Part shown: positions 1-64,000 of the stretch, piece by piece
How the letters are laid out: the number at the start of each line of letters is the position of its first letter
Numbering within the stretch: the stretch's first letter is position 1
Sequence record: OP114734.1
DNA length: 64,000 nucleotides
Strand: one strand, 5' to 3'
DNA from: Escherichia phage vB_ESM-pEJ01
Made by a program: the position numbers and the translations under genes
The notes under the pieces: model-generated
Told to the model about the DNA's origin: nothing
What the model saw: the letters and a program-made list of their open reading frames with translations, nothing else
Database searches by the model: none

Positions 1-36
1 GTAATAAATAAAACGGGTACTATACGAGGACTTCTT

Positions 37-291
37 ATGACAGAAGACATTTTGTTAAAACTCTATGATCGTCTGGATAACGAATTGGCAACATTGCGGG
101 GTGAAGTTCTCTATTTGTCTAAATGCAATACAGATCTGCTTAAGCAGATTGCAGAAAGGGATGATCAAATAAAATCCCTTTCAGGTGCATTACGTGATCG
201 CGACAAGGCATTAGAGATTTTACAGCGTGTTACCAATAAGGAAGAATTAAAAGACTTCTTACATGGTTATGCTCATGCTATCGATCTATAA
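37..291 (+). CDS. hypothetical small protein (84 aa, predicted coiled coil)
   Basis: ATG preceded by GAGGA; heptad-like charged/leucine pattern; followed by hairpin terminator; no family recognised. Confidence 0.4.
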   Translation: MTEDILLKLYDRLDNELATLRGEVLYLSKCNTDLLKQIAERDDQIKSLSGALRDRDKALEILQRVTNKEELKDFLHGYAHAIDL

Positions 292-295
292 TAAA

Positions 296-325
296 AAAGC
301 CCGTCATTGACGGGCTTAATTTTTA
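296..325. terminator. bidirectional intrinsic terminator hairpin between convergent ORFs
   Basis: stem AGCCCG/CGGGCT with 7-nt loop, A-run before and T-run after. Confidence 0.6.
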
Positions 326-1351
326 ATATGTATCAGCTAATTTAATTATGTTATCAAGTTCCGTGATTGGTAAAGTTTCTGTGTATCCATCTTTCAACAT
401 GGATTTATCAACAACGCCACAATGATAAGTTCTCTTTATTTCCTTTTCAAGTTCCCACGGAATCCAGCCATCAACACTTTGTTTGACGTAAACAAGTTTG
501 TGAACAAACTTAGATTTCTGCATATGTTGTTTCATTCTGGTTTCCGGTAATTCATTGGTTACACCAAACTTTATAAATTTATCATCTAACGTCTGGATAT
601 AAAAATATCCCATCTCAGATGGACGATAGCCAGAAGAACTACATTTCGGACACCCTTTAGCATTTCTGTTGAACGTACAATATCTTACGGAAAATTCTGC
701 ATCATGTTTTGTACATTTAAGTTTTATCCATGAATTTGCAGTACCTATCCATTCACCATCGACACCTATATATTCATACCCTAACTTTTTACATTTATCT
801 TCTATTCTAGATAGTGCATCTTCCACGGGAACGACATATTCCATCTTAAATTGTTCAGCCGCGCATTTCTGACAACCACATGTACCATGATTTTTAAAAT
901 CAAAGAACTTTGTATTCTTCCAAATATGGTCATGTTTCTTGCATCTAAGAATCATCTTAGTAATTTGTGATTTCCACCCACCAACAAATCCCAAAAATTC
1001 ATAATCAAGATCTTTACATTTTTCTTCAATGAATTTGGTTGCTTCCTCTTCTGTCATAACTCCCCTACATTGAGGGCAACCAACAATAACCTTTTTAGCA
1101 TAGAAACTATTACTGGAAACATCATAGACAGATCCATGCTTATTGCATTGGATAACAGATCTAGTCAATTTTCCTTTCCATTCTCCAGAAAATCCTAAAA
1201 ATGTATGGTCGACAAGTTTACACCTCTCAATAACTTTGTCCGCAAATTCTCTAGGAGATTTTGTTACTTTGTTTACTCTGTATTCTATTTCTTCCGGTTG
1301 ACGAAGATCATAAACGTGGGGATTGCTCCCCACGGAATTAATATTAAGCAT
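323..1351 (-). CDS. putative nuclease-like protein with three Zn-ribbon repeats and C-terminal GIY-YIG/T5orf172-like motif
   Basis: three ~55-aa repeats (Y-E-F-L-G-F..G-E-W..C.K-H..G-C-P-x-C); C-terminus GYFYI...KFGVT...R..QH; start moved to ATG at 1351 (RBS GGAAGGA), overlapping gene 2 stop. Confidence 0.5.
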   Translation of the reverse strand: MLNINSVGSNPHVYDLRQPEEIEYRVNKVTKSPREFADKVIERCKLVDHTFLGFSGEWKGKLTRSVIQCNKHGSVYDVSSNSFYAKKVIVGCPQCRGVMTEEEATKFIEEKCKDLDYEFLGFVGGWKSQITKMILRCKKHDHIWKNTKFFDFKNHGTCGCQKCAAEQFKMEYVVPVEDALSRIEDKCKKLGYEYIGVDGEWIGTANSWIKLKCTKHDAEFSVRYCTFNRNAKGCPKCSSSGYRPSEMGYFYIQTLDDKFIKFGVTNELPETRMKQHMQKSKFVHKLVYVKQSVDGWIPWELEKEIKRTYHCGVVDKSMLKDGYTETLPITELDNIIKLADTY

Positions 1352-2165
1352 CCTTCCACACCTTCCTTGCATCATAGTTTTTACCTTTAGAAACAAATTT
1401 ATATGTGTTAAGGTAGATAATATTGCTCCAGTCTTTCGGGCTAATCTCAACAAGTTTTGTTTTAATGTGTCCCGGTAGATATGCTTTGATCATGTGATCA
1501 CTTCCACGCATACCTTTTACATCGCTCCATTTGATTTTTAAGCGTGTTTTATTGCTCAAGGTAGGCGTAGATGCATATTGCTTTAAAAGTGCTTCCAGAA
1601 ACTGCTGACGGGCTTTAGGCGTTACATAGTGTAAGTTAAGACCCAACATTACAGTATTACCCGCCTTTGTCTTAGAATCACCCAGACAAATGATCAGCGG
1701 GAAAACATCCCAATATGGCAAAGTGTCTTTATACTTCGCATCATACATAAAGGTATAGATTCGCCCTACTTGCGGTTTTACAATCTGGTGTCCCTTTATT
1801 CCTGCTTTTATTGTTTTAGTAAACCACTCCTGTGATTTTTCTTTAGGACGACTCTTTGATACAGCACGCATAGACGCACGAAAATCATTAATCATCATCA
1901 TTGCGCGTTGCTGCTTATTGAGACCCTTTGCGCCTTTCCCTTTTAGTTTTTCAACTTCTATTGCTGTTTTAATTTCGCTGGCATAACGAGACATACTTTT
2001 AGTGAAAGTCGCATAGGCTACTCCCTTAGAATCTGCAAATGCTTTAGCTGTCATACCTTTGGCTTTTGCTTTCGCAAATTCTACACCCAATTCGACCCAC
2101 TGTTTAGACTTTCGCTTTTGGGGAGACGGCTTTTCGTCTTCTGTGATTATTTCAAATACGCTCAT
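1344..2165 (-). CDS. 2: DNA end-protector protein gp2
   Basis: 273 aa, lysine-rich N-terminus; position and orientation match T4 genes 2-4-53-5. Confidence 0.8.
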   Translation of the reverse strand: MSVFEIITEDEKPSPQKRKSKQWVELGVEFAKAKAKGMTAKAFADSKGVAYATFTKSMSRYASEIKTAIEVEKLKGKGAKGLNKQQRAMMMINDFRASMRAVSKSRPKEKSQEWFTKTIKAGIKGHQIVKPQVGRIYTFMYDAKYKDTLPYWDVFPLIICLGDSKTKAGNTVMLGLNLHYVTPKARQQFLEALLKQYASTPTLSNKTRLKIKWSDVKGMRGSDHMIKAYLPGHIKTKLVEISPKDWSNIIYLNTYKFVSKGKNYDARKVWKDA

Positions 2166-2176
2166 AATATTATCCT

Positions 2177-2650
2177 CTATTTGTTAAGCCCTTTAAAGCC
2201 AAATACTTTCTTTAATGCATGTTCGGTTATGATCTTAAACTCCATGTTATGCTTTTGGCATAATTTCACGGCAGCTAACCATTTTTCAGTATTTTTTGTG
2301 TACGTCCATACTTCATGCATATACCGTTGCTTTGTCTTCGCGGTCATTCTTTTTGGCTTTTCCGGTGGCCTTGTCTCTTTAGCTGGTTTAACTTCCCATA
2401 AATGCTCCTTGCCATCATCAAACTTAACGTAAAAATCCATAAAGTATCTGTGTCTTTTTCCGTCTGTTGATGACTCATAAGGAATTACTACGGTCTCAGA
2501 TCCCCATTTTGCAACTCTAGGATTGCGGTCTAGCCACTGCATGATCCATCTTTCCCAGCTTGAACGGTATGTGATTTTCCGTATATCCCCTTTATACTTT
2601 TCCTTATTCTCAGGAACATACTTGCCCTTATAAGTGTTAGATCCTCCCAT
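2177..2650 (-). CDS. 4: head completion protein gp4
   Basis: 157 aa; synteny between gene 2 and gene 53, divergent from gene 53. Confidence 0.7.
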   Translation of the reverse strand: MGGSNTYKGKYVPENKEKYKGDIRKITYRSSWERWIMQWLDRNPRVAKWGSETVVIPYESSTDGKRHRYFMDFYVKFDDGKEHLWEVKPAKETRPPEKPKRMTAKTKQRYMHEVWTYTKNTEKWLAAVKLCQKHNMEFKIITEHALKKVFGFKGLNK

Positions 2651-2665
2651 TTTAGCACCCTTTAT

Positions 2666-2673
2666 TATAAATA
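2666..2673 (+). promoter_or_regulatory. T4-type late promoter TATAAATA upstream of gene 53
   Basis: exact TATAAATA about 33 nt upstream of the gene 53 ATG. Confidence 0.5.
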
Positions 2674-2705
2674 CATAATACTATTTATCAATTGAGGGTG
2701 CTAAA

Positions 2706-3260
2706 ATGCTCTTTTCTTTCTTCCCTGCCATAGAATACAACGGCAAGATGATTACTGACATTGTGCGCAATTACCGCGCATATTTCAACGCAATAATTTC
2801 TGATTATAACATACAAACATATTACATTCAAGGTAGTCCACGACCGGAACAGGTTGCATATGAAGTATACGGAAACCAGCAACTTTATTGGATCTTGCTG
2901 ATGCTTAATGACGTATACGATCCGTTTCATGACTGGATCACCGATCAAGAGACAGCATATGAATCAGCCGAACAACGATATGCAAATGTAGGAGGAAATC
3001 AAGTATTATATCACGTTGATATTGACGGAAACAAGTATTGGAATCTTACCGAATATCCGAAAGGATCAAGCAATTGGTACGACAAAGGGGATATTCATCA
3101 CCGTCATTTGCAGTTTCATGGTGCACTGTCGGCGGTAGACACACTGGAAGATGCGATCCTCCGCAACGAGGAACGACGCAAGATCAAGATCATAGATCCT
3201 ACACAAATTAAACAATTTATTAACGCATTCATTCGAGAAATGGAAAAGGCTGATGTGTAA
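2706..3260 (+). CDS. 53: baseplate wedge protein gp53
   Basis: N-terminus MLF.FF..IEY and motifs YYIKGSPRPE, YGN.QLYW, KIKII match my recollection of T4 gp53; synteny. Confidence 0.85.
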   Translation: MLFSFFPAIEYNGKMITDIVRNYRAYFNAIISDYNIQTYYIQGSPRPEQVAYEVYGNQQLYWILLMLNDVYDPFHDWITDQETAYESAEQRYANVGGNQVLYHVDIDGNKYWNLTEYPKGSSNWYDKGDIHHRHLQFHGALSAVDTLEDAILRNEERRKIKIIDPTQIKQFINAFIREMEKADV

Positions 3261-3271
3261 GGTGATTAATT

Positions 3272-5071
3272 ATGCTAATGTTTAATAACTCCGTTAAATG
3301 GTTTACCGGAATTGTAGAAAACAGGGAAGACCCATTAATGTTAGGCCGAGTTCAGGTTAGGATTCATGGTATACATCCTTCGCTATCCGCACACGGTGAC
3401 ATTCAAGGTCTTCCAACCGAAGATCTATTATGGATTACTCCAGTACAAGATATTACAAGCGCGGCGATCTCCGGTATAGGTCAAAGCCCTACTGGTATTG
3501 TTGAAGGTTCAATGGTATTTGGTTTGGCCTTAGATGAACGTTATTTAAACTGCGTTATTCTGGGTACTATTGCCGGACAATATACAGAGAAACCACTCAC
3601 TACAGAAGGTTTTTGCGACCCTTCTGGTGCATATCCGCGTTATATTGGTAATGATGTTAATATTCTTGCTCGTGGTGGTATTAACCCAGAAACCGGACAA
3701 ACAACAAAACCTGATAGTGTCTATATTCGAGATGAAAACACTGGAGTTGCAGTAAATCCAGACGACGAGCCATTAGACCAAATTCCGGTTGACGATAACC
3801 CAGAATACACAATAGAAAAAATGCTGCGGGGCGATGAGGGATATCGCGAGAAATGGTATCTTGATTCAGAAGGATATCCGACAATAGGCATCGGGCATTT
3901 GATCATTTATAAGAAAACCAGTGATCTGGGTATTATCAATAATGAACTTTCTAAGCTGGTAGGGCGTGAAGTTACAAACGGAAGACTTACCGCCGAAGAA
4001 GTTAGCAAAGTATTTGCTGACGATATAGAAAAGACTCGCCGTGATATGCGTAAACATCCACGCATTGCACCAGTTTATAATAAATGTAATGCTTCTCGTC
4101 GTATGGCATTAGAAAACATGGCGTTTCAAATGGGCGTAGGCGGATTGGGTAAATTTAAAAATAGTCTCGCTGCAATGTTAGCAGAAGACTGGAAAAAAGC
4201 CTATGATGGATTGCGTCAATCAGTATGGGCTAATCAAACTCCAGGACGTTCTAGCCGTGTTTCTAAAATTATTCTTACTGGTAACTTAGAATCATATGGC
4301 GTAATTGCTCCAAAGAAAGAGGAATCAATTTCGGATGATCCGCGAGCACGTTTGAGAAATGCCCGTATTGCTGCCTATAAGACGCAGAGAGCAGAAGAAG
4401 ACCCAGAAGCACCGTTTACCCCACAAGACACACGAATCATGTTTAAAGAGCCTAAGAGTTCGTATTCTGCAAGGTATCCATATAACCATGTGTACGAGTC
4501 AGAGAGCGGTCATATTATCGAGATTGATGATACTCCTTCTCATGAGCGATATCATCGTAAACATCCTTCTGGTACATTTGAAGAAACCAGACCGGACGGA
4601 ACGAGGGTAGAAAAGATTGAAGGCGATGATTATCTGATCGTTAAACAAGGCCGGAAAGTAAACGTCAAGGGTAATTTGCAAGTTGTTGTTGAAGGTGACG
4701 CGCAAGTTTATTATATGGGTAATGTGATGCAAACCGTTGATGGTAACGTCACTGAATTTATTCGTGGCAATGTTAATCAGACCGTTGAAGGTACTGCTAA
4801 CATGCATGTTGTTGGTGATGTTATCGCACAGCTTGACGCTAATTTGACGGCTAACGTCAAGGGTAATGCTGAATTAATGATCGATGGTAACACTACCGAA
4901 ACAATTAAAGGTAACTATGATTTAACCGTTGAGGGTAATTTTAATATGACAGTCAATGGCACTAAATCAGATCAGGTTAATGGTGACTGGTCCCGTAATT
5001 GTGGTGCAAGCGTTAAAGATATTGCATCTGGTACAGTTAAAATTGATGGTAGCCGTATTGATCTTGGGTGA
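3272..5071 (+). CDS. 5: baseplate central spike / tail lysozyme gp5
   Basis: N-terminal OB region (WF.G.VE...LGRV.VR.HG), central T4-lysozyme-like domain (EGY..KWYLDSEGYPTIGIGHL), C-terminal beta-helix octapeptide repeats (V.G.). Confidence 0.95.
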   Translation: MLMFNNSVKWFTGIVENREDPLMLGRVQVRIHGIHPSLSAHGDIQGLPTEDLLWITPVQDITSAAISGIGQSPTGIVEGSMVFGLALDERYLNCVILGTIAGQYTEKPLTTEGFCDPSGAYPRYIGNDVNILARGGINPETGQTTKPDSVYIRDENTGVAVNPDDEPLDQIPVDDNPEYTIEKMLRGDEGYREKWYLDSEGYPTIGIGHLIIYKKTSDLGIINNELSKLVGREVTNGRLTAEEVSKVFADDIEKTRRDMRKHPRIAPVYNKCNASRRMALENMAFQMGVGGLGKFKNSLAAMLAEDWKKAYDGLRQSVWANQTPGRSSRVSKIILTGNLESYGVIAPKKEESISDDPRARLRNARIAAYKTQRAEEDPEAPFTPQDTRIMFKEPKSSYSARYPYNHVYESESGHIIEIDDTPSHERYHRKHPSGTFEETRPDGTRVEKIEGDDYLIVKQGRKVNVKGNLQVVVEGDAQVYYMGNVMQTVDGNVTEFIRGNVNQTVEGTANMHVVGDVIAQLDANLTANVKGNAELMIDGNTTETIKGNYDLTVEGNFNMTVNGTKSDQVNGDWSRNCGASVKDIASGTVKIDGSRIDLG

Positions 5072-5079
5072 GGTAACTA

Positions 5080-5646
5080 ATGGTTGAAATTCTTCCGATG
5101 AGTTCAAAATTGGAGGATATCAGCGAGCGAGAAATCTTTGAGGTGGTGTTCTCTTATAAAGCAACGCCACCGGATGCAAATACCACATACACGATTAAAG
5201 AGTTTAAGATCAGCGAGTATCGCCCTAATAAGGGCGTTACCGTTGAAGAAACTAAAATATCTGGTGAGTATCGGGATAGTTTTTCGCTTGGCGCGGATTC
5301 TCTTAAATATATAACGAAAGATAGAATTAAAAAATCTGCCGGAAGTTTTGATGATTTACCAGATCCAACTACCGCAGATCTATATTATTTTAACGCTCCT
5401 ACACGTCTACAGGAGGTTTATACTTATAAAGTAACCCTAACCTATATCCAATCTGTTTCAGAGTCTTCTGGTGGTTCCGGTGAAGGAAATAGTGGTGGTT
5501 CCAATAGCCGAGAGGGTGCTGGTGAAACTAATCCGCCTCCGGTAGTAACCGAGCACACAATAGAGAAAGTTTATACTCAAACCGTTTTTGGAAATTGGGA
5601 TGTGTGGAGTAAACAGTTAAGAGATTATGTACATAGGGGTGTTTAA
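5080..5646 (+). CDS. hypothetical protein at the gene 5.1 position
   Basis: 188 aa, RBS GAGGT, Gly/Ser-rich linker; position between gene 5 and the PAAR gene. Confidence 0.5.
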
Positions 5647-5939
5647 TGGCTGGATTATCCTACGATAAAGCTAAAACTACAGGGCACGGAAACTACCCAC
5701 CTACGGTAATTAATGCAACTCAATCTAAGGTATTTGTTGAGGGTATCCCTGTATTAGTCGAAGGAGACCCAATTACACCACATACAAAAACAACAAAGCC
5801 TTATGATACACACGGGGGAACTACGGTCGCCAGTACCCCGAAAGTATTTGTTACCGGAAAGAAAGCAATTCAAATGGCAGATCGTATTAGCTGTGGCGAT
5901 ACCGTCGCTATGGCATCACCGAAGGTATTCATAAAATGA
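5646..5939 (+). CDS. 5.4: PAAR-repeat spike tip protein gp5.4
   Basis: 97 aa, same length as T4 gp5.4; start overlaps upstream stop (TAATG); immediately downstream of gene 5. Confidence 0.8.
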
Positions 5940-7840
5940 CAAAGCAAAAGATTACACAAATTCCTGATATTTTTAATGCTGCTACATTCGATGAAATTAA
6001 AAGCGCATTAACAGACTGGATGAGAAACCAGGAAGAATTTAAAGATTTTGATTTTAATGGTGCTGGTATTAACGTATTGATGGACTTGCTCGCATATAAC
6101 ACTCTGTATATTCAGCAATTCGCTAACGCCGCGCTATATGAATCTTTTATCAGAACGGCAATTAAGCGTAGTTCAGTTGTTCAAGCCGCGCAAGATTTAG
6201 GATATTTGCCAGCAAGTAAAACTAGTGCATCGACTACAATTATGTTGCACGTAACACATCCGCGAAATCCGGCAAGTATTCGAATCCCACGAGGAACTAA
6301 ATTTATTGCAAGTGTGGATCGCCAGACTTCTTACCCGTTTGTGACTACAGAAGACGTTGTGAGCGTTTTAGGTTCAAATGGTTTATATACGCCTATGCTT
6401 AAAGTCGCACAAGGTCGTATTGTTCGTACAGAGATGTTATTTGATCCGAAGAAACAAATTCTGATCCGCGATCCTGATATTGACCGCGCTCAGGTTAAGT
6501 TGTGGGTAGATGGTGCTGAATGGAAAGACTGGACGCGAGAAAGTATTGTTAATGCAACTGGCGCTAGTAATATTTTCTATATGCGTGAAACCGTAGACGG
6601 ACATACTGAAATTTTCTTTGGTGAGGGTGAATCAACTTTATCTGCCGCTGGCGGTGCACTGGAAGCAAATTATATTGGTGGACTTAAGCCGTCAACTGGT
6701 GCTAATATTGTTATCGAATATATCAGCACTAAAGGCGCGGAAGCAAACGGTTCAGTTAATTTCACATACGCGGATACATTGGCATCAATTTCTATTGTTA
6801 AAATTATTGATAATCCGACAAATGATCGTGATTATGTCGGTGCAGATGGTGGTGGTGATCCTGAATCAATCGAACGTATCCGTGAACTTGCTCCGGTAAT
6901 GCGTGAATCTCAGCGTCGTTGTGTGACTGCTTCCGACTATGAGGCTTTTGTGTCTAGCCGTTTTGGTAGTATTGTTCAGGCGGTACAATGTTTCACCGAC
7001 CGAGAAAAACCGGGTTATGCTTTTGTTGCTGTTAAGCCTAAATCTGGCTTGCGCTTGACAACCGTTCAAAAAGAAGATATGCGGGATTATCTGGCAAAAT
7101 ATAACCTTGCCCCTATCACGCCGAGCATCATTGACCCAAACTATCTGTATATTAAACAGAATATTAAAGTTTCCTATTCAATCAATGACTTATCAGAATC
7201 AGAGCAGTGGCTGCGCGGTGCGGTTATTGATCAGATTGATGCATATTATACCGACGAAGTGGAAATTTTTAACCAGACCTTTAGTAAGTCTAAAATGCTT
7301 GCGCGTATTGACAAAGCTGATGTATCTGTGATAGGTTCTAGTGCAGAAATCGAGATGGTGCGAGAGATCGACAACTTCTATAAAGCACCGATGGCTGGAA
7401 TCAAGTTTTTAAACCAGTATAAGAGCGGAATCAAGTCTAGTTCATTCAACTTCGAAAAGGACGACAAGCAATATCCAATCCATTATGTAAGTACAGAAAT
7501 GAACAAAGAATCCGGTTTAGCTAAATTGCTGGTTGGACCTTTCCCTGTTGATTCTACAATCGCTTTACCGCACTATTCCGGCACTGATTTTGATAAAGAG
7601 GTTATTGACGGGGCGGACCTATACTTTGAGGTTGGAGAGGTTCAGCATTATGACGACCTTATTTCATGGGATCTGGGTAAACTGAATATCAATAGCGATC
7701 GCTTTACTGGTTCATATATTGAGTTGACAGCTAAACCGATTGCTGATAACATCTTTACTAAAGACGGTTCTTTGATCGTGTTTGAAAACGATCTCCGTCC
7801 TCAGTACACAACTATTAGTCTGGAGGCAATTGCTCAATGA
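5936..7840 (+). CDS. 6: baseplate wedge protein gp6
   Basis: 634 aa; synteny 5-6-7-8; ATGA overlap with neighbours. Confidence 0.9.
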
Positions 7841-10800
7841 TTAAAGCGCCTAGTGTAACTAGCTTGACAATAGAAAAATTGTCTGCTAATCAGGCGTATA
7901 TCACATGGGATGACGTAGGCGAAAACTTCTTTTATTTTGTGGAGTTAGCCGAAACCAGAACACGAGACGGGGAGATCATCCCCGTCGATGAGTTAAGCTG
8001 GGTAAACCTGGGATATACTGCCGAACAAAACTGGTTTGAGGATAAAAACCTTTTTCCAGAATATTATTACAAGTTTCGTGTAGCAGTAGCCGCAGAAGGA
8101 TTTGAACAAAGTAAATGGGTTGAGACAGAAGAGTTTCAGACATTTAAAACAAACGCATATAATTTTTCTATGATGCGAGAGTTCAACCTTGCAAACGAGT
8201 TTATAAAGGAAAAATTTACATACGATAATCGAGAGTATGTCAAGTTTAATACTGACCTGATTCAAGCATCATTGATGAAGGAAGATTTTGTCTTTAGTCC
8301 TGAATATGCAAACATGACAAATATCTCAAACTACATTGTAGTTGATGAGAACTTTCATGAAATACAGGACCACATAGAAAAAGTTTGTACTGATATAAAC
8401 CGCACTATGTTAGCGGAAATGAACGGTGTTTTGTACCTTTTCGAACGGTTCCAGCCGATCGTGAAAGTGTCAAATGATAAAGGCCAATCATGGAAAGCAT
8501 ACAAGGCTTTTAATGACCGTGTAGGCAATCCGGTTTCCCGTACATGCGTTTATCAGTCTAAAACCACTACTTACGTTTTAGGATATGACCGAATCTTTTA
8601 CGGACGACAAGCGAACGATACTCGATGGAGCGCGGACGATGTTCGATTTAGTGATGATACGATCACTTTTGCAAAGGTCGGTGACGAAAACGATTTAGGC
8701 TTTGACGTTGAGGTCTTTGGTGTATTTTCCAGATTAACAGGTGATACCACAAAATACGCCGAAGCTATGGCGTGTAGTGATGACTATTTGTGGGTTGGTG
8801 CTAAAGATGTTATTCGCCGGATTCGTCTTAAGAATACTCCTGTTGATACCGTACAGGGTTCGCCTACGTTTGGAGAAAAAATATTCGATCCTGATGTTAT
8901 CCGAGTAACAGGAAATGATAAAGCTGTCATTCAGAAAATGGATGTGATCGACGGTAAATTGCTTGTATTTGTTACGGGTGAAGTTAAACAGCGTTATCAA
9001 GATCCAACTAAACCAGAAAACGTTGTTCCGTCAGATGATGCGGGTGTATACTTAATAGGGAGTGATGGTCTGTCTTTTCAGAGAGTATTTGGCAACACTC
9101 CGCAGGAAAGGGAATATATTCAGCATGGGTTCAGTAATATGTCAACCAATGGTGATGAGGTGTTCATAAGCCATTATAATCATCACTTCGAAAGCATTTT
9201 ACCTGATCCAGAAACTGCCGAGAAATATGAATTGGGAGAAGCTGTAAAATATTCTCATGAGCCAACTTATCTAACTGATAAGAAAATACATCAAACTACT
9301 TTCAGAGCAAGTTATGATGATTTGCGTATTTGGGAGTTAGGACCGCAAGCGTATTATAATGAGGCCGATTATACATGGATGCGTCGAAACGGTGTCCGTG
9401 TGTGGATCACAAATGATAATCGCCCGTTGGTTGTTTATCCAGAGGTTATCTATACTCAAGAAGTTGATACATCTGGCATTCTTGACCAAAATAGGATCAA
9501 CCGAGAAGTTTATGATAAAGGGACCGTGACCTGTTATCTTAACAATGTTAAATTTGAAGGATTCAAACAATATGCATCCGGTGTAATGTTCCATAAAAAC
9601 ACAGGAGAGATCATAGGATTCTATCAATTTAATTATCGTGTTCGTGATCAGGTTGGTGTATATTGGAAACCTACAAATGTAGCATTTGTTGCTGAATTGC
9701 AAAATCAGGTTCGAGAGGTTCCCTGGGTTCCGGTTCACTACGATCGAGAGCAAGATCCAGATTTGCGGCCTTTACTGAATAAGATGACCCCTGATAGCTT
9801 TTTACTTGAGAACGAAAATTTCAGAAAATTCTCTGAATATTATCTGCAATTCTTAAGTGATGGTTCAGGAACATATTATAATAAACTAAAAAATCTGATT
9901 AAAAACAAATATCCACGCGAGCAAGATGCATATGAGTATCTTTGTTCAGAGATGAACAAACGAAACATCTATGCAGATAAAAACAAGCGAGATGCGGTCG
10001 TAAGATTCTTTGAATCCCGCAAATCAGATTTTTATTCCACTAAAGGCGTGGAGGCTTCTTATAAGTTCTTGTTTAAGCTACTTTATAATGAAGATGTGGA
10101 AATTGAGGTTGAATCACAAGCCGGACTAGAGTATGATATTGTTGTTAGTTCAACGAACATTGACGAGGATATCGTAGGTCGCACGATTTATACTCCAACC
10201 GGACGGGCTAACGTGACGTATCTTGAAAGGGAATATGAAGGTGGTCGCCTACGCTGGCGAGTAACCATTCATAACCTGATCGGGCGGTTCGAAGAAGGAC
10301 AAGTGATCAAATCAGAGAAAACAGCGTTTGAAGGGATGATCCTTGTTGGTGTACGTGGTAAAGAGTTGTTGAGTAGTTCAATCGACTATATCAACCGATC
10401 ACGAAGCCAATACACCATGAAGATTAAAAGTGCATTGCCAGTTTCGCGCTATGCAAATGATGTAATGCGATTCGTTCATCCTGTCGGCTTTGGGTTTATC
10501 GGTGTTACCCTGCTTACAATGTTCATTAACAGCGGGTTAAGCATGAAGCACACCGAGACTATAATTCAATCTCTGAAAAATTATAAGTTTGACAGCGGAT
10601 TGCCTAGCGTGTATCCTGATCGGGTGGCAGACCTTGACGTTGACGGAAACATTAAGAAAGACCCGCTTACCGGAAAAGCATTATATTTGACTTCACCTTT
10701 AATCGGTGATGAATTTCCGGTTCCTCCTGAATATGATCAGGAGAACAGCGAATTGTTCCACGGACTTAAAGCAAGCGAACGAAGATTTGCAATGAGTCCA

Positions 10801-10923
10801 CTGTTTGACCAGTCGGCGGTAACATTCTCTATGTTCCGTGAGCTTGTGGATAAACGGTTGAAGGATAATATAGGGAATCCACGCGATCCGAAGAATCCGA
10901 CACAGAGGAAAATTAATGGCTAA
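7837..10923 (+). CDS. 7: baseplate wedge protein gp7
   Basis: 1028 aa (T4 gp7 is about 1030 aa); synteny. Confidence 0.9.
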   Translation: MIKAPSVTSLTIEKLSANQAYITWDDVGENFFYFVELAETRTRDGEIIPVDELSWVNLGYTAEQNWFEDKNLFPEYYYKFRVAVAAEGFEQSKWVETEEFQTFKTNAYNFSMMREFNLANEFIKEKFTYDNREYVKFNTDLIQASLMKEDFVFSPEYANMTNISNYIVVDENFHEIQDHIEKVCTDINRTMLAEMNGVLYLFERFQPIVKVSNDKGQSWKAYKAFNDRVGNPVSRTCVYQSKTTTYVLGYDRIFYGRQANDTRWSADDVRFSDDTITFAKVGDENDLGFDVEVFGVFSRLTGDTTKYAEAMACSDDYLWVGAKDVIRRIRLKNTPVDTVQGSPTFGEKIFDPDVIRVTGNDKAVIQKMDVIDGKLLVFVTGEVKQRYQDPTKPENVVPSDDAGVYLIGSDGLSFQRVFGNTPQEREYIQHGFSNMSTNGDEVFISHYNHHFESILPDPETAEKYELGEAVKYSHEPTYLTDKKIHQTTFRASYDDLRIWELGPQAYYNEADYTWMRRNGVRVWITNDNRPLVVYPEVIYTQEVDTSGILDQNRINREVYDKGTVTCYLNNVKFEGFKQYASGVMFHKNTGEIIGFYQFNYRVRDQVGVYWKPTNVAFVAELQNQVREVPWVPVHYDREQDPDLRPLLNKMTPDSFLLENENFRKFSEYYLQFLSDGSGTYYNKLKNLIKNKYPREQDAYEYLCSEMNKRNIYADKNKRDAVVRFFESRKSDFYSTKGVEASYKFLFKLLYNEDVEIEVESQAGLEYDIVVSSTNIDEDIVGRTIYTPTGRANVTYLEREYEGGRLRWRVTIHNLIGRFEEGQVIKSEKTAFEGMILVGVRGKELLSSSIDYINRSRSQYTMKIKSALPVSRYANDVMRFVHPVGFGFIGVTLLTMFINSGLSMKHTETIIQSLKNYKFDSGLPSVYPDRVADLDVDGNIKKDPLTGKALYLTSPLIGDEFPVPPEYDQENSELFHGLKASERRFAMSPLFDQSAVTFSMFRELVDKRLKDNIGNPRDPKNPTQRKING

Positions 10924-11911
10924 TGAAAATAGTGTGATCTATCGCTCAATCATTACTAGTAAATTCAGAACGGAAAAACTTCTGAATTTCTATAATTCTG
11001 TAGGCGATGGGGCAAATCAAATTACAATTTATGGAACGTTTGGACGTTCGGAGCCGTGGTCAGAAAACGAAAAAGAGGTGGGCTTTGCCCCACCTTATCC
11101 GACCGATTCAACGGCTGGTGTTGTTGATATGTGGACCCATATGATGGGGGCGGTTAAGATTAACAAATCACTTCTTGATGCGGTTATCCCTCGTAAAGAT
11201 TGGGGTGATACCGGACAGGATAACCCGCGCACATTCTTTATCAATGACATTGTTGTTGTCAACTCAGCACCATATAACAGAACTGATGTTGGTAGCGGCT
11301 GGATGGTGTATCGCGTAACCGATGTTCCTGATCGCGGTTACTGCTCGATTTCAAGCATTGACGCTAAAGTAGAGTGTTTGAAGTTGGGCGGAAAGTGGAC
11401 ACCCACGCATGAATCAATTGCGCCACCTGTAGGAAAGGGCGATTCTATTGATATGGGTGATGGGTATCGTTGGGAATATCTGTACACAATTCCACCTGAT
11501 GCGGCGATCAACCGTTGCACCAATGAACATATTGTTGTACCGTTCCCCGATGAACTGCGACAAGATCCGGCGCGTTGGGGATATGATAATGTGATCACCT
11601 GGTATAATGACTATAATCTGCTTTATCGGCTGAAAGTAGTAACTTTGCGTTTTCAGGCTTATATGGACTCTGCGCAATTCCCAACTACCGCGTTAGTGGG
11701 TAATACTGGTTTCCGTCAGTTAAGCATTATCCTTAACCCATTGGAAAAGAAAGCACGCCCTAGCGATCCAGACGTTAAAGCGGTTCAAGATAAGTACCGT
11801 CCGCAAGACTTAGAGCCACACTCAGGCGAAATGATCTACATGGAAAACCGACAACCTATCGTTCGGTCATTAGATCAAACAGAACTTGTTTCTGTATTGT
11901 TTGAGTTCTAA
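10916..11911 (+). CDS. 8: baseplate wedge protein gp8
   Basis: 331 aa; synteny; overlaps gene 7 stop. Confidence 0.9.
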   Translation: MANENSVIYRSIITSKFRTEKLLNFYNSVGDGANQITIYGTFGRSEPWSENEKEVGFAPPYPTDSTAGVVDMWTHMMGAVKINKSLLDAVIPRKDWGDTGQDNPRTFFINDIVVVNSAPYNRTDVGSGWMVYRVTDVPDRGYCSISSIDAKVECLKLGGKWTPTHESIAPPVGKGDSIDMGDGYRWEYLYTIPPDAAINRCTNEHIVVPFPDELRQDPARWGYDNVITWYNDYNLLYRLKVVTLRFQAYMDSAQFPTTALVGNTGFRQLSIILNPLEKKARPSDPDVKAVQDKYRPQDLEPHSGEMIYMENRQPIVRSLDQTELVSVLFEF

Positions 11912-11925
11912 GTGTATGATTTAAA

Positions 11926-11952
11926 AGCCAATTCGAGAGAGTTGGCTTTTTC
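11926..11952 (+). terminator. intrinsic terminator after gene 8
   Basis: hairpin AGCCAA...TTGGCT followed by TTTTT. Confidence 0.6.
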
Positions 11953-11963
11953 CATTTTTGGTG

Positions 11964-11991
11964 TTGACAATCTTATTTGGTAAGGTATAAT
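11964..11991 (+). promoter_or_regulatory. sigma70-like early promoter (TTGACA-N16-TATAAT) driving the inserted cassette
   Basis: -35 TTGACA 11964-11969, -10 TATAAT 11986-11991; leader begins ACACACAT as in the PeSL units at 52-60 kb. Confidence 0.6.
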
Positions 11992-12020
11992 ACACACATC
12001 TAAACAACGGAGGATAAATT

Positions 12021-12278
12021 ATGGCACGTCGTAAATTTACAGATAATTGTGAAGCAATTCAGGTATCCCCTTGCGGTTGGGATGTGATCGCGAATGGTGA
12101 AAAGATCGGAGAGATCATCGATCATACTCATTCATCACTAGCCGATTATACCGATGAACTATGGGAGGGTATCAACTTCATGAATGACACTAAACGATTC
12201 AAGACTATTGATGAAGCTATACATTTTGTGTATAATCCAACTTTCGGTATGTGGAGTGATAGAAAATGGCACGCGTAA
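12021..12278 (+). CDS. hypothetical protein (85 aa)
   Basis: ATG with RBS GGAGGA; first gene of the inserted cassette. Confidence 0.5.
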   Translation: MARRKFTDNCEAIQVSPCGWDVIANGEKIGEIIDHTHSSLADYTDELWEGINFMNDTKRFKTIDEAIHFVYNPTFGMWSDRKWHA

Positions 12279-12598
12279 ATATTAAATTGCATTACACAAT
12301 GAATAAAGCTAAGTTCCCAATGCAAAAGCATTACTATGGTCTACGTGCACAAGATCCTAAACTCTATGGTACTCATTGGTTTTGTAAACATGATAACCAA
12401 TGGCACACATACGAAGAAATGCACGAGATGATGAAACAGGGTATTGAATTTAGTTATTCTAATTATGACCATCGTATAACTTGCATTCGAAAATTGAAAC
12501 GATGGATTCGTAAGAATCCGCAATTTAAAAACTTTGTGTTCTTTATGTCTCATACTTATCTGGGGCATAGCGTTACCGTAACAGCAAAGGTTAAATAA
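12266..12598 (+). CDS. hypothetical protein (110 aa)
   Basis: overlaps upstream ORF by 13 nt and downstream ATG by TAATG, suggesting translational coupling. Confidence 0.5.
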   Translation: MARVNIKLHYTMNKAKFPMQKHYYGLRAQDPKLYGTHWFCKHDNQWHTYEEMHEMMKQGIEFSYSNYDHRITCIRKLKRWIRKNPQFKNFVFFMSHTYLGHSVTVTAKVK

Positions 12599-13437
12599 TG
12601 GCACGACTTTCTAAACAAGAACAAAAATTACACGACCGAGCAATGGAGTTGATTAATTCAGATCGTCCATTGACATTTGAAGAAAAAGAATTTTGCTATA
12701 ATAACTATCATGGCGATGGGCTAGGTGGTTCCGGTGCATTCTTTACCCCAGAATGGCTTGCCTGGGATTTTACCATTGACGCACACTGCACAGGAAAAGT
12801 ATTAGATCTTTGTGCTGGGATCGGTCGCTTATCTTTTTGTATGTTACATCGTTGTAAGCCAGAAAAGATCGTATGCGTCGAACTCAATCCAGAATTTGCG
12901 CGGATTGGCAAGAGACTATTACCGGAGGCAGAATGGATCACCAGCGATGTATTCGAATTTGAGTCAAACGAAAAATTCGATGTGGTGATCAGCAATCCAC
13001 CTTTCGGGAAAATCAATACAACCAACACAAAGGATGTATTTGAGTACACTGGCGGCGAATTTGAATTTAAGGTTATGACATTAGGCCAGAAGTTTGCCGA
13101 TGTTGGCTATTTTATTGTTCCTGTGGGTTCCGCTGGTTTTGCTTATTCCGGCAGACCTTATTATGACGGGACCATGAAGTCTAATAAATATATAAAATGG
13201 AGCAAACAAACTGGTTTGGTGACTTATGCCGGATGTGGGATTGATACATCAATCTATCGCGATGAATGGCACAGTACCAACGTTTTAACAGAAGTGGTTG
13301 AGGTTCGGTATTACGAGAAAGAAGCCGTAGAAGCGCCTAAATCACGCCCTAACGAACAAATAGAAGAAAGTAAGGAGATTACCTTACCGAAACAGGAAAG
13401 CGAGTCTTGGACGCTCTCAGATTTGTTTGACATTTAA
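12598..13437 (+). CDS. putative N6-adenine DNA methyltransferase, gamma-class motif order
   Basis: FFTP motif, then AdoMet motif I VLDLCAGIGRL, then catalytic NPPF about 60 aa later. Confidence 0.7.
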   Translation: MARLSKQEQKLHDRAMELINSDRPLTFEEKEFCYNNYHGDGLGGSGAFFTPEWLAWDFTIDAHCTGKVLDLCAGIGRLSFCMLHRCKPEKIVCVELNPEFARIGKRLLPEAEWITSDVFEFESNEKFDVVISNPPFGKINTTNTKDVFEYTGGEFEFKVMTLGQKFADVGYFIVPVGSAGFAYSGRPYYDGTMKSNKYIKWSKQTGLVTYAGCGIDTSIYRDEWHSTNVLTEVVEVRYYEKEAVEAPKSRPNEQIEESKEITLPKQESESWTLSDLFDI

Positions 13438-13441
13438 TTAT

Positions 13442-13467
13442 AAGCCGTCCTTGTGGGCGGCTTTTTT
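13442..13467 (+). terminator. intrinsic terminator after the methyltransferase cassette
   Basis: hairpin AAGCCGTCC-TTGT-GGGCGGCTT followed by TTTTT. Confidence 0.65.
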
Positions 13468-13477
13468 GTATGTATTT

Positions 13478-13485
13478 TATAAATA
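13478..13485 (+). promoter_or_regulatory. T4-type late promoter TATAAATA upstream of gene 9
   Basis: exact TATAAATA 28 nt upstream of the gene 9 ATG. Confidence 0.55.
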
Positions 13486-13512
13486 ATACATCATAACATG
13501 AGGAATTAAACA

Positions 13513-14367
13513 ATGGCACAAGTTCCAAAGAAAAGAATAGACACAGGTACTGTCGGCAATCCATCGACTGGCGATATCTTATATGATGGCGGTAATAAAA
13601 TTAACGATAACTTTGATTCAATATATGACGCATTTGCTGATCAGCGGTTTAAAGACGTAGACCACGGCGTGGGAAGAATGGTTATTCATGCAACCGGATA
13701 CTATCAGAAGCATCCACGTCAAAGCTACGCTGGTTCCGCTGTTGAGATTGGGAGTCTACACGATATCGATACAACTCAAGGCGCACTTATTGCTATTCTA
13801 CCTAAAGCAAAGGTCGGTGAGGGTGTTGTATTCATAAATAGTAACGGTAGCCTTTCAACGACGACACCGCTCAATATTCGAACTCAAGCAGGTGATTCTA
13901 TTAGCGGTTATTCCGGTGATGCTACAATAACACAACCATTTTCAAAAGTCACTGTTTGGTGTACTGCCGTTGAAGGTAGTCGCGTAACATGGCGATTGGG
14001 TATTGAAAGTATGTTTACCGATACAACAACGCCATTAGATAAAACAGTTAACGTAACTGGAGTAGCAACAAACGTTGCTATTGCCGCAAAAACAGAATAT
14101 GTTTCCATCAAATTATTAACTACCGCTAGCAATACATCCGGTTCAAAAATGCGTTCAAGTGAAACGCTACTGATGATTGATTCTAAAGCCGGAAAAGTTT
14201 ATGCGACGGAATATGCAGTTTTGCAGAAGACAGAAGATGAACTATACACGGTTCGTTATTTCATCGGTTCCGGCGATAAAGTATATGCAGAGTATAAGGC
14301 TACTGGCGAAAATATTCGTTTAGCAGTTAAAGCCGTAGACACTATTAAAATCGGGGTTGCTACATGA
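13513..14367 (+). CDS. 9: baseplate long-tail-fibre socket protein gp9
   Basis: 284 aa; synteny 8-(insert)-9-10-11-12; N-terminal G.GD.L..GG.KINDNF motif shared with gp10. Confidence 0.85.
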   Translation: MAQVPKKRIDTGTVGNPSTGDILYDGGNKINDNFDSIYDAFADQRFKDVDHGVGRMVIHATGYYQKHPRQSYAGSAVEIGSLHDIDTTQGALIAILPKAKVGEGVVFINSNGSLSTTTPLNIRTQAGDSISGYSGDATITQPFSKVTVWCTAVEGSRVTWRLGIESMFTDTTTPLDKTVNVTGVATNVAIAAKTEYVSIKLLTTASNTSGSKMRSSETLLMIDSKAGKVYATEYAVLQKTEDELYTVRYFIGSGDKVYAEYKATGENIRLAVKAVDTIKIGVAT

Positions 14368-16166
14368 AACAATTAATTAATATCGGTGACGTTGTTGATG
14401 ACGGTACAGGTGATTATCTAAGAAAAGGTGGTCAAAAGATTAATGACAACTTTTCTGAACTTTATACTAAGCTGGGGGATGGTGATATCCCTCATGCATC
14501 CGGCGCGTGGAAAACTCACACACAACCAGTATTAAAACCAAATTTTGGTGATGCATGGGCGATTAATACAACGAACAACGCTGTTTCTGTTGAATTGCCT
14601 AAAGGAAGCGCGAGTGATTATAATAAAACAATTAAACTTCGTGATGTTTGGCGCTCATGGGCTGCACATAACGTAACGTTGAAGCCAGCACAAGGTGATA
14701 CCATTAAGGGGTCTCCAATCGACCGTGAGTTGTATAAAGATTTCATGGATGTTGAATTGGTTTATTGTGCGCCCGGACGTTGGGAATATGTCGAAAATAA
14801 ACGAGTAGATACTATCACCACTTCCGATTTAAGCACAGTCGCTAAGGAAGTTTATATTGCAACCGAAGGACAAACAGACTTCCCTAATGTGTTTGGTTCC
14901 AATACTTACAATATTCGAAATGTTGAAGTGTATTATCGCGGTAACTTGCTTTATTATGGCAAGGATTTAACCGATGATTCTAACTATGGTTCAATCGGTG
15001 AAAACGGTGATATTGTTCCTCTTGACGGTAAAAGCATTAAATTACGCTTCCCTTGTTCGGCGGGTGATACCATTCAAATCATCACTTATATGGACGGTAT
15101 CGCATCCTTCCGGTCAAGCTATATTACTCATACAATCCGCGTTTATGAAACAGGAATGACCACTTTGGAATCCATCCCAGGTGAAGTTTGGGTCGGTGAA
15201 CTTGCTAATAAGAAAGAGTTTACTAATGCTGAATTAGGCGTAAGTAAGCGAGATCTTATTAATCCAAATTCATTTGAATTGCTGATCAACGGCACACAAA
15301 TGATTAAAGCGGGTGATGCGGATTTACCTTCCTTTATTTGTGAAGGTGCTGACGGTGAAACGGAAGAAACCTGCGTACTTGCTGGCGGTCAATGGGTGGA
15401 ATCTGGTGAAGATTATTCATTAATGTTTGACGAAAACAGCGTGGTGACTGGTATTAAATTATCTAAAGCACTAGATAACAGAGACACTATCACAATTCGC
15501 TGGTTTAATAATGATATCGGAACATTAATGGAATGGGACGGTGTAGGCGGTATTAAAGAAAAAGCAGATAAAATTTATCTTAATAACGAAGATGAAGTTA
15601 CTCTGACAAATCGAATTGAATATACCGATTTCCAGAATCCAAGCCAAGCAACTAAACGCCCAATGGAAGATTATACAGGTCGTGTGATGGATATCTATTC
15701 CATCTTTGATATTTTCCATCCTATAGGCACAATTTATGAAAACGCGCATAACCCAGCTAACCCGGCGACATATATGGGAATTGGTACATGGGTACGTTAT
15801 GCGGAAGGAGAATTTCTGGCTGGTTGGTCTTCTGACGCAAGCGATCAAAACTTCGCACTAAACAACAACGATCTTGATACACATGGTCAACCTACACACA
15901 CCGCAGGTGGTAACGGTGGTGATGTTGCATACCAGATCAAGAAAAATATGATTCCTGAATTACAGAGCAACGATCGAGTTCTTGTAAAAGATGATAACGG
16001 AAATATTATTATCGGTGGTTGTCAGGTAGACCCTGATGCAGTAGGTCCAGCGTTTACCAAATATCGAGAAGATAATGTTAAAGTTAATCAGGGAAATACC
16101 GATCCATCAATGATGGGTATTCTTCCTCCATACAGAACTGTCTATCGTTGGCTAAGGGTAGGTTAA
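14364..16166 (+). CDS. 10: baseplate wedge / short-tail-fibre attachment protein gp10
   Basis: 600 aa (T4 gp10 about 602 aa); synteny; ATGA overlap with gene 9. Confidence 0.9.
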   Translation: MKQLINIGDVVDDGTGDYLRKGGQKINDNFSELYTKLGDGDIPHASGAWKTHTQPVLKPNFGDAWAINTTNNAVSVELPKGSASDYNKTIKLRDVWRSWAAHNVTLKPAQGDTIKGSPIDRELYKDFMDVELVYCAPGRWEYVENKRVDTITTSDLSTVAKEVYIATEGQTDFPNVFGSNTYNIRNVEVYYRGNLLYYGKDLTDDSNYGSIGENGDIVPLDGKSIKLRFPCSAGDTIQIITYMDGIASFRSSYITHTIRVYETGMTTLESIPGEVWVGELANKKEFTNAELGVSKRDLINPNSFELLINGTQMIKAGDADLPSFICEGADGETEETCVLAGGQWVESGEDYSLMFDENSVVTGIKLSKALDNRDTITIRWFNNDIGTLMEWDGVGGIKEKADKIYLNNEDEVTLTNRIEYTDFQNPSQATKRPMEDYTGRVMDIYSIFDIFHPIGTIYENAHNPANPATYMGIGTWVRYAEGEFLAGWSSDASDQNFALNNNDLDTHGQPTHTAGGNGGDVAYQIKKNMIPELQSNDRVLVKDDNGNIIIGGCQVDPDAVGPAFTKYREDNVKVNQGNTDPSMMGILPPYRTVYRWLRVG

Positions 16167-16167
16167 T

Positions 16168-16812
16168 ATGATTTCTAAAACACGTTCAAAAGCTAGTGTA
16201 TTTTCCAGCGATGCGGCGTTTATTTCATACGATCCAGGATCGAAAGATCCTGTTATCGGTGGTTCTCGTCCAATTGGTGGCGTTAATGTCGATCAATCAA
16301 GAAAAGGTTCCTATGTAAACAACGTTCAATCTGCAATTGATGACCTTTATTCATTGTCAATGATCCGAATTGGTGATGTGTTGGTTACAACCAACTCAAC
16401 TCCACCACAAGCCGCAGGACAGATTGAAACTCTGTCATTTTCTGGTTCTGTTAACAATCAACATAATCCAGACGCAAACAAAGTATTAATTGATGTTTTG
16501 GGTTATCCATTTATTGTTGATGTTGGGTCTTCCGGCGTTTCTCTATGTGAGAAAGTAACGGAAAAATTTACCGAACTAATGAATAAAAACATTATGTTCA
16601 AAGAAGTAAAAAGAAAAGGAAGTGGCAACGACCAATTAGAAATTCATTATATCGATTCTCTTGAACACCCACCAACCGATATTAACAAGTACGGAATTAC
16701 AATCACAGGAAATGTTGATTCTCCTGCTCGTGTTGGTTATGGTTCATGGTCTCGACTGGGTACAGAAGAGAAATTTGGAACTACCCTATATTATTTCAAA
16801 CGTATTGCATAA
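16168..16812 (+). CDS. 11: baseplate wedge protein gp11
   Basis: 214 aa; synteny. Confidence 0.85.
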   Translation: MISKTRSKASVFSSDAAFISYDPGSKDPVIGGSRPIGGVNVDQSRKGSYVNNVQSAIDDLYSLSMIRIGDVLVTTNSTPPQAAGQIETLSFSGSVNNQHNPDANKVLIDVLGYPFIVDVGSSGVSLCEKVTEKFTELMNKNIMFKEVKRKGSGNDQLEIHYIDSLEHPPTDINKYGITITGNVDSPARVGYGSWSRLGTEEKFGTTLYYFKRIA

Positions 16813-16823
16813 GGTGATGTATA

Positions 16824-18224
16824 ATGGCAAACAATACTATTAACCATGTAAAAGACGATGCTCAATACGTCAAGTTTAACCCTGTAAACGATTGGCCTCA
16901 AAGCATTACCAACGTACAAGCGGCTTTAGCCGCTATTAATGGCTTTGCCGTAAATGGATTACCGGACGCTACGGAAGATACAGCCGGGATCGCTGCAATC
17001 GCAACTCAGGAAGAAGTAAACGACGGCACTGTAGACAATAAGATCGTGACTCCAAAAACACTAGCTGTTAAAATGTCACGTCCAGATGCTACAAAAGAAG
17101 TAAAAGGAATTACCCGATTTGCCACGATGGAAGAATCGCTGCAAGAGAGCAACGAGAACATGGCAATCGGTCCAGACACACTAAACCATTACTTCACCAC
17201 TAAAAAAGCGTCAGAGAGCGTTCAGGGGACTATTAAGATATGTTCTCTTGAGGCGGCAAAGATTGGCAGCGATGACACAATGGCAGTAACACCTAAAAAG
17301 ATGCACACTGCCATTGCACAGATTGTGCCGGGATTAATTCCAGATCAAAACACAGCAACCGAAAGCGCACAGGGTTTAGTTCAGTTAGCAACTAATGCGC
17401 AGGTTTTACAAGGCCAGATTCGAGAAGGTTTTGCAATTAGCCCTTATGCATTTGCAAATGCTCGCGCCAATGAGAATCAGGCGGGTACTGTTAAGATCGC
17501 CAGCCAGTCACAGATGAATGCTGGTTCAGATGATACTGTAGTTGTTTCTGCTAAGAAGTTTGCAAGCACTAAGGCAACAACGTCTCAATACGGCATTGTT
17601 AAACTACGAGACACCGTAGGAAGTGAGGCTAACGCTGCACTATCAGCAAATGCTAAGGTTCTTCCTAGCACTGGCGGTACGGTAAGCGGAAACGTCTATA
17701 AAGGTTCAAACTCAGACGGCAACCAGTTTGTTACTAAAAATGAATTAGCGAATCACGCAATGCCAATTGGTGGTATTATCCTTTCTGGATTCAATGCCGA
17801 TCGAGGTGACTTTCTGATCTGTAATGGTCGTTCACTGAATAAAAATCAATATCCGCAATTATTTTCTGCGATTGGTTATACCTTTGGTGGTTCAGGTGAC
17901 AATTTTAATATTCCTGATATGCGCGGTTTAGTTGCTCGTGGTTGCGATCATGGAAGAAACCTTGATCCAGGTCGTCGATTTGGTTCTTATCAAGAAGACG
18001 CAATGCAGAGAATTACTGGTAAATTCCCTGTAGCTGACCGCTGGCGCGGTTGGTATGGTGGCGCATTTACTGCACAGCGCGGTCAATGGAGCACGAACTA
18101 TAAAAACGGTGGTGGTGATGATTGGGGTTCTACTGTTAACTTTGATTCAGGAAGATCCGTAAGAACGGCTAACGAGACTCGCGTCAAGAGTCTGGCATTA
18201 AACTATATCATAAGGGTGCGCTAA
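16824..18224 (+). CDS. 12: short tail fibre protein gp12
   Basis: C-terminal tail-collar-type motif (IILSGFNADRG...YPQLFSAIGYTFGG...FN.PDMRG); synteny. Confidence 0.9.
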   Translation: MANNTINHVKDDAQYVKFNPVNDWPQSITNVQAALAAINGFAVNGLPDATEDTAGIAAIATQEEVNDGTVDNKIVTPKTLAVKMSRPDATKEVKGITRFATMEESLQESNENMAIGPDTLNHYFTTKKASESVQGTIKICSLEAAKIGSDDTMAVTPKKMHTAIAQIVPGLIPDQNTATESAQGLVQLATNAQVLQGQIREGFAISPYAFANARANENQAGTVKIASQSQMNAGSDDTVVVSAKKFASTKATTSQYGIVKLRDTVGSEANAALSANAKVLPSTGGTVSGNVYKGSNSDGNQFVTKNELANHAMPIGGIILSGFNADRGDFLICNGRSLNKNQYPQLFSAIGYTFGGSGDNFNIPDMRGLVARGCDHGRNLDPGRRFGSYQEDAMQRITGKFPVADRWRGWYGGAFTAQRGQWSTNYKNGGGDDWGSTVNFDSGRSVRTANETRVKSLALNYIIRVR

Positions 18225-19993
18225 TGATTGAACAATTAAACATCCACGAGATCCCACATGTTGACGGTGTACCAAGCGAAGGACAGCACCGTATTAACTG
18301 GATCAAGAATGGCGAATGTTTAAGCGCAGCAACGACACAGACTGGCAATGACGGGACGCTTAACCGCGCCCCTGTTGCAATTCAAGAAAACGTTGCACGC
18401 GTAAACGAAAACGCAAAATCAACCGTCGCTAAAGTTAACGAGGTTGTAACGGCGGTTAACGATATTAAAACAACTTTAGGGGTAATTTCTGACGGAAGTA
18501 TCATTGATGTGGTTAACCAGACTGTCGCAAAAGTTGAATCCGTCGAAGAGAACTTAGGAGAAACAGCAAGAACTCTGCAAACAACGGTAGACGCTGTATC
18601 AGAACTTAACATCAAGATTGGTGATCGCCCCGCTGCCGATCCGAGCACAAGAACAATCTATGATGACATTTCTTTCATCAAACAAGAAATGGGTTCTTAT
18701 CCTAACTTTAATATCAATGGTTACCCTGATGCTGGTAGTTCCGGTTCTGGCATCAAATACCGAGTTATTCAGAATACCGCAGCATTAAATGACCACGGTC
18801 GCCGAATCATTCAGCTTGAAAACGACTGGCAAGATTCTGACGTAGGCGAGTTAACAAAACAAGTTAACAAAATGCGCAGTGAGATCGGCGACACGTCTCT
18901 TGCAACACAAGAAAATGTGTATGTTCGTCTCCGCACCAACGCAAGAAACATTGCTAACTTATCAAACGAAGTTCTAGAAGTCAAGAAAGCAATTTTGTTT
19001 GATTCAATCCCTGATATCGGGACTAAAGTCACTACGCTGGGAACTAATTATGAACGTCTAAACAATGATGTTAATGGTGTAGATTCCGGTATTCGTCCTC
19101 GTCTTCTGGCTGTCGAGAATAAGATCGGAACGCCTCAATCGGCTGGAAGCATTGACTATCGATTAACCAACACAGAGCGAGAATTTTTAGATCTTAAACA
19201 GGTTGTTGGTGTAAGCGGTGCTGACGGTTTGCGCGGTGAAGTTGTTCGACTTTCCAATGAGATTGGCACTGACAGCGATCGACATACTCTAGCCGGACGT
19301 CTTAAAGTTGTAGAAAACACTCAGGGTCGGTTAGAAGCAAGAGTACAGGACATGGAACAGATTGTAGGTGATCGCGAATCAGGTTTGACCGCTGGCGTTA
19401 TTAAACTATCAAGTGATATCTATGGCGATGATGGTTCAGAAGATCCATTTACTCAGAAAGGCGTGATTAAAATCGTCAAAGAGCTACAAACATCTAACGG
19501 AAACAAAGTAGATGATGTACCTGATGACGGTTTCCATTATCTGCGTAAGCGCGGAGAATGGGTGCAAGTTGCATATGCTACTGGAGCATTTAAAAATACC
19601 GCAGATATTACGGTTGAACTTGACGAACAGGATGTTTATAAACCGATTCCGCTTAACGACATGGCGGAAGAAGTTAATTCTCGTCAAATGGTGAAAAGTG
19701 AATCTGTTGTTACCGTTCAGGACAAAGGTTTATTCCGTTGTGTATTCCGTTGTGATGTACAAGCTCAACATAATGCAACATTCATTGTTGCGATTTTCAA
19801 AAATGGACAGATGGTACATGAAGCGAAAAATGGTCATTACGGAACAGACGAATTGATCAGCTATTCTACCAGTGCTTTCCTAAATATTGAAACGGGAGAT
19901 CAGATTAACATCCGTATTAAGGGTGTATCTGCCGAAGCAGTAGCACAGCCAGTACAAATTAAAGAGTTCCTCTTTGGGATTTCTCCGGTATAA
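18224..19993 (+). CDS. wac: fibritin (whisker antigen control) with C-terminal extension
   Basis: coiled-coil body; foldon-like motif DGFHYLRKRGEWV at about residue 435, followed by about 135 extra residues; synteny after gene 12. Confidence 0.85.
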   Translation: MIEQLNIHEIPHVDGVPSEGQHRINWIKNGECLSAATTQTGNDGTLNRAPVAIQENVARVNENAKSTVAKVNEVVTAVNDIKTTLGVISDGSIIDVVNQTVAKVESVEENLGETARTLQTTVDAVSELNIKIGDRPAADPSTRTIYDDISFIKQEMGSYPNFNINGYPDAGSSGSGIKYRVIQNTAALNDHGRRIIQLENDWQDSDVGELTKQVNKMRSEIGDTSLATQENVYVRLRTNARNIANLSNEVLEVKKAILFDSIPDIGTKVTTLGTNYERLNNDVNGVDSGIRPRLLAVENKIGTPQSAGSIDYRLTNTEREFLDLKQVVGVSGADGLRGEVVRLSNEIGTDSDRHTLAGRLKVVENTQGRLEARVQDMEQIVGDRESGLTAGVIKLSSDIYGDDGSEDPFTQKGVIKIVKELQTSNGNKVDDVPDDGFHYLRKRGEWVQVAYATGAFKNTADITVELDEQDVYKPIPLNDMAEEVNSRQMVKSESVVTVQDKGLFRCVFRCDVQAQHNATFIVAIFKNGQMVHEAKNGHYGTDELISYSTSAFLNIETGDQINIRIKGVSAEAVAQPVQIKEFLFGISPV

Positions 19994-20000
19994 GAAATTA

Positions 20001-20022
20001 AAGGGGCGTTAAGCCCCTTTTT
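20001..20022 (+). terminator. intrinsic terminator after wac
   Basis: hairpin AGGGGC-GTTAA-GCCCCT followed by TTTTT. Confidence 0.65.
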
Positions 20023-20039
20023 CGTTTATAGGTGATATT

Positions 20040-20972
20040 ATGTCAGGATATGTAACCAATAACCCAAGAGAATTAAAAGACGCTATTCTGCGTCGTTTAG
20101 GCGCACCAGTAATTAACGTAGAAGTAACAGAAGACCAGATTTACGATTGTATTCAGAGAGCATTAGAACTCTATGGGGAATATCATTTCGATGGGGTGAA
20201 TAAAGGATATAAAGTATTTCGTGTTAGTGCAGAGCAAGCGCAACACGGGGTATTTGATTTAAGCGATTCTGGAGTATTCGCAGTAACTAAAATAATTCGA
20301 ACAAACGTAGGTAGCGCGGCTACGATGGATGGTACTGCCGTTTATCCGTGGTTTACTGACTTTCTGTTGGGTTTAGCTGGTGTAAATGGCGGTTTAGGAT
20401 CTGGCTGTAGTAAATTTTATGGTCCAAATGCAATGGGTGGTGATCTAGGATATTTCGAACAGCTTATGAGCTATAGAGCCACTATGCAAAATATGCTCAA
20501 TCCGCTGCCAGATTATTGGTATAACAGCGCAAACGGACAACTTAAGATAACAGGAAACTTCCGAGAAGGTGATCTCATTGTTGTTGAATTATATGTTAAA
20601 AGCTATGTAGACGTTCCTGATATGATCGGCGCGGTTGCTGGTTATGCTCATGCGGGAGGATGTTCTACCGCTGGCGGGATTAGCGCCGTTTATGATAATC
20701 CAACTGCTGGTTTAAGCGGGATTGTTGCTGGCATGGGACCGATCAGTGAGAACAAGCAGGGCGCATATAATAACCGTTGGGTTAAAGACATGGCAACCGC
20801 TTTCACTAAGGAGGTGTGGGGGTCTATCATGGCTAAACATCAAGGTCTGCAATTACCCGGCGGTGTCACTGTTGATGGTATCCGAATCATTGAAGAAGCA
20901 CGCGCCGACATTGAGAAATTGCGACAAGAACTAGAATTATTAGATCCTCCGTTCGGCATCCTCATGATTTGA
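20040..20972 (+). CDS. 13: neck protein gp13
   Basis: N-terminus [24 protein letters not shown]...[20 protein letters not shown] matches T4 gp13 as I recall it; C-terminus LDPPFGIL. Confidence 0.9.
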
Positions 20973-21008
20973 TTTATTGGGGGAGTATTCCCCCATTTGG
21001 AGTAACAT

Positions 21009-21749
21009 ATGTTTAACAACACTCTTTTTGCTCGCCTTGAATCGCAAAAGGATTATGAGAATACACGACAAACAGAGATTCTTAATCCTTATGTGAACTT
21101 TCACAAATATACAAATACTCAGACGTTAGCCGACGTTATGGTCGCCGAGTCTATACAAATGCGCGGCGTCGAGATGTACTACATACCGAGAGAATTTGTT
21201 AAACCTGATATGATATTTGGGGAGGACGTACAAAGCAAATTCACTAAGGCGTGGAAGTTTGCAGCGTACATAAATTCTTTCGATGGGTATGAGGGTGCTG
21301 GCAATTTCTTTCAATCTTTCGGTTATACCGCTAATGATGAATTAACCATAACCATAAATCCAAATTTATTCAAACATCAAGTAGACAACCAAGAGCCTAA
21401 ATCCGGCGATTTGTTTTACATTCCTATGAGCAACGATTTATTCGAAATCTCATACGTCGAGCCATATCAGCCGTTTTTTCAGGCTGGCAAAAATGCCATG
21501 CGTAAAATTATTGCAGAGAAATTCGTGTATAGCGGTGAGGAATTGCGACCAGAATTACAACGCAATGAGGGAATTAATGTTGATGAGTTTGCGGATCTGG
21601 ATCTTGCACCGATCACTAATCTGGACGGGTTAACAGATATCAACTTAGATCAGTACAAAGAAGATAAGCAATTCAGAAGCGAAGGACAAGATTTTATTGA
21701 TCCGTTTGATCCTATTAATGGCAAGGGTTCACCTTTCGCCGATTTTTGA
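21009..21749 (+). CDS. 14: neck protein gp14
   Basis: 246 aa; synteny 13-14-15. Confidence 0.85.
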
Positions 21750-21775
21750 TAAATACTCATAAACAAGGGGGTCAA

Positions 21776-22609
21776 ATGTTCGGTTGGCACTATAATTCGT
21801 CAATTAGACGGTATATTGTATTGCTGGGTAATTTATTCTCCGGCGTACAAATTAAAAGGGTGCGTAGTGACGGTGAGCGGTTTATTAAAGTTCCTATCAC
21901 CTACGCAAAGAAAGAAAAATTCATGATGAGTCTGGACAAATATAACAATATCTCAAGTGAGGAAGACGTAGCAAAGGTAGAAACTATTTTACCGCGTATG
22001 TGTCTTTCTTTGATTGATATGACATACGCCCAGAACTTTAAAACCAATATTGCAAATAAGACAGTACCAAAATATACGGCTGATGGAATCAGGAGCGTAA
22101 CACAATATAATCCTGTACCATATAAGTTTACTTTCGAGTTAGGGATTTATACGCGTAACGAAGATGATATGTTTCAAATAATTGAACAGATTCTTCCTTA
22201 CTTCCAGCCTCATTTTAACTGTAAGATTAAAGAACTACACGGTAATGATGTATGGATTGATCGAGATATTCAGGTCACAATTAGTTCTATTACTCCAGAT
22301 GAACAGGTAGGCGAAGATAAGTTTTCTCGTCGTCGTCTTGAGTGGACCATTATGTTCGAATTTATCGGGTTTATATATCCTCCAGCTACCGACGTTAAGG
22401 GGGAAATTAGAACGATTTATCTTGATTTTCATGCCAATTCTCGTGAATTGAATCCTAGCGGTAATTTTGAATCAGTGGATCACGAGGTCGTTAAACGTGA
22501 CGTCGAGCAAGAAGATTGGGACGGAACTATCAAAGAATCATATTCTAGTGATATTCCAATACCAGTTGCACCGACTCCACCGGGTCCACGTAGTGTAAGA
22601 GAATTTTAA
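21776..22609 (+). CDS. 15: tail sheath stabiliser / tail completion protein gp15
   Basis: start moved to ATG at 21776 (RBS AAGGGGG) giving MFGWHYNSS.RRY...FIKVPITYA, which matches the T4 gp15 N-terminus. Confidence 0.85.
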   Translation: MFGWHYNSSIRRYIVLLGNLFSGVQIKRVRSDGERFIKVPITYAKKEKFMMSLDKYNNISSEEDVAKVETILPRMCLSLIDMTYAQNFKTNIANKTVPKYTADGIRSVTQYNPVPYKFTFELGIYTRNEDDMFQIIEQILPYFQPHFNCKIKELHGNDVWIDRDIQVTISSITPDEQVGEDKFSRRRLEWTIMFEFIGFIYPPATDVKGEIRTIYLDFHANSRELNPSGNFESVDHEVVKRDVEQEDWDGTIKESYSSDIPIPVAPTPPGPRSVREF

Positions 22610-22622
22610 GAGGTAATTTATT

Positions 22623-24943
<2,321 letters not shown>

Positions 24944-24974
24944 CGATAATGCATAAAAAGATGAGGAAATTCTA

Positions 24975-26972
24975 ATGACTCTATTATCACCGGGTTTCGA
25001 AACGAAAGAAACTACTCTCTCCACTACCATTGTGCAATCTGCGACTGGTCGCGCGGCACTGGTGGGTAAATTCCAATGGGGTCCAGCTTTCCAGATTATT
25101 CAAGTAACTAATGAGGTTGAATTAGTTAATAAATTTGGTCAGCCGGATAATAACACCGCAGACTATTTCATGAGCGGGGCTAACTTCCTCCAGTATGGTA
25201 ATGACCTGCGTGTTGTTCGTGTACTGAATAAAGAAAAAGCAAAAAACGCAACTGCACTGGCTGGTAACGTCGAGTTTGAAATCACAAACGAAGGTTCAAA
25301 CTATAAGGTTGGCGATAAGATTAAAGTAAAATATCAAAATACGGAAATTGAAACTGGCGGTAAAGTTACTAAAATCAGCGCAGAAGGTAAAATTAAGGGT
25401 ATTTTTATTCCAACTGGCAAGCTGATTGCACACGCAAAAGCAATCGGGGTATATCCAAAACTGGAAGGGTACACCGTAGAAATCACTTCTGAAACAGGTA
25501 ACTCAGGCGCATCGATCACTGTATCTGGGATTGTAGTAGACTCCGGTCTTCTCTTAACGGATCTGGAAACTTCCCGTGCCAATATCACAAGTCAAACTTT
25601 CTTGACTAAACTCAAGAAATATGACATGCCAGCGGTAAGCGCGATCTATGCTGGTGAGATTGGTAACTCTCTGGAAGTTGAAATTCTGGCACGTAGTGCG
25701 TTTAAGAATACTGCACCGGATCTGACCATGTATCCTTATGGTGGCGAGCGCACCGCAGCACGCAACCTGATTCCATACGCACCGCAGAATGATAATCAAT
25801 ATGCGTTTATTGTTCGTCGCGATGGTGTTGTGGTAGAATCCTATGTACTGTCTACTCTGAAAGGGGATAAAGACGTATACGGCAATTCTATCTATATGGA
25901 CGACTTCTTTGCTCGTGGTTCTAGCCAGTACATCTATGCAACCGCTCAGGGCTGGGTAGATGGTTTCAGTGGCATTATCTCTCTTGCTGGCGGTGTTTCT
26001 GCGAACGAATCCAGCACGAGTGACCACAAAAATGATCCGTTCATCGGTGCGATGATGCAAGGTTGGGATCTGTTCGCTGAACGTGAATCTATTCACGTAA
26101 ACCTGCTGATCGCTGGCGCGTGTGCTGGTGAGAGTGACGCATTTTCTACTGTACAGAAACATGCTGTTTCTATCGGTGACGAGCGTCAGGATTGCTTAGT
26201 AATGGTTTCCCCTCCGCGTAGCACTGTTGTTAATATTCCGGTGACTACCGCAGTAGACAACCTGATCCACTGGCGAGAAGGTAGTAATAGCTACACAGAC
26301 AACAACATGAACATTAATACCACTTACGCGGTTATTGATGGTAACTACAAATATCAATATGACAAATACAACGATGTAAACCGTTGGGTTCCGTTGGCTG
26401 CTGATATTGCTGGTTTGTGTGCTCGTACTGATGCTGTATCTCAGCCGTGGATGAGTCCGGCAGGTTATAACCGTGGTCAGATTATGAATGTTGTTAAGCT
26501 GGCTATTGAGCCTCGCAAGGCGCACCGTGATCGTCTGTATCAGGCCGCAATTAACCCGGTAATCGGTGCTGGCGGTGAAGGGTTTATCCTGATGGGTGAT
26601 AAAACTGCTACGACTGTTCCTAGCCCGTTTGACCGCATTAACGTTCGTCGTTTGTTTAACATGCTGAAAAAGAATATCGGCGATTCAAGCAAATACAAAC
26701 TGTTTGAAAACAACGATAACTTTACTCGCGCTTCCTTCCGTATGGAGGTTTCGCAATATCTAAGCACGATTCGCTCTCTGGGCGGCATTTATGACTTCCG
26801 AGTACAATGCGACACCACGAACAACACGCCGGATGTAATTGATCGTAACGAATTTGTTGCTAGTATGTTCATCAAACCAGCAAAATCGATCAACTATATC
26901 ATGCTCAATTTCACTGCTGTTGCAACTGGTGCTGATTTTGACGAAATTATCGGTCCAGCTAACCAGGCATAA
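24975..26972 (+). CDS. 18: tail sheath protein gp18
   Basis: 665 aa; N-terminus MTLLSPG...; synteny 17-18-19. Confidence 0.95.
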   Translation: MTLLSPGFETKETTLSTTIVQSATGRAALVGKFQWGPAFQIIQVTNEVELVNKFGQPDNNTADYFMSGANFLQYGNDLRVVRVLNKEKAKNATALAGNVEFEITNEGSNYKVGDKIKVKYQNTEIETGGKVTKISAEGKIKGIFIPTGKLIAHAKAIGVYPKLEGYTVEITSETGNSGASITVSGIVVDSGLLLTDLETSRANITSQTFLTKLKKYDMPAVSAIYAGEIGNSLEVEILARSAFKNTAPDLTMYPYGGERTAARNLIPYAPQNDNQYAFIVRRDGVVVESYVLSTLKGDKDVYGNSIYMDDFFARGSSQYIYATAQGWVDGFSGIISLAGGVSANESSTSDHKNDPFIGAMMQGWDLFAERESIHVNLLIAGACAGESDAFSTVQKHAVSIGDERQDCLVMVSPPRSTVVNIPVTTAVDNLIHWREGSNSYTDNNMNINTTYAVIDGNYKYQYDKYNDVNRWVPLAADIAGLCARTDAVSQPWMSPAGYNRGQIMNVVKLAIEPRKAHRDRLYQAAINPVIGAGGEGFILMGDKTATTVPSPFDRINVRRLFNMLKKNIGDSSKYKLFENNDNFTRASFRMEVSQYLSTIRSLGGIYDFRVQCDTTNNTPDVIDRNEFVASMFIKPAKSINYIMLNFTAVATGADFDEIIGPANQA

Positions 26973-27006
26973 TCAGTAAATTAGCATAGTTTAAAAGTTA
27001 AATCAA

Positions 27007-27025
27007 GCGGGGAGAAGTTCCCCGC
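27007..27025 (+). repeat. 19-nt hairpin GCGGGGAGAAGTTCCCCGC upstream of gene 19 (copy 1)
   Basis: 7-bp stem and 5-nt loop; identical copy at 27553-27571. Confidence 0.5.
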
Positions 27026-27045
27026 TCTATTAAGGAATATCAATT

Positions 27046-27540
27046 ATGGCACTCGATTTGAATGATATTACACGCGGTTTCGAGTCTGGCGATTTTGCTC
27101 GTCCTAACCTGTTTGAAGTTGAGATCCCTTATTTGGGGCAAAACTTTAAGCTGATGTGTAAAGCCGCAACTGTTCCTGCTGCAACCGTAGAAAAAATTGC
27201 TGTAGGCTATCAAAACCGTAAAATTAACATCGCTGGCGACCGTGTATACGACGACTGGACCATCACTGTATTCAACGACGACGCACACAAGATCCGTGAT
27301 GCTATCGTCGCATGGAGCGATCAGACACACGGTACTGGTTCGGCGATCACTGGTGCAACTCCTGCACAATATAAGAAACAAGCTATTGTTCGTCAACTTA
27401 ACCGTAACACCGAAGCATCAAGCGAAAAAACATTGTACGGTATTTTCCCGACTAACGTTGGTGAAGTAACCCTCGATTGGGATCAAAACAACGAAGTTGA
27501 AACGTTTGAAGTTACTTTTGCTATCGATTGGGTAGAATAA
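27046..27540 (+). CDS. 19: tail tube protein gp19
   Basis: 164 aa (T4 gp19 163 aa); synteny. Confidence 0.9.
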   Translation: MALDLNDITRGFESGDFARPNLFEVEIPYLGQNFKLMCKAATVPAATVEKIAVGYQNRKINIAGDRVYDDWTITVFNDDAHKIRDAIVAWSDQTHGTGSAITGATPAQYKKQAIVRQLNRNTEASSEKTLYGIFPTNVGEVTLDWDQNNEVETFEVTFAIDWVE

Positions 27541-27552
27541 ATATATTATCAC

Positions 27553-27571
27553 GCGGGGAGAAGTTCCCCGC
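27553..27571 (+). repeat. 19-nt hairpin GCGGGGAGAAGTTCCCCGC downstream of gene 19 (copy 2)
   Basis: identical to 27007-27025. Confidence 0.5.
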
Positions 27572-27598
27572 CTAATTTCTCCCAATTCGAGGTGAATA

Positions 27599-29164
27599 AT
27601 GTTTAGTAGATTAAAAATGCTTGCGCGTTGGGCTGATTTTGACAACGACAAATACGAAGAACAAATTAAAGATAAAGCAGAGTCTATCGCCGCACCTAAA
27701 AATAATGATGGTGCTACGGAAGTAGAAATTAATGATAATTCTCCGGCTAGCGCATGGAACTCTCTTACCCAGCAATTTTACAGCACCGACCAGAAAATCA
27801 GCACAACTAAGCAATTAGTTAACACATATCGCGGTTTGATGAATAACCATGAAGTCGAAAACGCTGTACAAAATATCGTTAACGATGCGATTGTATTTGA
27901 AGACGGTCACGATGTGGTTTCATTAAATCTTGAGGCGACTGGTTTTAGTGAATCTGTAAAAGAGCGCATTCATGAAGAATTTAAAGATCTTTTAAACACT
28001 ATCCAGTTTGAGAAACGCGGTCAGGATATGTTCCGTCGCTGGTATGTCGATTCGCGTATTTTCTTCCATAAAATCATCGGTAAAAATCCAAAAGATGGTA
28101 TCGTAGAATTACGCCAACTTGATCCGCGAAATCTTGAATATGTTCGCGAGATCATTACAGAAGACACACCGGAAGGTAAAATTTATAAAGCAACGAAAGA
28201 ATATTTCATTTACACTGTAGGCAATAGCTCTTATTGCGCAGGTGGTCAAGTATTCTCTCCTAATAGTCGCGTTAAAATCCCGCGTAGTGCCATTACATAC
28301 GCTCATAGCGGCTTGATGGATTGCGATGATAAATATATCATTGGTTATTTGCATCGGGCTGTTAAGCCAGCAAACCAGCTTAAATTGTTGGAAGACGCAA
28401 TGGTCGTTTATCGTATCACGCGTGCACCGGAACGCCGAGTGTTCTTTATTGATACCGGAAACATGAACAACCGCAAGGCTGCACAGCACATGAACTCAGT
28501 GGCACAGTCTTTTAAAAACCGCGTTGTTTATGATGCATCGACTGGTAAACTTAAAAACCAGCAAGCAAACCTATCAATGACAGAGGACTACTGGTTACAG
28601 CGTCGAGATGGTAAAGCAATCACCGATGTTACTACTTTACCCGGTGCATCTGGTATGAGTGATATCGATGATATTCGCTACTTTAACCGTAAATTGTATG
28701 AAGCGTTGCGTGTACCATTGTCCCGTAGTAATCTCTCTGATGCTAATATGGTTATTGGTGGTGATGGTTCAGAAATTACGCGCGATGAGTTGGAATTTTC
28801 GAAATTCATTAGAACTCTGCAAACACAGTTTTCGGAAGTATTGCGCGATCCACTTAAATATAATCTGATTCTTAAAAATGTAATTACGGAAGACGATTGG
28901 GATCGTGAAATAAATAATATCAAGGTGGTTTTCCATCGGGACTCTTATTATACAGAAGTTAAAGACGCGGAAATTTTAGAACGTCGAATCGGTCTAATCG
29001 AACGTATCGCCCCTTACATTGGTAAGTATTTCTCTAACCAGACAGTGATGCGTGACATTCTGAAATATACCGATGACCAGATGGACACCGAGAAGAAACA
29101 GATCGAAGAAGAAGCGAACGATCCGCGCTTTAAACAAACTCCCGATGAAATAGAGGATTTTTAA
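27599..29164 (+). CDS. 20: portal vertex protein gp20
   Basis: 521 aa (T4 gp20 about 524 aa); synteny 19-20-67-68-21-22-23. Confidence 0.95.
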   Translation: MFSRLKMLARWADFDNDKYEEQIKDKAESIAAPKNNDGATEVEINDNSPASAWNSLTQQFYSTDQKISTTKQLVNTYRGLMNNHEVENAVQNIVNDAIVFEDGHDVVSLNLEATGFSESVKERIHEEFKDLLNTIQFEKRGQDMFRRWYVDSRIFFHKIIGKNPKDGIVELRQLDPRNLEYVREIITEDTPEGKIYKATKEYFIYTVGNSSYCAGGQVFSPNSRVKIPRSAITYAHSGLMDCDDKYIIGYLHRAVKPANQLKLLEDAMVVYRITRAPERRVFFIDTGNMNNRKAAQHMNSVAQSFKNRVVYDASTGKLKNQQANLSMTEDYWLQRRDGKAITDVTTLPGASGMSDIDDIRYFNRKLYEALRVPLSRSNLSDANMVIGGDGSEITRDELEFSKFIRTLQTQFSEVLRDPLKYNLILKNVITEDDWDREINNIKVVFHRDSYYTEVKDAEILERRIGLIERIAPYIGKYFSNQTVMRDILKYTDDQMDTEKKQIEEEANDPRFKQTPDEIEDF

Positions 29165-29383
29165 ATGAAACAATTTATCGAAGCAATTAAAACTCGCGAT
29201 CTAACGCTGATCGAAAAAGAATTTGATAAGATCATGGAGGCTAAAAAAGCCCAGATCATCGAATCCCAGCGTGTCGAAATCGCATCCAGTGTCATGATCG
29301 AAGGTGAAGAAGAACAAGACCGCGATGATGAGGACAACGAAGATCGCAAAGACGATAAAAAAGACAAAGAAGACGACGAATAA
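29165..29383 (+). CDS. 67: prohead core protein gp67
   Basis: 72 aa with highly acidic C-terminus; synteny after gene 20. Confidence 0.7.
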   Translation: MKQFIEAIKTRDLTLIEKEFDKIMEAKKAQIIESQRVEIASSVMIEGEEEQDRDDEDNEDRKDDKKDKEDDE

Positions 29384-29395
29384 TAGGAAGCCAAC

Positions 29396-29803
29396 ATGAT
29401 TAAAGATTTTACTCCTAAAGCTGACTTGGAAACTTTTCTGCCGGAAGCACAGGAAAAATTGGACATGTTGGCTATGTTTGAGTCAGAAGAACTATTGAAA
29501 ATCGTTGAAGGTATCGCCGAAGATGAGCCGGAATTGGCTGTAGCAATGCTGTCTATCATCGACGGAATCACTGTAAACGAGGCAATGGTTAAACATGTAA
29601 ACGCACGCGGGGAAGTTGCACGTAAGAAAGATCGCAAAACCCGTGAGCGTAATGCTTACATGACTACTGGCCTAAGCAAAGCTAAACGCCGTCAAATTGC
29701 CCGTCGTGCTGCAAAAACCAAACGTGCAAATCCATCTATCGAACGTCATGCGGAACGTAAGCGCAAAAAAGCAATGCGTAAACGTAAGGCGTTAGGATTA
29801 TAA
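29396..29803 (+). CDS. 68: prohead core protein gp68
   Basis: 135 aa, basic C-terminus; synteny. Confidence 0.7.
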   Translation: MIKDFTPKADLETFLPEAQEKLDMLAMFESEELLKIVEGIAEDEPELAVAMLSIIDGITVNEAMVKHVNARGEVARKKDRKTRERNAYMTTGLSKAKRRQIARRAAKTKRANPSIERHAERKRKKAMRKRKALGL

Positions 29804-29814
29804 CAGGAAACAAC

Positions 29815-30510
29815 ATGGAAAAGAACGAATTACTGATCGAACAATGGGGCGTTCCTTGTGCTCGCGGTAGTTCGTCATTGCTTGAATCATTTGATGATAA
29901 GGCTACAGGAAATCTCTATATTCAAGGGATTTTCCTGCAAGCCGAAACAGTAAACCGTAATAAACGCTGGTATCCTCGCAGCGTTCTAGAAAATGCGGTT
30001 ACTAAATACATACATGAACAAGTTGAGACACATCAAGCTCTAGGCGAACTTAATCACCCAGCAAGAGCAATGCCAGATCCATCGAATGCTTGCATCATAA
30101 TTGAAAAATTGTGGTGGGAAGGTAATAACGTGATGGGTAAAGCCCGTGTTATTGAAGGGGATAAAGGCGCAGGTGATAAACTTGCCGCACTGATTCGCGC
30201 TGGCTGGATTCCTGGCGTTTCATCCCGTGGATTGGGTCGGTTGAAAGACTCTGGACGCGGATACAATATTGTACAGGAAGGGTTTGTGTTGACGGTTGGT
30301 GTTGATGTTGTATGGGGTCCGAGCGCACCAGATGCGTGGGTAACTCCGGTGGTTGAGTCAACGGATAGCGATTCTAGCGCGTCAGACGCACCAGAAAGCG
30401 TTAAAACCGAAAAAGTGACTAACCCTACAGCCCCACAACAAAACATCGTAGAATCGAATAATAGCGCGTTTATGGCGCTCGCAGAAGCGTTATCTAAACG
30501 CTATAAATAA
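29815..30510 (+). CDS. 21: prohead core protease gp21
   Basis: 231 aa; synteny before scaffold gene 22. Confidence 0.85.
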   Translation: MEKNELLIEQWGVPCARGSSSLLESFDDKATGNLYIQGIFLQAETVNRNKRWYPRSVLENAVTKYIHEQVETHQALGELNHPARAMPDPSNACIIIEKLWWEGNNVMGKARVIEGDKGAGDKLAALIRAGWIPGVSSRGLGRLKDSGRGYNIVQEGFVLTVGVDVVWGPSAPDAWVTPVVESTDSDSSASDAPESVKTEKVTNPTAPQQNIVESNNSAFMALAEALSKRYK

Positions 30511-30541
30511 TAACGTCGTTATCAACAAGAAGGTTATAACC

Positions 30542-31336
30542 ATGCTTAAAGAAATGCTGCTCGAAGAAGCAAAACAGATCACCGTAGACGTTGCTCTCGA
30601 TGACCTGTTTGAATCCGTCGAACTGTCGCCGGAAGTAAAAGAAAATTTTGGTACTATCTACGCTCAAGCGGTAAAAGCTAATGCTGTTGCACTGGCAGAA
30701 AGCCACATTGAAAAAATCGCCGCTAAAGCCGATGAACTGGTAGAATCAAAGGTCGAAGAAGCACGCACCGAGATTGAAACCAAACTGTACGAAGATGCAG
30801 ATAAATTCCTGAATCACTTAGGCGCTAAATGGCTGGCAGAAAATAAAGAAGCCGTCACCCGTAATATTAAAGCGGATCTGTGCGAATCCCTGATTGGTTC
30901 TCTGAAAGATGTTTTCGTTACTCACAATGTTGTAGTACCGGAAGAATCTGTAGACGTTGTTGCTGAACTGGACGAAGCACTCAAAGAAGAAAAAGAAAAA
31001 ACTTCTGAACTCTTTGATGCCAAACTGCAACTTGAAAGCGAAATTCGTGGCATGAAGCGCGAACAAGCGATCAATGAAAGCACGCGTGATCTTTCCGATA
31101 CTCAGAAAGAAAAAGTAACCGCGCTGATTGAAGGTCTGGAATATAGCGAAACTTTCGATAAGAAATTAACTGCAATTGTCGAAATGGTTGCTAAGAAAGA
31201 AGACAAACCAGCGAAGATTGAAGAATCACTAAATACTGATGCCGACAAGCTGAATGTTATTGCAGAAGCTGTCGAAGAATCAGAGAAAAAAGCAACTGTA
31301 GATTCCGGCGTATCTCGCTACCTGAATTTCATCTAA
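30542..31336 (+). CDS. 22: prohead core scaffold protein gp22
   Basis: 264 aa, acidic alpha-helical composition; synteny. Confidence 0.85.
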   Translation: MLKEMLLEEAKQITVDVALDDLFESVELSPEVKENFGTIYAQAVKANAVALAESHIEKIAAKADELVESKVEEARTEIETKLYEDADKFLNHLGAKWLAENKEAVTRNIKADLCESLIGSLKDVFVTHNVVVPEESVDVVAELDEALKEEKEKTSELFDAKLQLESEIRGMKREQAINESTRDLSDTQKEKVTALIEGLEYSETFDKKLTAIVEMVAKKEDKPAKIEESLNTDADKLNVIAEAVEESEKKATVDSGVSRYLNFI

Positions 31337-31354
31337 TGTAATTCAAATCTACTT

Positions 31355-31362
31355 TATAAATA
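31355..31362 (+). promoter_or_regulatory. T4-type late promoter TATAAATA upstream of gene 23
   Basis: exact TATAAATA about 34 nt upstream of the gene 23 ATG. Confidence 0.6.
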
Positions 31363-31395
31363 CTTTAGGTTAACAACAAACAAGGTTTAAAGAAC

Positions 31396-32982
31396 ATGAA
31401 AACTACCAAAGAACTGATGGAAAAATGGTCCCCACTGCTGGAAAACGAAAAACTGCCGGAAATCGCAACTGCGTCTAAGCAGAAACTGGTTGCTAAAATT
31501 CTGGAATCTCAGGAAGCGGATTTTGCTGTAGACCCGATCTATAAAGATGAAAAAGTTGTTGAAGCATTTGGTGGCTTTATCGCAGAAGCAGAAGTTGCTG
31601 GCGACCACGGTTACGATGCAAATAAAATCGCCGCAGGTCAAACTACTGGTGCAATCACCAACGTAGGTCCGGCTGTTATCGGTATGGTTCGCCGTGCTAT
31701 TCCTAACCTGATCGCATTTGATATCTGTGGCGTTCAGCCGATGAGCACCCCGACTAGCCAGATTTTTGCAATCCGTTCTGTATACGGTGCTGATCCGCTG
31801 AAATCCGGTGCTCGCGAAGCATTCCATCCGATGTTTGCACCTGATGTATTCCATAGCTCTCTTGCTGCTAAAGATGCTACCGCACAGTCTCCGCTGGGTA
31901 CTGCGTTCCAGAAACTAACTATGTCCAATGCTATCAATGTTGGTGATATTGTTTATCACGTATTCGCAGAAACTGGTATTGCTTATCTGCAAAACGTTTC
32001 CAGTGCACAGGTTACTCCGGCGAAAGTAGGTCAGGAATCCGAAGATGAAGTTGTAACCAAACTGATCGAAGAAGGCAAACTGGCAGAAATCGCGCATGGC
32101 ATGGCTACTTCCATTGCAGAAATTCAGGAAGGCTTTAACGGTTCCAGCAATAACCCGTGGTCTGAAATGTCAATGCGTATCGACAAACAGGTTGTTGAAG
32201 CGAAATCTCGCCAACTGAAAGCTCGTTACTCTATCGAAGTTGCGCAGGATCTGCGTGCTGTACACGGTATGGACGCTGACGCTGAACTGAATGCTATTTT
32301 GGCTAACGAAGTTCTGTTGGAAATCAACCGTGAAATCGTTGATGTAATCAACTTTACCGCTCAGGTTGGTAAAACTGGTATGACTCAGACCGTTGGTTCT
32401 AAAGCTGGTGTATTTGACCTGCAAGACCCGATCGATACTCGCGGTGCTCGTTGGGCTGGTGAATCCTTCAAATCTCTGATCTACCAGATCGACAAAGAAG
32501 CTGCTGAAATCGCTCGTCAGACTGGTCGCGGTGCTGGTAACTTTGTTATCGCTTCCCGTAACGTTGTAAACATTCTGGCTTCTGCTGATCAGGGTATCAG
32601 TCTTGCTATGCAGGGTGCTGCAAAAGGTCTGAATACCGACACCACTAAAGCTGTTTTCGCTGGTGTTCTGGCTGGTAAGTACAAAGTGTTCATCGACCAG
32701 TATGCTCGTCAAGACTACTTCACCGTAGGTTACAAAGGCGACAACGAAATGGATGCTGGTATCTACTATGCTCCGTATGTTGCTCTGACTCCGCTGCGTG
32801 CAACTGACCCGCAGTCTTTCCACCCGGTTCTGGGCTTCAAGACTCGCTATGGCATCGGTATTAACCCGTTTGCAGACAGCAAATCCCAGGCACCGTCCGC
32901 TCGCATCACCTCCGGTATGTTGAGCAAAGACAGCGTAGGTAAAAACGCATACTTCCGTCGTGTATGGGTTAAAGGTTGCTAA
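31396..32982 (+). CDS. 23: major capsid protein gp23
   Basis: 528 aa; strong codon bias typical of a highly expressed gene; paralogous to downstream gp24 (shared ELMQDLEA and SANPY motifs). Confidence 0.97.
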   Translation: MKTTKELMEKWSPLLENEKLPEIATASKQKLVAKILESQEADFAVDPIYKDEKVVEAFGGFIAEAEVAGDHGYDANKIAAGQTTGAITNVGPAVIGMVRRAIPNLIAFDICGVQPMSTPTSQIFAIRSVYGADPLKSGAREAFHPMFAPDVFHSSLAAKDATAQSPLGTAFQKLTMSNAINVGDIVYHVFAETGIAYLQNVSSAQVTPAKVGQESEDEVVTKLIEEGKLAEIAHGMATSIAEIQEGFNGSSNNPWSEMSMRIDKQVVEAKSRQLKARYSIEVAQDLRAVHGMDADAELNAILANEVLLEINREIVDVINFTAQVGKTGMTQTVGSKAGVFDLQDPIDTRGARWAGESFKSLIYQIDKEAAEIARQTGRGAGNFVIASRNVVNILASADQGISLAMQGAAKGLNTDTTKAVFAGVLAGKYKVFIDQYARQDYFTVGYKGDNEMDAGIYYAPYVALTPLRATDPQSFHPVLGFKTRYGIGINPFADSKSQAPSARITSGMLSKDSVGKNAYFRRVWVKGC

Positions 32983-33067
32983 TATAAGCCATTCCTGAAA
33001 AACTCCGGTCGGGTGCAATACCCGACCTATCATAAACCTTATGACAGTGTAAAGTGTTAATTCCAAA

Positions 33068-33096
33068 GGGAAGACTCGAAAGGGTCTTCCCTTTTT
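33068..33096 (+). terminator. intrinsic terminator after gene 23
   Basis: hairpin GGGAAGAC...GTCTTCCC followed by TTTTT. Confidence 0.7.
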
Positions 33097-33112
33097 GCGT
33101 ATTATATCCCGT

Positions 33113-33120
33113 TATAAATA
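33113..33120 (+). promoter_or_regulatory. late-promoter-like TATAAATA in the 23-24 intergenic region
   Basis: exact TATAAATA just after the gene 23 terminator; target unclear. Confidence 0.45.
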
Positions 33121-33481
33121 AGGTTGCAAGCCTATATTCTATTGGGAGCGAAAATAGATACACACAACAAAGACAGGAAGATGCAGAACATCGGTGGGTT
33201 GCTAGCCTAAATCCGGTGGCTATGATATGTGATTTCTTTTGATGCTGGATTTATTAAAACACAACAAACAATTCCACCAATTTTCGTAGTAACTGCATGG
33301 CAAAGGGACCAATGAATGAAATGAGCGTTCATGTTGATATTGGGTCGGATAGATTTGGTAGATATACAGATCTGGTGTATGCCGACCTTGTTATGACATT
33401 CCAGTGTGACGCTAGCGGTAATTTTTGGTTTTGGTACGCTGTTCCCCGAATTAACCCAAAATTCTCCATAAGGAGGAATGC

Positions 33482-33634
33482 ATGAGTAAGAAAGAAAACA
33501 GCTATGTTATGACTCGTAAGGAATACAACGAATTGATGTTAGCATTAGCTTATGCAATTATTCGTTCTGATCATGCAATTAATCTGGTAAACAAAGTTAA
33601 CCGTAGCGTTGATAATGTTTCTAGGAAGAAGTAA
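33482..33634 (+). CDS. possible small protein (50 aa)
   Basis: ATG preceded by strong RBS AAGGAGG; lies in the 23-24 intergenic region. Confidence 0.35.
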   Translation: MSKKENSYVMTRKEYNELMLALAYAIIRSDHAINLVNKVNRSVDNVSRKK

Positions 33635-33673
33635 GTTTATTTTTGGAATCCTTTGGATTCCTTTTTCTTTTTG

Positions 33674-33681
33674 TATAAATA
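33674..33681 (+). promoter_or_regulatory. T4-type late promoter TATAAATA upstream of gene 24
   Basis: exact TATAAATA about 38 nt upstream of the proposed gene 24 ATG. Confidence 0.55.
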
Positions 33682-33718
33682 TGATATATCCATTAAGGCA
33701 AATACAGGATTCATAAAC

Positions 33719-34960
33719 ATGACTCATATTTTTACTGAACTGTTGCGGGAATCTACTTCCTCAGTAGCTAACCAGACAGCGCGACCGCAACTATTATCAT
33801 TAACTCGCGCGGTAAACAACCTGATTTTCTCTGATCTGGTAGCAATCCAGCCAACGGATCAACCAGTATCTGCATTGTACGGCCTACGTTATCTTAATCA
33901 TGATGGTCAGATGACTTTCCGAACTGCTGCGACCTACGGTGGCGCGGCTGGTGATCGCACAGAGATTGAAGAGTTTTCAAAAGAAAAATCTTATGAAGAA
34001 GGCGCACTATTCAAATCAGGCGATGTTGTATACGAAGTTGTGACCGCTGGTACAGTCGGTGAAGATGCCGCAACTCCAGAAGCTGCGATCTTTAAAGGCG
34101 TAATGACAAACAAAATTCGTTTCTATAGCGATTGTGCATCGGTAGAATACTTTGAAGATAAAAACACCGAAATTTCGTCTACCTCTATGCAGTTTGATAA
34201 ATGGCAGGTTAATGTAGGTTCTCGTAAACTGAAAACCTCATTCACGACCGAATTGATGCAGGATCTTGAGGCAAGCCAAATCAACTCTGAAAACTCTGTA
34301 ATTGATCTTCTGGCTACTGTTGCTTCCGAAGAGATCAACAAAGATATTATTCAGAAGTTGATCACTGTATCATCTCGCTATAAAATTAAAGGGATCACCC
34401 CTGATGGCGTACTTTCTCTCGTTAGCGTTCAGGATGCACCAACACAAGCGCGTGAACTTTACCGCTACGCGTGCGAAATGAGCAATCAAATGTTGCGTAC
34501 TTCCTCCTTTGCTGGTACATACGTTTTGGCTTCTTCTCGCGTGGTTGGCCTCCTGCAATCTACCGGGTGGATGGAAGAAACCGACAATGCTCTAAGCGAA
34601 GGTCGTCTACGTTGCGGTCTGGAAGTGTACGCAGACACGACAACACCTTTCGATTATATGCTCGTTGGTTGTAAGCACATGATCGGTGATATGGAGAGTG
34701 TAGGTTCTCTGTTCTACTCCCCATATACAGAAGCCGACGGCGCTGGCGCGTATAAGAGCGTAATTGACCCTAATAGCTTCCAGCATCATGTAGCTATTAT
34801 GAATCGTTATTCACTCTCTGTCAACCCATACACATCAAAAGTTGATCAGGAAGAACACCAGGTCATCAAGGGTGACGATTGGGGTAAAATGGCTGGACGT
34901 TCAGAAATGTCCTACATTTTAGGAATCGAACTGCCACCGCTTGAGATTGACAACGCTTAA
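33719..34960 (+). CDS. 24: capsid vertex protein gp24
   Basis: start moved to ATG at 33719 giving MTHIFTELLREST..., matching the T4 gp24 N-terminus region (ELLRESTT); gp23 paralog. Confidence 0.9.
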   Translation: MTHIFTELLRESTSSVANQTARPQLLSLTRAVNNLIFSDLVAIQPTDQPVSALYGLRYLNHDGQMTFRTAATYGGAAGDRTEIEEFSKEKSYEEGALFKSGDVVYEVVTAGTVGEDAATPEAAIFKGVMTNKIRFYSDCASVEYFEDKNTEISSTSMQFDKWQVNVGSRKLKTSFTTELMQDLEASQINSENSVIDLLATVASEEINKDIIQKLITVSSRYKIKGITPDGVLSLVSVQDAPTQARELYRYACEMSNQMLRTSSFAGTYVLASSRVVGLLQSTGWMEETDNALSEGRLRCGLEVYADTTTPFDYMLVGCKHMIGDMESVGSLFYSPYTEADGAGAYKSVIDPNSFQHHVAIMNRYSLSVNPYTSKVDQEEHQVIKGDDWGKMAGRSEMSYILGIELPPLEIDNA

Positions 34961-35548
34961 CTAAATATCTAACCAAGACAAGTCAGATCCGCCCAAGATT
35001 TTTTCGACGGCGGATCTATTTTCTTGATGATATAAGTTAAAACATGGTATCCCATGTCTACGGGCAACATAAACAGCAATTCGAGTTCCTCCCGAAACGA
35101 TTCCATTAACTTCTTTCGCCCAGAATATCACACAATCTACAGGATCATCAAGTGTCTCACCTAAGACTTGAGCAACATTTCTAGAAAACAGATTTTGCAT
35201 GTATAACGGTATAGAACGAGGATTATCATAAACGTGTTCTAATTCATCCATCGCCAGATTCTTTTGTTCTAAGGTTTGCCATGCAATAACATCATGACCG
35301 TTATGCTTATGGTCATAAAACTTCCAAATTGGAATGAAAATTTTTCTATAATCTGGATCGTAATACTTCATGAAAGCATTGTCCATACCGTAAGCCCCTC
35401 CAGAATGCGCTACAACGCGATTTTCTGACAATACCCTCCCAATGGTACTAGCCATTATCAAAATGTCGTTAGGCGCTTTTCTAGAGCCTATCAAAGCACA
35501 TCTACGAAGTGGTTTTACTCCAAATAGATCTTGTAACTGGTCAAACAT
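34961..35548 (-). CDS. DprA/Smf-like (SLOG-type Rossmann) domain protein
   Basis: ALIGSRKAP...RVVAHSGGAYGMD resembles the DprA motif (GSR...SG.A.GID); second glycine-rich segment VSGGTRIAVYVARRHGIPCF; RBS GGAGGA. Confidence 0.55.
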   Translation of the reverse strand: MFDQLQDLFGVKPLRRCALIGSRKAPNDILIMASTIGRVLSENRVVAHSGGAYGMDNAFMKYYDPDYRKIFIPIWKFYDHKHNGHDVIAWQTLEQKNLAMDELEHVYDNPRSIPLYMQNLFSRNVAQVLGETLDDPVDCVIFWAKEVNGIVSGGTRIAVYVARRHGIPCFNLYHQENRSAVEKILGGSDLSWLDI

Positions 35549-35691
35549 AATATTTCCTCCATAGAAAGCAATATCATACTACAAGTTAATAACAAATGCA
35601 AGTATCCGCGTAGCGGAAGCGAGCACAGCGAGCAATAAAAACACTTCCAGTAATTGATTAATAAATGTTCGAAACAAATTTTTATTATTCT

Positions 35692-35727
35692 ATAAGATAA
35701 GTCTTCGTTTTGATCATAATTTAATCA
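35692..35727. repeat. imperfect direct repeat copy 1 in AT-rich intergenic region
   Basis: 26-nt core TCTTCGTTTTGATCATAATTTAATCA identical to 35851-35876. Confidence 0.5.
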
Positions 35728-35840
35728 TACATGTAAAAACTACACAAAAGGATATCGCTTCGCGAACCCCTACGGAGTATAACATTTGTGTTACAATATG
35801 TAGTGATTAATAATTAACCAAAGATACATTTTCTATGTTC

Positions 35841-35876
35841 TAAAGATCTTTCTTCGTTTTGATCATAATTTAATCA
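35841..35876. repeat. imperfect direct repeat copy 2
   Basis: same 26-nt core, 149 bp downstream of copy 1. Confidence 0.5.
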
Positions 35877-35927
35877 AACAGTATTAATATTGTGCACATG
35901 TAAACTAAAATTATGTTAATAACAGAT

Positions 35928-35958
35928 ACAAAAAAGCCGCCCAGAAGGACGGCTAATG
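35928..35958 (-). terminator. intrinsic terminator after the 145-aa gene
   Basis: on the - strand: hairpin AGCCGTCC/GGGCGGCT followed by UUUUUU. Confidence 0.55.
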
Positions 35959-35962
35959 TTAA

Positions 35963-36400
35963 TTATTTGTTGATAACGATCTGATTTCGGCGAATGGTAA
36001 CATTACTCTTAGAGATGATCAGATCATCCGGCACTACGTTAGTTTTGTATGGTTGGAATCGAACAAGCATCTGATTGCGTTTAGACCATTCCTTAATCTT
36101 GATTTCCATCTGGATATTGTTGCCTACGTGAGCAACCGCAATTTCACCTTTATTCTCATAGACCCACTTGCTGGTAACGTCTCCAGCAAAAGCCTTAATA
36201 ACTTGCAATGCTTCGTCGTATGCGGTAGAGCTGTGAACTTTCAGAAGGCCAGCCGTAGCAAGACGGGAGCAGGTGATCGCCGGAGATTGCCAAACATCAA
36301 CATTAATTTGCTCAATCAGAGTAACACCGCCCTGATCAACTGCTTTGAATGCTTCGAACATTGCCTTTTTCATTGCTACGTGGTTTTTACGGAATTTCAT
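35963..36400 (-). CDS. hypothetical protein (145 aa)
   Basis: ATG with RBS GAGGTG; no family recognised. Confidence 0.5.
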   Translation of the reverse strand: MKFRKNHVAMKKAMFEAFKAVDQGGVTLIEQINVDVWQSPAITCSRLATAGLLKVHSSTAYDEALQVIKAFAGDVTSKWVYENKGEIAVAHVGNNIQMEIKIKEWSKRNQMLVRFQPYKTNVVPDDLIISKSNVTIRRNQIVINK

Positions 36401-36446
36401 AATTAGTCACCTCTATTGATTAGTTATTCAGAATATTAATTACAAA

Positions 36447-36722
36447 TCAGGACATTGCCCGTTTGAATGCGTCCATTATAACAGTGTTATTTGGCTTGTC
36501 AACACGTTTTTGAACTTTATTTTTAAATTTTTTGTTGATGTGGTGTTTACGATAAACAACCTTTTCACGATTGGCGTAAGACTCTCGTGCATCTTTTACC
36601 ATCAACCATGCCTTAGCCGCATCTTGTCCGCTGATCCCGCCAATCTTCTTAGCAATATCAACAAAATTAAGACCGTGGTCTTCGCGTAGCATGTAAACCA
36701 TTAACGCTGTTTTCTTGTCCAT
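36447..36722 (-). CDS. hypothetical basic protein (91 aa)
   Basis: lysine-rich C-terminus; abuts the upstream ORF. Confidence 0.45.
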   Translation of the reverse strand: MDKKTALMVYMLREDHGLNFVDIAKKIGGISGQDAAKAWLMVKDARESYANREKVVYRKHHINKKFKNKVQKRVDKPNNTVIMDAFKRAMS

Positions 36723-36919
36723 TACTTCGCCTCATTGACGATTAACAGGATAGTGATCAGTACCGGAAACTGGATCATGACAGTACCAAAAAACCGGATA
36801 AACGCATTTTCTGACTTCCACACATGACATGCGACTAGCTGATAGACCATTGTTGCAACCAAAGCCAGAAAATACATCTCGATTGGTGCTTCTTTGATCA
36901 ATCGTACAATCTCATTCAT
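36722..36919 (-). CDS. small predicted membrane protein (65 aa)
   Basis: two hydrophobic segments; downstream of an early-type promoter. Confidence 0.45.
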   Translation of the reverse strand: MNEIVRLIKEAPIEMYFLALVATMVYQLVACHVWKSENAFIRFFGTVMIQFPVLITILLIVNEAK

Positions 36920-37046
36920 ACTTCACCTCATACATTCATAAACACAACAACGAATAATACAGTAACAGTTATCAACGCCATTTTCAACCCCATATTCATA
37001 ATATTTTCTTCTCCTCACTATGGACAGTAGCATGTCGATGCGTGCC

Positions 37047-37074
37047 ATTATAGGCATCTAAATCGCTCTGTCAA
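37047..37074 (-). promoter_or_regulatory. sigma70-like promoter (TTGACA-N16-TATAAT) downstream of hoc
   Basis: - strand -35 at 37069-37074 and -10 at 37047-37052; directed at the small ORFs at 36.4-36.9 kb. Confidence 0.55.
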
Positions 37075-37086
37075 GCACAAAAACAA

Positions 37087-37114
37087 AAAAGCCACCCCGA
37101 AGGATGGCTGATAG
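37087..37114 (-). terminator. intrinsic terminator after hoc
   Basis: - strand hairpin with UUCG loop (AGCCAUCC-UUCG-GGGUGGCU) followed by UUUUUU. Confidence 0.65.
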
Positions 37115-37120
37115 ATTTCA

Positions 37121-38335
37121 TTAAGCAGGATGCGTTTCACGAATGCGTAGAACTCGCTCTAACGTATCTCGGTCCAGTTTATGTAACTCTTTGGAATGAT
37201 ACATGAAACCATTGCGAGATTCCATGCAAGTGCAGTCACTATATTTTTCTTCCGCTGCCGCGATTGTCTCCAGATCTTTGGCGTACTTGCTGGTTGAATA
37301 AACTTCTCTGTTACGCCACTCTAACCCAGCCTCATTGAATTTAACAATCTCGTCAAATACCCACCATCCAATGTAGATAAATGAAGTTTTGCGCCACGGG
37401 ATCGGGTGTACGTAACGAAACATTTTAACAACTTCCATTGAACATTTTCTACTTGTACTTGTTGCAACTTCTACTGTTTCATCTTCGATCTGTTGATATA
37501 GTTTAGCAACACACCAGAATTTGGCTGTGTCATCGTAAGTAGCACTCTCTTTGAACAGATGACCGTCTGGAGTGATAGAAAATCCTTCCAGTGCTTCGCC
37601 AACCTCACTACCGATCAGAGTCGGTGGTATTTGCCCTTCGCGCTGCAAATACCAGTTATATTTGATCGTCAAATTAGGCATACCGCTAGAATCGCCTACA
37701 ATGTTCTCTGACACAACATAATTAAGTAAGATCTCATTACCTAGTGCCACGGTCTTTGATTCCACCACATCCTGATCTACGTTCATTGTTGCCAGCATGA
37801 TTTTAGTCGATGCGCTAGCGGCTGAATCTTCCGACTCACCCCACACTTTTACAGTATACACGCCGTTTTTATCTGCTGTAAATTCTTGGATCGTAATATC
37901 CTTTTTTGTGTCTATAACGCCATCGCCCTTACTCCAACTATAATGTAGTTCATAGTTGTCTGATGGAGTCTTCCCACCCGAAAATTTTACTGTTGCATGT
38001 AATTCTACGTTTGTTTGTGATGATACGTAGAAATGCTGCGGTTCGGTGATATTTACGATTAATTCAGCTTCTTCAATGAGGAAAACTTCAGATTCTACTG
38101 ATGTCATCGTATCGGTATCCTGTACCGTTACTTTATAGCTACCCGCATTTTCACTTGTTGCGTCTGCTACAGTTAGCGTAGCTGTGCTATTTTCATGCGG
38201 TTGGTCGTCTTTTGTCCATGTATATGTCAAATTGCTGGGTAATGGTTCGTCACCCGCTACAGTCGCCGTTAAGGTGAAACCATCTCCAGCAAGAAAACAT
38301 CTTTTGTCAGATTTAATTGATACTGTGAAAGTCAT
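37121..38335 (-). CDS. hoc: highly immunogenic outer capsid protein Hoc
   Basis: N-terminus MTFTV; Ig-like repeats; C-terminal capsid-binding region YVHPIPWRKTSFIYIGWWVFDEIVK...ESRNGF matches T4 Hoc (YVHPLPHR...GWWVMDEIQK...ESRNGY). Confidence 0.85.
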   Translation of the reverse strand: MTFTVSIKSDKRCFLAGDGFTLTATVAGDEPLPSNLTYTWTKDDQPHENSTATLTVADATSENAGSYKVTVQDTDTMTSVESEVFLIEEAELIVNITEPQHFYVSSQTNVELHATVKFSGGKTPSDNYELHYSWSKGDGVIDTKKDITIQEFTADKNGVYTVKVWGESEDSAASASTKIMLATMNVDQDVVESKTVALGNEILLNYVVSENIVGDSSGMPNLTIKYNWYLQREGQIPPTLIGSEVGEALEGFSITPDGHLFKESATYDDTAKFWCVAKLYQQIEDETVEVATSTSRKCSMEVVKMFRYVHPIPWRKTSFIYIGWWVFDEIVKFNEAGLEWRNREVYSTSKYAKDLETIAAAEEKYSDCTCMESRNGFMYHSKELHKLDRDTLERVLRIRETHPA

Positions 38336-38504
38336 ATAAAGCCACTCCCATAGAAAATCCGAATTTAATTAATTGAAATAGTTGATTGCCATCAACCAGA
38401 TAACCATTGCGAGATTCCAATACATGAGTATTAGAATAGTGATGCCACGAGGCCGAAATAGTATCGATCTCGTCTGGGTATTTGTTCTGTTTGATGTAAT
38501 ACAT
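38313..38504 (-). CDS. small ORF resembling the Hoc C-terminal tail (possible remnant)
   Basis: contains ESRNGYLVDGNQLFQ, like the Hoc C-terminus; in frame with the upstream inh-like ORF but separated by two stop codons. Confidence 0.3.
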   Translation of the reverse strand: MYYIKQNKYPDEIDTISASWHHYSNTHVLESRNGYLVDGNQLFQLIKFGFSMGVALYDFHSIN

Positions 38505-38600
38505 TGATTTTGTTAGACATGTAGTATCCTCTTTTTAATTGCATAACGGAACTACAATTAAAATTATAACAAATATTTCACAACTTTTATCACCCAAAAA

Positions 38601-39326
38601 TTACTTGAGTGTGTGGAATTGGCTGTGTTTAGTCTCTCGCACCTTGACAGACCCATCGCGTTTGATATAATAGATCAGCGACTTGAGGGTGTCGTGTACA
38701 TACGCGTGCGGGAAACGTTCTGGATACTTCTTCCAATCTGGAGTATTAACGATCCAGTCGAAAATCCACCACGGGCAGGAGTAGTAACCACGACCGCCAC
38801 CGATCAAGCAAATGGTCGGACGGAAGCCAGTAAGATCGCAAAATGAATCAGTGTCATGTGCTGGGGAACGATGCTCTGCTTCGTTAGAGAAAATGTTGGC
38901 TACCGGAGATTCCACTTTAACTTCCGGTGCTTCTTCAACATATGACTTAACTTCTTCGACCACTGGTTCAACTGCCGGAGATTCTTCTTTTGTTTCTTCA
39001 ATGACGATCTCAGGTTCTTTCATTGCTTCAACCAGAGACGGATCAACTTCGTCGAATACCACTTTATCATCTGCGGTGTCTGCTGCCAGAATAAGATCGT
39101 TAATACTGGTTCCTTCCGCCGGAGTTTCTTCTTCCATTTCGGAAGCCAGTTTAGTTAATTCTGTTTCTACGAACTCGATCATGTTCTCTAGCGAGAGCGT
39201 CTTTTTGACCTTTATATCAAATTGTTTTGCGTAGTCCGCTAATTCTGTTTTAGCGACTTTCTGTGATTCTTTGTCGTCGGACGCCGCAATAGCGCGGAGT
39301 TCTTCGAAATATTCTTTATCAAACAT
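38601..39326 (-). CDS. Inh-like head protein (by position) with acidic low-complexity centre and Hoc-like C-terminal motif
   Basis: position between hoc and uvsW as for T4 inh; E/P/V-rich acidic linker; C-terminal CPWWIFDWIV resembles Hoc GWWVFDEIV. Confidence 0.45.
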   Translation of the reverse strand: MFDKEYFEELRAIAASDDKESQKVAKTELADYAKQFDIKVKKTLSLENMIEFVETELTKLASEMEEETPAEGTSINDLILAADTADDKVVFDEVDPSLVEAMKEPEIVIEETKEESPAVEPVVEEVKSYVEEAPEVKVESPVANIFSNEAEHRSPAHDTDSFCDLTGFRPTICLIGGGRGYYSCPWWIFDWIVNTPDWKKYPERFPHAYVHDTLKSLIYYIKRDGSVKVRETKHSQFHTLK

Positions 39327-39352
39327 GTTATTCTCCTGATTGGGGGTGTTTG

Positions 39353-39360
39353 TATAAATA
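39353..39360 (+). promoter_or_regulatory. T4-type late promoter TATAAATA upstream of uvsW
   Basis: exact TATAAATA 37 nt upstream of the proposed uvsW ATG. Confidence 0.55.
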
Positions 39361-39396
39361 TTTGTATACTGTATTTATTGAGTGAGGCTATTCGCT

Positions 39397-40899
39397 ATGC
39401 AAGATATTAAAATTCACTTTCTGAACTACTCCCATGTTCAAATTGAATGTAGCGATTCAATTTTATTAGAAATGCGAGATTATTTTAGTTTTGAAGTCGA
39501 GGGAGCGCGGTTTCAAAAAAGATTTAAGTATGGTGGATGGGATGGGCGTATTCGTCTTTTAGATTACAACGGAAAGCTGCCAATCGGCCTAACTAAAACC
39601 GTGGGAATCTTCGCTAAAAATATGGGCTATAGCGTATGGGTAGATCCTCGCTTATTCGAAAAAGAACAAGTTACAGAAGAAGAAATTACAAAATGGTGTA
39701 ATGACTTAGAATTATATTCCGGTGCTAACAGGATCACCCCGCATTGGTATCAATCAAAGGCCGTCTTTGAAGGTATTCATCATAAACGCCGTATGTTAGT
39801 TTTGCCTACGTCCGCTGGTAAATCTGCGATTGCTTGTATGTTGTCTCGTTGGTACTTAGAGAACTACGAAGGGAAAGTGTTGATCATCGTTCCTACCACG
39901 TCGCTAGTGCTGCAAATGCGTGATGACTTTGTTGATTATCGCCAGTTTCCTTATGAAGCAATTCATACTATCATGAGCGGTACTAGTAAACACGTAGGTG
40001 ATCGCCTGATCGTTGTTAGTACGTGGCAATCTGCATGTAAACAACCTCGTGAGTGGTTCCAACAATTCGGGATGGTTATTGTTGACGAATGTCATAAAGC
40101 CACTGCTAAAAACCTGCTAAACATCGTTACTGATATGGATCATTGCCAGTTCAAAATCGGTATGACTGGTTCCCCGAAAGAATCAAAGTGCCATTTAATG
40201 CAGTATGTCGGGCTTTTCGGTGATATTTCTAAGATCGTGAGTATTGACCGCCTGATGGAAGAAGGCCAGGTGACAAAACTGAAAATTAACTGTCTTTTCC
40301 TTCGTTATACCGATGAGGAATGTAGCGCGGTTAAGGGGCGAGAATATGCGGAAGAGATCAAGTATATTACGTCTAACCCACGACGAAATAAGTTTGCTTG
40401 TAATTTGGCGCTAAAACTCGCTAAGAAGGGCGAAAACGTATTCCTGATGTTCCGCAATACTAAGCACGGAAAACTTATGTATGACGCGTTACAGAAGGTA
40501 CACGACAAGGTTTATTATATTGACGGTGGAGTTAAGACAGAAGAACGTGATGAATTTAAGAAAATGGCGGAGGGTGACACCGGGATCATTTGTGTTGCGT
40601 CTTATGGTGTGTTCTCTACTGGTGTTTCAATTAAGAATTTGCACCATGTTATTTTCGGTCATCCAGTGAAGGAATCAACTATCGTTCGTCAGAGTATCGG
40701 TCGTGCATTGCGCAAACATGGTTCTAAGGATATTGCAACGGTCTGGGATCTTATAGATCATCTGGCGGTGAAGACAAAGAGCAAGAATGCTAAGAAACAG
40801 TTTAGTCACCTTAATTATGCTCTTAAACATGCCCTTGAAAGAATAAAAATTTACAACACCGACCGATTTGAATATGTCACGAAAACCATCGAGATTTAA
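39397..40899 (+). CDS. uvsW: UvsW DNA/RNA helicase
   Basis: start moved to ATG at 39397 (MQDIKIHF..., T4 UvsW begins MDIKVHF); FSFE..G.RF..RF.YG.WDGRIRLLDYN and Walker A LPTSAGKS match T4 UvsW. Confidence 0.9.
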   Translation: MQDIKIHFLNYSHVQIECSDSILLEMRDYFSFEVEGARFQKRFKYGGWDGRIRLLDYNGKLPIGLTKTVGIFAKNMGYSVWVDPRLFEKEQVTEEEITKWCNDLELYSGANRITPHWYQSKAVFEGIHHKRRMLVLPTSAGKSAIACMLSRWYLENYEGKVLIIVPTTSLVLQMRDDFVDYRQFPYEAIHTIMSGTSKHVGDRLIVVSTWQSACKQPREWFQQFGMVIVDECHKATAKNLLNIVTDMDHCQFKIGMTGSPKESKCHLMQYVGLFGDISKIVSIDRLMEEGQVTKLKINCLFLRYTDEECSAVKGREYAEEIKYITSNPRRNKFACNLALKLAKKGENVFLMFRNTKHGKLMYDALQKVHDKVYYIDGGVKTEERDEFKKMAEGDTGIICVASYGVFSTGVSIKNLHHVIFGHPVKESTIVRQSIGRALRKHGSKDIATVWDLIDHLAVKTKSKNAKKQFSHLNYALKHALERIKIYNTDRFEYVTKTIEI

Positions 40900-40942
40900 T
40901 AAATAGGGGCTTTAATGCCCCTTTATTCTACGGAGATTAAAA

Positions 40943-41179
40943 ATGATTAGCTTTAAACGTTTTTTGGTTGAGGCCGCTATTGACGGTTTCATGCGTAAGA
41001 TTTATTCTTGTAATACTATCGAGGGATTAAATGAACTTGAGGCATATTATGAGAAGCGCAAGAAAGAAACAGAATTGAAACCTGCTGATGATATTTCGAT
41101 CCGTGATGCCATCGCTGGACGCCGTAAGCAACTGGAAGCGGACAACGAGCCGGAAGAGGAGCCGGAAGAGGATTTTTAA
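40943..41179 (+). CDS. uvsW.1: UvsW.1-like small protein
   Basis: 78 aa immediately downstream of uvsW, as in T4. Confidence 0.6.
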   Translation: MISFKRFLVEAAIDGFMRKIYSCNTIEGLNELEAYYEKRKKETELKPADDISIRDAIAGRRKQLEADNEPEEEPEEDF

Positions 41180-41183
41180 GATA

Positions 41184-41209
41184 TAAAAAAGCCCCATCAA
41201 TGATGGGGC
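41184..41209 (-). terminator. hairpin terminator (- strand) between uvsW.1 and the uvsY upstream ORF
   Basis: palindrome GCCCCATCA/TGATGGGGC with A-run on + strand (U-run on - strand). Confidence 0.5.
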
Positions 41210-41247
41210 AAAATAAACCAATTAAAATCGGTTATCAACAAATTACA

Positions 41248-41418
41248 TTAACAGCATTGTTTGCTCTACGAGTTGTTCTTGTTCTTCGCCGTTCGCATCT
41301 TCACTAATCGAACGTTCTGTTACTAGCTGTAAGCAGTAGCCAGTGTGAACAACGCCGTTTTCTGTCTGGACGGATAACGCATCCTCGACAGGTTGTTTAC
41401 AACAAATACAGATTTTCA
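41248..41418 (-). CDS. small Cys-rich protein (56 aa) at the uvsY.-2 position
   Basis: manually found ORF MKICICCKQP..., below the track length cutoff; position only. Confidence 0.4.
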
Positions 41419-41440
41419 TAAAAATTCCTCCTGCATGTAT

Positions 41441-41848
41441 TTAGCGACCAGATTCCAGCATACGCAATTCTATAGCATTCTTGATCGCAAAGCCACGAGA
41501 TTTAACGATATCAAGTGCGCGACCAGCAAAATCCATTACCATCTGGTAATATGCAATTTTCGTATCAAGCGGTAAGATCTCGTCGTCTGCTGCCATGACA
41601 ACTTTCAATTCTGATTTCTCATATTCAGCACGACACCAGTCATCACTACGGTTAGTGTAAAAATCAAGACGATTTTTCATAGCCTTTTTCTTTTTAGCCT
41701 CAAGAGCAATCGTCTCTCTTTTCGCCTCGCTGTAAATCCTTAACCACTTTGAGTATACTACCGGATTATTCAGCGCCTCCCATTGCAACTTAGTCGCATC
41801 GATCTTCATGTCAGCTTCTAATTGTTCTTTCAAATCGTTTAGGTCCAT
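41441..41848 (-). CDS. uvsY: recombination mediator UvsY
   Basis: 135 aa; KLQWEA.NN...YSKWL and C-terminal KSRGFAIKN match T4 UvsY (KSRGFAIKH). Confidence 0.9.
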   Translation of the reverse strand: MDLNDLKEQLEADMKIDATKLQWEALNNPVVYSKWLRIYSEAKRETIALEAKKKKAMKNRLDFYTNRSDDWCRAEYEKSELKVVMAADDEILPLDTKIAYYQMVMDFAGRALDIVKSRGFAIKNAIELRMLESGR

Positions 41849-41895
41849 AATATCCCCTTATTCACACTAAGACCTATATCATATCACACACAAAA

Positions 41896-42294
41896 TCACT
41901 TTGCAAGTCTTATGCGTAGTTGTTCAAGATCATCTGGGTTATCTATTACTGAAAAGTAGATTGATACTATGATCGAGTTGTCATCATACTGCGGAGTTAC
42001 TTCTACTGTCAGGTTTCGGACCCGTGGTTCATAGTTTCGGATCGCCTCATTGATGTTTTTTGATAAGGTATCCACTGTCAGTGGGTTCATGTTCTCAAAC
42101 AGTGATTTATTGAGATCGCATCCAAACAGTGGATCAAATGGACGAGATCCTTTGCGAGTAGTTACGATCAGTAGAATAGAATCCTTAACCGCTTTAATCC
42201 CTATGTTCTTTTTAACGTCGTTATTCCACGATCTGGATATATTGAGATCCAAATCAGTATACATCTGATTAATAGTTGCCATGTTATACCTCAA
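41896..42294 (-). CDS. 25: baseplate wedge protein gp25
   Basis: 132 aa; TTRKGSRPFDP.FGCDL and FSVIDNPDD..Q match T4 gp25. Confidence 0.9.
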   Translation of the reverse strand: MRYNMATINQMYTDLDLNISRSWNNDVKKNIGIKAVKDSILLIVTTRKGSRPFDPLFGCDLNKSLFENMNPLTVDTLSKNINEAIRNYEPRVRNLTVEVTPQYDDNSIIVSIYFSVIDNPDDLEQLRIRLAK

Positions 42295-42920
42295 AGAATT
42301 TTAAGGAAACTGGATAGACCTGATAATGAATATACACCAGATTCCCCGCATTCGCACTTGATCGGTACTGCCAGCGTGATTTGATTTCTTGTTAGCTCGT
42401 CGATCACTTCTTCCACTTTATCCGTGGTAAGCATATCCAGCACGCGGTCAAAGTCCTGTGCGTTCAGGTCGTCTATATTGAATTGCTGATCGCCGATCAC
42501 GATATATTCGATACATGCAATTACCATCTGCATAATATCAACATCTTCTGTAAACTTAGGTTGACGAAACTTGATTTTTACTTGTCCTAAGTCTAGAATA
42601 TATGGTTCAACTTCTGGTATCTGTGTGCGTGAAACATCAAGAGAGTATACTTTCTCTTTATTGCATACACCACACACCCAAGTAGCATCAATTTTCATCT
42701 TATTGAGGCTGTGACACCATAAGAGAAGAAAAATATATTCTGCTTCGCATTTCTCTAGCTCTAATGCATTGATCCCCGTACATTCATGTATGATCTCTAT
42801 AACAACCTCTGACAGCTTGCCAGTCTCTTTTGCTGCTACCAGTTTTTGAAATTCGCCGAAGGTGAAAGCACGGGCGTGTATCAACTTTTCGCCTAATTGG
42901 ATCTTGAAAAAGTATTGCAT
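42291..42920 (-). CDS. 26: baseplate hub subunit gp26
   Basis: 209 aa; synteny 25-26, divergent from 51; ATGA overlap with gene 25. Confidence 0.75.
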   Translation of the reverse strand: MQYFFKIQLGEKLIHARAFTFGEFQKLVAAKETGKLSEVVIEIIHECTGINALELEKCEAEYIFLLLWCHSLNKMKIDATWVCGVCNKEKVYSLDVSRTQIPEVEPYILDLGQVKIKFRQPKFTEDVDIMQMVIACIEYIVIGDQQFNIDDLNAQDFDRVLDMLTTDKVEEVIDELTRNQITLAVPIKCECGESGVYSLSGLSSFLKIL

Positions 42921-42990
42921 AATAAAACACCCTTTATAAACACATAGAATTATTTAGTATTTTATAAATACCCGAAAGGGGGATTATACC

Positions 42991-43761
42991 ATGAATATTA
43001 TCCGAATAAAACTACCGGAAGGTGTGCAGAGATTTAAACCATTCACGGTAAAAGATTATAGAGATTTCCTTCTGGTGTCAACTGAAATTAAGATGAATCC
43101 AGAAGAAGAACAAACGATTCTTGATGAGCTATTAGAAGAAATATATCCAGACGTAGATCCGGCATTTCGTGAATATATTTTCCTGAATGTCTTTACTAGT
43201 TCAATTGGTAAAACTAAGATACCGCTTTGTTTTACTTGCCCGACTTGCAACAAAGAAAGAAGAATGTTGCTTAACTTACAGGTTGAAGCACTAAAACCAA
43301 TCGTTCTAGAGGCCGCAGGGCTTAAAATAACTTTCCGGTATGTTAAACCATCAACCGACTATGCAAAAACGTTTCTGGATGCGATAGAGCGTGTATCTGA
43401 TGGTATTAATGACTATCTATGGACTGAATTGCCGGAAGAAGTTAGAGAACAGGTTATCGATTCAATCTCATTTTCTGAATTTGAAGAAGTTGTTAAGCAG
43501 ATGCACACAATCAAGATCGAACAAAAGATATCTTGTTGTGAGAGTCATGACCTGAAATACATAGGTCTTCTTCCATTATTCAAATTGTTGTTGAATCCAG
43601 ATGAGTTATTCATCTTTTATCGAATAAACCATCTATTGGCAAAATCAAATTATTCTATCAGTGATCTTATGGACATGTTACCCGTCGAGAGAAACATTGC
43701 ACTGACACTGGTCGAGAAAGACGTAAAAGAGGCAAACAATGCAAAGAACGGGGTTTCCTAA
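42991..43761 (+). CDS. 51: baseplate hub assembly protein gp51
   Basis: 256 aa; synteny 26-51-27; Cys pairs CFTCPTC. Confidence 0.75.
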   Translation: MNIIRIKLPEGVQRFKPFTVKDYRDFLLVSTEIKMNPEEEQTILDELLEEIYPDVDPAFREYIFLNVFTSSIGKTKIPLCFTCPTCNKERRMLLNLQVEALKPIVLEAAGLKITFRYVKPSTDYAKTFLDAIERVSDGINDYLWTELPEEVREQVIDSISFSEFEEVVKQMHTIKIEQKISCCESHDLKYIGLLPLFKLLLNPDELFIFYRINHLLAKSNYSISDLMDMLPVERNIALTLVEKDVKEANNAKNGVS

Positions 43762-44848
43762 TGTCTCAATAAAACTTTATCAGGATTATGAGGCATTTCT
43801 AAATCATCGCTTTATAGAATTGGGTGCTACCTTTGTTACAATGACTCTGCGTGATTCGATTCGTGGGGTGAACGAAGGATTGTTGCAATTCTATGATAAT
43901 AAGGCGATGCATACAAAATTAAATGGACGAGAGATCATTCAGATTTCGCTATCCACTGCTAATACAGATGAAGTGTTTAACCGAATCTATGGGATCTCTC
44001 ATAGTAATGTAACGATTGACCAAAAATCTGACAACATTTTAACATTCCAGTTAAAGAGCTATCACGAAACACTAAACCTTAAATTTTCTCGCTCATTAAC
44101 AAATAACGCTGTTAATAACGTAACTAGCATGATCGATGCCATCTATAAGGAAGTTCCTTTATGGAAACCTACTATAAAGGGTGATAACGTTGTTATTCCT
44201 CGTTGTCCGTGGGTTAGTACCATAAATGACTATATGGATTTTGTTAGGGTATACGGGCAAAGCGTAGAAACCGAGTCTTTCGTGTATTGCTGGGAAGATT
44301 TTGATGGTATAACGATCGCTGGACACGATACAATATTAAAAAATGAGCCAATACCAGCTATAATCTGTGAGCCTAGACTCATGGGGCAATTTATTGATAT
44401 GTCGCCTAATCTGATGGTTTTTAATTTCGAGTGGCAGACTAAGAGCAATGCTAAAGTTAAAAATTCATTTAGCAATGTGACATACACAACTATTGATTTT
44501 GTTACTAAGCAGTATAATAAAATTGTTGTTGGTAATGGGGATAATATTGCACACTTTGCTCATGGTGGCGCTTATGGTAATTTAACTTATAAGAATGCGT
44601 TTTTGGAAGGTTCTAAACTTGCCACAATAGAACAATATGATTCATATGCTACCGCCGTGTGTCACGGTAATTTTTCGTTGCGCCCTGGTATGGTTATTCG
44701 ATTCTTTGATGAGAAGCAACAAGCACGCAATGATTTTATTGTTGACGAAGTGGTGCATGAAATTAGCCGAGAGCAATCATTAACTCACCTGTATATGATC
44801 GGTAACAGCGAAGAATTACAGGAAGTCAAATTTGAAGGTAAGATATAA
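43739..44848 (+). CDS. 27: baseplate hub protein gp27
   Basis: 369 aa; synteny 51-27-28-29. Confidence 0.8.
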   Translation: MQRTGFPNVSIKLYQDYEAFLNHRFIELGATFVTMTLRDSIRGVNEGLLQFYDNKAMHTKLNGREIIQISLSTANTDEVFNRIYGISHSNVTIDQKSDNILTFQLKSYHETLNLKFSRSLTNNAVNNVTSMIDAIYKEVPLWKPTIKGDNVVIPRCPWVSTINDYMDFVRVYGQSVETESFVYCWEDFDGITIAGHDTILKNEPIPAIICEPRLMGQFIDMSPNLMVFNFEWQTKSNAKVKNSFSNVTYTTIDFVTKQYNKIVVGNGDNIAHFAHGGAYGNLTYKNAFLEGSKLATIEQYDSYATAVCHGNFSLRPGMVIRFFDEKQQARNDFIVDEVVHEISREQSLTHLYMIGNSEELQEVKFEGKI

Positions 44849-45366
44849 TGACAGAAACTAAACCTATGTTAAAATTTGTTGTTCCTGTAAAAAAATTAGA
44901 GATAAACGGGAAACATATCAAGATCCCAAAAATGGGGATTAAGCAACATCGATTATTAAAAGATGTTCGTAGCTGTGATGAAACATTAAAGATTCTTCTT
45001 GATTCAATCTGTCCTGGGTTAAACGCTGCCGAGTCTGAATTGGTTATGCTTAACCTTTGTGCGTTTAATGGTAAGTGTCTGGAAGAAAAAGATGGTCTTA
45101 AGCTGTCTGATGTGTATATTTGTACAGAGACTGAATTTACTTTAAATGGTAAAGTCTTTAAATTTAAAAATCCAATGTATACTTCTGACCCCATTATCGA
45201 TGACGCTGATTTCTTGAGTCATCATTATCACGATCCTAGCGTAGACTTCCATGATTTCCCAGCTTTTATTATGGATTGGGCTACAGGATTAAGAAAAACT
45301 ATTGCACTGGATACACCGGAAGGTACTATCTATGGTGGAATTAACATATTGGATCGCCTATCATGA
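44848..45366 (+). CDS. 28: baseplate hub distal subunit gp28
   Basis: 172 aa; synteny. Confidence 0.75.
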   Translation: MTETKPMLKFVVPVKKLEINGKHIKIPKMGIKQHRLLKDVRSCDETLKILLDSICPGLNAAESELVMLNLCAFNGKCLEEKDGLKLSDVYICTETEFTLNGKVFKFKNPMYTSDPIIDDADFLSHHYHDPSVDFHDFPAFIMDWATGLRKTIALDTPEGTIYGGINILDRLS

Positions 45367-47096
45367 ATGACGCATTAACATCATTTCGCGGGATGCGCAA
45401 GGAAGCGGAAGAAAACCCGATTGATAAACTTAACAAATTAGATAAACTTGATTCTATTGATAATTTGCAAGCCGCTACCGAATTGGTGGCGGAGACAGTA
45501 GAACAAAAATCTAATGAAGTTGTTGGTGCGGTAGAGGATAACACCGCAGCCAATGAATTGACGGCAGAGAATACCCAATCTACCGCTGGTAATACCCAAA
45601 AAACTTATGAAGAATTGCAAAAACTCAATAATTTCTCTTCTCAGATGAATGAGAAATTACGTGGTTTTGGTGTTATGATGGAACGTAGATTTGGTGTTGT
45701 CAGTAAAATGGCTAGCGGTATTGGTGCGATTGAAGAAGCACTGAAAAAACCGGAACAGCCGCAAACAATGCCATCACCTCAGCCAGTTTTGCCTACTGTA
45801 CCGGAACAGCCTAATAATGACAACTATCAAGGTCTTCCAAAGAAAAAACCAGATGTTGAGGAACGGAAGAAAAAGAACGCCACAGATAAGCGTAATGCCG
45901 ATTCTATGGAAAATCTTCTTAAAGTTGTTCGTGGAGGATTTAAAGAAACCATAGGTATCTCTAATAAGGTCTTAGGGATGTTATTTAAGATCACCTTGAC
46001 CGCTATGGCAGAAGCCGCAAAATGGGGCGCTATTTTGATGGGTATTGTTTTTGCCATCGACACCCTTATGATTCATTTCAGATATTGGAGTGATTTATTC
46101 GAAACAAAATTTGATGAATTTATGGATAAGGCCGGAGAATGGGCTGGACCAATTAGCGATATCTTAACCACGATTCGTCAAGTTCGAGATTATTGGTCTA
46201 AAGGCGAATATGGAGAATTAATTAAATCTCTTGTTATGGGTATTGGTGATGCATTCTATAAAACCTTTATCCAACTTGATCGAATTATCACTACTGGTAT
46301 TGCTAAAATTCTTCGCATGATCCCCGGTATGGGTGATTATGCCGATAAGTTAGAATACGGTGCTTTAAAGTCTGCTGTTGCTAAAGGCTATAAGCCAAAT
46401 GAAAGAGAACTTGAATTAATGGATAAGGTCGAGTCTGAACACGAAGAAGACAAATATGGAGAGCGCACAGGATGGACAGGAAAAGCCCGTGATATTGGCG
46501 AAGCTATTGGGGATTCTATTAAGGATAAAGTTAACGAAGGTCTTGTTAGTCTGGGCTGGAGAGATCAAAAGGATGTTGACGCAGAGAAACGACAAGAAGA
46601 ATTAAAACGCGGGGAATACAAGTCTGTTTCTGCTGAACAACGATCTGCTAGTCGTAAACTTAAAATTAAAAGTGAGGGAGCGATCAATAATATTAATGAA
46701 GTTATGGAGAATTTGAGCGGTGACTATGACAAAGAAAGAATGGGAGAGTTGAAAAAGGATATTGATGTTTACCGTGAGCAAGTTCAAGATCCTACATTAG
46801 TTGAAAGTGATCGTTCTCAGTTAGAGCGTCTTATTGAAAAATTTGATGAGATGTATGCTGATAAAACTAAGGGTGTGGTTCCAACTAATCCTGTTCCTGC
46901 AACTGAAACGGAAACAGCAAAACAAGCGGAACGTACTGAACAAATGCAGAAACAAGCTGCAATCCAGCAACAAACGACAAATCAGACCTCAAACGTAAAT
47001 AATACACAAATTGTAACAAACAATAGAACTATTAAACAGGGTGCACCAACAACTAGAATTGATGCTCCCGGTACAATTAATATGGGGAACTTTTAA
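45363..47096 (+). CDS. 29: tail tape-measure / baseplate hub protein gp29
   Basis: 577 aa (T4 gp29 about 590 aa), coiled-coil rich; synteny. Confidence 0.8.
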   Translation: MNDALTSFRGMRKEAEENPIDKLNKLDKLDSIDNLQAATELVAETVEQKSNEVVGAVEDNTAANELTAENTQSTAGNTQKTYEELQKLNNFSSQMNEKLRGFGVMMERRFGVVSKMASGIGAIEEALKKPEQPQTMPSPQPVLPTVPEQPNNDNYQGLPKKKPDVEERKKKNATDKRNADSMENLLKVVRGGFKETIGISNKVLGMLFKITLTAMAEAAKWGAILMGIVFAIDTLMIHFRYWSDLFETKFDEFMDKAGEWAGPISDILTTIRQVRDYWSKGEYGELIKSLVMGIGDAFYKTFIQLDRIITTGIAKILRMIPGMGDYADKLEYGALKSAVAKGYKPNERELELMDKVESEHEEDKYGERTGWTGKARDIGEAIGDSIKDKVNEGLVSLGWRDQKDVDAEKRQEELKRGEYKSVSAEQRSASRKLKIKSEGAINNINEVMENLSGDYDKERMGELKKDIDVYREQVQDPTLVESDRSQLERLIEKFDEMYADKTKGVVPTNPVPATETETAKQAERTEQMQKQAAIQQQTTNQTSNVNNTQIVTNNRTIKQGAPTTRIDAPGTINMGNF

Positions 47097-48154
47097 TGAA
47101 AATTAGTGTTATCAATGATGCCGTTGATAGCTTTAAAGCGGGGGTTAAAACCTCCGCTGGTTTTACCTCAAAAAATAAAGGGAAAACATTAACCGCTCAA
47201 TTCCCCGCTGAACGTGCTAGCGGTAATGATGCTAGCGGTTATTATATCAACGACTTATATAATAATGGTCTGTTATTCACTGCATACGATTATACATCTC
47301 GTACTACTGGTTCGTTGCGTGATTTCAGGAAAAAGAAAAATGTTGCTAGCGGTTTTGGTGGTAGCGTTAATATCGCTGGTTTTGATTTAAATTTGGGTGG
47401 GAGAAATGCTGCATTTGACCGAGAGGCAATTGCTAATATTCTTCTTCCTCGTAGTCAATCTGACGTTGACGCTGCTAGCCATAAGTTTAATGATGTTGGT
47501 GAATCTGTTATTTCTCGCGGTGGTGGTACTTTAGGCGGTGCTCTTTCTAATATGGCATCTACTGCCGTTTTTGGTGGTATCGAAAGTATTACTGGTGGAT
47601 ACCTTGCCGATCACGGTGAACAGATTTATAATACTGCGCGAAGCATGTATGCTGGTGCTGACGCACGAACTAAAAACTACGTATGGCATCTAACCCCACG
47701 TAGTATTGAAGACCTTCGCAATATTCTGATCATATACGAAACGTTTTTAGAGTTGTCTTATGGGTCTAGTGGTATTTCCAGCACCGCAAAAGAATTAAAA
47801 GCGGAAGTTGATGCGTGGTATAAAAATACACTATTGAGAAAATCCACCCCAGAGGAAGCGAAGAGAAATGATACTCTGTTTGAAGGGATCACCGATTTTC
47901 TATCAAACGCAATTACTGTATCTAACCCGACAATATGGATGATCTCTAACTTCGGCAAGCGTACATCGTTTGAAGGGCGTAGCGATGCATTTGGTCCCGC
48001 TCAGATCTCAAGTGTACGTCTGGACAAGTCGCCTGATGGTAAGTTTAATGGCCTTGCTATTTCTCCTAACTTGCCCAGTACATTTGTTCTGGAAGTATCA
48101 TTTAGAGAGATCTTGACACTTTCCCGTGGTACTATATTTGGGAGTGTGGTATAA
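47096..48154 (+). CDS. 48: baseplate-tail tube junction protein gp48
   Basis: 352 aa; synteny 29-48-54. Confidence 0.8.
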   Translation: MKISVINDAVDSFKAGVKTSAGFTSKNKGKTLTAQFPAERASGNDASGYYINDLYNNGLLFTAYDYTSRTTGSLRDFRKKKNVASGFGGSVNIAGFDLNLGGRNAAFDREAIANILLPRSQSDVDAASHKFNDVGESVISRGGGTLGGALSNMASTAVFGGIESITGGYLADHGEQIYNTARSMYAGADARTKNYVWHLTPRSIEDLRNILIIYETFLELSYGSSGISSTAKELKAEVDAWYKNTLLRKSTPEEAKRNDTLFEGITDFLSNAITVSNPTIWMISNFGKRTSFEGRSDAFGPAQISSVRLDKSPDGKFNGLAISPNLPSTFVLEVSFREILTLSRGTIFGSVV

Positions 48155-49086
48155 TGTTTGATTTAAATGATTTTAACGAACAAGCCGCTAACCTTGACTT
48201 TCAGCGATCTAACTTATTCAGCGTGGCATTTGCCACCACTCCAAGTAATAAGACACAAGCGATCCTAGAAAGTATGGGCGGTGCGGTATATGATATTATA
48301 CCAAATGCATTAAATGACTATTTCGGGATTACTCGTGGTGATTATACTGACGCATTAACAAATCTTGCTGTACAGGGTGTTAGGCGTGCTGTTGATTCAT
48401 CCGGTGTCAAAAAGTATCTTTTAGGTGCAATGTCATCCCGCGTAGTTCAATCTCTTCTGGGGCAATTTGATGTTGGTACATATGCGCTTGACTGGTTCAA
48501 TATGGCATATAAGACAAGCGGTCTTCTGGTGTATGCTGTTAAGGTTCCAGAAAACAGATTGAATTATGAAATGGACCGTAACCACAATGCGCCAAACATT
48601 CGAATTACCGGACGTGATTTTGATCCGCTTGTATTGAGCTTTAGAATGGACTCCAGCGCATCAAACTATAGAGCAATGCAGGATTGGGTTAACTCAGTAG
48701 AAGACCCCGTTACAGGGCTTCGTGCGCTTCCTGTTGACGTTGAAGCAGATATTCAGGTTAACTTACATAACCGAATGGGAGTTCCTCACACGATCATGAT
48801 GTTTAATGGTTGTGTTCCTGTTGGTGTGAGTGCACCGGAATTAACCTATGAAAATAACAACGAAATTACAACATTCGATGTTACTTTTGCGTATAGGACT
48901 ATGCAAACTGGTGCTGTAGGAGAGCAAGCCGCTCGAGAATGGATTGAGGATAAGGCAATAAACGCAATAACAAACACTTTCGGCAATAATTTACTTGATA
49001 GTGGGTTATCTGCTGCTGGTAATGCTTTATCGCGTCTAAATGGCGTTGGTGGACGTGTGGTGAATACTGTCACTAACTGGTTCTGA
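48154..49086 (+). CDS. 54: tail tube initiator protein gp54
   Basis: 310 aa; synteny; shares the FEVTFA motif family with gp19 and gp48. Confidence 0.8.
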   Translation: MFDLNDFNEQAANLDFQRSNLFSVAFATTPSNKTQAILESMGGAVYDIIPNALNDYFGITRGDYTDALTNLAVQGVRRAVDSSGVKKYLLGAMSSRVVQSLLGQFDVGTYALDWFNMAYKTSGLLVYAVKVPENRLNYEMDRNHNAPNIRITGRDFDPLVLSFRMDSSASNYRAMQDWVNSVEDPVTGLRALPVDVEADIQVNLHNRMGVPHTIMMFNGCVPVGVSAPELTYENNNEITTFDVTFAYRTMQTGAVGEQAAREWIEDKAINAITNTFGNNLLDSGLSAAGNALSRLNGVGGRVVNTVTNWF

Positions 49087-49092
49087 TAAACG

Positions 49093-49120
49093 AAAGGCGG
49101 GGATAATCCCCGCCTTTTTA
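49093..49120. terminator. bidirectional terminator between gene 54 and the convergent lipoprotein gene
   Basis: hairpin AGGCGGGG-ATAAT-CCCCGCCT flanked by A-run and T-run. Confidence 0.65.
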
Positions 49121-49603
49121 TTTTGCTAAATCATTGCAATATTTTAGTGCCTTAGTTTGAAATTCTGAGCTGTTAAGTTCTTCATAACGGTCATAATCAC
49201 CGTTTAATGCTGCCTTTCTTGCTTCTTGCTCTATCTGCATGTCAGACATGATAATACAGCGATCCCGCGCTTTCATCTTCTCAAGTTGTATAGACTCTTC
49301 TTTCTGCTTGCGCAATTCTTCTTGACGCTTCTTTTCTTCTTGTGCTTTCTCTTCCCGCGCTTCTTTGATTGCCTCCTTGAACATCTGCGTTTGTGGTGCT
49401 AAACCAACTTTAACTCGATCTACGTCTCGACGTTCCATTTTAGAAATAAAGCATGATTCGATCTGATCATCACTTGCATATGCTGCTTTACATTCACGAA
49501 GCAAGAAAACCGGATCTGATTTAGCATTCATCATAGCTTCCATGTTGGCACAACCAGTAAGCATGAATGCAGCCGCAAGACCAATCAGTTTAATCATTTT
49601 CAT
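49118..49603 (-). CDS. putative lipoprotein
   Basis: N-terminal signal peptide with lipobox LTGC (MKMIKLIGLAAAFMLTGC); charged coiled-coil middle region. Confidence 0.6.
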   Translation of the reverse strand: MKMIKLIGLAAAFMLTGCANMEAMMNAKSDPVFLLRECKAAYASDDQIESCFISKMERRDVDRVKVGLAPQTQMFKEAIKEAREEKAQEEKKRQEELRKQKEESIQLEKMKARDRCIIMSDMQIEQEARKAALNGDYDRYEELNSSEFQTKALKYCNDLAK

Positions 49604-50424
49604 TTAGTCACCTCACCGAAAATTGTAAATTGTCTACGATTCTCATCGCCGAAAGATTCTACTACGTCGTTTACCTTGACGCAAGTCCCTCGCGGTAAAA
49701 TTACTTCACATTCGCAAGGGTTCCATGCAATTGACCCAACAACAAAACCTTTATGATCTTTTACGTCAATTACCCATGATACATTACAAGAATGTTGCAT
49801 CTTTCCGGTCATTGATTCATATCGATTCTCACAATAAAGGCTAGTGCTGTTTGATAGCCATCCTCCAAAGATGATCGGTGTCATGCTGGTAGATACAAAG
49901 TTTTTAAAGGTAAACTCCTTATCTTCAATGATACGCTCTATTGTCTGAATGTCAAGATGTTGACCTCGATAAAGAGTACCGTTTAACTTTTCGGTTTTAT
50001 CCATGACACAATCCATCAAATCAACAATCTCTGATATCTCATCGGTCATGTCTTCTTCCCCTAAGAGAGCACCATTTACCCATTCGTATTGTTCAGACAC
50101 ATAATCACAGATTGCATTATATTCTGCTGGGGTTATGTTGTTATGTTTGTAATGTTTGAATACATTATCTCCAAAGTCTTCGGAGTGTACTTCATACATC
50201 ACATTAATGATTTTCTTGACAAATCCATAATCTTGTGTCTCGCGCTCAAGGAAGCGGATAACCTTCACATAATCATCAAAGTTAATCTGATCGCTGATCA
50301 TCTCAGTGATCATGTAACCATTAATCCCCTCAATGTCATATGTTTCGATGTAATTATCCATACGTTCCATCATTGATTCGCGTGATTCTTCTGAAAGACG
50401 AAAATCCTGTAATTTCTTGAACAT
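49600..50424 (-). CDS. Alt-like ADP-ribosyltransferase paralog (short form)
   Basis: R-S-E triad: LYRGQ, FVSTS, CECEVILPRG; aligns with the C-terminal domain of the adjacent 683-aa Alt (YRG, KNYVSTS, IFGGW, ECEILLPRG). Confidence 0.7.
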   Translation of the reverse strand: MFKKLQDFRLSEESRESMMERMDNYIETYDIEGINGYMITEMISDQINFDDYVKVIRFLERETQDYGFVKKIINVMYEVHSEDFGDNVFKHYKHNNITPAEYNAICDYVSEQYEWVNGALLGEEDMTDEISEIVDLMDCVMDKTEKLNGTLYRGQHLDIQTIERIIEDKEFTFKNFVSTSMTPIIFGGWLSNSTSLYCENRYESMTGKMQHSCNVSWVIDVKDHKGFVVGSIAWNPCECEVILPRGTCVKVNDVVESFGDENRRQFTIFGEVTK

Positions 50425-50440
50425 TTTAAACCTCCCATAT

Positions 50441-50476
50441 AACAGAAAACGGGGCTAGTATAAAACTAGTCCCCGT
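50441..50476 (-). terminator. hairpin terminator after alt
   Basis: - strand hairpin ACGGGGACTAGT/ACTAGCCCCGT followed by UUUUCUGUU. Confidence 0.55.
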
Positions 50477-50485
50477 TTGAGTCAA
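50457..50485 (-). promoter_or_regulatory. putative promoter TTGACT-N17-TATACT overlapping the hairpin, upstream of the Alt-like gene
   Basis: same architecture as the PeSL-like units at 52-60 kb. Confidence 0.45.
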
Positions 50486-50502
50486 CCATTATTTCTTAAA
50501 AA

Positions 50503-52554
50503 TTACATTTTAAATTTATCTGGCATTGCGTCTACAGATACCAGATCAGCGATAAGCTGACGTAGAGTTGCCTTATCTGCTTTCTTACGTTCGGTTTTAG
50601 CTTCGCTAATGAAGCTGGAGAAAGACAGGTCAGAAGCAGGTTTAATAACACCTTCACGGATGAATGCATCACCGTCCGCGATCATCTCGCCAGATTCTTG
50701 TAATGCTGCCAGTTCATTTTTGTTCATAATATGTGCCTCAATGTAATAAGTTTCTTGTGAATCAGTCGATGCCGTGGCACTAGTTACCGTATCAAAGGAT
50801 AACACAACACCGCGAGGAAGTAAAATCTCGCATTCTTTGTAAGCAAATGCTTTGTTACCTACTGGCAATACAGGGATGTTTTCCGCGCCAGCAATGGAGA
50901 AAGCAACATTAGCGCCACCTTCACCGCGAGAGCCAGCCATAGAATCAACACCAGCAACGGCACTAGCCACGTTTGCATTCCAGCCGCCAAAAATGTTAGG
51001 TGCAAGGGAAGTGCTCACATAGTTTTTAAAGTAAAACGCTTTTTGCTTACGTGCAGTTTCCCACATTTGCGACCGGAAGTCCATACCACGATACAGAATA
51101 GTACCCGGATCAAGTTTAACGCCATAGTTGGAGAAGGCATTATCCAGTGCATCGCACATCTTGACCAATTCTTCTGGATCTGCGATGCCTTCAAACTCTT
51201 CCAGCTTACGGTCGGTTAGGAAGTTGTTCATATTGATGTATGCTGCATCGGCATATTCGCTCAACACAAAACCTTCCGCGCCTGGCAGATCAAGATCAAT
51301 ATCTGCCATCATTTCACCCATGTTGCTAGCAATTGCTTCAAACATACCGGACGCAACATTACGTAGGGCATCGGTTTTAATCTGGGTGATATGACTACGC
51401 AGCATTTCAGCTTTTACATCTGCTGGCATAGACTGGTCTACTCGATCCATTGCCAGGGCGGTGATCTTGTTTTCGAATACTTCCTCGCTCATGATTTCTT
51501 TTAAGCGTTTGACCGAGGCTGCGATAACTTCCGCAGACAACGGATCATATTGATCCTGAACTTTTACCAGTTCGCTTACTGCGTATTTTGCATCGGCTTC
51601 GCTTTCAAAAATAGTACGCATGAAACCATAGCGAGTGATAATATCACTTGTCCAGTCATTCAGAGAACGGGCGGTTGAACGTTCTAAGGCTTGACGGTCA
51701 ATCAGAGTATTAAACTGTTTCTTAGGTTCGGCTTCGGTGATATCTTCTTCCGGTTTAAGATTAATTTTTTCTGGATGATTCACATAGTCGCTGTTATAGG
51801 TCGCTTGAGTTTTCAGCATTTCTTCTTTAGTCAAACGAGATTTAGCCGCTACGCGTTGTTCCGCTTCCGCGTTTCGTTCTTCTTCTGACACAAGACTAGC
51901 CGCATACGCTTCATCTTTAGTCAGAGATTCACCGGTAGCCTTAGATACCCAGCGATCACCTAAATCACTTTCTACTTTAGTGAACAGGGAATCATCAAGT
52001 TTAATCCCTTTAATCTTATCAATCGCCATACCGCGACGCTTGACAACAACTAAAGCGATCTTTTTGCTGGTCATTACTTCCTGCTGGAATACTTCAAACT
52101 TCGGTGTACGACGCACCAAACGCTCTATAACGCGCTTAACCAGTTCGGTCTTACCTTTCATGCGGGATACGTTAAAACGGAACATAACAGCGTCTAATTG
52201 CGCTTTACGGGCTGTTTCCATAACCACATCAAAAGCACTTGCCATAACTGCAATCGGGTTATCACCTAGACCATTTTTAAGCTGTACAATACGACCGCTT
52301 TTGTTCATTTCGCACAGTACAACATGTGCGGTCTTGTCACCCATACGAATGATTTTAGGTGTTTTGTTGGTGAAGTTACAAAGACGGACAATCACATCTT
52401 TATCGCGTGTCTGTACTGCAAAAAGCTGTTTAGGATTCTGCTTAGGCTTTAAGCACTGTACCGGGGCAATACTACCAAAGTTTTCTTCCTCTTCCGTCAA
52501 CAGCCATTTCTCGAAAGATTCAATCATTAGATCGTCGATTTCTAAGTTAAACAT
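50503..52554 (-). CDS. alt: ADP-ribosyltransferase Alt
   Basis: 683 aa (T4 Alt 682 aa); C-terminal ART domain with ILYRG, YVSTS, ECEILLPRG; position between gene 54 and gene 30. Confidence 0.8.
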   Translation of the reverse strand: MFNLEIDDLMIESFEKWLLTEEEENFGSIAPVQCLKPKQNPKQLFAVQTRDKDVIVRLCNFTNKTPKIIRMGDKTAHVVLCEMNKSGRIVQLKNGLGDNPIAVMASAFDVVMETARKAQLDAVMFRFNVSRMKGKTELVKRVIERLVRRTPKFEVFQQEVMTSKKIALVVVKRRGMAIDKIKGIKLDDSLFTKVESDLGDRWVSKATGESLTKDEAYAASLVSEEERNAEAEQRVAAKSRLTKEEMLKTQATYNSDYVNHPEKINLKPEEDITEAEPKKQFNTLIDRQALERSTARSLNDWTSDIITRYGFMRTIFESEADAKYAVSELVKVQDQYDPLSAEVIAASVKRLKEIMSEEVFENKITALAMDRVDQSMPADVKAEMLRSHITQIKTDALRNVASGMFEAIASNMGEMMADIDLDLPGAEGFVLSEYADAAYINMNNFLTDRKLEEFEGIADPEELVKMCDALDNAFSNYGVKLDPGTILYRGMDFRSQMWETARKQKAFYFKNYVSTSLAPNIFGGWNANVASAVAGVDSMAGSRGEGGANVAFSIAGAENIPVLPVGNKAFAYKECEILLPRGVVLSFDTVTSATASTDSQETYYIEAHIMNKNELAALQESGEMIADGDAFIREGVIKPASDLSFSSFISEAKTERKKADKATLRQLIADLVSVDAMPDKFKM

Positions 52555-52597
52555 TTTATATCCTCTAGTTGATAACCTATAAACCTATATTTATGAA

Positions 52598-52620
52598 AAG
52601 GGGGCTTAACGCCCCCCTTT
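52598..52620 (-). terminator. hairpin terminator upstream of alt
   Basis: - strand hairpin GGGGGGCGUUAAGCCCCC followed by UUUU. Confidence 0.6.
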
Positions 52621-52621
52621 A

Positions 52622-52834
52622 TTATAATGCACCATCGAGCAATTGCTCTAATGTGTATCCTGAATAGTCTTTTTCAATCAGGATATATTTTCCTACTCGT
52701 TTAATACAACCGCGCATTTCAACGTATTCTGCGTAGTTGATGGTGCGAGTTGTTCCATCTTCTAGCAAAGCAGTACCGATTTCGTTAATGCGGTCATAAG
52801 TTACGTCGGTAATGATGATTTCGATGTTAGCCAT
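52622..52834 (-). CDS. hypothetical protein (70 aa)
   Basis: start moved to ATG at 52834 (RBS AAGGAG); N-terminus MANIE identical to the ORF at 54721. Confidence 0.55.
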   Translation of the reverse strand: MANIEIIITDVTYDRINEIGTALLEDGTTRTINYAEYVEMRGCIKRVGKYILIEKDYSGYTLEQLLDGAL

Positions 52835-52870
52835 TTGATACTCCTTAGTAGTTCGTTTCGGTATGTGTGC

Positions 52871-52900
52871 ATTATAGGGGATCACCGATCCCCCTGTCAA
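52871..52900 (-). promoter_or_regulatory. PeSL-like early promoter unit 1 (TTGACA-N18-TATAAT, palindromic spacer)
   Basis: - strand -35 at 52895-52900, -10 at 52871-52876; spacer GGGGATC...GATCCCC. Confidence 0.6.
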
Positions 52901-52907
52901 CAACTTT

Positions 52908-53426
52908 TTAGTTATTTTTTAATTGTTCATCTTGCAATAATGCAATCACATGCTGGCGATGCTCTTCTGATTGAGGCACACCAAAAAAGTTTGTTTTGTA
53001 GAAATACTCTAATCGGTCTTCTCGTGTGCTCTCTTCCATCATGATCGCGGGTAGTCCGAGATTTCGGAAACGTCGCTTTTCTGCTGGCGTAAAATCACTG
53101 TAATACAACATAGAATCATCATTACCAGCAATGCTAAACTCATCCTTCATGAAAGAGAATATTGCGTTTAAACGCTGTTTACCGTCCACGATTTCGATCT
53201 CATAGCGAGAGCCATCATCAATCTTAGCCATTGCGATAGAGCCTACCGGAAAATCATTAATCATGTTTTCGATAAACATACGTTTGTTTTCGGTGTCCCA
53301 TACCAAAGGACGCTGATAATCTGGGTTCATGTTGATATAGCCATCTTCTAACCATGCCTCATAAACAGAGATGACAAAGTTTTTAGTATTGGTATAGTAA
53401 CGGCGTTTAGGCGTTAAACGGTTCAT
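52908..53426 (-). CDS. DUF262 / ParB-like nuclease-domain protein
   Basis: motifs NPDYQRPLVWD and VDGKQRLNA (DGQQR-type); start moved to ATG at 53426 (RBS AGGAG), 1 nt after the upstream stop. Confidence 0.65.
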   Translation of the reverse strand: MNRLTPKRRYYTNTKNFVISVYEAWLEDGYINMNPDYQRPLVWDTENKRMFIENMINDFPVGSIAMAKIDDGSRYEIEIVDGKQRLNAIFSFMKDEFSIAGNDDSMLYYSDFTPAEKRRFRNLGLPAIMMEESTREDRLEYFYKTNFFGVPQSEEHRQHVIALLQDEQLKNN

Positions 53427-53427
53427 G

Positions 53428-53760
53428 TTATAGTCTCCTGAATGGATCATCACGTAAATCAATATCTTTTAAGAACTCATCCCATGAATGGCGGATATTA
53501 TTCTTAATTCTCCAGATAAGCGAAGGGATTGAACGCTCTCCCATCTGGAAGTATGGATCATATGATCCGTATGCCCAATATGCTACTACAATTCCGCAAT
53601 CAGTGCAATAGTATTCTATCTCGCTTGCTGGCGACCAAAGTCCATCAATATGATCACGGATCTTGCTTTCAATGTTATGACTATGGCAATCAGGGCAACG
53701 GATGCAATGACCTTGTTTGTCATAATTTGACGTTAGCGAATACTTAAACAATCTCATCAT
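53428..53760 (-). CDS. Zn-ribbon protein (110 aa)
   Basis: CIRCPDC...H and CTDCG cysteine pairs; start overlaps upstream stop by 4 nt. Confidence 0.6.
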   Translation of the reverse strand: MMRLFKYSLTSNYDKQGHCIRCPDCHSHNIESKIRDHIDGLWSPASEIEYYCTDCGIVVAYWAYGSYDPYFQMGERSIPSLIWRIKNNIRHSWDEFLKDIDLRDDPFRRL

Positions 53761-54473
53761 AGATCCTTATTGGCTTCAAATACTGCCTTTGCGAATCCTC
53801 GCGGGGTAAGTGACCTGATAGTCTTTGTTCTGGTTCCTTTCCCGCCTAGCTTAGAATGCTGTTTACTGTACCCTTTATTAATCGGCAACGGTTTCTTTTC
53901 TGGCATTATAAAGCCTTGTCCGGTCCATAAGCAAGTCTTTTTCGGGTACATATCACGGGCGGCAATATACTCAGGAAACGTAGGATGTATATCATCTTCC
54001 GGCAAATAACCGCCATATTCCCACGGGTGGAACATGTAATCAGGCTTACGCCACATGCTAGAGATAACGCTTACAGGATTCTCTATCATGTAGGGAACTC
54101 CTAGCCATTCACCCAAATAAGCGGTTATTTTAGCTGCCCGTACATCATGAACTTGAATCAACGGTCCTTGTTCTAGTTTCTTTCGTTCAAAGTGCGCAGC
54201 GCCACTAACAGCTAAATTGGTGCACGGTGGGAATGCAAAGATAATATCCGGTTTCCCCCATTCAAGGTCCATTGCTCTTTCCAGCCAGTTCAAATCAATC
54301 CAGGTGTTTACATAGGTAATGTTTTGATGTTCAAATCGGGTATTATATTTTTTGTATGTACCGTGGTCGCCATCGTCAGCATTAAAGCAGATCACCTTAT
54401 GACCTGCTTTAGCCCATTCTAACCCCATTATCCCCGATCCGTCAAAGTTGCAGAATATTAATTTTTGTTTCAC
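53757..54473 (-). CDS. compact DNA C5-cytosine methyltransferase-like protein (no large target-recognition domain)
   Basis: motif I FCNFDGSGIMG, motif IV FAFPPCTNLAVSGA (Pro-Cys), motif VI MIENPVS, motif IX-like IRSLTPRGFAKA in canonical order; GTG start overlapping upstream TGA. Confidence 0.65.
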   Translation of the reverse strand: MKQKLIFCNFDGSGIMGLEWAKAGHKVICFNADDGDHGTYKKYNTRFEHQNITYVNTWIDLNWLERAMDLEWGKPDIIFAFPPCTNLAVSGAAHFERKKLEQGPLIQVHDVRAAKITAYLGEWLGVPYMIENPVSVISSMWRKPDYMFHPWEYGGYLPEDDIHPTFPEYIAARDMYPKKTCLWTGQGFIMPEKKPLPINKGYSKQHSKLGGKGTRTKTIRSLTPRGFAKAVFEANKDL

Positions 54474-54721
54474 GCTGCCCCCATTGGTTTGATAGTAACA
54501 GAATCTAAAAGACCTTTGTTAGCCAGTTCGCGGCAAGTTTTCAGATCCGCAACTTCCCAGCCAGCCGCAATCAGGTTATCGATTAGGCTGTTAGCAACTT
54601 CTTCGCTCATGAAAGAGCACTGTTTGCCGATGGTGTAGCGTACACGCTGTAATTTCAGTTTACGGAAGCCTTTAACGTTCAGGTCTTTAGCGATTTTCTT
54701 TGCGGTTTCGATGTTAGCCAT
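54470..54721 (-). CDS. hypothetical protein (83 aa), first gene of the four-gene operon
   Basis: ATG with RBS GGAGAA directly downstream of PeSL unit 2; N-terminus MANIE. Confidence 0.55.
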   Translation of the reverse strand: MANIETAKKIAKDLNVKGFRKLKLQRVRYTIGKQCSFMSEEVANSLIDNLIAAGWEVADLKTCRELANKGLLDSVTIKPMGAA

Positions 54722-54761
54722 TGTTTGATTCTCCTAAGTGGTATCTCGTCTTGATGGTTGT

Positions 54762-54790
54762 ATTGTAGGGGAGTTATCCTCCCCTGTCAA
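54762..54790 (-). promoter_or_regulatory. PeSL-like early promoter unit 2 (TTGACA-N17-TACAAT)
   Basis: palindromic spacer GGGGAGGATAACTCCCC. Confidence 0.6.
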
Positions 54791-54804
54791 CACTTTTTAT
54801 AAAA

Positions 54805-54972
54805 TTATTTGTTAATTTCTGGTGCGTTGCTAGGATAGTAACCTTCTTTAACTCCGAGATATTTCGCAACCATCCCTACAATCTTCTGTGCTACTACAAT
54901 GTCAAATTTCAGATAATCTTCGCCGTGGGTTTCAATGATATATGCTTCACATGCTGCTTTAGTCTCGAACAT
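54805..54972 (-). CDS. small protein (55 aa), paralog of 58083-58250
   Basis: manually found ORF MFETKAACEAYIIETHGEDYLKFDIVVAQKIVGMVAKYLGVKEGYYPSNAPEINK; RBS GGAGAA. Confidence 0.55.
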   Translation of the reverse strand: MFETKAACEAYIIETHGEDYLKFDIVVAQKIVGMVAKYLGVKEGYYPSNAPEINK

Positions 54973-55005
54973 TTTGATTCTCCTATTTCGTTTCGTTATG
55001 TGTGT

Positions 55006-55034
55006 ATTATAGGGGATCTCCAGATCCCCGTCAA
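55006..55034 (-). promoter_or_regulatory. PeSL-like early promoter unit 3 (TTGACG-N17-TATAAT)
   Basis: palindromic spacer GGGGATCTGGAGATCCC with two GATC. Confidence 0.6.
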
Positions 55035-55048
55035 CAACTTTTTTAAAA

Positions 55049-55330
55049 TTATTCGTGATTAGTTTCGATGTTGTGCATTTTGCACCAGTTCAGCCAATCA
55101 CCCAGATCCTGATAGTTAATGCTTTTATCTGCTGCCATCGTTTTTGTCTTGATACCCATATGTGCGTTATGAGTAAGCATTTTTACAGTGAACTCAATTT
55201 TATCACCTTTAGCTTTAACATCAACCAGTTTGGTCCACTGGCTACCAGCGCCGCGAATGTTCATACCAACGATGTTTCCGATGTATGCTTCTTTGTTTTT
55301 CAGGATTTCGGTTGCTTTGATGAATTTCAT
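55049..55330 (-). CDS. hypothetical protein (93 aa)
   Basis: ATG with RBS GGAGAA downstream of PeSL unit 4. Confidence 0.55.
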   Translation of the reverse strand: MKFIKATEILKNKEAYIGNIVGMNIRGAGSQWTKLVDVKAKGDKIEFTVKMLTHNAHMGIKTKTMAADKSINYQDLGDWLNWCKMHNIETNHE

Positions 55331-55363
55331 TTTTGATTCTCCAGTTCGTTTCGGTATGTGTGT

Positions 55364-55392
55364 ATTATGCTATGTTCTTACTTTGGTGTCAA
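55364..55392 (-). promoter_or_regulatory. PeSL-like early promoter unit 4 (TTGACA-N17-CATAAT)
   Basis: no spacer palindrome. Confidence 0.5.
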
Positions 55393-55400
55393 CAACTTTT

Positions 55401-55670
55401 TTAGATATTTTCAGAAATAAATTTTAAAACTTGACGTAAATGTTTCTCATCTTTGATAGTCGCCGGAAGTTCTTCTTTTACTTCCTGTGCAAGATAGATA
55501 TTTCCGTTCCAAGTGAAAGATCCGTCTTCGTTTACGCGATAGCTGAACATCCACTCGCAATCATTTTCGATTTCATATACACACAGAAGGGTGTAATCGT
55601 TAAAGCTATTGATTTCAAGGTCGAAGCCGTGACGTTTTGCAAAGTTGGTAGTGGTTTTAGTCAGCGCCAT
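55401..55670 (-). CDS. hypothetical protein (89 aa)
   Basis: ATG with RBS GGAGAA downstream of PeSL unit 5. Confidence 0.55.
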   Translation of the reverse strand: MALTKTTTNFAKRHGFDLEINSFNDYTLLCVYEIENDCEWMFSYRVNEDGSFTWNGNIYLAQEVKEELPATIKDEKHLRQVLKFISENI

Positions 55671-55710
55671 TGTTTGATTCTCCTAAGTGGTATCTCGTTT
55701 CGATGGGTGT

Positions 55711-55739
55711 ATTATGCTATAGGCGTGATCTGGTGTCAA
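55711..55739 (-). promoter_or_regulatory. PeSL-like early promoter unit 5 (TTGACA-N17-CATAAT)
   Basis: leader nearly identical to unit 6. Confidence 0.5.
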
Positions 55740-55763
55740 CAACTTTTTTAAAATTTTATGCAA

Positions 55764-55788
55764 TAAAAAGCCGACACTAAGGTCGGCT
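55764..55788 (-). terminator. intrinsic terminator after family member A
   Basis: perfect 7-bp stem AGCCGAC/GTCGGCT, U-run on - strand. Confidence 0.65.
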
Positions 55789-55795
55789 AATAAAA

Positions 55796-56104
55796 TCATT
55801 TAGACAAATAATCATTCAGTGCAATCCGGTCGGCATGTTCCGGCGTTACGTCAATCGCAATCAGTTTAACGCGTGCTTTCTTGCGACCTGGGTTTTCTCG
55901 TAACCAGTGCTCATGACCGTGAACATTTTTATACTGCGATGCTTCTTCGAAGGTACGGATCGGACCTGGGTAATCAGCGTAAAGGATCTCTAGGTCATCG
56001 GTGATGTAAAAATATACGTTGTAATTGCTGTTCTCTAGTTTAAGCAGAGACATTCGGAACATTGGGAGATTTTCGCGGGTAAATTCAAAGATATTATCTT
56101 TCAT
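55796..56104 (-). CDS. H-x-H-W family small protein A (102 aa)
   Basis: start moved to ATG at 56104 (RBS GAGGA); C-terminal HGHEHWLRENPGRKKARVKLIAIDVTPEHADRI. Confidence 0.55.
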   Translation of the reverse strand: MKDNIFEFTRENLPMFRMSLLKLENSNYNVYFYITDDLEILYADYPGPIRTFEEASQYKNVHGHEHWLRENPGRKKARVKLIAIDVTPEHADRIALNDYLSK

Positions 56105-56130
56105 AGTATTATCCTCAATAGTTGGATGAA

Positions 56131-56150
56131 ACGGGGGCTTAACGCCCCGT
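56131..56150 (-). other. hairpin of the GGGGC-TTAAC-GCCCC family
   Basis: same stem-loop as at 52601-52620 and, in the gene-sense orientation, 20002-20018. Confidence 0.4.
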
Positions 56151-56153
56151 ATA

Positions 56154-56441
56154 TTAAAACAGCCCTTCCTGTACACCGTAGTAGAGTTCATCGCTGATAA
56201 TTTCATTAATGCGACGGTGTGCATATTCCTGATTTGCGAAGTTGTCAGCAAGTTCTACTTTAGTTTCGCCGTCATGAGTCCATTTAGTGATAACTTTACC
56301 ATCTGCAAATTTGAAGTTGAACTCTTTAGCTACCGCATCGCGTACCAGACGTGCAAACTTGTTGTTGCGGATTGCATTGTCGGTTTCGTGTGCAGCGTGA
56401 GCGAATTTGTTAACTTTCAGAGTGATAGTAATGTATGCCAT
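56154..56441 (-). CDS. hypothetical protein (95 aa), paralog of 59727-60038
   Basis: RLVRDAVAKEFNFK versus REVRKALAKEFNTK in 59727-60038; RBS GGAGAA. Confidence 0.55.
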   Translation of the reverse strand: MAYITITLKVNKFAHAAHETDNAIRNNKFARLVRDAVAKEFNFKFADGKVITKWTHDGETKVELADNFANQEYAHRRINEIISDELYYGVQEGLF

Positions 56442-56487
56442 AATTTGATTCTCCTAGTTAGAAAGTGTATCTCGTTTCGATGGGTGT

Positions 56488-56516
56488 ATTATGCTATACA
56501 CCCGATCTTATGTCAA
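56488..56516 (-). promoter_or_regulatory. PeSL-like early promoter unit 6 (TTGACA-N17-CATAAT)
   Basis: leader nearly identical to unit 5. Confidence 0.5.
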
Positions 56517-56522
56517 CACTTT

Positions 56523-56801
56523 TTATAAAATAATTTTTTGATATTTTTCTATGATGTTCGTGTAAGTCACATCAACCGCTATCACCGTTGCTTCGAATCC
56601 ACCGTTTAGCCAATGGCTATGGTCATGATCGTGAAAGAAACCAAGACCAGTACGAAGACCTTCTTTATATTCGGCGCGTACATTTAGATCATCATCGATA
56701 AACAGATAAAACCATGAATTTTTACTAGGATTGATGATACAACCTTTCAGATTAGGGAGAATATCACGACTAAGAATAAACTTATCACCTACTTTGAACA
56801 T
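56523..56801 (-). CDS. H-x-H-W family small protein B (92 aa)
   Basis: start moved to ATG at 56801 (RBS GAGGAA); C-terminal HDHDHSHWLNGGFEATVIAVDV. Confidence 0.55.
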   Translation of the reverse strand: MFKVGDKFILSRDILPNLKGCIINPSKNSWFYLFIDDDLNVRAEYKEGLRTGLGFFHDHDHSHWLNGGFEATVIAVDVTYTNIIEKYQKIIL

Positions 56802-56815
56802 AATATTTTCCTCAC

Positions 56816-57124
56816 TTATAAAGTTTGACCGTTGTTTTTCGCGTAATGCTGAATGCGTGCTTGATCTGCTTCCGCTGGTGATAGATTCCATGCAACCACT
56901 ACAACTTCTGACGCATCGTCATCCGTTTCTGATACCCAATGATTGTGATTCATACAGTTATTTGCTATCGAGTGAGCAAATGATTTCATCACTGGAGACG
57001 TATAATCATAGTAACGGATTTTCAGATTTTCATCAACATACAAGTAGATCGTATAAGGTTTATATTCAGTAACCAGTAACAGACAGTTACGCAATTCTGG
57101 GAAAATCTTTTTAGTTAATTTCAT
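56816..57124 (-). CDS. H-x-H-W family small protein C (102 aa)
   Basis: start moved to ATG at 57124 (RBS GAGGA); C-terminal HNHWVSETDDDASEVVVVAWNLSPAEADQ. Confidence 0.55.
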   Translation of the reverse strand: MKLTKKIFPELRNCLLLVTEYKPYTIYLYVDENLKIRYYDYTSPVMKSFAHSIANNCMNHNHWVSETDDDASEVVVVAWNLSPAEADQARIQHYAKNNGQTL

Positions 57125-57125
57125 T

Positions 57126-57344
57126 TTATAATCCTCGGTCTCGGCTATAGTACACGGTACGCCATACAATTTCATGTTTCGTGTCGCTCCAGCACACGAT
57201 CTCATTTACTCTTAAATCTTTGTTATCAACAAAAGATGAACATTGTGACGCTTCTTTCATCATTTTATCTGCTGTTTTCTCATCAAATACAGCACAGATT
57301 TCTTTATACACTCGATAATCTTTGAATTGACTCTGAATACCCAT
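57126..57344 (-). CDS. hypothetical protein (72 aa), tandem paralog of 57304-57561
   Basis: SQFKDYRVYKEI...KMMKEASQC versus SKFKEYKAYQQI...KMMEDASKC. Confidence 0.5.
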   Translation of the reverse strand: MGIQSQFKDYRVYKEICAVFDEKTADKMMKEASQCSSFVDNKDLRVNEIVCWSDTKHEIVWRTVYYSRDRGL

Positions 57345-57561
57345 AATTAACACCATTCCAACCAATTGTTTTTGAGAAAACGTCTATCCACTGTTGAGTG
57401 TAGCATGTTTCTTTCCATGATACAATACGAGTGGAATAATGGTTTTTGTTTCCAGAAAAGGACGGGCATTTTGATGCATCTTCCATCATCTTTTCGGCGA
57501 ACTCTGGTGCGTATACTCGCAGGATCTGTTGATATGCTTTGTATTCTTTAAATTTGCTCAT
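57304..57561 (-). CDS. hypothetical protein (about 85 aa), tandem paralog of 57126-57344
   Basis: overlaps the downstream paralog by about 40 nt; start ambiguous (57561 or 57567). Confidence 0.5.
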   Translation of the reverse strand: MSKFKEYKAYQQILRVYAPEFAEKMMEDASKCPSFSGNKNHYSTRIVSWKETCYTQQWIDVFSKTIGWNGVNYGYSESIQRLSSV

Positions 57562-57826
57562 AATCATTCACTACCTTATCAGCTTCTTTTGTTGTTTTTA
57601 CATCAACTGCGATAACTCGTAAAGGTTCGTCATGGTTCCACCAGTGGTCATGAATATCAGCTTGTGATTTATCACCAAAGGAATCACGAATATCATTTTT
57701 ACATTTATAGCTAATGTGACCTTCATAGTCAACATAAAGGTAATTATCGAAAATCGGCGTTTTTAAGATCATACCGAAAAATCTTTCTTTGTGTGTCTTA
57801 TCCAGCGTTACAGTAATTCGCATCAT
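57548..57826 (-). CDS. H-x-H-W family small protein D (92 aa)
   Basis: RBS AAGAGGAA; C-terminal IHDHWWNHDEPLRVIAVDVKTTKEADKV. Confidence 0.55.
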   Translation of the reverse strand: MMRITVTLDKTHKERFFGMILKTPIFDNYLYVDYEGHISYKCKNDIRDSFGDKSQADIHDHWWNHDEPLRVIAVDVKTTKEADKVVNDYEQI

Positions 57827-57838
57827 AATATATTCCTC

Positions 57839-58018
57839 TTAGAAAGGGATGGTCATTTCTTGAGCTTGTACATTCTCGTTAGGATTAAACTTCATCCAAC
57901 CGATATTGTCTACCAGCATATGTACATTTTTATCATATCCTACGTGAGTAGTCAACACTAAATGTGCTTTACCTTCAACGATGATTTCCATGTACTTCTG
58001 AACTTCGATAGCTTTCAT
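57839..58018 (-). CDS. hypothetical small protein (59 aa)
   Basis: manually found ORF MKAIEVQKYMEII...; RBS GGAGAA downstream of PeSL unit 7. Confidence 0.45.
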   Translation of the reverse strand: MKAIEVQKYMEIIVEGKAHLVLTTHVGYDKNVHMLVDNIGWMKFNPNENVQAQEMTIPF

Positions 58019-58050
58019 TTTGATTCTCCGTTTGTTGTCTTGATGGGAGT

Positions 58051-58079
58051 ATCTTACTACTCCCTTTAATCATTGTCAA
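58051..58079 (-). promoter_or_regulatory. PeSL-like early promoter unit 7 (TTGACA-N17-TAAGAT)
   Basis: palindrome GGGAGTA...TACTCCC overlaps the -10. Confidence 0.5.
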
Positions 58080-58082
58080 CTA

Positions 58083-58250
58083 TTATTTGTTAATTTCCGG
58101 TGCGTTGCTCGGATAGTAACCTTCTTTAACACCTAGATATTTTGCAACCATTCCGGTGATCTTCTGTGCTACTACGATATCGAATTTCAGGTAGTCTTCA
58201 CCGTGGTTTGCTACAATGTATGCTTCGCATTCTGCTTTAGTCTGGAACAT
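58083..58250 (-). CDS. small protein (55 aa), paralog of 54805-54972
   Basis: start moved to ATG at 58250; MFQTKAECEAYIVANHGEDYLKFDIVVAQKITGMVAKYLGVKEGYYPSNAPEINK. Confidence 0.55.
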   Translation of the reverse strand: MFQTKAECEAYIVANHGEDYLKFDIVVAQKITGMVAKYLGVKEGYYPSNAPEINK

Positions 58251-58284
58251 TTTTGATTCTCCTATATCTCGTTGGTATGTGTGC

Positions 58285-58313
58285 ATTATAGGGGATCGGT
58301 GATCCCCTGTCAA
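58285..58313 (-). promoter_or_regulatory. PeSL-like early promoter unit 8 (TTGACA-N17-TATAAT)
   Basis: spacer GGGGATCACCGATCCCC on the - strand, same palindrome arms as unit 1 with inverted centre. Confidence 0.6.
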
Positions 58314-58320
58314 CAACTTT

Positions 58321-58623
58321 TTATTCTTCATCTTTATCTTGATATGCGTACTTCATAAATTTGTCTGCTACTTTGTCCGCGTTTTCAGGTTCTACGTCTG
58401 ACGCTAGGACAACAGCTAGTTCGGTTTTGTCGTTTCCATCATACCAATGATTATGAGTGTCGTTTTCTTCGATATAAAACGAATCGTTTGGAGTTGTGCG
58501 ACAATATACGTCTAAATTCCCATCGATATAAAAGATCCAATCCGAATACAAAATGATTGTTTTAGCAAGATTTTTATTGTCTCTTACAAAAGGTTCCGCG
58601 ACAAATAGCTTAGTTTGTTCCAT
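58321..58623 (-). CDS. H-x-H-W family small protein E (100 aa)
   Basis: start moved to ATG at 58623 (RBS GAGGAA); C-terminal HNHWYDGNDKTELAVVLASDVEPENADKV. Confidence 0.55.
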   Translation of the reverse strand: MEQTKLFVAEPFVRDNKNLAKTIILYSDWIFYIDGNLDVYCRTTPNDSFYIEENDTHNHWYDGNDKTELAVVLASDVEPENADKVADKFMKYAYQDKDEE

Positions 58624-58639
58624 AATATTTTCCTCAAAA

Positions 58640-58828
58640 TTATACAGCTTCGTAAACTTCCCAATGTTCAGCACCAACACGCTTAACGAAAAGGTTTTCT
58701 TTGATGTTATTCATAAACGTCTGGATGGATTTAATGCGGTTGGAAGGTTTCCAGTCTTCGTTGGCATTGCGGTGATACATAATATTACCAGTTCGCTTAT
58801 ATTCAGCAACCATTTTAAGACCACACAT
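58640..58828 (-). CDS. hypothetical protein (62 aa)
   Basis: ATG with RBS GAGGA; preceded by hairpin 58848-58866. Confidence 0.5.
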   Translation of the reverse strand: MCGLKMVAEYKRTGNIMYHRNANEDWKPSNRIKSIQTFMNNIKENLFVKRVGAEHWEVYEAV

Positions 58829-58847
58829 AATATTATCCTCAATTTGT

Positions 58848-58866
58848 GGGAGAGTATTACCCTCCC
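58848..58866 (-). other. hairpin GGGAGAGTATTACCCTCCC (degenerate PeSL-like element)
   Basis: palindrome containing a TAATAC -10-like hexamer; no clear -35. Confidence 0.35.
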
Positions 58867-58884
58867 GATTATTGTTATACTACA

Positions 58885-59187
58885 TTACGCAAAATGGCGT
58901 GTCAATGCTTCTTTTGCTGTTCCGCTAAGATTCTCGATCTCTCCTGGCATAACATCAACCGCCAGAACTTCTACAACATCCTCTGATCCTAACCAGTGAG
59001 TATGACCTTTGTAGAACTTGATATCCCATTTATCGCTATCGCTAGCCCACCACACATCACCGTCTATAAAGTTGATGTAAAGCACACTACGACACATTGA
59101 ATTAGTTACTTTCAATACTGCGCCTTTCATCTCTTCCACGGTATGGTCTTCCATTTTGAAGACCTCGCCTACCTTAACTTTTGCCAT
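58885..59187 (-). CDS. H-x-H-W family small protein F (100 aa)
   Basis: start moved to ATG at 59187 (RBS GGAG); C-terminal GHTHWLGSEDVVEVLAVDVMPGEIEN. Confidence 0.55.
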   Translation of the reverse strand: MAKVKVGEVFKMEDHTVEEMKGAVLKVTNSMCRSVLYINFIDGDVWWASDSDKWDIKFYKGHTHWLGSEDVVEVLAVDVMPGEIENLSGTAKEALTRHFA

Positions 59188-59188
59188 G

Positions 59189-59455
59189 TTACATGCTCCG
59201 AATATGTTTAGATGCATCTTCCAGTTCGTCGATAGTGACACTGTGAGCCAGTAAGTGTACTGGTTGTGGTTCTTCACCTTCCATAGTATTGATCAGATGA
59301 CCGTTTCCTGGGTGGAATGTATCGTTGCCGTTCCAAATAGCATACACATCATCTTCTGTTACGTAGATAATAAGTCCAATCGGTGATTCTGGTAATTGAA
59401 AAATTTTACCCACTGCATCTTTGCGATTGTTTACGATATCTTTTACTGTCTTCAT
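59189..59455 (-). CDS. hypothetical protein G (88 aa), possibly a divergent family member
   Basis: RBS GAGAGG; YVTEDDVYAIW...H.....LLAHSV..DELEDA loosely resembles the family layout. Confidence 0.5.
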   Translation of the reverse strand: MKTVKDIVNNRKDAVGKIFQLPESPIGLIIYVTEDDVYAIWNGNDTFHPGNGHLINTMEGEEPQPVHLLAHSVTIDELEDASKHIRSM

Positions 59456-59474
59456 TTAGTTACCTCTCGTTAAA

Positions 59475-59654
59475 TTACATCACAATCACGCCAGCCGTTG
59501 AAAGTTGATGTTTCAACTGAGCATTTTCTGCTACTGTCAAATCAATGATTTCTTGTGACGCTGCAATCATATAGCCATTGGTGATATTGTTTTGCATCAG
59601 TTCAATGGTCTCTTCGTTGTAGCGGATTTTAGCGATGATTTCGTTGAAGTTCAT
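59475..59654 (-). CDS. hypothetical small protein (59 aa)
   Basis: manually found ORF MNFNEIIAKIRYNEE...; RBS GGAGAA downstream of PeSL unit 10. Confidence 0.45.
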   Translation of the reverse strand: MNFNEIIAKIRYNEETIELMQNNITNGYMIAASQEIIDLTVAENAQLKHQLSTAGVIVM

Positions 59655-59688
59655 AATTGATTCTCCTAGTTCTTTTCGGTATGTGTGT

Positions 59689-59718
59689 AGTATAGGGGAG
59701 TTTAACCTCCCCTGTCAA
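59689..59718 (-). promoter_or_regulatory. PeSL-like early promoter unit 10 (TTGACA-N18-TATACT)
   Basis: palindromic spacer GGGGAGGTTAAACTCCCC. Confidence 0.55.
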
Positions 59719-59726
59719 CAACTTTT

Positions 59727-60038
59727 TTAAAGTTTTTCCATGATAACGGTCATAATTACATCTTCTGCGCGAGCGGTCAGATTATCGGCGTCAGCATGTG
59801 GGCGGTTGGTTGTTACAGAGATAACACCGTTGCGCACTGGTTTAATATTGATATCAAGATGGTCCGCGAAACGTTCGCCAGTTACAGAATGAATTTTGGT
59901 GTTAAATTCTTTTGCCAGTGCCTTGCGAACTTCACGAATCAGGGTAGCGTTTTTCAGTTGGTTCTCCGCGCTCATGGTCTTCTGGGTGTTCATGGTTCCG
60001 TCGAAGTCAATCATTGGCAGCGTTACGATGTATTTCAT
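59727..60038 (-). CDS. hypothetical protein (103 aa), paralog of 56154-56441
   Basis: RBS GGAGAA downstream of PeSL unit 11; shared REVRKALAKEFNTK region. Confidence 0.55.
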   Translation of the reverse strand: MKYIVTLPMIDFDGTMNTQKTMSAENQLKNATLIREVRKALAKEFNTKIHSVTGERFADHLDINIKPVRNGVISVTTNRPHADADNLTARAEDVIMTVIMEKL

Positions 60039-60083
60039 TTTTGATTCTCCGTTTAAGAAAGTATGTTTCGTTTTGATGTGTGT

Positions 60084-60112
60084 AGTATAGGGGATATGTG
60101 ATCCCCTGTCAA
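60084..60112 (-). promoter_or_regulatory. PeSL-like early promoter unit 11 (TTGACA-N17-TATACT)
   Basis: palindromic spacer GGGGATCACATATCCCC. Confidence 0.55.
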
Positions 60113-60125
60113 CAACTTTTTTGAA

Positions 60126-60602
60126 TTATTTTTCTTGATGCTCGCGCTCGTACTTTTCGAAATAAAATTCTACTGGCTGGTCATGAATTGACAGCAAGCC
60201 AAAGCGTTTAGCCGCTCGCAATCCCATATTGCGCTGAATGTACTTCTGGAAGTTCTCGCGTATACACTTACGCCAGTATTCTAAGCCCATACAGCTTTTA
60301 TAAAGATTGCATTGCACACACGCCGGATTCATGTTATCAAGTATATCATGTTCCGGTTTATGCATTCCTACAACCTTATACTTCCACGATCCATCATCAT
60401 TACGGGCAATTCGTCCATTTTCATCATAGACTACCTTTGAGCGTCGCAATACTGGTTTGATGTGGTCTGCGTGCCAGCGATCCCCTAGTTCCTCGCCACA
60501 ATAGGCACAACGTCCACCGTATTTCATTTTCAGGATCTGGCGTTGCTCTTTCTTTGACAATTTTTTAGGTTTAGGGGCTTTCGCCCCTTCATTATCACAC
60601 AT
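60126..60602 (-). CDS. HNH endonuclease-family protein
   Basis: C-x2-C...H-A-D-H...C-x2-C (CAYCGEE, WHADHIKP, CVQCN); ATG overlaps the ligase stop by 8 nt. Confidence 0.7.
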   Translation of the reverse strand: MCDNEGAKAPKPKKLSKKEQRQILKMKYGGRCAYCGEELGDRWHADHIKPVLRRSKVVYDENGRIARNDDGSWKYKVVGMHKPEHDILDNMNPACVQCNLYKSCMGLEYWRKCIRENFQKYIQRNMGLRAAKRFGLLSIHDQPVEFYFEKYEREHQEK

Positions 60603-62091
60603 CGAATACCTCTTTTACTGTATTTGCAGTGGTCTTGTCGTAGCGAATACGTTTGATGATTGGGAGAAATAAAGAGAACTCCGGTTCATCTTCTTTACGT
60701 GATTTGCTGCGGATATACCCGTTGCATGTCATCTCAATGACTTTTCCGATCAGGTTATGCCGATCAGCCCATAACATTTCTCGGTCAAGTTCATTTCGAC
60801 GATCGAACGGAATTACACGTTCAATACCATCATCACATTTTTCGGTTGTAGTGTCGGTTAATCCCGATCCGGTGTTAGTCATCATTCGTCCGCACGCACT
60901 ACGGACAGTAAAACCGCCTACCTTATTAGGATCTTTACTATGCGGATATACATCAACAATTTCAGCGTCGAAGTCAATCACTTCTTTAAATTTAACCTGG
61001 TCTTTACTACGGCGATCTTCAAATACACCATGTAAATTTTTAAGGATAATACCTTCTAAGCCCATGTTTACATAGCGATGATATACTTCGCGAGCTTCAT
61101 CGATATTGTTAACTACAGTGTTTTCGATTATCTGAACACGAGGATCGTTAAGTTCTTCAACAATCTGTTTTAGTTCTTCGAATCGATCTTTATATTGCTT
61201 AGTTGCTTTCTCGTTTCCGTAATACACATCACGGTCGATAACATCCCAGACAGTATAAACAATACATTGGGCTTCTTCTTTTGGAATAGTTCCTTTAAGT
61301 GATTTGTTGAGGATACCATTTCCGGTCTGACGATCTGCAACAACGGATTCTTTCACTGCTTCCGCTACTGGCGTTAATGGCATTTCCTCTTCTTCAAATA
61401 TCCATGACAGAGTACCATCATAAACGCTTTCAACGAAGTTCTGCGCTGGTGTTTGCGAAAGGGTAGGCATATATACCAATTCGCCATCTAGAACAATTCC
61501 ACGGCCTCGTAGACGCTCTAAAACCGCAAACAAATCATCAAGTCCCTGATAGGTATTACCTGAACGGGTATAGATTGCTAATGTTTCCCCGTCAATATCA
61601 GCCATACCACGAGCGCCATCGCTTTTAAGTTGTGCATACGCCGGATACTTGATATTAGCAATAGTCTTATCAGAACATGACGATGCAAGGTGGCACGGCT
61701 GCTGGGGGATCAGTTTCTTCCATACCTTGTTTGCAGTGGTAGCGGAACAACCGCATTCCAGATCACGATTCAGGACCATCATTGCAACTTTAGCATCATC
61801 TTCTGACAAGCAAGTCAGAGTATCGGTAACTAGCTGTAATGCTGCGTTACCAGTTACTTGACGCGTGGCAAGTTTATTTTTAAAGACCTGTAATGCACCG
61901 GATAAAGACAATACAGACGAATAACGCGATGGTTTATCGTATTTCTTTACGCCAAACGTAACCTGTTTGCAATATGCCAGATAAAAGCATTCTTTCAGAG
62001 TTTCATTGCTTGCGGATTCTTTCAGGATCTTTTCTTTCAGCGATGTTTTGTCGGTCGCTGCAAGCTGGTTAATGATATTAAGAATTGACAT
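60595..62091 (-). CDS. 30: ATP-dependent DNA ligase gp30
   Basis: start moved to ATG at 62091 (RBS GAGGTG; track used GTG); adenylation motif KSDGAR, RDLECG and LASS motifs match T4 DNA ligase. Confidence 0.9.
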   Translation of the reverse strand: MSILNIINQLAATDKTSLKEKILKESASNETLKECFYLAYCKQVTFGVKKYDKPSRYSSVLSLSGALQVFKNKLATRQVTGNAALQLVTDTLTCLSEDDAKVAMMVLNRDLECGCSATTANKVWKKLIPQQPCHLASSCSDKTIANIKYPAYAQLKSDGARGMADIDGETLAIYTRSGNTYQGLDDLFAVLERLRGRGIVLDGELVYMPTLSQTPAQNFVESVYDGTLSWIFEEEEMPLTPVAEAVKESVVADRQTGNGILNKSLKGTIPKEEAQCIVYTVWDVIDRDVYYGNEKATKQYKDRFEELKQIVEELNDPRVQIIENTVVNNIDEAREVYHRYVNMGLEGIILKNLHGVFEDRRSKDQVKFKEVIDFDAEIVDVYPHSKDPNKVGGFTVRSACGRMMTNTGSGLTDTTTEKCDDGIERVIPFDRRNELDREMLWADRHNLIGKVIEMTCNGYIRSKSRKEDEPEFSLFLPIIKRIRYDKTTANTVKEVFDV

Positions 62092-62557
62092 TTTCACCTC
62101 GTTTTGTTAAACGTTCACGAATATCATTGAGGATACTACAAAATTCCGATTCAGTCAATATAGTCTTTAACGGATCAGTTCCACCTATGCTATGACGTAA
62201 TTTCTTATTTCCGGTAGCGAGTAATGCTTTACAAAATTCTGGGTTATTCCGTGCCATCGTAACAAATGCCAGATGTACCAGTCTGTAATAATGCTCACTC
62301 ATTCGATGAATCTGGCGACCCTGAAAATATAACAGGTGATTCTCAATCTTTTCAGTTCTTCCGGTTCTTTTTGCTTTGCCACCGTGCATCAAAAAGATTT
62401 CTCTTTGTCTCTGGGGGTTCTTAAATCTTAGCCCCTGTAAAAATCCTTCTGTGCTGTTAATATCGCAACCAAATAAACGGAATGGTCTTTTATTGAAATT
62501 ACTCAATTCACCCGATGGATAAGGTCCACCCGCATAGATATCAATTTCAGAAGTCAT
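62078..62557 (-). CDS. NADAR (YbiA-like, DUF1768) domain protein
   Basis: IYAGGPYPSGELSNF, STEGFLQGLRF and ALLATG parallel the E. coli YbiA motifs (FSNF, TSEHYFQAQKF, ALLLAT); stop overlaps the ligase start. Confidence 0.75.
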   Translation of the reverse strand: MTSEIDIYAGGPYPSGELSNFNKRPFRLFGCDINSTEGFLQGLRFKNPQRQREIFLMHGGKAKRTGRTEKIENHLLYFQGRQIHRMSEHYYRLVHLAFVTMARNNPEFCKALLATGNKKLRHSIGGTDPLKTILTESEFCSILNDIRERLTKRGENVNS

Positions 62558-62710
62558 TGAAACTAATCTCGCTAATTAGAGAGAACGGATCATAATCGTC
62601 ATTAGGAATATCGATAGTAATCGAATGAGGATTTACCCATACACCAAACTGGCCTTCTTCGGTGAATACTTCGGTATGGATTTCGTGGATGTTTACATTC
62701 ATAGTTTTCA
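62551..62710 (-). CDS. possible small protein (53 aa)
   Basis: manually found ORF MKTMNVNIHEIH...; overlaps the NADAR start by 7 nt; weak support. Confidence 0.3.
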
Positions 62711-62794
62711 TAATAAAATTTCCTTAATAATCAATAACTTACAAAATCATATAGCCAAAATATAGGCGGGATTATTTCCCGCCGTTTAAAATCA

Positions 62795-63118
62795 TTAACC
62801 GTAAACTACCACAATATTCTGTTTGTGTGTTACAGTCCATTTCAGGTCGATCTCTTCTTCCTTCTTAACGCCGTTAATAACGTCTGGATGAGGAACTTTA
62901 TTAAGTTTCCCATGAGGAAGCAATACAGTCTTGCCCAGCAATTCTTTATCAACGTTATCACCGATATCAATAATTTTACCGACTAAAGGAATCTCTCCCA
63001 TAGTTCTTTTTTGCTCGATGATAATACCAAAATCGCTCTTTACTTCTGTCCCTGCGCTTTCCGCTTTAGCTTCAATGATCACATAGTCACCAAGTGCTTT
63101 AGGAGTTTTAACGGTCAT
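62795..63118 (-). CDS. 31: GroES-like co-chaperonin gp31
   Basis: 107 aa; GDYVII...GE.P...NVPHP pattern matches T4 gp31 (GEYVIL...NVPHP). Confidence 0.75.
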   Translation of the reverse strand: MTVKTPKALGDYVIIEAKAESAGTEVKSDFGIIIEQKRTMGEIPLVGKIIDIGDNVDKELLGKTVLLPHGKLNKVPHPDVINGVKKEEEIDLKWTVTHKQNIVVVYG

Positions 63119-63154
63119 AATTTTCTTACCTCTTCAATTCATCTCAATAGTAAA

Positions 63155-63766
63155 TTATTTATATTTCGCGACCTTTGGATTTCGCCGCAGACCGGAATGT
63201 ATTTGCGCTATACAACAATAAGAAACATTAAACATATCAGCTATAATTTGCTTCTTAACTTTTCCTTTAAGCCGCATTATTTCTTCGACTTGCGCATTTG
63301 TCAGTTTTGCCCGTGAGTGGTTTTCACCGACATTGTTATTGAGTCCAGTTCTAAATGAATGTCTCATATTTTCTAGTAAGGTTACTATTTCTAGATTCCA
63401 CACATAATTGCAGGTTTTTACACCATTGATGTGATTAACCTCAAGTCCGGTAACGTCTCCTAGAAATGCATTTGCTACAAGTCGATGTATCTTTTCGGCT
63501 TTAACTGAGATTTTACCATTGTCGTTTTGTTTTGACAATGTTGAATAATAATATCCATATCGGTCTAAAATTGGTTTTATTATTTTACCAGCACGTTTTT
63601 GTTTTACGAGCTTAATATTACCGGGAGAAACTTCTCTATAAAATTCGATACTTCGGTCAATAGATCTCAACCTACCATAATTAGAGATTTCATACCACGG
63701 ATAACCTACAGCTTGTCTCCATTCTTCCGGTGCTGGTAATATGATATTATCATCTTTTGTTTCCAT
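63155..63766 (-). CDS. HNH homing endonuclease (NUMOD4 / HNH / C-terminal HTH)
   Basis: WYEISNYGRLRS (NUMOD4-like), HRLVANAFLG...EVNHINGVKT (HNH), C-terminal helix-turn-helix-like NVSYCCIAQIHSG; start moved to ATG at 63766 (track used TTG). Confidence 0.75.
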   Translation of the reverse strand: METKDDNIILPAPEEWRQAVGYPWYEISNYGRLRSIDRSIEFYREVSPGNIKLVKQKRAGKIIKPILDRYGYYYSTLSKQNDNGKISVKAEKIHRLVANAFLGDVTGLEVNHINGVKTCNYVWNLEIVTLLENMRHSFRTGLNNNVGENHSRAKLTNAQVEEIMRLKGKVKKQIIADMFNVSYCCIAQIHSGLRRNPKVAKYK

Positions 63767-63768
63767 TG

Positions 63769-64000
63769 TCAACTGCCACCGTGAATTTCGACGATCTGCG
63801 CTGGAGTCAGCCCGTCCACATTAATCAGACTATCAAGCCCAAAACTACGGAAACCTTCAACTGCAATTTCATATACTGGCAAAGATGTTTCTGATTCTTT
63901 ACGCGGTTTTTCAACATTCGGAACTAACCACTTTTCGTATGTTTCGAAAGGCATCAGTGCCGGATCTCGCGTGGCGATCATATCTCGGACAGTACCATCT
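63769..64000 (-). CDS. partial CDS (C-terminal part; 5' end lies beyond the window)
   Basis: reading frame stays open to the window edge; identity not recognised. Confidence 0.4.
   Translation of the reverse strand, partial: DGTVRDMIATRDPALMPFETYEKWLVPNVEKPRKESETSLPVYEIAVEGFRSFGLDSLINVDGLTPAQIVEIHGGS

Follow-up and report, generated by a model that had tools for sequence, protein, structure and literature searches.

The hyperplastic regions of T4-type phage genomes harbour multigene paralogue families, among them the T4 internal-protein loci, and arrays of small early 'ORFans'. In RB49-type phages such genes are preceded by promoter-early stem-loops (PeSLs), elements of about 100 bp in which a typically polyG...polyC stem-loop takes one of five possible positions, most commonly that between the -35 box and the -10 box (Arbiol et al. 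2010, PMC2839356). According to the literature, near-consensus PeSL promoters are fired by the host sigma-70 RNA polymerase immediately after infection. PeSL206/205 of RB49/phi1 proved to be a very strong promoter, its lacZ fusion yielding about 13,000 Miller units, and termination or attenuation of upstream transcripts by the stem-loop was published for PeSL211/210 only (PMC2839356). The same work described mini-circles derived from PeSL cassettes, one of them carrying ORFs 191-194, and its authors speculated that the stem-loop might be a protein target.

The locus analysed here has the composite anatomy and hyperplastic location of the PeSL + ORFan cassettes of RB49/phi1 (PMC2839356; Comeau et al. 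2014, PMC4122927) and corresponds to the very same loci, for which the assay of PeSL206/205 and a mini-circle containing ORF191 were published. The flanked genes were treated there as unrelated ORFans, and the portion of the text of PMC2839356 that was searched mentions neither paralogues nor gene duplication. In our reading, to which we assign a probability of roughly 80 %, ORF191 (copy A) and ORF205 (copy B) are old paralogous orphan early genes, each in its own PeSL cassette, which are maintained by selection, recombine with each other and probably encode an accessory binding protein.

The gene pair and its promoters

The window, i.e. the whole 64,000-nucleotide stretch of Escherichia phage vB_ESM-pEJ01 (OP114734.1), is 93-98 % identical in nucleotides to 58 Krischvirus records across the region and on this basis is assigned to Krischvirus, RB49/phi1/JSE type (RB49-like, T4-type coliphages). 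The gene maps of RB49, phi1 and JSE were used to place the locus (Table 1). Two ORFs encode, as originally predicted, the same 55-aa protein with six substitutions, and the boundaries proposed for both were correct. The copy A protein is 98-100 % identical to ORF191 of RB49, phi1 and JSE, and both genes have been annotated as hypothetical since the RB49 genome. AGGAGAA lies 5-6 nt ahead of the ATG in both copies. The upstream ATG of an 82-aa ORF was rejected as the copy B start in favour of the ATG at 58250, 6 nt ahead of which lies the SD AGGAGAA. Both copies sit in a hyperplastic region with each PeSL immediately 5' of an orphan gene. The neighbouring genes are annotated 'hypothetical protein' in all records, and Pfam gave no match for any of the ten neighbours tested; within the block between the copies the test covered eight genes.

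Table 1. Features of the ORF191/ORF205 region (window coordinates)
Feature	Position	Strand	Evidence and composition
Third GATC-hairpin PeSL (186/185)	52835..52905	-	TTGACA-GGGGGATCGGTGATCCCC-TATAAT; palindrome 52878-52892; 5' of unrelated 70-aa gene
PeSL191/190, promoter of next gene, 3' of copy A	54722..54804	-	TTGACA, hairpin GGGGAG-GATAA-CTCCCC, TACAAT, SD; MFE -20.5 kcal/mol, z -3.7
Copy A, 55-aa gene	54805..54972	-	ORF and translation; orthologue of RB49 ORF191 / phi1p191
PeSL193/191, copy A promoter	54973..55048	-	AT-rich tract, 5'UTR, SD AGGAGAA; TTGACG-17-TATAAT, 55034-55006 (11/12 consensus); -35 55034-55029; hairpin GGGGATC-TGGA-GATCCCC 55029-55012 filling the spacer; -10 55011-55006
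Inter-copy block with 10 small orphan early genes (equivalents of ORF193-204)	55049..58018	-	ORFs; bracketed by copies A and B
PeSL205/204, 3' of copy B	58019..58082	-	TTGACA overlapping stop region, SD; hairpin GGGAGTA...TACTCCC over weak -10 TAAGAT; MFE -15.2 kcal/mol, z -4.5
Copy B, 55-aa gene	58083..58250	-	ORF and translation; orthologue of RB49 ORF205 / phi1p205
PeSL206/205, copy B promoter	58251..58320	-	5'UTR, SD; TTGACA-17-TATAAT, 58313-58285 (12/12 consensus); -35 58313-58308; hairpin GGGGATC-ACC-GATCCCC 58307-58291; -10 58290-58285

Each copy is indeed placed behind its own GATC-palindrome promoter, comprising sigma-70 boxes and a 17-bp spacer occupied by the GGGGATC...GATCCCC hairpin. 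These promoters are nevertheless not special to the pair, being PeSLs of the kind described for RB49-type phages; sigma-70 boxes, spacer stem-loop, layout of AT-rich tract and SD, and hyperplastic location were all found at both copies. The intergenic regions (76 and 70 nt) contain an AT-rich tract in which the upstream gene has its stop codon, and have the SD and start at the 3' end; copies A and B read TAATTTTAAAAAAGTTG TTGAC... and GAATAAAAAGTTG TTGAC..., then AGGAGAATCAAA(A)ATG. The 7-8-bp stem GGGGATC/GATCCCC is present in both MFE and centroid folds, and the two whole PeSLs fold at -13.6 and -15.1 kcal/mol. Extrapolating from the literature, the GGGG...CCCC hairpin may terminate or attenuate upstream transcripts and so insulate each cassette. 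A simple terminator scan did not call the spacer hairpin of either PeSL, which is followed by UAUAAU and not by a U-run.

The GATC pairs in the spacer could have a function of their own, making promoter strength dependent on Dam methylation, which would differ between incoming and newly replicated DNA, or providing a site for a recombination protein or nuclease, in which case the two genes would share a special regulatory class. The GGGGATC...GATCCCC hairpin, searched for as GGGATC-N2-6-GATCCC, occurs three times in the window vs 0.02 expected, this variant is retained at both loci in most genomes, GATC PeSLs are involved in three of the four deletion junctions presented below, and Arbiol et al. 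(PMC2839356) speculated about a protein target. This explanation is nevertheless quite improbable. Single stem changes at copy B of JK32 and copy A of phi1 convert one GATC to GGTC while the stem is kept by a G-T wobble, which argues that pairing is conserved and not GATC. Other PeSLs use GGGGAG...CTCCCC, the gene behind the third GATC PeSL is unrelated, and the crossover points vary, some lying outside the hairpin, as plain homologous recombination predicts.

At orthologous positions in different phages, the spacer hairpin was seen with its 3-nt loop in either ACC or GGT orientation. Small inversions of hairpin-flanked loops are known as chloroplast hairpin inversions, and Ripley reportedly described quasipalindrome mutagenesis by template switching in T4; the two orientations of the loop resemble both.

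Selection, age and exchange between the copies

Copies A and B differ at 25 of 168 nt, distributed 3/4/18 over codon positions 1/2/3; of the 22 codons that differ, 16 do so by synonymous changes alone, and the six residue differences are E3Q, A7E, I13V, E14A, T15N and V32T. Pairwise estimation by NG86 gave dN 0.055, dS 0.94 and omega 0.06, with omega of 0.066 by ML and 0.097 by LWL85. Synonymous and non-synonymous differences per site were significantly unequal (Fisher test, p = 1e-9), and 25 random substitutions with the same transition/transversion mix changed 16.7 +/- 2.0 residues, six or fewer being obtained in 0 of 100,000 trials. With omega at about 0.06-0.10 and p at about 1e-9, the substitutions are thus heavily biased toward synonymous changes, and the lack of bias that would have refuted the original claim is not observed. 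The assertion that the DNA is much more diverged than the protein holds for synonymous vs non-synonymous rates, but by raw identity the difference is slight, with 85 % for DNA and 89 % for protein.

The nucleotide-level comparison covered 13 of the 58 genomes, in which the A and B clades separate cleanly with 12 strictly fixed and 8 quasi-fixed nucleotide positions. Within-clade dN is 0.003-0.006, and together with the low omega this upholds the claim of purifying selection on both copies: they are genuine protein-coding genes under strong purifying selection. The duplication is, as proposed, not recent. Since dS is 0.076-0.096 among orthologues and 0.90 between the clades, it long predates the known Krischviruses, and in synonymous distance is about ten times older than the sequenced Krischvirus radiation.

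The divergence is not uniform along the gene. Fixed differences affect 17 of the first 36 codons vs none of the last 19 (p = 1.5e-4), polymorphisms at nt 117, 141 and 153 are common to both clades, and in Brandy nt 51-75 of copy B are of A type. The last 19 codons have therefore been homogenised between the copies: the 5' two-thirds, encoding predicted helix 1 and most of predicted helix 2, is copy-specific, and the 3' third has been repeatedly exchanged. The near identity of this 3' third in nucleotides, with the very short ORFs and the orphan status of the family, could also suggest that a structured RNA or DNA site is conserved and the ORFs are incidental. The probability of this is negligible, since third codon positions hold most of the differences, 22/22 intact copies retain frame, start, stop and SD, distant homologues keep the protein (45-83 % aa) while their DNA is saturated, and synonymous polymorphism within the gene is highest in the 3' third.

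Homologues of the 55-aa protein were found in unrelated siphoviruses (swi2 gp36, 72 % aa; dS saturated, dN 0.23-0.25), which implies that the gene moves horizontally. Only about four true clusters of the family emerged when 1.84 billion representatives were searched exhaustively. At residues 3, 14 and 15 the outgroups swi2, P0003, P0005 and P0007 share the state of copy A, and only at residue 7 that of copy B; in a divergent phage contig a single copy lies directly 3' of an ORF194 homologue, like the A locus. Copy A has thus kept more ancestral residues and copy B evolves faster. Like members of T4-type paralogue families, A and B are non-essential small early genes that have duplicated and diverged inside a variable region, with presence/absence polymorphism among close relatives. 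The pair differs from those families in its partial concerted evolution, and from other paralogue sets of the same region (17-40 % aa) in its 89 % aa identity.

Copy number and recombination

Both copies are present in 51/58 genomes and a single one in 7/58: copy B alone in five, with copy A absent, and a fusion of the B promoter to the A coding sequence alone in two, with the B locus lost. At least one intact copy is found in every genome. Copy A of FL20 has a premature stop. Some natural isolates lack one of the two copies or have it truncated, so neither is indispensable on its own, and the losses show that individual constraint is weak. Such losses might be expected of a recent neutral duplication, or of a pair in which one member is a decaying pseudogene. 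This is very improbable in view of the dS of 0.9 and omega of about 0.06, the conservation of both clades in 13 genomes with hardly any replacements within them, and the consensus promoters and SD retained by both copies.

Gene maps and junction sequences revealed how copies were lost. The 3.3 kb between the copies was deleted independently in Cognac and FL04. In Cognac the B promoter and UTR are fused to the A coding sequence, with the crossover between the 5'UTR and codon 3, and in FL04 the crossover lies within the PeSL (206/205 x 193/191). Copy A was lost in JK32/Brandy, leaving a chimeric PeSL193/191 + PeSL191/190, and in MIZ4, where PeSL193/191 is joined to the third GATC PeSL (186/185). 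The chimeric junctions in JK32/Brandy, MIZ4 and FL04 demonstrate that PeSLs serve as crossover sites here too, in keeping with their published role in deletions. The cassettes with their PeSLs act as direct repeats of about 250 bp placed 3.28 kb apart, and with the neighbouring PeSLs they are substrates of homologous recombination that removes copy A alone or the whole inter-copy block. Since the two cassettes contain paralogous genes, recombination homology reaches through the coding sequence, unlike in PeSL cassettes with unrelated ORFans; the Cognac crossover makes use of it, and gene conversion takes place inside the ORF.

The copies could instead be xenologues, one of them imported from another, related phage lineage in the form of a PeSL-flanked cassette or mini-circle; separate acquisition of two related cassettes would give the same picture as duplication within the genome. 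Campbell-type homologous integration of a circle with a diverged homologue and the ORF192-204 block would automatically leave two bracketing copies. In line with this, PeSL cassettes excise as circles, including the one with ORF191-194, the copies exactly bracket the block that Cognac and FL04 lost in one piece, homologues exist in unrelated siphoviruses and dS is near saturation. Such an origin is unlikely, however, as A and B are mutually closest of all known homologues (89 % aa vs at most 83 % for any other) and the exhaustive search did not find a candidate donor lineage.

The product and its possible role

Both proteins match phrog_8009 over residues 1-55 of 55 (E 6.8e-38 for copy A, 1.2e-38 for copy B), so their paralogy is implicit in the PHROG clustering; the family has no functional annotation and membership is therefore uninformative on mechanism. 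A weak match (E 0.01-0.19) was obtained to a second family of unknown function, phrog_485. Searches with the 55-aa protein gave no match at E <= 1 in Pfam and NCBIfam and a best E of 1 in a PDB profile search, and Foldseek with its model against PDB and BFVD gave best E values of 3-7. The structure prediction called for at the outset gave an AF2 model, built on 7 sequences, with pLDDT 79 and helices at residues 5-16 and 18-39, i.e. a predicted helical hairpin followed by a conserved tail.

ORF191 and ORF205 each occupy a monocistronic PeSL cassette of their own within the hyperplastic region. The product is modelled as a 6.2-kDa acidic helical hairpin with the invariant extended tail GYYPSNAPE; it is probably a stoichiometric early binder of a host or phage macromolecule and probably an accessory factor of the host-takeover or anti-defence type. 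The copies would be redundant in part and to some degree specialised in helix 1, although an MK-type table of fixed vs polymorphic changes showed no excess of fixed replacements (4/8 vs 5/13, p = 1) and so does not bear out copy specialisation.

A bolder version would make the protein a host-takeover or anti-defence factor indispensable to Krischviruses and traded with siphoviruses, with a target-specific helix 1 and a gene-converted tail. The distinct helix 1 (residues 3, 7 and 13-15) would then reflect paralogues binding different target variants, and the identical tail would reflect gene conversion between the copies. Indispensability is suggested by the intact copy kept in 58/58 genomes though surrounding genes come and go. 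We consider this version doubtful.

The original observation is real yet largely ordinary, as the genes and the PeSLs had already been described, and by itself it carries little weight. The PeSL model gains from it a natural example of four independent deletions with sequence-resolved junctions within 6 kb, one of which uses homology inside the duplicated gene and not a PeSL, and a further gain is the example of a 168-nt gene evolving partly in concert. That none of the genomes lacks both copies makes this orphan stand out from its neighbours as a reasonable candidate for knock-out or an interaction screen.

The 55-aa gene pair and the selection acting on it

Two ORFs, referred to here as copy A and copy B, were originally predicted to encode one 55-aa protein with six substitutions, and their coordinates and translations were confirmed, as were the changes between A and B (E3Q, A7E, I13V, E14A, T15N and V32T). 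The copies differ at 25 of 168 nucleotides, distributed 3/4/18 over the three codon positions; 22 codons are affected, 16 of them by synonymous changes alone. Since the differences pile up at third codon positions, a non-coding element in place of a protein was rejected.

Features of the region in the window
Feature	Coordinates	Strand	Remarks
Copy A, 55 aa	54805-54972	-	RB49 ORF191
Copy B, 55 aa	58083-58250	-	RB49 ORF205
Third GATC PeSL	52871-52900	-	precedes an unrelated 70-aa gene
~90-105-aa paralogue family	55799-56110, 56526-56801, 56819-57124, 57551-57826, 58324-58623, 58888-59187, 59192-59455	-	seven members within 55796-59455
Adjacent paralogue pair	57126-57356, 57304-57567	-	ORF201/202 equivalents
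238-aa gene	53757-54473	-	RB49 ORF189
Identical first five codons	54707-54721, 52820-52834	-	ATGGCTAACATCGAA, MANIE

The claim that the DNA is much more diverged than the protein fails for raw percentages, the identity of 85 % for DNA being only slightly below the 89 % for protein, but is correct for synonymous versus non-synonymous rates. The NG86 method gave dN of 0.055, dS of 0.94 and dN/dS of 0.059 for A versus B, and the dN/dS ratio was 0.066 by maximum likelihood and 0.097 by LWL85. Synonymous differences (approximately 18 in 33.7 sites) outweighed non-synonymous ones (7 in 131.3 sites; Fisher's test, p = 1e-9), and 25 substitutions placed at random changed 16.7 ± 2 residues, and no trial out of 1e5 gave as few as six. 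The opposite outcome, substitutions without synonymous bias, was checked for and not found, and therefore the observation stands.

For comparison of the clades both copies were extracted from 13 Krischvirus genomes. The A sequences separate cleanly from the B sequences, with 12 strictly fixed and 8 nearly fixed nucleotide differences between the groups. Mean dS was 0.076 among the A copies and 0.096 among the B copies, against 0.90 from one group to the other, so the duplication is approximately tenfold older than the sampled Krischvirus radiation. Together with the within-group dN of 0.003-0.006 this contrast demonstrates that conservation holds for each copy separately, in accordance with the proposed purifying selection on both copies and an origin that is not recent. 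A recent neutral duplication was rejected, given the dS of 0.94, the dN/dS of 0.059-0.097 and the conservation of both groups in the 13 genomes. Positive selection was not seen in a McDonald-Kreitman-type table (4/8 fixed vs. 5/13 polymorphic). The outgroups, gp36 of the siphovirus swi2 and the database proteins P0003, P0005 and P0007, agree with copy A at residues 3, 14 and 15, and with copy B at residue 7 only. Since they mostly carry the A state, copy B is the faster-evolving one.

Copy number, deletion junctions and exchange between the copies

Over 4.3 kb the region shares 93-98 % identity with 58 phage records, every one from Krischvirus (RB49, phi1, JSE, ECD7, GEC-3S and relatives). In RB49 and phi1 copy A corresponds to ORF191 (RB49p191, phi1p191) and copy B to ORF205; the gene order in the window is of phi1 type, without ORF192 of RB49. 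All genes of the region carry a 'hypothetical' annotation, and a Pfam search with ten neighbour genes gave no match. The presence of the gene in relatives was checked by tblastn: it was found in 58/58 Krischvirus records, at two places in 51 and at one in 7. MIZ4, MIZ5, Brandy, JK32 and UPWr_E1 carry the B-type copy alone; Cognac and FL04 have a single A-type coding sequence. In FL20 a TAC to TAA change at codon 45 truncates the conserved tail of copy A (extracted locus L003, 948-1115), and the B copy of this phage has the A-type residue E3.

The single-copy phages provided deletion junctions. In JK32 and Brandy copy A is replaced by one chimeric promoter-early stem-loop (PeSL, numbered after the flanking ORFs), the 5' part of which comes from PeSL193/191, the copy A promoter, and the 3' part from PeSL191/190, the cassette downstream of copy A. 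In MIZ4 the join is between PeSL193/191 and the third GATC PeSL, and ORF186-191 are gone. In FL04 the sequence runs from the end of ORF206 and a B-type −35 motif into an A-type loop, UTR and coding sequence, which puts the crossover within the PeSL. In Cognac the full B-type promoter and 5'UTR are fused to the A-type coding sequence, with the crossover within approximately 20 identical bases around the ATG. As their junctions differ, Cognac and FL04 lost the 3.28 kb between the copies (10 genes in the window) independently, in each case by recombination between the two repeated cassettes.

The divergence is uneven along the gene. Fixed or nearly fixed differences occur in 17 of 36 codons in the 1-36 stretch and in none of the 19 beyond (Fisher's test, p = 1.5e-4), the contrast being significant only with these clade-level differences and not in the window pair alone (p ~0.2). 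The final 57 nt hold only polymorphisms, and nt 117, 141 and 153 are polymorphic in both groups. In PHB13 the 3' haplotypes are swapped, the usual B-type being in the A copy and the A-type in the B copy, and Brandy, which lacks the A copy, nevertheless has A-type bases at nt 51-75 of its B copy. Our reading of these patterns is that gene conversion has occurred repeatedly between the two copies, for the most part at their 3' end.

The GATC-stem promoters

Each copy was also said to have its own GATC-palindrome promoter, and this proved right. The −35 and −10 boxes are TTGACG-17-TATAAT for copy A and TTGACA-17-TATAAT for copy B, and each 17-bp spacer is a GGGGATC-loop-GATCCCC hairpin. An AT-rich tract with the stop codon of the preceding gene lies upstream, and AGGAGAA and the ATG downstream. 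This anatomy is exactly that of the PeSL of Arbiol et al. 2010 (PMC2839356), who cloned PeSL206/205, the copy B promoter (~13,000 Miller units), and found a PeSL mini-circle with ORFs 191-194, hence including ORF191. Since all the defining sequence features of the PeSL are present at both copies, the elements are already known, with published promoter activity covering one of the two (PMC2839356).

The GATC stem of both copies constitutes a sub-variant of the PeSL. The window contains three GATC-stem PeSLs in comparison to 0.02 expected. GATC is not strictly kept: one arm has GGTC in JK32_B and phi1_A (phage and copy), the stem being held by a G-T pair. A GATC-specific function was rejected, since these arms keep pairing and the third GATC PeSL serves an unrelated gene. 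As modules of the PeSL, the loop, the −10 flank and the UTR form mosaics and have been swapped among loci independently of the gene, so co-duplication of promoter and gene is not demonstrable.

The 3-nt hairpin loop occurs as ACC and as its exact reverse complement GGT when orthologous PeSLs of different phages are compared (extracted loci L001, L006-L014, upstream of both copies), and both orientations occur within the window at different PeSLs (58291-58307 vs. 52876-52894), a pattern that resembles recurrent inversion of the small hairpin loop. At some loci the loop has 4 nt instead, GGGA or TGGA. Two otherwise unrelated genes, which follow PeSL191/190 and the third GATC PeSL, share identical first five codons, so PeSL homology extends into the start of the coding sequence. 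The −10 motif is TATACT, not TATAAT, at several orthologous PeSLs: L005, L008, L013 (G2248_A, MIZ4_B, phi1_A, phi1_B), L009 and L012. Wild-type PeSL promoters were nearly unclonable and gained −35/−10 point mutations (Arbiol et al., PMC2839356); natural down-mutations may tune expression.

The protein, its relatives and its neighbours

The protein is of 6.2 kDa, with pI of 5.2 (A) and 5.6 (B). AlphaFold2, run on a 7-sequence alignment, predicted helices at residues 5-16 and 18-39 followed by an extended tail (pLDDT 79); this tail, GYYPSNAPE, ranks with the best-conserved stretches of the alignment. By helical wheel helix 1 has almost no hydrophobic moment, and the location of residues 3, 7 and 14 on one of its faces was therefore dismissed as merely geometric. 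No match that could suggest a function was obtained with Pfam, NCBIfam, a PDB sequence profile or Foldseek against PDB and BFVD. The sole strong family match was phrog_8009 and a second, weak one was phrog_485 (E 0.01-0.19), both families of unknown function. A word-indexed search of 5.8 billion proteins and exhaustive HMMER on 1.84 billion representatives gave only about four true family clusters; P0006, which appears to be a chimera ending in a histidine-kinase C-terminus, was discarded, as were the matches to the long proteins P0008-P0012, which are weak multi-stretch noise.

Beyond Krischvirus, Swiduovirus siphoviruses (swi2, D10, SeSz-2, Bas81) carry the gene, with more distant homologues in Sasha/Sergei-type phages. 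In swi2 it is first in a small divergently oriented pair among packaging and portal genes, behind a putative sigma-70-like TTGAAG-17-TAGAAT; neither gp35 nor other swi2 neighbours have a homologue in the window that would make a conserved partner. The divergent phage contig L015 (Logan SRR5584643) has only one copy of the gene, with 83 % identity to A and 78 % to B; it sits immediately behind a homologue of ORF194, an arrangement shared with the A locus. The contig's 4285-5165 segment encodes homologues of the window genes 59189-59455 (57 %) and 55401-55670 (41 %), followed by the 55-aa gene with overlapping stop and start codons and no PeSL, so these promoters are an overlay specific to Krischvirus.

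A large part of the block that lies between the two 55-aa genes and extends past them is occupied by seven orphan paralogues with 17-28 % identity and the common motif YLYID...HxHW...V.VIAVDV(T)P.EAD. BLASTP connects only one pair of them, and none of the members tested matched Pfam. In the second, adjacent paralogue pair 63 aa align with 40 % identity (E 8e-14). Relatives of the 238-aa gene are annotated as DNA methyltransferase or C-5 cytosine methylase; it has the FPPCT motif and no Pfam match at E <= 0.01, and the specificity of this putative enzyme might bear on the GATC question.

The finding is real and its original interpretation is supported. Selection, age, conversion and recombination come from the present analysis, and the cassette logic is that of the literature, in which early sigma-70 transcription would be combined with hairpin insulation and SD-driven translation. 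This small protein probably binds a host or phage factor early on, and the two copies are probably partly redundant. The overall significance is modest; added to what is known are a quantified old paralogy and partial concerted evolution, along with four natural deletions whose junctions were resolved.

Follow-up and report, generated by a model that had tools for sequence, protein, structure and literature searches.

PeSLs, in which a TTGACA-N17-TATAAT promoter is combined with a GGGG..CCCC hairpin, have been described in RB49/phi1-type phages (Arbiol et al. 2010, PMC2839356; Comeau et al. 2014, PMC4122927), and hyperplastic regions are known as places of ORFan shuffling (PMC2839356). The six genes analysed here, A to F, resemble the PeSL-ORFan cassettes of these two studies in phage group, in their region downstream of gene 30, in their regulatory cassettes and in being small database orphans, but they have no PeSL flanks of their own and come close to being core genes of the genus, instead of varying in presence. 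A term search of PMC2839356 and PMC4122927 showed no mention of paralogs, duplications or gene families, and the ORF numbers occur in neither paper; searches of the literature by RB49 locus tag, by ORF number and on anti-defence genes of Krischvirus returned nothing on this family. The T-even internal proteins (IPI/II/III and variants), a plastic family associated with promoter/stem-loop elements and thought to counter host defences (PMC2839356), are likewise small accessory proteins that T4-type phages have in many variants; A to F differ from them in locus, in their stable copy number and in having no shared capsid-targeting N-terminus. Other close systems are Tis1 (PDB 6OX6 chain B), a stand-alone small inhibitor domain of similar size to the family members, and SH3-like small beta-barrel domains (FeoA, the DtxR C-terminal domain, eL14/KOW, Tudor/Spindlin, Kid). 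PHROGs holds the same proteins, split into five unrelated-looking families (9345, 17255, 15972, 15965 and 16486) that are all listed as 'unknown function'; each paralog matches one of them (E 1e-46 to 1e-64), and a seventh gene, G, falls in none.

RB49-like phages are widely isolated and used as therapeutic candidates, and all annotation in the ~7 kb that separates alt from gene 30 (DNA ligase) is hypothetical. The window, a 64,000-nucleotide stretch of Escherichia phage vB_ESM-pEJ01 (OP114734.1), comes from a Krischvirus (RB49-like phage). All family copies lie in one cluster within this hyperplastic region, between conserved core genes: alt-like ADP-ribosyltransferase genes (49600-52554) on one side and HNH/gene 30 (60126-62097) on the other. 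The alt-gene 30 layout is identical in L007 and in the sister phage L017. An ORF check confirmed A to F and G, all on the minus strand, where an earlier note made from the letters alone had placed them, and the same ORFs are annotated CDSs in related phages. The features are, in order of position:

55769 to 55788, minus strand: intrinsic-terminator-like hairpin and T-run, directly after A
55796 to 56104, minus strand: A, 102 aa, phrog_9345, HGHEHW; closes the operon that the PeSL at 56467-56531 heads
56467 to 56531, minus strand: PeSL cassette, TTGACA N17 CATAAT; heads operon n95-A
56523 to 56801, minus strand: B, 92 aa, phrog_17255, HDHDHSHW
56816 to 57124, minus strand: C, 102 aa, phrog_9345, NHNHW; nearest paralog A
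57126 to 57567, minus strand: K1 and K2, phrog_8471 pair between D and C, co-transcribed
57548 to 57826, minus strand: D, 92 aa, phrog_15972, IHDHWW; AF2 model with pLDDT 89.9
58030 to 58094, minus strand: PeSL-like promoter cassette; heads operon n59b-D-K1-K2-C-B
58321 to 58623, minus strand: E, 100 aa, phrog_15965, THNHWY; acidic, net charge -12
58885 to 59187, minus strand: F, 100 aa, phrog_16486, GHTHW
59189 to 59455, minus strand: G, 88 aa, GNGHL in place of HxHW; seventh member, divergent and accessory
59657 to 59736, minus strand: PeSL cassette, TTGACA, GGGG..CCCC hairpin, TATACT; heads operon n59a-G-F-n62-E

Nine PeSL copies are present. Putative PeSLs (sigma-70 promoter with G-rich/C-rich hairpin) stand upstream of the three short operons, of which the family members are internal genes, with promoters at 59718, 58079 and 56516 that match the sigma-70 consensus at 10-12 of 12 positions. 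Because the operons begin at such elements (PMC2839356), the early expression proposed in the earlier note is plausible; the near-perfect promoters suggest transcription by unmodified host RNA polymerase, in which case A to F would be made in the first minutes of infection. The encoded proteins are soluble, mildly acidic and single-domain (~10-12 kDa). Neighbouring genes overlap or abut in D-K1-K2-C-B and in G-F, an arrangement that suggests translational coupling. K-family genes recur near the family elsewhere: in L004 one stands immediately upstream of a member of A/C type, and in L005 K-K is joined in frame to a C-type domain. Fixed two-gene modules of a small upstream ORF and an HxHW gene were considered and rejected, the pairings not being kept in L003 and L017.

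Homology between the six proteins was established in three ways. Pairwise phmmer linked all of A to F, their cross-matches connected PHROGs 9345, 17255, 15972, 15965 and 16486, and a leave-one-subtype-out HMM test, in which each paralog was sought among the 577 window ORFs with a profile built without its own subtype, recovered every one at E 5e-10 to 6e-17, the top unrelated ORF scoring at least 0.019. All three agree with the tandem paralog family of six to seven put forward in the earlier note, whose quoted motif strings were also correct, and judged by these comparisons A to F are true homologues, well beyond chance. No extra copy was found elsewhere in the window or in the remainder of one complete related genome. 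G scored below significance by sequence HMM (E 0.3-0.4), but was aligned to the family in a profile-profile comparison (hhalign probability 94.5%, E 7.5e-8, 69 columns). The A model matches an 88-aa JSE protein, C4MZ33 (Foldseek probability 1.0, TM 0.55/0.62), which we infer from its length and accession order to be the G orthologue. G, at first listed as a possible member, is thus supported as a divergent seventh one by the profile-profile and model matches, though not by the sequence HMM. Altogether, these comparisons unite the five 'unknown' PHROGs and G in one superfamily, marked by a defined invariant motif.

In a set of 109 non-redundant sequences of the family, this motif reads H-[TNDES]-H-W-[LYVW]. 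No full-length member departs from H-W, and 106 of the 109 keep the His at -2. The Y-x-Y-(V/I)-D core that had been described alongside it is looser, with a nearly invariant Tyr but with Thr in place of the Asp throughout the A subtype and Asn in F. The proteins are predicted to fold into a compact sheet, of beta-meander or small-barrel-like type, with a helix at the C-terminus; H-x-H-W, as a turn or short helix linking strands 4 and 5, would be the sole invariant polar feature. MAFFT divided the single-domain homologues between the halves of the natural two-domain fusion, which made that alignment misleading for modelling.

Searches upheld the view that the family has no characterised counterpart, in T4 or elsewhere. 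Among 1.8e9 representatives, an exhaustive profile search matched only 22, all of the ~100-aa type except for one (P0097), and in tblastn against 50,697 phage genomes Krischvirus was the sole matching group; A to F are thus ORFans, with no homologues beyond their phage group. Sequence-profile searches of Pfam, NCBIfam, PADLOC and PDB yielded noise only, each match being to a single member (PROCT, E 0.0035; Imm19, 0.048; T4_Y03C, 0.1; Cupin_2, 0.18). The family profile run against all PDB sequences had one match, an unrelated salivary protein (E 0.57), and a related-locus scan from P0093 found no relatives. P0097, a 1034-aa MAM-like repeat protein (E 6e-7, six stretches), was judged convergent and likely spurious, because its repeats, which we take to be a beta-sandwich domain, carry FYMDRKGCLRLTY...GHSHTW and repetition inflates the score. 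A papain-like reading, raised by weak matches to Cif, deubiquitinases and C39 peptidases, was dropped since there is no conserved Cys and A has none at all. T4-type internal proteins carry a conserved N-terminal capsid-targeting sequence that ends in a prohead-protease site; the N-termini of A to F are dissimilar, are predicted to form strand 1 of the fold and have no signal in common, and the internal-protein reading was rejected.

We next considered how the family is distributed. All six subtypes occur in the same order in 10/10 Krischvirus genomes examined, and each is found in 53-56 of about 58 Krischvirus records. Their dN/dS values range from 0.07 to 0.36 with many synonymous changes, and by this estimate all six are under purifying selection. 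Among close relatives, insertion, deletion and replacement affect G (8 of about 58 records) and alleles of A, D and E, while A to F persist in nearly all genomes. The description 'multi-copy, fast-diverging' is therefore misleading: deeply diverged alleles do exist, in A, D and E only, but copy number is fixed at six across the 10 genomes, G being accessory. Recognisable orthologues of F, B, E, D and C are kept in L003, a contig of a distant uncultured relative. On sequence grounds the family is ancient and restricted to Krischvirus (RB49-like T4-type coliphages) and close uncultured relatives, and its subtypes are older than the split from the latter.

A host-takeover or anti-defence role is a reasonable inference for such a family. 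More specifically, we tentatively favour, at somewhat short of an even chance, an early set of inhibitors for host takeover or counter-defence, with six specificities of long standing, that act as non-enzymatic binding modules. Each paralog would dock stoichiometrically on a macromolecule of the host or of a competing element, the H-x-H-W patch would be the contact hot-spot common to all, and specificity would come from the N-terminal and C-helix surfaces particular to each subtype. If so, the six fixed specificities would mark six host functions that have to be neutralised early by this phage lineage.

A rather unlikely alternative is that the proteins bind a common ligand, the H-x-H-W loop holding a metal or small (phospho)nucleotide in a sponge or small hydrolase, possibly at the interface of a dimer, whose two H-x-H pairs would supply four His. 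The family would then define a new small ligand-binding fold. HxH-type motifs are found in cupins, metallo-beta-lactamases (HxHxDH), LAS/M23 (HxxxD+HxH) and HIT proteins; such sites call for at least three conserved ligands in a family-specific spacing. Among these families the only Pfam match was Cupin_2 at E 0.18, for one member, and no other Pfam or PDB family matched. Only H-x-H-W is invariant, so that a classical metal site is not supported and was rejected as the main explanation for having too few ligands. The metal binding once suggested by the clustered histidines is weakened accordingly: conserved candidates number two, the acidic residues give way to others in whole subtypes (in some, Asn or Gly takes the place of the Asp that follows strand 5), and both the YxYID Asp and this second Asp are more simply read as turn or helix-cap residues. 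G, moreover, retains only the second His (GNGHL), without the first His and the Trp, and the model of D shows the motif as partly helical, by general stereochemistry a geometry poorly suited to i/i+2 chelation.

Less likely still, the subtypes could assemble into a hetero-oligomer, a single early phage machine rather than independent effectors. The constant set and order of the six, their preservation as five in L003, a B'-E' fusion protein in two contigs and the overlapping or abutting genes would all suit such an assembly. However, the set can be broken: L017 (ligase 72% identical) has two copies only, both E-type, one metagenome-assembled genome has neither A nor an intact B, and A carries a frameshift in JSE and a truncation in kvi. 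The A, D and E alleles have also been swapped one by one, without co-replacement of the other subtypes.

The Tis1 immunity protein/Tis1-like antitoxin domain (PDB 6OX6 chain B) is the top structural neighbour of both AF2 models. That the HxHW domain is a new inhibitor class with a Tis1-related fold, its six paralogs each set against a different host toxin or defence effector and HxHW entering their nucleotide-binding sites, is in our view improbable. We consider it very unlikely that the family members are themselves immunity or antitoxin domains of the Tis1-like kind, plugging the active site of host toxic alarmone synthetases (toxSAS/RSH) or similar nucleotide-modifying defence toxins. The family profile run against all PDB sequences showed no similarity to Tis1, and the tested neighbours, without Pfam or NCBIfam match, included no RSH-like toxin gene. 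This Tis1-like reading is itself a specific sub-case of the early-inhibitor explanation. Finally, it is extremely unlikely that these genes are functionless ORFan cassettes hitch-hiking on PeSL-mediated recombination, for although the hyperplastic region shuffles ORFans (PMC2839356), G comes and goes between genomes and A suffers natural deletions and frameshifts, the low dN/dS of all six, a motif invariant over deep divergence and the survival of subtypes in distant relatives speak against it.

With one motif, one cluster, confidently modelled structures and a six-subtype layout that stays stable, this anonymous ORF block becomes a tractable target. E is among the most diverse subtypes in the retrieved set, and homologues of G are located at the edge of Salmonella prophages.

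A to F, the six HxHW paralogs, are connected by pairwise phmmer as one homologous family, and the ORF coordinates and motif strings read for them in the earlier note proved correct. Each protein matches one of five PHROGs of 'unknown function' (E 1e-46 to 1e-64), with cross-matches to phrog_9345. In the strictest homology test, a whole subtype was left out and a profile built from the remaining subtypes and orthologues was compared with all 577 window ORFs. The left-out paralogs were recovered at E 5e-10 to 6e-17 (best unrelated ORF, E at least 0.019). A set of 109 non-redundant family sequences shows H-W without exception in the full-length proteins, with a His two residues before it in 106; the family motif is H-[TNDES]-H-W-[LYVW]. 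The proposed YxY(V/I)D core is looser: its Tyr is nearly invariant, but the Asp gives way to Thr throughout the A-type proteins and to Asn in the F-type. No enzyme or metal-family signature was detectable in A-F.

A further ORF belongs with this set:
59189-59455, minus strand, G, divergent member that retains the second His alone

G was not significant against a sequence HMM of A-F. Nevertheless, its own small family matched the A-F profile (hhalign probability 94.5%, E 7.5e-8), and in Foldseek the AF2 model of A matched the BFVD model for C4MZ33, an 88-aa protein of JSE (probability 1.0, TM 0.55/0.62), which we infer from length and accession order to be G's orthologue; these matches make G a divergent seventh family member. 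A G-type homologue (P0105, 63-65% identity to G; L014-L016, 8001-8294) occupies the final gene position, at the edge of prophage-like elements in Salmonella enterica, adjoining truncated chromosomal genes, a typical accessory ('moron') position.

The AF2 models of A (pLDDT 84.7, pTM 0.79) and D (pLDDT 89.9, pTM 0.83) are confident. The predicted fold runs from strand 1 through a short helix, a three-strand meander and a loop to a short H-x-H-W helix (pLDDT ~93 in D), strand 5 (V-x-A-x-D-V) and a C-terminal helix beginning at a P-E-E-A-D block; the YxYID block forms strand 3 and its turn. Positions conserved within but variable between subtypes are dispersed in the N-terminal third, round the motif and in the C-terminal helix. 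The A-F proteins are soluble and mildly acidic (pI 4.4-6.1). A BFVD structure search matched Krischvirus family members only, and both a search of 5.8e9 clustered proteins and an exhaustive HMMER scan of 1.8e9 representatives returned solely ~100-aa family members, apart from P0097. This protein (1034 aa, judged MAM-like and eukaryote-like) matched the family profile at E 6e-7 over six repeats containing FYMDRKGCLRLTY...GHSHTW, and was set aside as convergent and likely spurious.

The cluster lies in a hyperplastic region, where every gene is on the minus strand, between these flanks:
49600-52554, alt-like ADP-ribosyltransferase genes, one flank
53757-54473, DNA methyltransferase, same flank
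60126-60602, HNH endonuclease, opposite flank
60595-62097, gene 30 DNA ligase, opposite flank

The HNH and ligase genes share 8 nt, at the 3' end of the latter. The HNH gene is conserved, at least 98% identical across Krischvirus; it also occurs in L017, a more distant T4-like relative.

Across ~58 sequenced Krischvirus genomes (RB49, phi1, JSE and G37-3 included), the window region is 92-97% identical in DNA, and counterparts of A-G are 'hypothetical protein' in all related records. Matches by tblastn against 50,697 phage genomes were confined to Krischvirus (records: B 53, D 56, E-type 55, F 55, A/C 56, G 8). When ten related loci were scanned by HMM, each had exactly six copies in identical order; A carries a frameshift in JSE and is truncated in kvi. 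No further copy was found in the rest of the complete G37-3 genome. L017 (ligase 72% identical) has the alt-to-gene-30 region, holding two family copies only, both E-type.

Three other paralog pairs of unknown function share the region:
57304-57567 and 57126-57344, minus strand, phrog_8471 pair (K1 and K2)
56154-56441 and 59727-60038, minus strand, phrog_7474 pair
54805-54972 and 58083-58250, minus strand, phrog_8009 pair

The intergenic repeats are PeSL (promoter/stem-loop) cassettes, described in RB49 and phi1 (PMC2839356, PMC4122927), with TTGACA, a GGGGATC..GATCCCC hairpin within the 17-nt spacer, and TATAAT. Nine copies fall within 54.7-60.1 kb, with near-consensus sigma-70 promoters (10-12 of 12 consensus positions):
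54730-54809, minus strand, PeSL copy
54974-55053, minus strand, PeSL copy
55332-55411, minus strand, PeSL copy
55690-55754, minus strand, PeSL copy
56467-56531, minus strand, PeSL copy
58030-58094, minus strand, PeSL copy
58253-58332, minus strand, PeSL copy
59657-59736, minus strand, PeSL copy
60052-60131, minus strand, PeSL copy

The phrog_8009 pair and its PeSL have 172 nt in common at 85% identity, which suggests a recent cassette duplication. The transcription units, given in the direction of transcription and with small neighbouring ORFs as n-numbers, are:
PeSL(59718), n59a, G, F, n62, E
PeSL(58313), n55
PeSL(58079), n59b, D, K1, K2, C, B
PeSL(56516), n95, A, terminator (55788-55769)

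A-G thus occupy internal or distal positions in three short operons, where several start and stop codons overlap or abut. This layout strongly argues that A-G would be expressed early by the host RNA polymerase.

Across 11 genomes, dN/dS was 0.36 for A, 0.07 for B, 0.14 for C, 0.23 for D, 0.19 for E and 0.15 for F, indicating real genes under purifying selection. Alleles of A, D, E and K2 fall to 56-65% identity in genomes with flanking-gene identity of at least 95%, and their pS is 0.2-0.45 vs 0.05-0.11 for the flanks (2-9x). Where the earlier note saw fast divergence, this pattern points to recombinational replacement by old divergent alleles, not rapid local evolution. The metagenomic contig L003 is ordered n59a' - F' - n59b' - [B'-E' fused, 203 aa] - D' - C'; every domain there can be paired with one of the window's subtypes, which makes those subtypes ancient. 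This B-type and E-type tandem fusion (L003 823-1434, P0086; also P0108) occurs on two distinct metagenomic contigs. On a single uncultured-relative contig (L005 318-1100), two phrog_8471-type domains are in frame with a C-type HxHW domain (260 aa), and in L004 (95-649) an A/C-type member comes immediately after a phrog_8471-type gene, hinting that the two families may be functionally linked.

The HxHW paralogs are real, ancient and maintained by selection; they sit downstream of early-type promoters and share a single invariant polar motif. The most economical reading, offered tentatively, is that A-F would be made immediately after infection as non-enzymatic binding modules, whose common H-x-H-W patch might touch a feature common to their targets while subtype-specific surfaces would supply six long-standing specificities. 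The setting, early ORFans with PeSL cassettes in an RB49-type hyperplastic region, was already known; the family is unmentioned in the PeSL papers (PMC2839356, PMC4122927; term search for paralogs, duplications and gene families) and in a literature search on locus tags. New here are the union of five PHROGs and G as one superfamily, its invariant motif, the stable architecture of six subtypes, the natural domain fusions, and a domain without a characterised sequence or fold relative. We class it among the early accessory ORFan families of T4-type phages, with an undescribed domain, and regard it as real and tractable; comparable families are common in large phages.

In L022, a Krischvirus genome from IMG/VR, a deletion at 11774-12119 fuses the 5' two-thirds of B to n83 and takes out A, the 3' end of B, n95, n89, n93 and one n55 copy. 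Directly upstream of A, n95 (56154-56441) gave a sub-threshold Pfam match to Tox-ART-HYD1, an ADP-ribosyltransferase family (E 0.062, 14 bits vs a cutoff of 25), which is probably noise. Another neighbouring ORF, n89 (55401-55670), like the MAM-like P0097, matched a MAM domain, weakly, in Pfam (E 0.023).

Follow-up and report, generated by a model that had tools for sequence, protein, structure and literature searches.

The ligase-to-alt region and its genes

The window analysed (64 kb) is from a Krischvirus, an RB49-like T-even coliphage; it is 95-97% identical in nucleotide sequence to Krischvirus genomes, and the RB49 annotation agrees. A variable early-gene island, flanked by DNA ligase/HNH and Alt ADP-ribosyltransferase, holds two pairs of small genes. 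All four ORFs were found on the minus strand and are annotated in RB49. Family 1 comprises copy A (56154-56441, 95 aa, orthologue of RB49p198) and copy B (59727-60038, 103 aa, RB49p210, orthologue of RB49/phi1 ORFan210). Family 2 comprises an upstream copy (57304-57561, RB49p202; 85 aa in this phage, against 69 aa in most relatives) and a downstream copy (57126-57344, RB49p201, 72 aa). Each family has exactly two members within the window by profile search. The dN/dS values were 0-0.18 across all four genes, which are under purifying selection.

The island corresponds to the PeSL-rich (promoter-early stem-loop) hyperplastic region that has already been described between ligase and alt of RB49-type phages. 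The hyperplastic-region ORFans of RB49/phi1 (Arbiol et al. 2010, PMC2839356; Comeau et al. 2014, PMC4122927) occupy the same locus, with ORF198, 201, 202 and ORFan210 at 93-100% amino acid identity; unlike RB49, the window is without ORFan192, ORF195-196.1 and ORF211, and cassette content differs. Text searches of these two papers did not find the terms duplication or paralogue, and literature searches by the locus tags or PHROG identifiers of the four genes returned no papers. Searches of Pfam, NCBIfam and PDB sequences gave no significant match for either family. Both members of each pair cover the full length of one PHROG profile (phrog_7474 for family 1, phrog_8471 for family 2; E 1e-33 to 1e-43); these profiles are clustering products without assigned function, not characterised families.

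The preliminary description held that most island genes belong to small multi-copy families. All-against-all BLASTP and family HMMs bore this out, placing 12 of the 19 genes from the HNH gene to the methyltransferase in four families: six H-x-H-W genes, two genes in each of the pairs above and two in a 55-aa pair. The H-x-H-W genes (55796-56104, 56523-56801, 56816-57124, 57548-57826, 58321-58623 and 58885-59187; minus strand, spanning 55796-59187) are interleaved with both pairs, and the family HMM matched 6/6 at E <1e-26. A seventh candidate, o59189, was rejected as not significant (HMM E=0.2). The 55-aa genes (54805-54972 and 58083-58250, minus strand) were identified by all-against-all BLASTP and a DNA repeat search. 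They are 89% identical at the amino acid level, lie in a DNA repeat of 172 nt at 85% identity and have a PeSL ahead of each copy; this pair is a duplicated PeSL cassette of more recent date.

PeSL cassettes and stem-loops

Ten PeSL cassettes punctuate the island. Nine promoters, each of them on the minus strand, agree with the consensus at 11-12 of 12 positions; eight are intergenic, and the ninth (58313) is inside a mechanical long ORF only, with the real start further downstream, at 58250. Following Arbiol et al. (2010), PeSL promoters were recognised by sigma-70 consensus -35 and -10 boxes, an AT-rich upstream tract and an intergenic position directly upstream of an ORFan. Such promoters, each matching 11/12 positions, were found at 60112, 59718 and 56516, with aaaaagtKg ahead of each and GGAGAATCAA-ATG after each. 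All three also have a stable GC-rich stem-loop in or overlapping the promoter: GGGGATCACATATCCCC is located between -35 and -10 at 60112, GGGGAGGTTAAACTCCCC likewise at 59718, and GGGTGTAT..ATACACCC overlaps the -10 box at 56516. In the 64-kb window, AAGTTGTTGACA occurred 7 times (0.4 expected) and GGAGAATCAA 10 times (0.2 expected), all at 52.9-60.1 kb except one GGAGAATCAA match at 16.7 kb.

One PeSL heads each family 1 copy. The cassette upstream of copy B (60052-60131, minus strand; promoter 60112-60084; repeat family D1) reads TTGACA-GGGGATCACATATCCCC-TATACT followed by the GGAGAATCAA leader. The cassette downstream of copy B (59657-59736, minus strand; promoter 59718-59689; D1 repeat) is also the promoter of gene 59475-59654. 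Upstream of copy A, the PeSL at 56467-56531 (minus strand; promoter 56516-56488) belongs to repeat family D2. The GC-rich stem-loop GGGGCGTTAAGCCCC directly downstream of copy A (56126-56148, minus strand; repeat D10, 96% identical to 52593-52615) is likely a terminator or attenuator; in contig L006 the equivalent GGGGCGAAAGCGCCCC follows the copy-A orthologue. A PeSL-type promoter (58030-58094, minus strand; promoter 58079-58051, 10/12; D2 repeat) stands at the head of the six-gene unit that includes family 2. Promoter, repeat and leader searches found no PeSL between 58079 and 56516.

The anatomy of these cassettes is that of RB49/phi1: AT-rich tract, TTGACA, GC stem-loop, -10 box and Shine-Dalgarno. 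Two PeSLs 394 bp apart flank copy B, and the D1 repeats are spaced at 395 nt. In RB49/phi1, ORF210 excises as a mini-circle of ~400 bp (monomer and dimer), in infected cells and in virions, and the PeSL211/210 stem-loop was shown experimentally to have promoter and terminator activity (PMC2839356). As judged from its sequence, the 394-bp PeSL-to-PeSL unit around ORFan210 corresponds to the ~400-bp ORF210 mini-circle of that study. Cassette mobility is suggested by the more recent duplication of the 55-aa cassette, by contig L006, which keeps the family 1 cassette within a changed gene order, and by SP18, where the family 1 homologue is in a different variable region (tRNA/e.6), after a stem-loop and the same leader.

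Homology and origin of ORF198 and ORFan210

A region common to 56154-56441 and 59727-60038 had been noticed by eye. The quoted motif was confirmed, with 10/14 identities (residues 31-44 against 35-48), and the N-termini correspond (MAYITITL / MKYIVTL). Overall identity is about 25-33%. BLASTP, run both all-against-all and pairwise, gave no alignment, probably because the match is too short for two-hit seeding to start. The similarity nevertheless stayed significant by Smith-Waterman alignment (57 vs 26.2 ± 4.7 for shuffles, 1/5000 shuffles as high; Gumbel p~1e-4) and by profiles. The phrog_7474 profile spans both proteins (copy A, residues 1-95, E 4.8e-43; copy B, residues 1-103, E 2.9e-43), and a leave-one-out profile built without o59727-type sequences found o59727 (E=3.4e-9, with 82 profile positions aligned). 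In tblastn, both copies match the same single gene of SP18-type phages (E 3e-7 and 2e-5), and SP18 gp146 bridges them with Smith-Waterman scores of 129 and 111 (p~1e-11 and ~1e-10). The predicted fold is also common to both copies: the BFVD model of RB49p210 and the copy-A model, obtained independently, superpose with TM 0.66/0.58 (probability 0.95). A chance or convergent helix motif in unrelated ORFs, suggested by the failure of BLASTP and by a direct local alignment of only 24-29 residues, is effectively refuted by the full-length profile matches, the leave-one-out result, the SP18 bridge, the corresponding N-termini and the superposed models, and is extremely improbable. Pair 1 consists of true paralogues, an old and dispersed duplication whose proof requires profiles or the SP18 bridge; pairwise BLAST is blind to it.

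Both small-gene families are limited to a few T-even lineages. Copy A is 100% identical in amino acid sequence in 32 of the records listed and at least 99% in 46, and differs from RB49 by 9 synonymous and 0 non-synonymous changes; copy B is 98-100% identical in most Krischvirus genomes (dN/dS 0.09). The SP18 gp146 homologues of Gaprivervirus (VR20/VR25/VR26 type) are 45% and 32% identical to the two copies. Like the family 1 genes, gp146 is small, belongs to an early region and follows a stem-loop with the same leader; its annotation reads 'similar to RB49p198'. Unlike family 1 here, it occurs once per genome, in another variable region that is flanked by the tRNA cluster and e.6. Contig L006 has the copy-A type only and retains the order PeSL - family 1 - GC stem-loop in a different gene order. 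No HMM match was obtained when its gene at the ORF210-equivalent position (7200-7433, 77 aa) was examined as a possible unrecognised member of family 1. An exhaustive family 1 profile hmmsearch against 1.84 billion representatives returned only three subfamilies of phage proteins plus a single truncated variant; an ankyrin-repeat protein (P0010) from this search was rejected as spurious, matched via a repeated helix. A word-indexed search of 5.8 billion proteins returned only 2, 1 and 5 clusters.

The second family 1 copy may have arisen by PeSL x PeSL recombination, in which a one-gene mini-circle, excised from the same genome or from that of a co-infecting relative, would have been re-inserted at another PeSL. 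Long divergence would have followed; repeat and sequence comparison found no flanking DNA similarity retained between the copies, and their PeSL subclasses differ. A possible though less probable account is that the two genes are xenologues, one having entered as a PeSL cassette by horizontal transfer from a different T-even phage, with no intragenomic duplication. This account draws on the deep divergence of the pair, on the different PeSL subclasses and on the presence of only one type in related lineages, including contig L006. The SP18-type single gene is moreover intermediate or mosaic, with a copy B-like N-terminus and a copy A-like C-terminus, and encapsidated mini-circles have been proposed as horizontal-transfer vehicles. 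However, essentially every Krischvirus genome has both copies, fixed and almost without variation, so that any acquisition would be older than the genus, and searches of the 5.8 billion proteins and 1.84 billion representatives yielded no donor lineage with a close homologue of copy B.

Predicted fold of family 1

The AF2 model of copy A (pLDDT 82.6) has the order beta-alpha-beta-beta-alpha, which is the fold of the DinI family (PF06183). The MSAs behind the models were very shallow (5 and 7 sequences). Since the predicted fold of family 1 is closest to DinI, the most concrete guess at function, albeit a weakly supported one, is that the proteins bind a filament of the RecA family (host RecA or phage UvsX). 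It is unlikely that the family 1 proteins are true, highly diverged DinI members that would regulate RecA/UvsX filaments in infection, for instance to block SOS or RecA-dependent responses. There was no detectable sequence relationship to E. coli DinI (PDB 1ghh, 7ywa) or to phage DinI-like/Tum proteins: Pfam gave no hit at E up to 10, hhalign probabilities were 0.4% with E. coli DinI and 1% with an alignment of 8 DinI sequences, and a DinI HMM was not significant against family 1. The strongly acidic C-terminal helix of DinI is a DNA-mimic surface contacting RecA; in family 1 the last 25 residues have 5-7 D+E (8 in DinI), and the proteins as a whole are less acidic (pI 5.1-8.1 vs 4.74). DinI homologues are found in temperate phages and bacteria, where they are under SOS control, whereas family 1 consists of immediate-early genes from a virulent phage of the T-even type. 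Slightly less credible still is a more specific version, in which family 1 would be an unrecognised, extremely diverged DinI-like module of virulent T-even phages, deployed right after infection, with paralogues specialised for different RecA-family filaments or partners (e.g. host RecA vs phage UvsX), blunting RecA-dependent host responses or tuning phage recombination-dependent replication. The tautomerase superfamily (4-OT / MIF) was also considered and was rejected, the catalytic N-terminal proline (Pro1) being absent.

The tandem pair ORF201/202

ORFs 57126-57344 and 57304-57561 had been described as tandem, overlapping paralogues, and this held on proper alignment. The 41-nt overlap (57304-57344) is real; BLASTP gave 25/63 identities (40%, E=2e-16), Smith-Waterman scored 131 against 24.8 ± 4.6 for shuffles, and both proteins match phrog_8471 over its full length (upstream copy E 1.8e-35, downstream copy E 2e-33). 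Pair 2 consists of true paralogues. The two genes are head-to-tail in a single six-gene transcription unit with no PeSL between them, and they represent a plain tandem duplication.

Across Krischvirus, identity of the upstream copy is 88-94%, with dN/dS near 0.1. Its start at 57561 is conserved in relatives; the RB49 annotation uses 57567. The predicted structure has a helical domain, modelled with confidence, at residues 10-67, and a tail (70-87) with pLDDT below 50. The overlap is derived in the RB49 lineage: a 5-nt insertion abolishes the ancestral stop of the 69-aa protein and adds this predicted disordered tail. The downstream copy exists as two alleles among relatives (63-65% amino acid identity, dS 1.5-1.8, dN/dS 0.15-0.18).

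Pseudogene decay or a sequencing artefact is an unlikely explanation for the downstream copy or for the extended 85-aa form of the upstream gene. The downstream copy has a nonsense codon at codon 8 in G2494 and is absent from JSE, where it is replaced, and from KMB43; yet it is intact in 8/9 surveyed genomes having it, and its dN/dS remains 0.15-0.18 even between its two old alleles. As to the extended form, the 16-residue tail is predicted to be disordered and is the product of a frameshifting insertion, and a frameshifted variant (P0008) occurs in metagenomes. Against this, the tail differs by one residue between the two translated genomes with the extended form (this window and Makalu_002), and 26 records match the region at 95% nucleotide identity or more; the extended form in this window is thus not a sequencing error. 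The preferred reading of pair 2 is that family 2 arose by local tandem duplication and that in some lineages its downstream copy would later have been exchanged as an allelic module, inactivated or replaced, and would therefore be dispensable.

Interpretation and significance

As a whole, the data are probably best explained by a PeSL-driven hyperplastic region holding true paralogues that originated by the duplication routes proposed above, with binding modulators as products. The region is a string of short minus-strand early genes driven by sigma-70 PeSL cassettes in an RB49-like T-even phage. Products of the four genes would be made immediately after infection. Lacking catalytic motifs, they most likely act as small binding proteins on host or phage macromolecules, modulating them in host takeover or counter-defence, and the paralogues may have diverged towards different partners.

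The pair genes were already catalogued, and the finding that both pairs are true paralogues is correct but ordinary. Motifs detected by eye proved to be real homology, including one pair missed by BLASTP; the result is mainly housekeeping. Both pairs are now placed in the published framework of PeSL-mediated modular shuffling of RB49-type phages. One point made explicit here is that the island also carries ORF198, a diverged second copy of ORFan210, the gene that served as the mini-circle model; this outcome is one that the mini-circle re-insertion model predicted and that had been undocumented. For the tandem pair, decay and swapping at the module level are documented across about 55 genomes. 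The predicted DinI-like fold may offer a testable lead for an otherwise orphan early protein. The added value of these three points is modest.

Gene content of the island

The two pairs of small ORFs sit among 19 short island genes, flanked on one side by an HNH endonuclease gene (60126-60602) and DNA ligase (60595-62097), and on the other by a DNA methyltransferase-like gene (53757-54473) and an Alt-type ADP-ribosyltransferase gene (50503-52554). Every gene from 52 to 64 kb of the window is on the minus strand. The 5.5-kb region around both pairs was matched at 92-97% DNA identity by 58 phage records, all Krischvirus (RB49-like T-even coliphages). The layout agrees with the RB49 and JSE annotations and with a divergent metagenomic T-even contig (L006). 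RB49 counterparts of 56154-56441 (copy A, ORF198), 59727-60038 (copy B, ORFan210), 57126-57344 and 57304-57561 are RB49p198, p210, p201 and p202, each annotated as a hypothetical protein.

Of the 19 genes that separate the methyltransferase from the HNH gene, 12 fall into four families: HxHW with six members (each below E 1e-26 with the family HMM), and three families of two, namely copies A and B (family 1), the tandem pair (family 2) and the 55-aa pair (54805-54972 and 58083-58250). This tally bears out the preliminary description of the island as made up mostly of small multi-copy families. An 88-aa ORF at 59189-59455 was the top non-member match to the HxHW HMM (E=0.2, nearly whole length aligned), had no match in PHROG or Pfam, and may be a degenerate seventh member without the H-x-H-W motif. 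The gp31 / 30.x / ligase block is bordered on each side by a free-standing HNH-type endonuclease gene (63155-63772 and 60126-60602); the two may be homing endonucleases that add to regional mosaicism.

Homology of copies A and B

The shared motif proposed for copies A and B was confirmed (10/14 residues identical). BLASTP returned no alignment of the two proteins, which is attributed to two-hit seeding. Full Smith-Waterman alignment scored 57 against 26.2 ± 4.7 for shuffles, 1/5000 of which reached 57 (Gumbel p~1e-4), and ranked 14th of the 325 pairs among 26 small ORFs, directly behind accepted family pairs. Both proteins were matched over their full length by the phrog_7474 profile (about 1e-43). 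Either protein led by tblastn to one same gene in SP18-type (Gaprivervirus) phages (E 3e-7 and 2e-5). This gene, SP18 gp146, scored 129 and 111 by Smith-Waterman against copies A and B (p~1e-11 and ~1e-10), and has a copy-B-like N-terminus and a copy-A-like C-terminus (SDELYYGVQE). A profile of copy-A-type and SP18-type sequences only recovered copy B at E=3.4e-9 over 82 positions, and hhalign between the two subfamilies gave 82% probability (E 1e-5). The AlphaFold2 model of copy A (beta-alpha-beta-beta-alpha, pLDDT 82.6, pTM 0.77) was superposed on an independent BFVD model of RB49p210 with TM 0.58-0.66 (probability 0.95). From these alignments, profiles, the SP18 bridge and the superposition, homology is secure; the similarity is significant when properly aligned, and copies A and B stand as paralogues.

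RB49 ORF210 (L002 6019-6348) has a tandemly duplicated stretch of 18 nt (ERFADH-ERFADH) that neither the window nor most relatives share; this explains both its length, 109 rather than 103 aa, and its identity of 93.6%.

The tandem pair

The overlapping ORFs were likewise correctly described as tandem paralogues. They were aligned by BLASTP with 25/63 identities (E=2e-16), scored 131 by Smith-Waterman (shuffled sequences 24.8 ± 4.6), and both matched phrog_8471. The genes are arranged head to tail with a 41-nt overlap.

The upstream copy (57304-57561) was compared across nine relatives and showed 88-94% aa identity. In 8/9 it has 69 aa (71 counting an extra MIM start) and ends in ..KTLEWC/S. 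Near the 3' end, the window, RB49 and the Makalu phages share an insertion of 5 nt that takes translation beyond the old stop in a shifted frame and appends a tail of 16 residues reaching into the next gene. By AlphaFold2, residues 10-67 form a confident predicted helical domain (pLDDT about 95) and the tail is predicted to be disordered (pLDDT below 50). A metagenomic variant of this gene (P0008) is frameshifted after ..SGNKK into the frame of an alternative ORF, 57347-57469, either as a natural mutant or through assembly error. Contig L006 has one family 2 gene, nearer the upstream copy (39%) than the downstream copy (29%).

The downstream copy (57126-57344) exists as two alleles with a mutual identity of only 63-65%. 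Synonymous sites are saturated between them (dS 1.5-1.8), against 0.3-0.46 in the adjacent upstream copy, and dN/dS is 0.15-0.18. This pattern points to an old module swapped by recombination, not to fast adaptive change. The copy appears dispensable, because it has a nonsense codon in G2494 and, in JSE, has been replaced along with the following gene, at the same TAATTATG junction. The HxHW gene adjoining the pair upstream is only 56% identical in the window (57548-57826) and phi1 (L014 786-1070), its dS is saturated (1.9), and it appears to be a second old allelic module swap beside well-conserved neighbours.

Constraint and distribution

Copy A protein was 100% identical in the 32 records listed at that level and at least 99% identical in 46. 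Against RB49, its gene has 9 synonymous and 0 non-synonymous differences; dN/dS of copy B is 0.09. Both genes are highly constrained. Families 1 and 2 have exactly two members each within the 64-kb window. Word-indexed searching of 5.8 billion proteins gave 2, 1 and 5 clusters. When 1.84 billion representatives were searched exhaustively with a profile, nothing emerged beyond the three phage subfamilies, one truncated variant and an ankyrin-repeat match judged spurious. Both families are very narrow in distribution.

Promoter cassettes

Nine minus-strand promoters match 11-12/12 sigma-70 consensus positions. Eight are intergenic; the ninth (58313) is within an ORF only if a mechanical 82-aa ORF is counted, the real start lying further downstream, at 58250. 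Together with a weaker promoter at 58079 (10/12), they fall into two repeat families of 65-80 nt with the common layout aaaaagttg-TTGACA-(GGGGATC..GATCCCC stem-loop)-TATAAT-acacacataccgaaacgaa-GGAGAATCAA-ATG. AAGTTGTTGACA was observed 7 times (0.4 expected), always within 52.9-60.1 kb, and GGAGAATCAA 10 times (0.2 expected), within the same interval save one at 16.7 kb. By sequence, these repeats correspond to the promoter-early stem-loops (PeSLs) of RB49 and phi1, which number about 51 per genome, cluster in hyperplastic regions and mostly lie directly upstream of an ORFan (PMC2839356). Promoter activity of PeSLs has been demonstrated, as has terminator activity for PeSL211/210 (PMC2839356). 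ORFan210 is flanked by two PeSLs whose recombination releases a circle of ~400 bp, detected as monomers and dimers in infected cells and virions (PMC2839356). Copy B is this ORFan210, and its flanking PeSLs in the window are 394-395 bp apart.

Copy A has a PeSL of its own, from another subclass in which the stem-loop overlaps the -10 box; downstream of the gene lies a GC stem-loop (56126-56148, minus strand). Contig L006 has the same PeSL - gene - stem-loop cassette around a 71%-identical copy A orthologue. A near-identical 23-nt stem-loop (96% identity, GGGGGCTTAACGCCCC type) lies upstream of alt, at 52593-52615, where it separates gene 52622-52834 from the alt start; one of this type also follows the ORF198 orthologue in L006. 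Their appearance is that of terminator modules without promoters, which sets them apart from PeSLs.

Cassette exchange and origin of the copies

Only one PeSL (54972-55049) separates the ORF191 and ORF193 orthologues in the window, which therefore lacks RB49's ORFan192, a slot filled by a 474-477-nt gene in G2494 and RB49 (L002 551-1027). This arrangement is of the phi1 type, which Arbiol et al. attribute to PeSL x PeSL excision. The interval from ORFan210 to the HNH gene (60038-60126) contains a PeSL alone in the window. RB49 has the 345-nt ORF211 there (L002 6436-6780), described as 'integron ORF homologue'; in G2494 the place is taken by a predicted membrane protein of 86 aa that is unrelated (L001 7540-7800). 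The slot is a hot spot of cassette replacement. The gap between the ORF194 and ORF197 orthologues (window 55670-55796; L002 1713-2343) is about 500 nt longer in RB49 (RB49p195, p196, p196.1), a further cassette-level presence/absence difference, beside the PeSL at 55739.

The family 1 homologue of SP18 is in a different variable region, between tRNA genes and e.6. The 55-aa pair retains 89% aa and 85% nt identity, with a PeSL at both copies, and is a more recent duplication. Under the published modular-shuffling model, dispersed copies would arise by excision and re-insertion at PeSLs; copy B could have come from the same genome or a co-infecting relative. The model fits the mini-circle gene, the L006 cassette, the SP18 relocation and the 55-aa pair taken together. 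Term searches of the PeSL papers showed no mention of duplication or paralogy.

Predicted function

Neither family had a significant hit when its sequences were searched against Pfam, NCBIfam and PDB, and phrog_7474 and phrog_8471 are labelled 'unknown function' in PHROGs. The modelled fold of family 1 resembles DinI. Membership had no support from sequence: hhalign gave 0.4% probability against E. coli DinI, whose sequence was confirmed against 1ghh, and 1% against eight aligned DinI/Tum proteins. DinI is also more acidic than the family 1 proteins, and its homologues in the phage collection are all from temperate phages. For these reasons 'DinI-like' is kept as a fold resemblance and an improbable lead, not a classification. 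Tautomerase membership was ruled out because catalytic Pro1 is absent.

The observation and interpretation of the preliminary description are correct. Novelty is low, since earlier work already covers the genes, their PHROG families and the cassette system, as well as mini-circle formation for one of the four genes; what is new is confined to explicitly naming ORF198 and ORFan210 as paralogues, tracing how the ORF201/202 pair evolved, and the weak DinI-like fold lead. We infer that the four products are most likely binding proteins modulating host or phage macromolecules, because they are small, without catalytic motifs, transcribed immediately after infection and under purifying selection; module-level turnover of the most dispensable copy also fits this reading. 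The paralogues would then have diverged towards different partners.

Follow-up and report, generated by a model that had tools for sequence, protein, structure and literature searches.

The HNH endonuclease gene overlapping the DNA ligase gene of Krischvirus phages shows no sign of current mobility in the sampled population

The gene that directly follows the DNA ligase gene (gene 30) in RB49-like phages is already known; it is annotated publicly and has been counted as a putative homing endonuclease gene. In RB49 it was listed as RB49ORF212c under "putative mobile DNA elements" (Nolan et al. 2006, PMC1524935), and one putative homing endonuclease gene of the type "other HNH" was assigned to each of RB49 and phi1 (Petrov et al. 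2010, PMC2993671). The RefSeq record of RB49 gives RB49p212, directly after gene 30, as "HNH endonuclease". The original prediction for the locus analysed here, a selfish nuclease placed against the ligase gene, repeated this existing annotation-level view.

The window, a stretch of 64,000 nt from Escherichia phage vB_ESM-pEJ01 (OP114734.1), belongs to Krischvirus, a group of RB49-like, T4-type coliphages. A 4-kb query around its HNH gene matched Krischvirus genomes (RB49, phi1, JSE, GEC-3S and others) at 95-99% identity. RB49 ORF212c/RB49p212 (NP_891783.1) and phi1p212 are the same gene as that of the window, with DNA identities of 99.6% and 98.1%, respectively, and occupy the same place after gene 30 with the same 8-nt overlap. 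The window differs from RB49 in that the extra ORF211 of RB49 is missing directly downstream and in that the protein ends in EHQEK instead of ENKE. The features at the junction are as follows.

Positions 60126..60602, minus strand: HNH nuclease gene, 158 aa, taken from the open reading frame list; orthologue of RB49 ORF212c/RB49p212.
Positions 60595..62091, minus strand: gene 30, ATP-dependent DNA ligase, 498 aa from the ATG at 62091, as annotated in RB49.
Positions 60595..60602, minus strand: 8-nt ligase/HNH overlap, ATGTGTGA, made up of the HNH start codon and the ligase stop codon.
Positions 60609..60612, minus strand: Shine-Dalgarno GAGG of the HNH gene, 6 nt 5' of the ATG and within ligase codons.

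The small HNH protein gene of 158 aa overlapping the ligase stop by 8 nt, as originally predicted, was confirmed from the open reading frame coordinates, Pfam and PHROG. Its placing on the minus strand had gone unmentioned. The start ATG of the HNH gene occupies 60602-60600 and the TGA of the ligase 60597-60595. The mechanically defined ligase frame (60595..62097, minus strand, 500 aa) starts at a GTG at 62097, and its identity was supported by Pfam DNA_ligase_A_M (E=2.8e-22). The overlap ATGTGTGA was the same in 11/11 aligned Krischvirus sequences, and the GAGG is annotated as the ribosome-binding site of the HNH gene in Ec_Makalu_002. In the RB49 annotation of the same region, seven of the 22 same-strand junctions overlap, one other of them also by exactly 8 nt, and the overlap is not unusual for such a genome.

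The HNH frame is a true gene rather than a chance reading frame, as indicated by its matches to PF01844 and PHROG 2118, its 358 homologues and its dN/dS of 0.023. Pfam HNH (PF01844) gave 27.0 bits (cut-off 21.4, E=5e-6). Since the HNH motif is interrupted by a 34-residue hairpin insertion, the alignment was confined to the N-terminal half of the profile. PHROG 2118, "HNH endonuclease", was matched over residues 4-157 (E=7.9e-55), that is, over the full length including the C-terminal domain. The 358 homologues were obtained at E<=1e-10 in an exhaustive phmmer search. The protein is organised as follows.

Residues 1-28 of the HNH protein: N-terminal basic tail and helix.
Residues C32, C35, C95, C98, H44, D46, H47, N90 and N99 of the HNH protein: predicted zinc-bound HNH core.
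Residues 52-85 of the HNH protein: beta-hairpin insertion.
Residues 107-156 of the HNH protein: family-specific C-terminal three-helix domain.

C32, C35, D46, H47, N90, C95, C98, N99 and K102 were wholly invariant in the 65 members of a family alignment and in the four lineages in which the gene is linked to the ligase; together with H44, they made up the invariant or nearly invariant core set of the 65 members. In the C-terminal domain, the corresponding family-specific set consisted of W110, R111, R129, G135, F146, F148 and E149. All conserved residues of the HNH core and the C-terminal domain were kept in the four ligase-linked lineages. The AlphaFold2 model (mean pLDDT 92.5) contained an N-terminal helix, an HNH core with an inserted beta-hairpin and three C-terminal helices, and the protein is thereby predicted to adopt the beta-beta-alpha-metal fold. 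Judged from the residues, the D-H pair, the structural N, the metal-ligand N/H and two CxxC zinc pairs are all present. The fold was closest to HNH domains of the McrA, Cas9, Cap5 and PtuB type.

Searches for a closer functional assignment gave weak matches. Pfam detected no NUMOD, AP2, IENR1 or HTH module in the whole protein or in its C-terminal 54 residues; the conserved C-terminal helical domain could nevertheless bind DNA. A sequence search of solved structures returned only marginal HNH matches (E>=0.19), Foldseek returned nothing below E=0.058 from the PDB, and the BFVD search returned only uncharacterised phage proteins. NCBIfam and PADLOC gave only sub-threshold matches to retron/PtuB-type HNH proteins (PADLOC E>=5e-4), and membership in a known defence system was rejected on this ground.

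To examine the distribution of the gene, blastn queries consisting of the junction, the gene alone and the 4-kb region were run against 50,697 phage records. Matches to the gene alone (96.6-100% identity) came from 58 phage records, every one of them Krischvirus. The ligase 3' end was detected at >=90% identity in exactly these records, so that the HNH gene was present in 58/58; after removal of six RefSeq/GenBank duplicate pairs, 52 genomes remained, all with the gene. A 59th record found with the 4-kb query was a 1.5-kb fragment of RB49 gp31. With tblastn, the isolates listed gave single-piece alignments over residues 1-157/158 at >=97.5% identity, and no frameshifted copy was seen among them. 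The gene was also found at full length in three metagenomic Krischvirus contigs (L029, L033 and L034). No HNH-less ligase junction was found with the blastn queries in the 50,697 phage records, nor in scans of IMG/VR and of metagenome contigs with a ligase C-terminal profile. Beyond Krischvirus, the gene follows the ligase gene in three diverged lineages, listed here with the amino acid identity of the HNH protein to that of the window.

P0003, on contigs L005 and L006: 70%; directly after the ligase gene, with a 1-nt overlap (TAATG).
P0121, on contigs L113-L116, including contigs of 168 and 169 kb: 61%; gene order pseT-cd-31.1-31-orf-30.3-30-HNH, with a 23-nt overlap.
P0122, on contig L117: 59%; upstream order from 31.1 to gene 30 the same as in L113 (31 and the small ORF being assigned from their position and size), with a 16-nt spacer.

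All three proteins also matched PHROG 2118, and the C-terminal 246 aa of the ligase of L005/L006 were 70-71% identical to the window ligase. The exact 8-nt overlap is a Krischvirus-specific detail, and the adjacency of ligase and HNH genes is an ancient feature. The original prediction had named presence or absence at this junction in related phages as its check, with universal presence and no sign of mobility as the result that would speak against it; in the phages examined, the gene proved universal at the junction, with no sign of mobility. The sporadic occurrence of T4 seg/mob type genes was likewise absent across the 58/58 records, the three metagenome contigs and the three lineages.

The nearest ligases beyond this clade, those of Slopekvirus and Pseudotevenvirus, are approximately 50% identical to that of the window, and those of T-even phages less so. 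The slot after gene 30 is occupied by unrelated small ORFs in Slopekvirus, Pseudotevenvirus and T6, that of Slopekvirus being without a nuclease signature, and we rejected on this basis the idea of a general nuclease slot after the ligase gene. Three protein clusters were truncated or otherwise odd. In the metagenomic allele of L029 (P0002), the codon of the nearly invariant W110 is changed from TGG to the stop TAG, and the frame is otherwise intact. The change may be a recent loss of function in nature or an error; if real, it would mean that the gene can be lost without immediate lethality. P0004 turns chimeric past codon 75, near the end of a scaffold, and is probably a mis-assembly. P0005, on L035, lacks single bases at three homopolymers, ends in a chimeric stretch and looks like a sequencing error.

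We compared the divergence of the HNH protein with that of its neighbors among the lineages. Amino acid identities were as follows.

Window and L113: HNH 61%, ligase 55%, 30.3 51%, gp31 59%.
Window and L117: HNH 59%, ligase 62%, 30.3 51%, gp31 63%.
L113 and L117: HNH 57%, ligase 52%, 30.3 53%, gp31 58%.
Window and L005: HNH 70%, C-terminal part of the ligase 71%.

Between the window and L005, dN was 0.226 for the HNH gene and 0.216 for the C-terminal part of the ligase gene. The divergence of the HNH protein thus tracks that of the ligase, gp30.3 and gp31. The GC content also matches the resident genome in both cases, being 43.6% for the HNH gene in a Krischvirus genome of 40.6% and 36% in the 35% contig for L005.

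Within Krischvirus, eight alleles, the most divergent ones included, gave dN/dS values (Nei-Gojobori) of 0.023 for the HNH gene, 0.043 for the ligase, 0.034 for gp30.3 and 0.046 for gp31. Of the 34 variable codons of the HNH gene, four altered the amino acid, two of them in the alternative C-terminal end. Purifying selection on the HNH gene is as strong as that on the ligase gene. dS was 0.156 for the HNH gene and 0.122 for the ligase gene, no lower in the HNH gene than in its flanks. In a sliding-window analysis of 11 sequences, diversity (pi) was 0.03-0.054 over the HNH gene and 0.02-0.05 over the ligase gene, with neither a low-diversity valley nor two allele classes at the ligase/HNH junction. 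The flat profile across both genes gave no sign of a sweep or of co-conversion; co-conversion was also not indicated by the overall range of 0.02-0.054 together with an HNH dS that did not fall below that of the flanks.

A second HNH gene in the window served as a control for these methods.

Positions 63155..63772, upstream of gp31: second HNH gene, with NUMOD4 and HNH_3 domains (Pfam).

This gene was found in only 11/58 Krischvirus records. It forms a clean 642-bp indel (63142..63783), the flanks of which join exactly in non-carriers. The adjacent gp31 was 98.8% identical to that of the window in two carriers and 86-87% identical in five non-carriers, and pi climbed to 0.106 at the site. This is the pattern of presence/absence and co-conversion expected of a mobile homing endonuclease. 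Since its mobility was visible with the methods used, mobility at the ligase junction would have been detected as well. These results indicate that the ligase-linked HNH gene does not at present behave as a mobile element among the phages sampled, and it is very probably fixed and vertically inherited. The window offers a natural contrast of a fixed and a polymorphic HNH gene 2.5 kb apart, which could serve to study how homing nucleases become resident.

To understand the setting of the gene, the surrounding operon and its expression signals were analysed. The relevant features are given below.

Positions 62547..62711, minus strand: orf54, upstream cistron, overlapping the next gene.
Positions 62078..62557, minus strand: gp30.3, upstream cistron, overlapping the next gene.
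Positions 62765..62783, minus strand: terminator-like hairpin after gp31, the upstream bound of the operon; annotated as a terminator in G2494 and Makalu_002.
Positions 60084..60125, minus strand: PeSL (promoter-early stem-loop) cassette, directly after the HNH stop.
Positions 60574..60587, minus strand: perfect RNA hairpin GGGGC-GAAA-GCCCC, at +16..+29 of the HNH frame.

Between two hairpins, orf54, 30.3, 30 and the HNH gene overlap head to tail by 11, 14 and 8 nt. A consensus scan, in which sites were no more numerous than in shuffled sequence, found no strong promoter or terminator between the ligase and HNH genes, only weak promoter-like matches (9 of 12); the operon as a whole contained such weak matches and one weak terminator-like hairpin (61498-61513). 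Co-transcription and translational coupling with the ligase gene had originally been stated as fact. Judged from the head-to-tail overlaps and the lack of a strong internal promoter or terminator, both are plausible, and coupled expression is a reasonable expectation.

PeSL stem-loops have been shown to terminate transcription; the cassettes are also strong early promoters, and through them the flanked ORFans are shuffled (Arbiol et al. 2010, PMC2839356). The cassette after the HNH gene consists of an AT-rich tract, a -35 TTGACA (60112-60107), the stem-loop GGGGATCACATATCCCC and a -10 TATACT (60089-60084), and three further copies lie downstream (59691-59718, 58287-58313 and 52873-52900). It is predicted to end the ligase-HNH transcript and to start the next one. 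Variation between genomes begins 16 nt inside the HNH 3' end; RB49 and G2494 carry an extra ORF inserted at this place, and other genomes are without the next cassette, ORFan210. The cassette marks the border between the conserved module and the hyperplastic region, and the HNH gene is the last gene of the conserved module.

The RNA hairpin lies in a block of approximately 100 nt (60540-60640) that was invariant in 10/11 Krischvirus sequences, synonymous sites included, and the fold of the 111-nt junction gave z=-2.5 against shuffles. It sits in a 24-nt segment (DNEGAKAP) that is absent from the three sister lineages.

In siphoviruses and prophages, homologues of less than about 50% identity were found, each as a lone small gene, in replication, recombination or nin regions. 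They include HK225 gp55, Sasha gp76 (beside a methyltransferase and ParB), a gene of eiAU-183 between DNA polymerase and helicase, Bcep176 gp50 and a gene on a contig carrying RecT. The straboviral Morganella phage vB_Mm5 has a 52% homologue in its tk/regB region, not by the ligase gene. The occurrence of homologues at such unrelated loci suggests that the family has moved between genomes and loci over long times, and a homing-element origin of the HNH gene is plausible. None of the copies examined lay in a virion-packaging module. A 516-nt ORF beside the vB_Mm5 copy, labelled "terminase large subunit" as annotated, was the sole terminase label nearby.

These observations bear on whether the gene is an active, selfish, free-standing homing endonuclease that cuts the ligase region of HNH-less relatives, is copied in by repair and has become fixed after a sweep. 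The protein has an HNH nuclease domain, the gene stands beside a conserved essential gene and a recombination boundary like the T4 seg and mob genes (PMC2988022, PMC10448857), and it has been named a putative homing endonuclease gene (PMC1524935, PMC2993671). Members of its family also occur at unrelated loci in unrelated phages. Tight translational control is reported for phage homing endonuclease genes in work on mobE and I-TevI, and the invariant hairpin at the start of the gene resembles such control. However, the selfish or mobile nuclease of the original prediction was not borne out: the 58/58 records, three metagenome contigs and three diverged lineages yielded no HNH-less junction, dN/dS was 0.023 with no frameshifted copy among the isolates, and flat pi left neither a low-diversity tract nor a dimorphic flank. 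The HNH gene diverged as much as the ligase gene over lineages at 52-71% identity, and this co-divergence suggests that it has been resident far longer than a homing cycle without decay predicts. Pfam detected none of the targeting modules searched for (NUMOD, AP2, IENR1 and HTH). The protein identity of ligases from beyond the clade does not exceed about 50%, and blastn gave only short matches at 67-70% DNA identity; such ligases would be too diverged for homologous repair. We consider ongoing homing unlikely.

If the nuclease is instead useful to the phage, it might nick or degrade the host chromosome, plasmids or co-infecting phages early in infection. This version of a useful function is consistent with the position in an early operon, the strong conservation of the gene and the closest folds (McrA, Cas9, Cap5 and PtuB type), which attack foreign DNA. 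We know of no modification of Krischvirus DNA that would guard it against a non-specific nuclease of its own, which argues against this function, and the PADLOC matches were marginal (E>=5e-4). RB49-type phages are without the hydroxymethylcytosine system and denB, so that another nuclease strategy is conceivable, but denA is reported in all enterobacterial T4 relatives (PMC2993671). Attack on competitors or the host thus appears quite improbable. A junction-resolving or repair nuclease resembling endonuclease VII and working with the ligase would fit the adjoining ligase gene, the size of the protein (158 aa, against 157 aa for T4 gp49) and weak profile matches to PHROGs labelled "endonuclease VII" (phrog_1035 at 1e-9 and phrog_2914 at 6e-7), but Pfam at E<=0.01 gave HNH only and no Endonuclease_7, and both RB49 (RB49p061) and Morganella vB_Mm5 have a gene 49 of their own. 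RB49 also has its own genes 46/47, and the HNH nuclease is therefore no replacement for these genes. The fold score, the gene context and the separate gene 49 led us to reject membership in the T4 endonuclease VII (gp49) family, and such a role is very unlikely. A packaging accessory that stimulates terminase cutting, like HK97 gp74 or GVE2 HNHE, is hardly to be expected. T4-type phages package by a headful mechanism with the nuclease of the large terminase. Apart from the one label mentioned above, terminase or portal genes adjoined the gene neither in Krischvirus nor in the homologue-bearing phages with annotated or domain-assigned surroundings. The terminase-associated HNH type of HK97 gp74 was rejected, the gene lying in an early ligase operon and the homologues in these phages in replication or early regions.

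We favor, with moderate confidence, the reading that the gene encodes a resident, vertically inherited and selectively maintained HNH nuclease, the last cistron of an early orf54-30.3-30-HNH operon. A small HNH gene of the PF01844 type and PHROG 2118 family, possibly arriving as a free-standing homing endonuclease, would have entered an ancestor shared by Krischvirus with at least three uncultured sister lineages. Its landing site would have been the 3' end of gene 30, on the edge of the hyperplastic region. The simplest account is that the gene was acquired once, before the four lineages split, and was passed on vertically with the ligase gene thereafter. The product is predicted to be a nuclease that is stabilised by zinc and depends on a divalent metal; D46-H47 would form the general-base motif, and N99 would bind the metal. 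Small amounts may be made by ribosomes that end at the ligase stop and restart on the overlapping ATG; more speculatively, the invariant hairpin just past this ATG may restrain independent initiation at the HNH start. The nuclease would serve the phage by acting in trans on DNA, a benefit that we infer from conservation only. The solved HNH domains nearest in fold are nicking or strand-specific ones; the most likely kind of activity would therefore be nicking or directed by DNA structure, either in the DNA metabolism of the phage or against other DNA.

Several considerations stand against the resident reading. A homing endonuclease that still meets unsampled HNH-less relatives could also stay under purifying selection, and the HNH gene lies exactly at a genetic-exchange boundary, a position typical of homing nucleases (PMC10448857). 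The published listing of the gene as a putative mobile element, the unrelated loci of its family members and, if real, the nonsense codon of L029 count in the same direction. It is somewhat more probable that the gene is kept because it serves the phage than that it continues homing on unsampled relatives. A stronger form of the resident reading, in which the HNH gene has become a domesticated core gene, with a job tied to its position, in a T4-type clade spanning several genera, appears doubtful. As an example of such a job, a nicking enzyme could start recombination at the hyperplastic border and drive the shuffling of PeSL cassettes; alternatively, the nuclease could be an early weapon on competing DNA, with the co-expressed ligase mending collateral nicks.

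These findings correct the existing view in that a "putative mobile element" behaves as a fixed gene that has co-diverged with the ligase over at least four genus-level lineages. When mobile elements are counted, the gene is better treated as a candidate domesticated nuclease. For Krischvirus in phage therapy collections, it is a conserved, core-like nuclease and no unstable element, which is of minor practical value.

Compared with known systems, the gene resembles the T4-type Seg GIY-YIG and Mob HNH genes (SegG, MobE) and NUMOD4/AP2-HNH genes in being small, in encoding a nuclease and in abutting a conserved gene of DNA metabolism, and it shares with them the site at an exchange boundary and the tight operon packing. 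Unlike these genes, it is not sporadic and has neither flanking allele dimorphism nor a recognisable DNA-targeting module. The two HNH genes of the window also differ in subtype, the ligase-linked one being of the PF01844, Cas9/McrA type and the second one HNH_3; the class of free-standing homing endonucleases is fitted by the NUMOD4 and HNH_3 gene, not by the ligase-linked gene. In comparison with the small PF01844 HNH nickases and accessory nucleases of phages, namely Geobacter Gme HNH (4H9D), GVE2 HNHE (5H0O) and HK97 gp74, the ligase-linked HNH protein has an extra beta-hairpin insertion and a conserved C-terminal three-helix domain, and its gene has no terminase linkage. ICP1 Odn and yeast HO, domesticated nucleases that stem from homing endonucleases, have a known new function, unlike the ligase-linked HNH protein, whose homing descent we infer (PMC10448857, PMC8987985). 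The ligase-linked gene resembles both in being a nuclease of a mobile family that is now fixed, vertically inherited and under purifying selection (PMC10448857, PMC8987985).

The features considered here are listed below; the ligase/HNH junction, the sequence 3' of the HNH gene and a second HNH gene next to gp31 are then taken in turn.

Features of the window around the two HNH genes
52873..52900, minus strand, PeSL (promoter-early stem-loop) cassette 4
58287..58313, minus strand, PeSL cassette 3
59689..59718, minus strand, PeSL cassette 2
59727..60038, 103-aa ORF (phrog_7474), with a PeSL on either side; counterpart of RB49 ORFan210 by position
60084..60125, minus strand, PeSL cassette 1
60574..60587, minus strand, perfect hairpin GGGGC-GAAA-GCCCC, at +16..+29 of the HNH frame
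62795..63118, gp31, adjoining the second HNH insertion
63155..63772, minus strand, second HNH gene (205 aa, domains NUMOD4 and HNH_3)

Alignment of the Krischvirus sequences revealed that the block 60540..60640 at the ligase/HNH junction was without variation, synonymous sites included, in 10 of 11. The hairpin lies inside this block and is contained in a 24-nt insertion (DNEGAKAP) that the sister lineages lack. The hairpin may act as a translational control element. The lineages in question are three uncultured T4-type groups, namely L113-L116 (168-169 kb metagenome contigs), L117 and L005/L006, whose ligases were 52-71% identical to those of Krischvirus and among themselves. They resemble sister genera of Krischvirus, and no cultured representative of them was found in the phage collection searched.

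At the other end of the gene, RB49 and G2494 harbor an additional ORF immediately 3' of HNH (L001 3636..3980 and L026 3220..3480; window site 60126..60142), which in RB49 is ORF211, described as a homologue of an integron ORF. The breakpoint of this difference falls within the HNH gene, 16 nt from its 3' end, resulting in two C-terminal variants, EHQEK* and ENKE*. Further downstream, the four PeSL cassettes of the window share the form TTGACA-GGGG...CCCC-TATA. The ORFan210-like ORF was absent from L012, SFHK24 and Makalu_002, in which the window flanks 60067 and 59744, both situated at the two PeSLs, were joined. The joined flanks are consistent with recombination between the two PeSLs.

Among the metagenomic HNH copies, L029 3001..3330 (Logan ERR14656784 contig) carried a TGG-to-TAG change at codon W110 that truncated HNH to 109 aa and left the downstream frame otherwise intact. 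This was the sole nonsense allele among the copies seen; it arose either in nature, as a recent knockout, or through misassembly. Two further metagenomic copies look damaged, in both cases probably through errors of assembly or sequencing: L028 5001..5504 (ENA scaffold_8678) is chimeric past codon 75, with unrelated sequence close to a scaffold end, and L035 has three 1-nt homopolymer deletions and a stretch of the window 59130 region in inverted orientation.

Another straboviral phage, Morganella phage vB_Mm5, harbors a 52% HNH homologue in the tk/regB region (L002 3986..4414 / L119 33607..34035). Its position far from ligase indicates that the same HNH family either inserted here independently or moved here by translocation. 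The NUMOD4 and HNH_3 gene was carried by only 11 of the 58 Krischvirus records, on an insertion of 642 bp (63142..63783) that lies between gp31.1 and gp31 and is either cleanly present or cleanly absent. On comparing gp31 with that of the window, identity was 98.8% in the two carriers examined, whereas it was 86-87% in the five non-carriers. This patchy presence and the gp31 difference bear the mark of a homing endonuclease that is truly mobile and brings about co-conversion.
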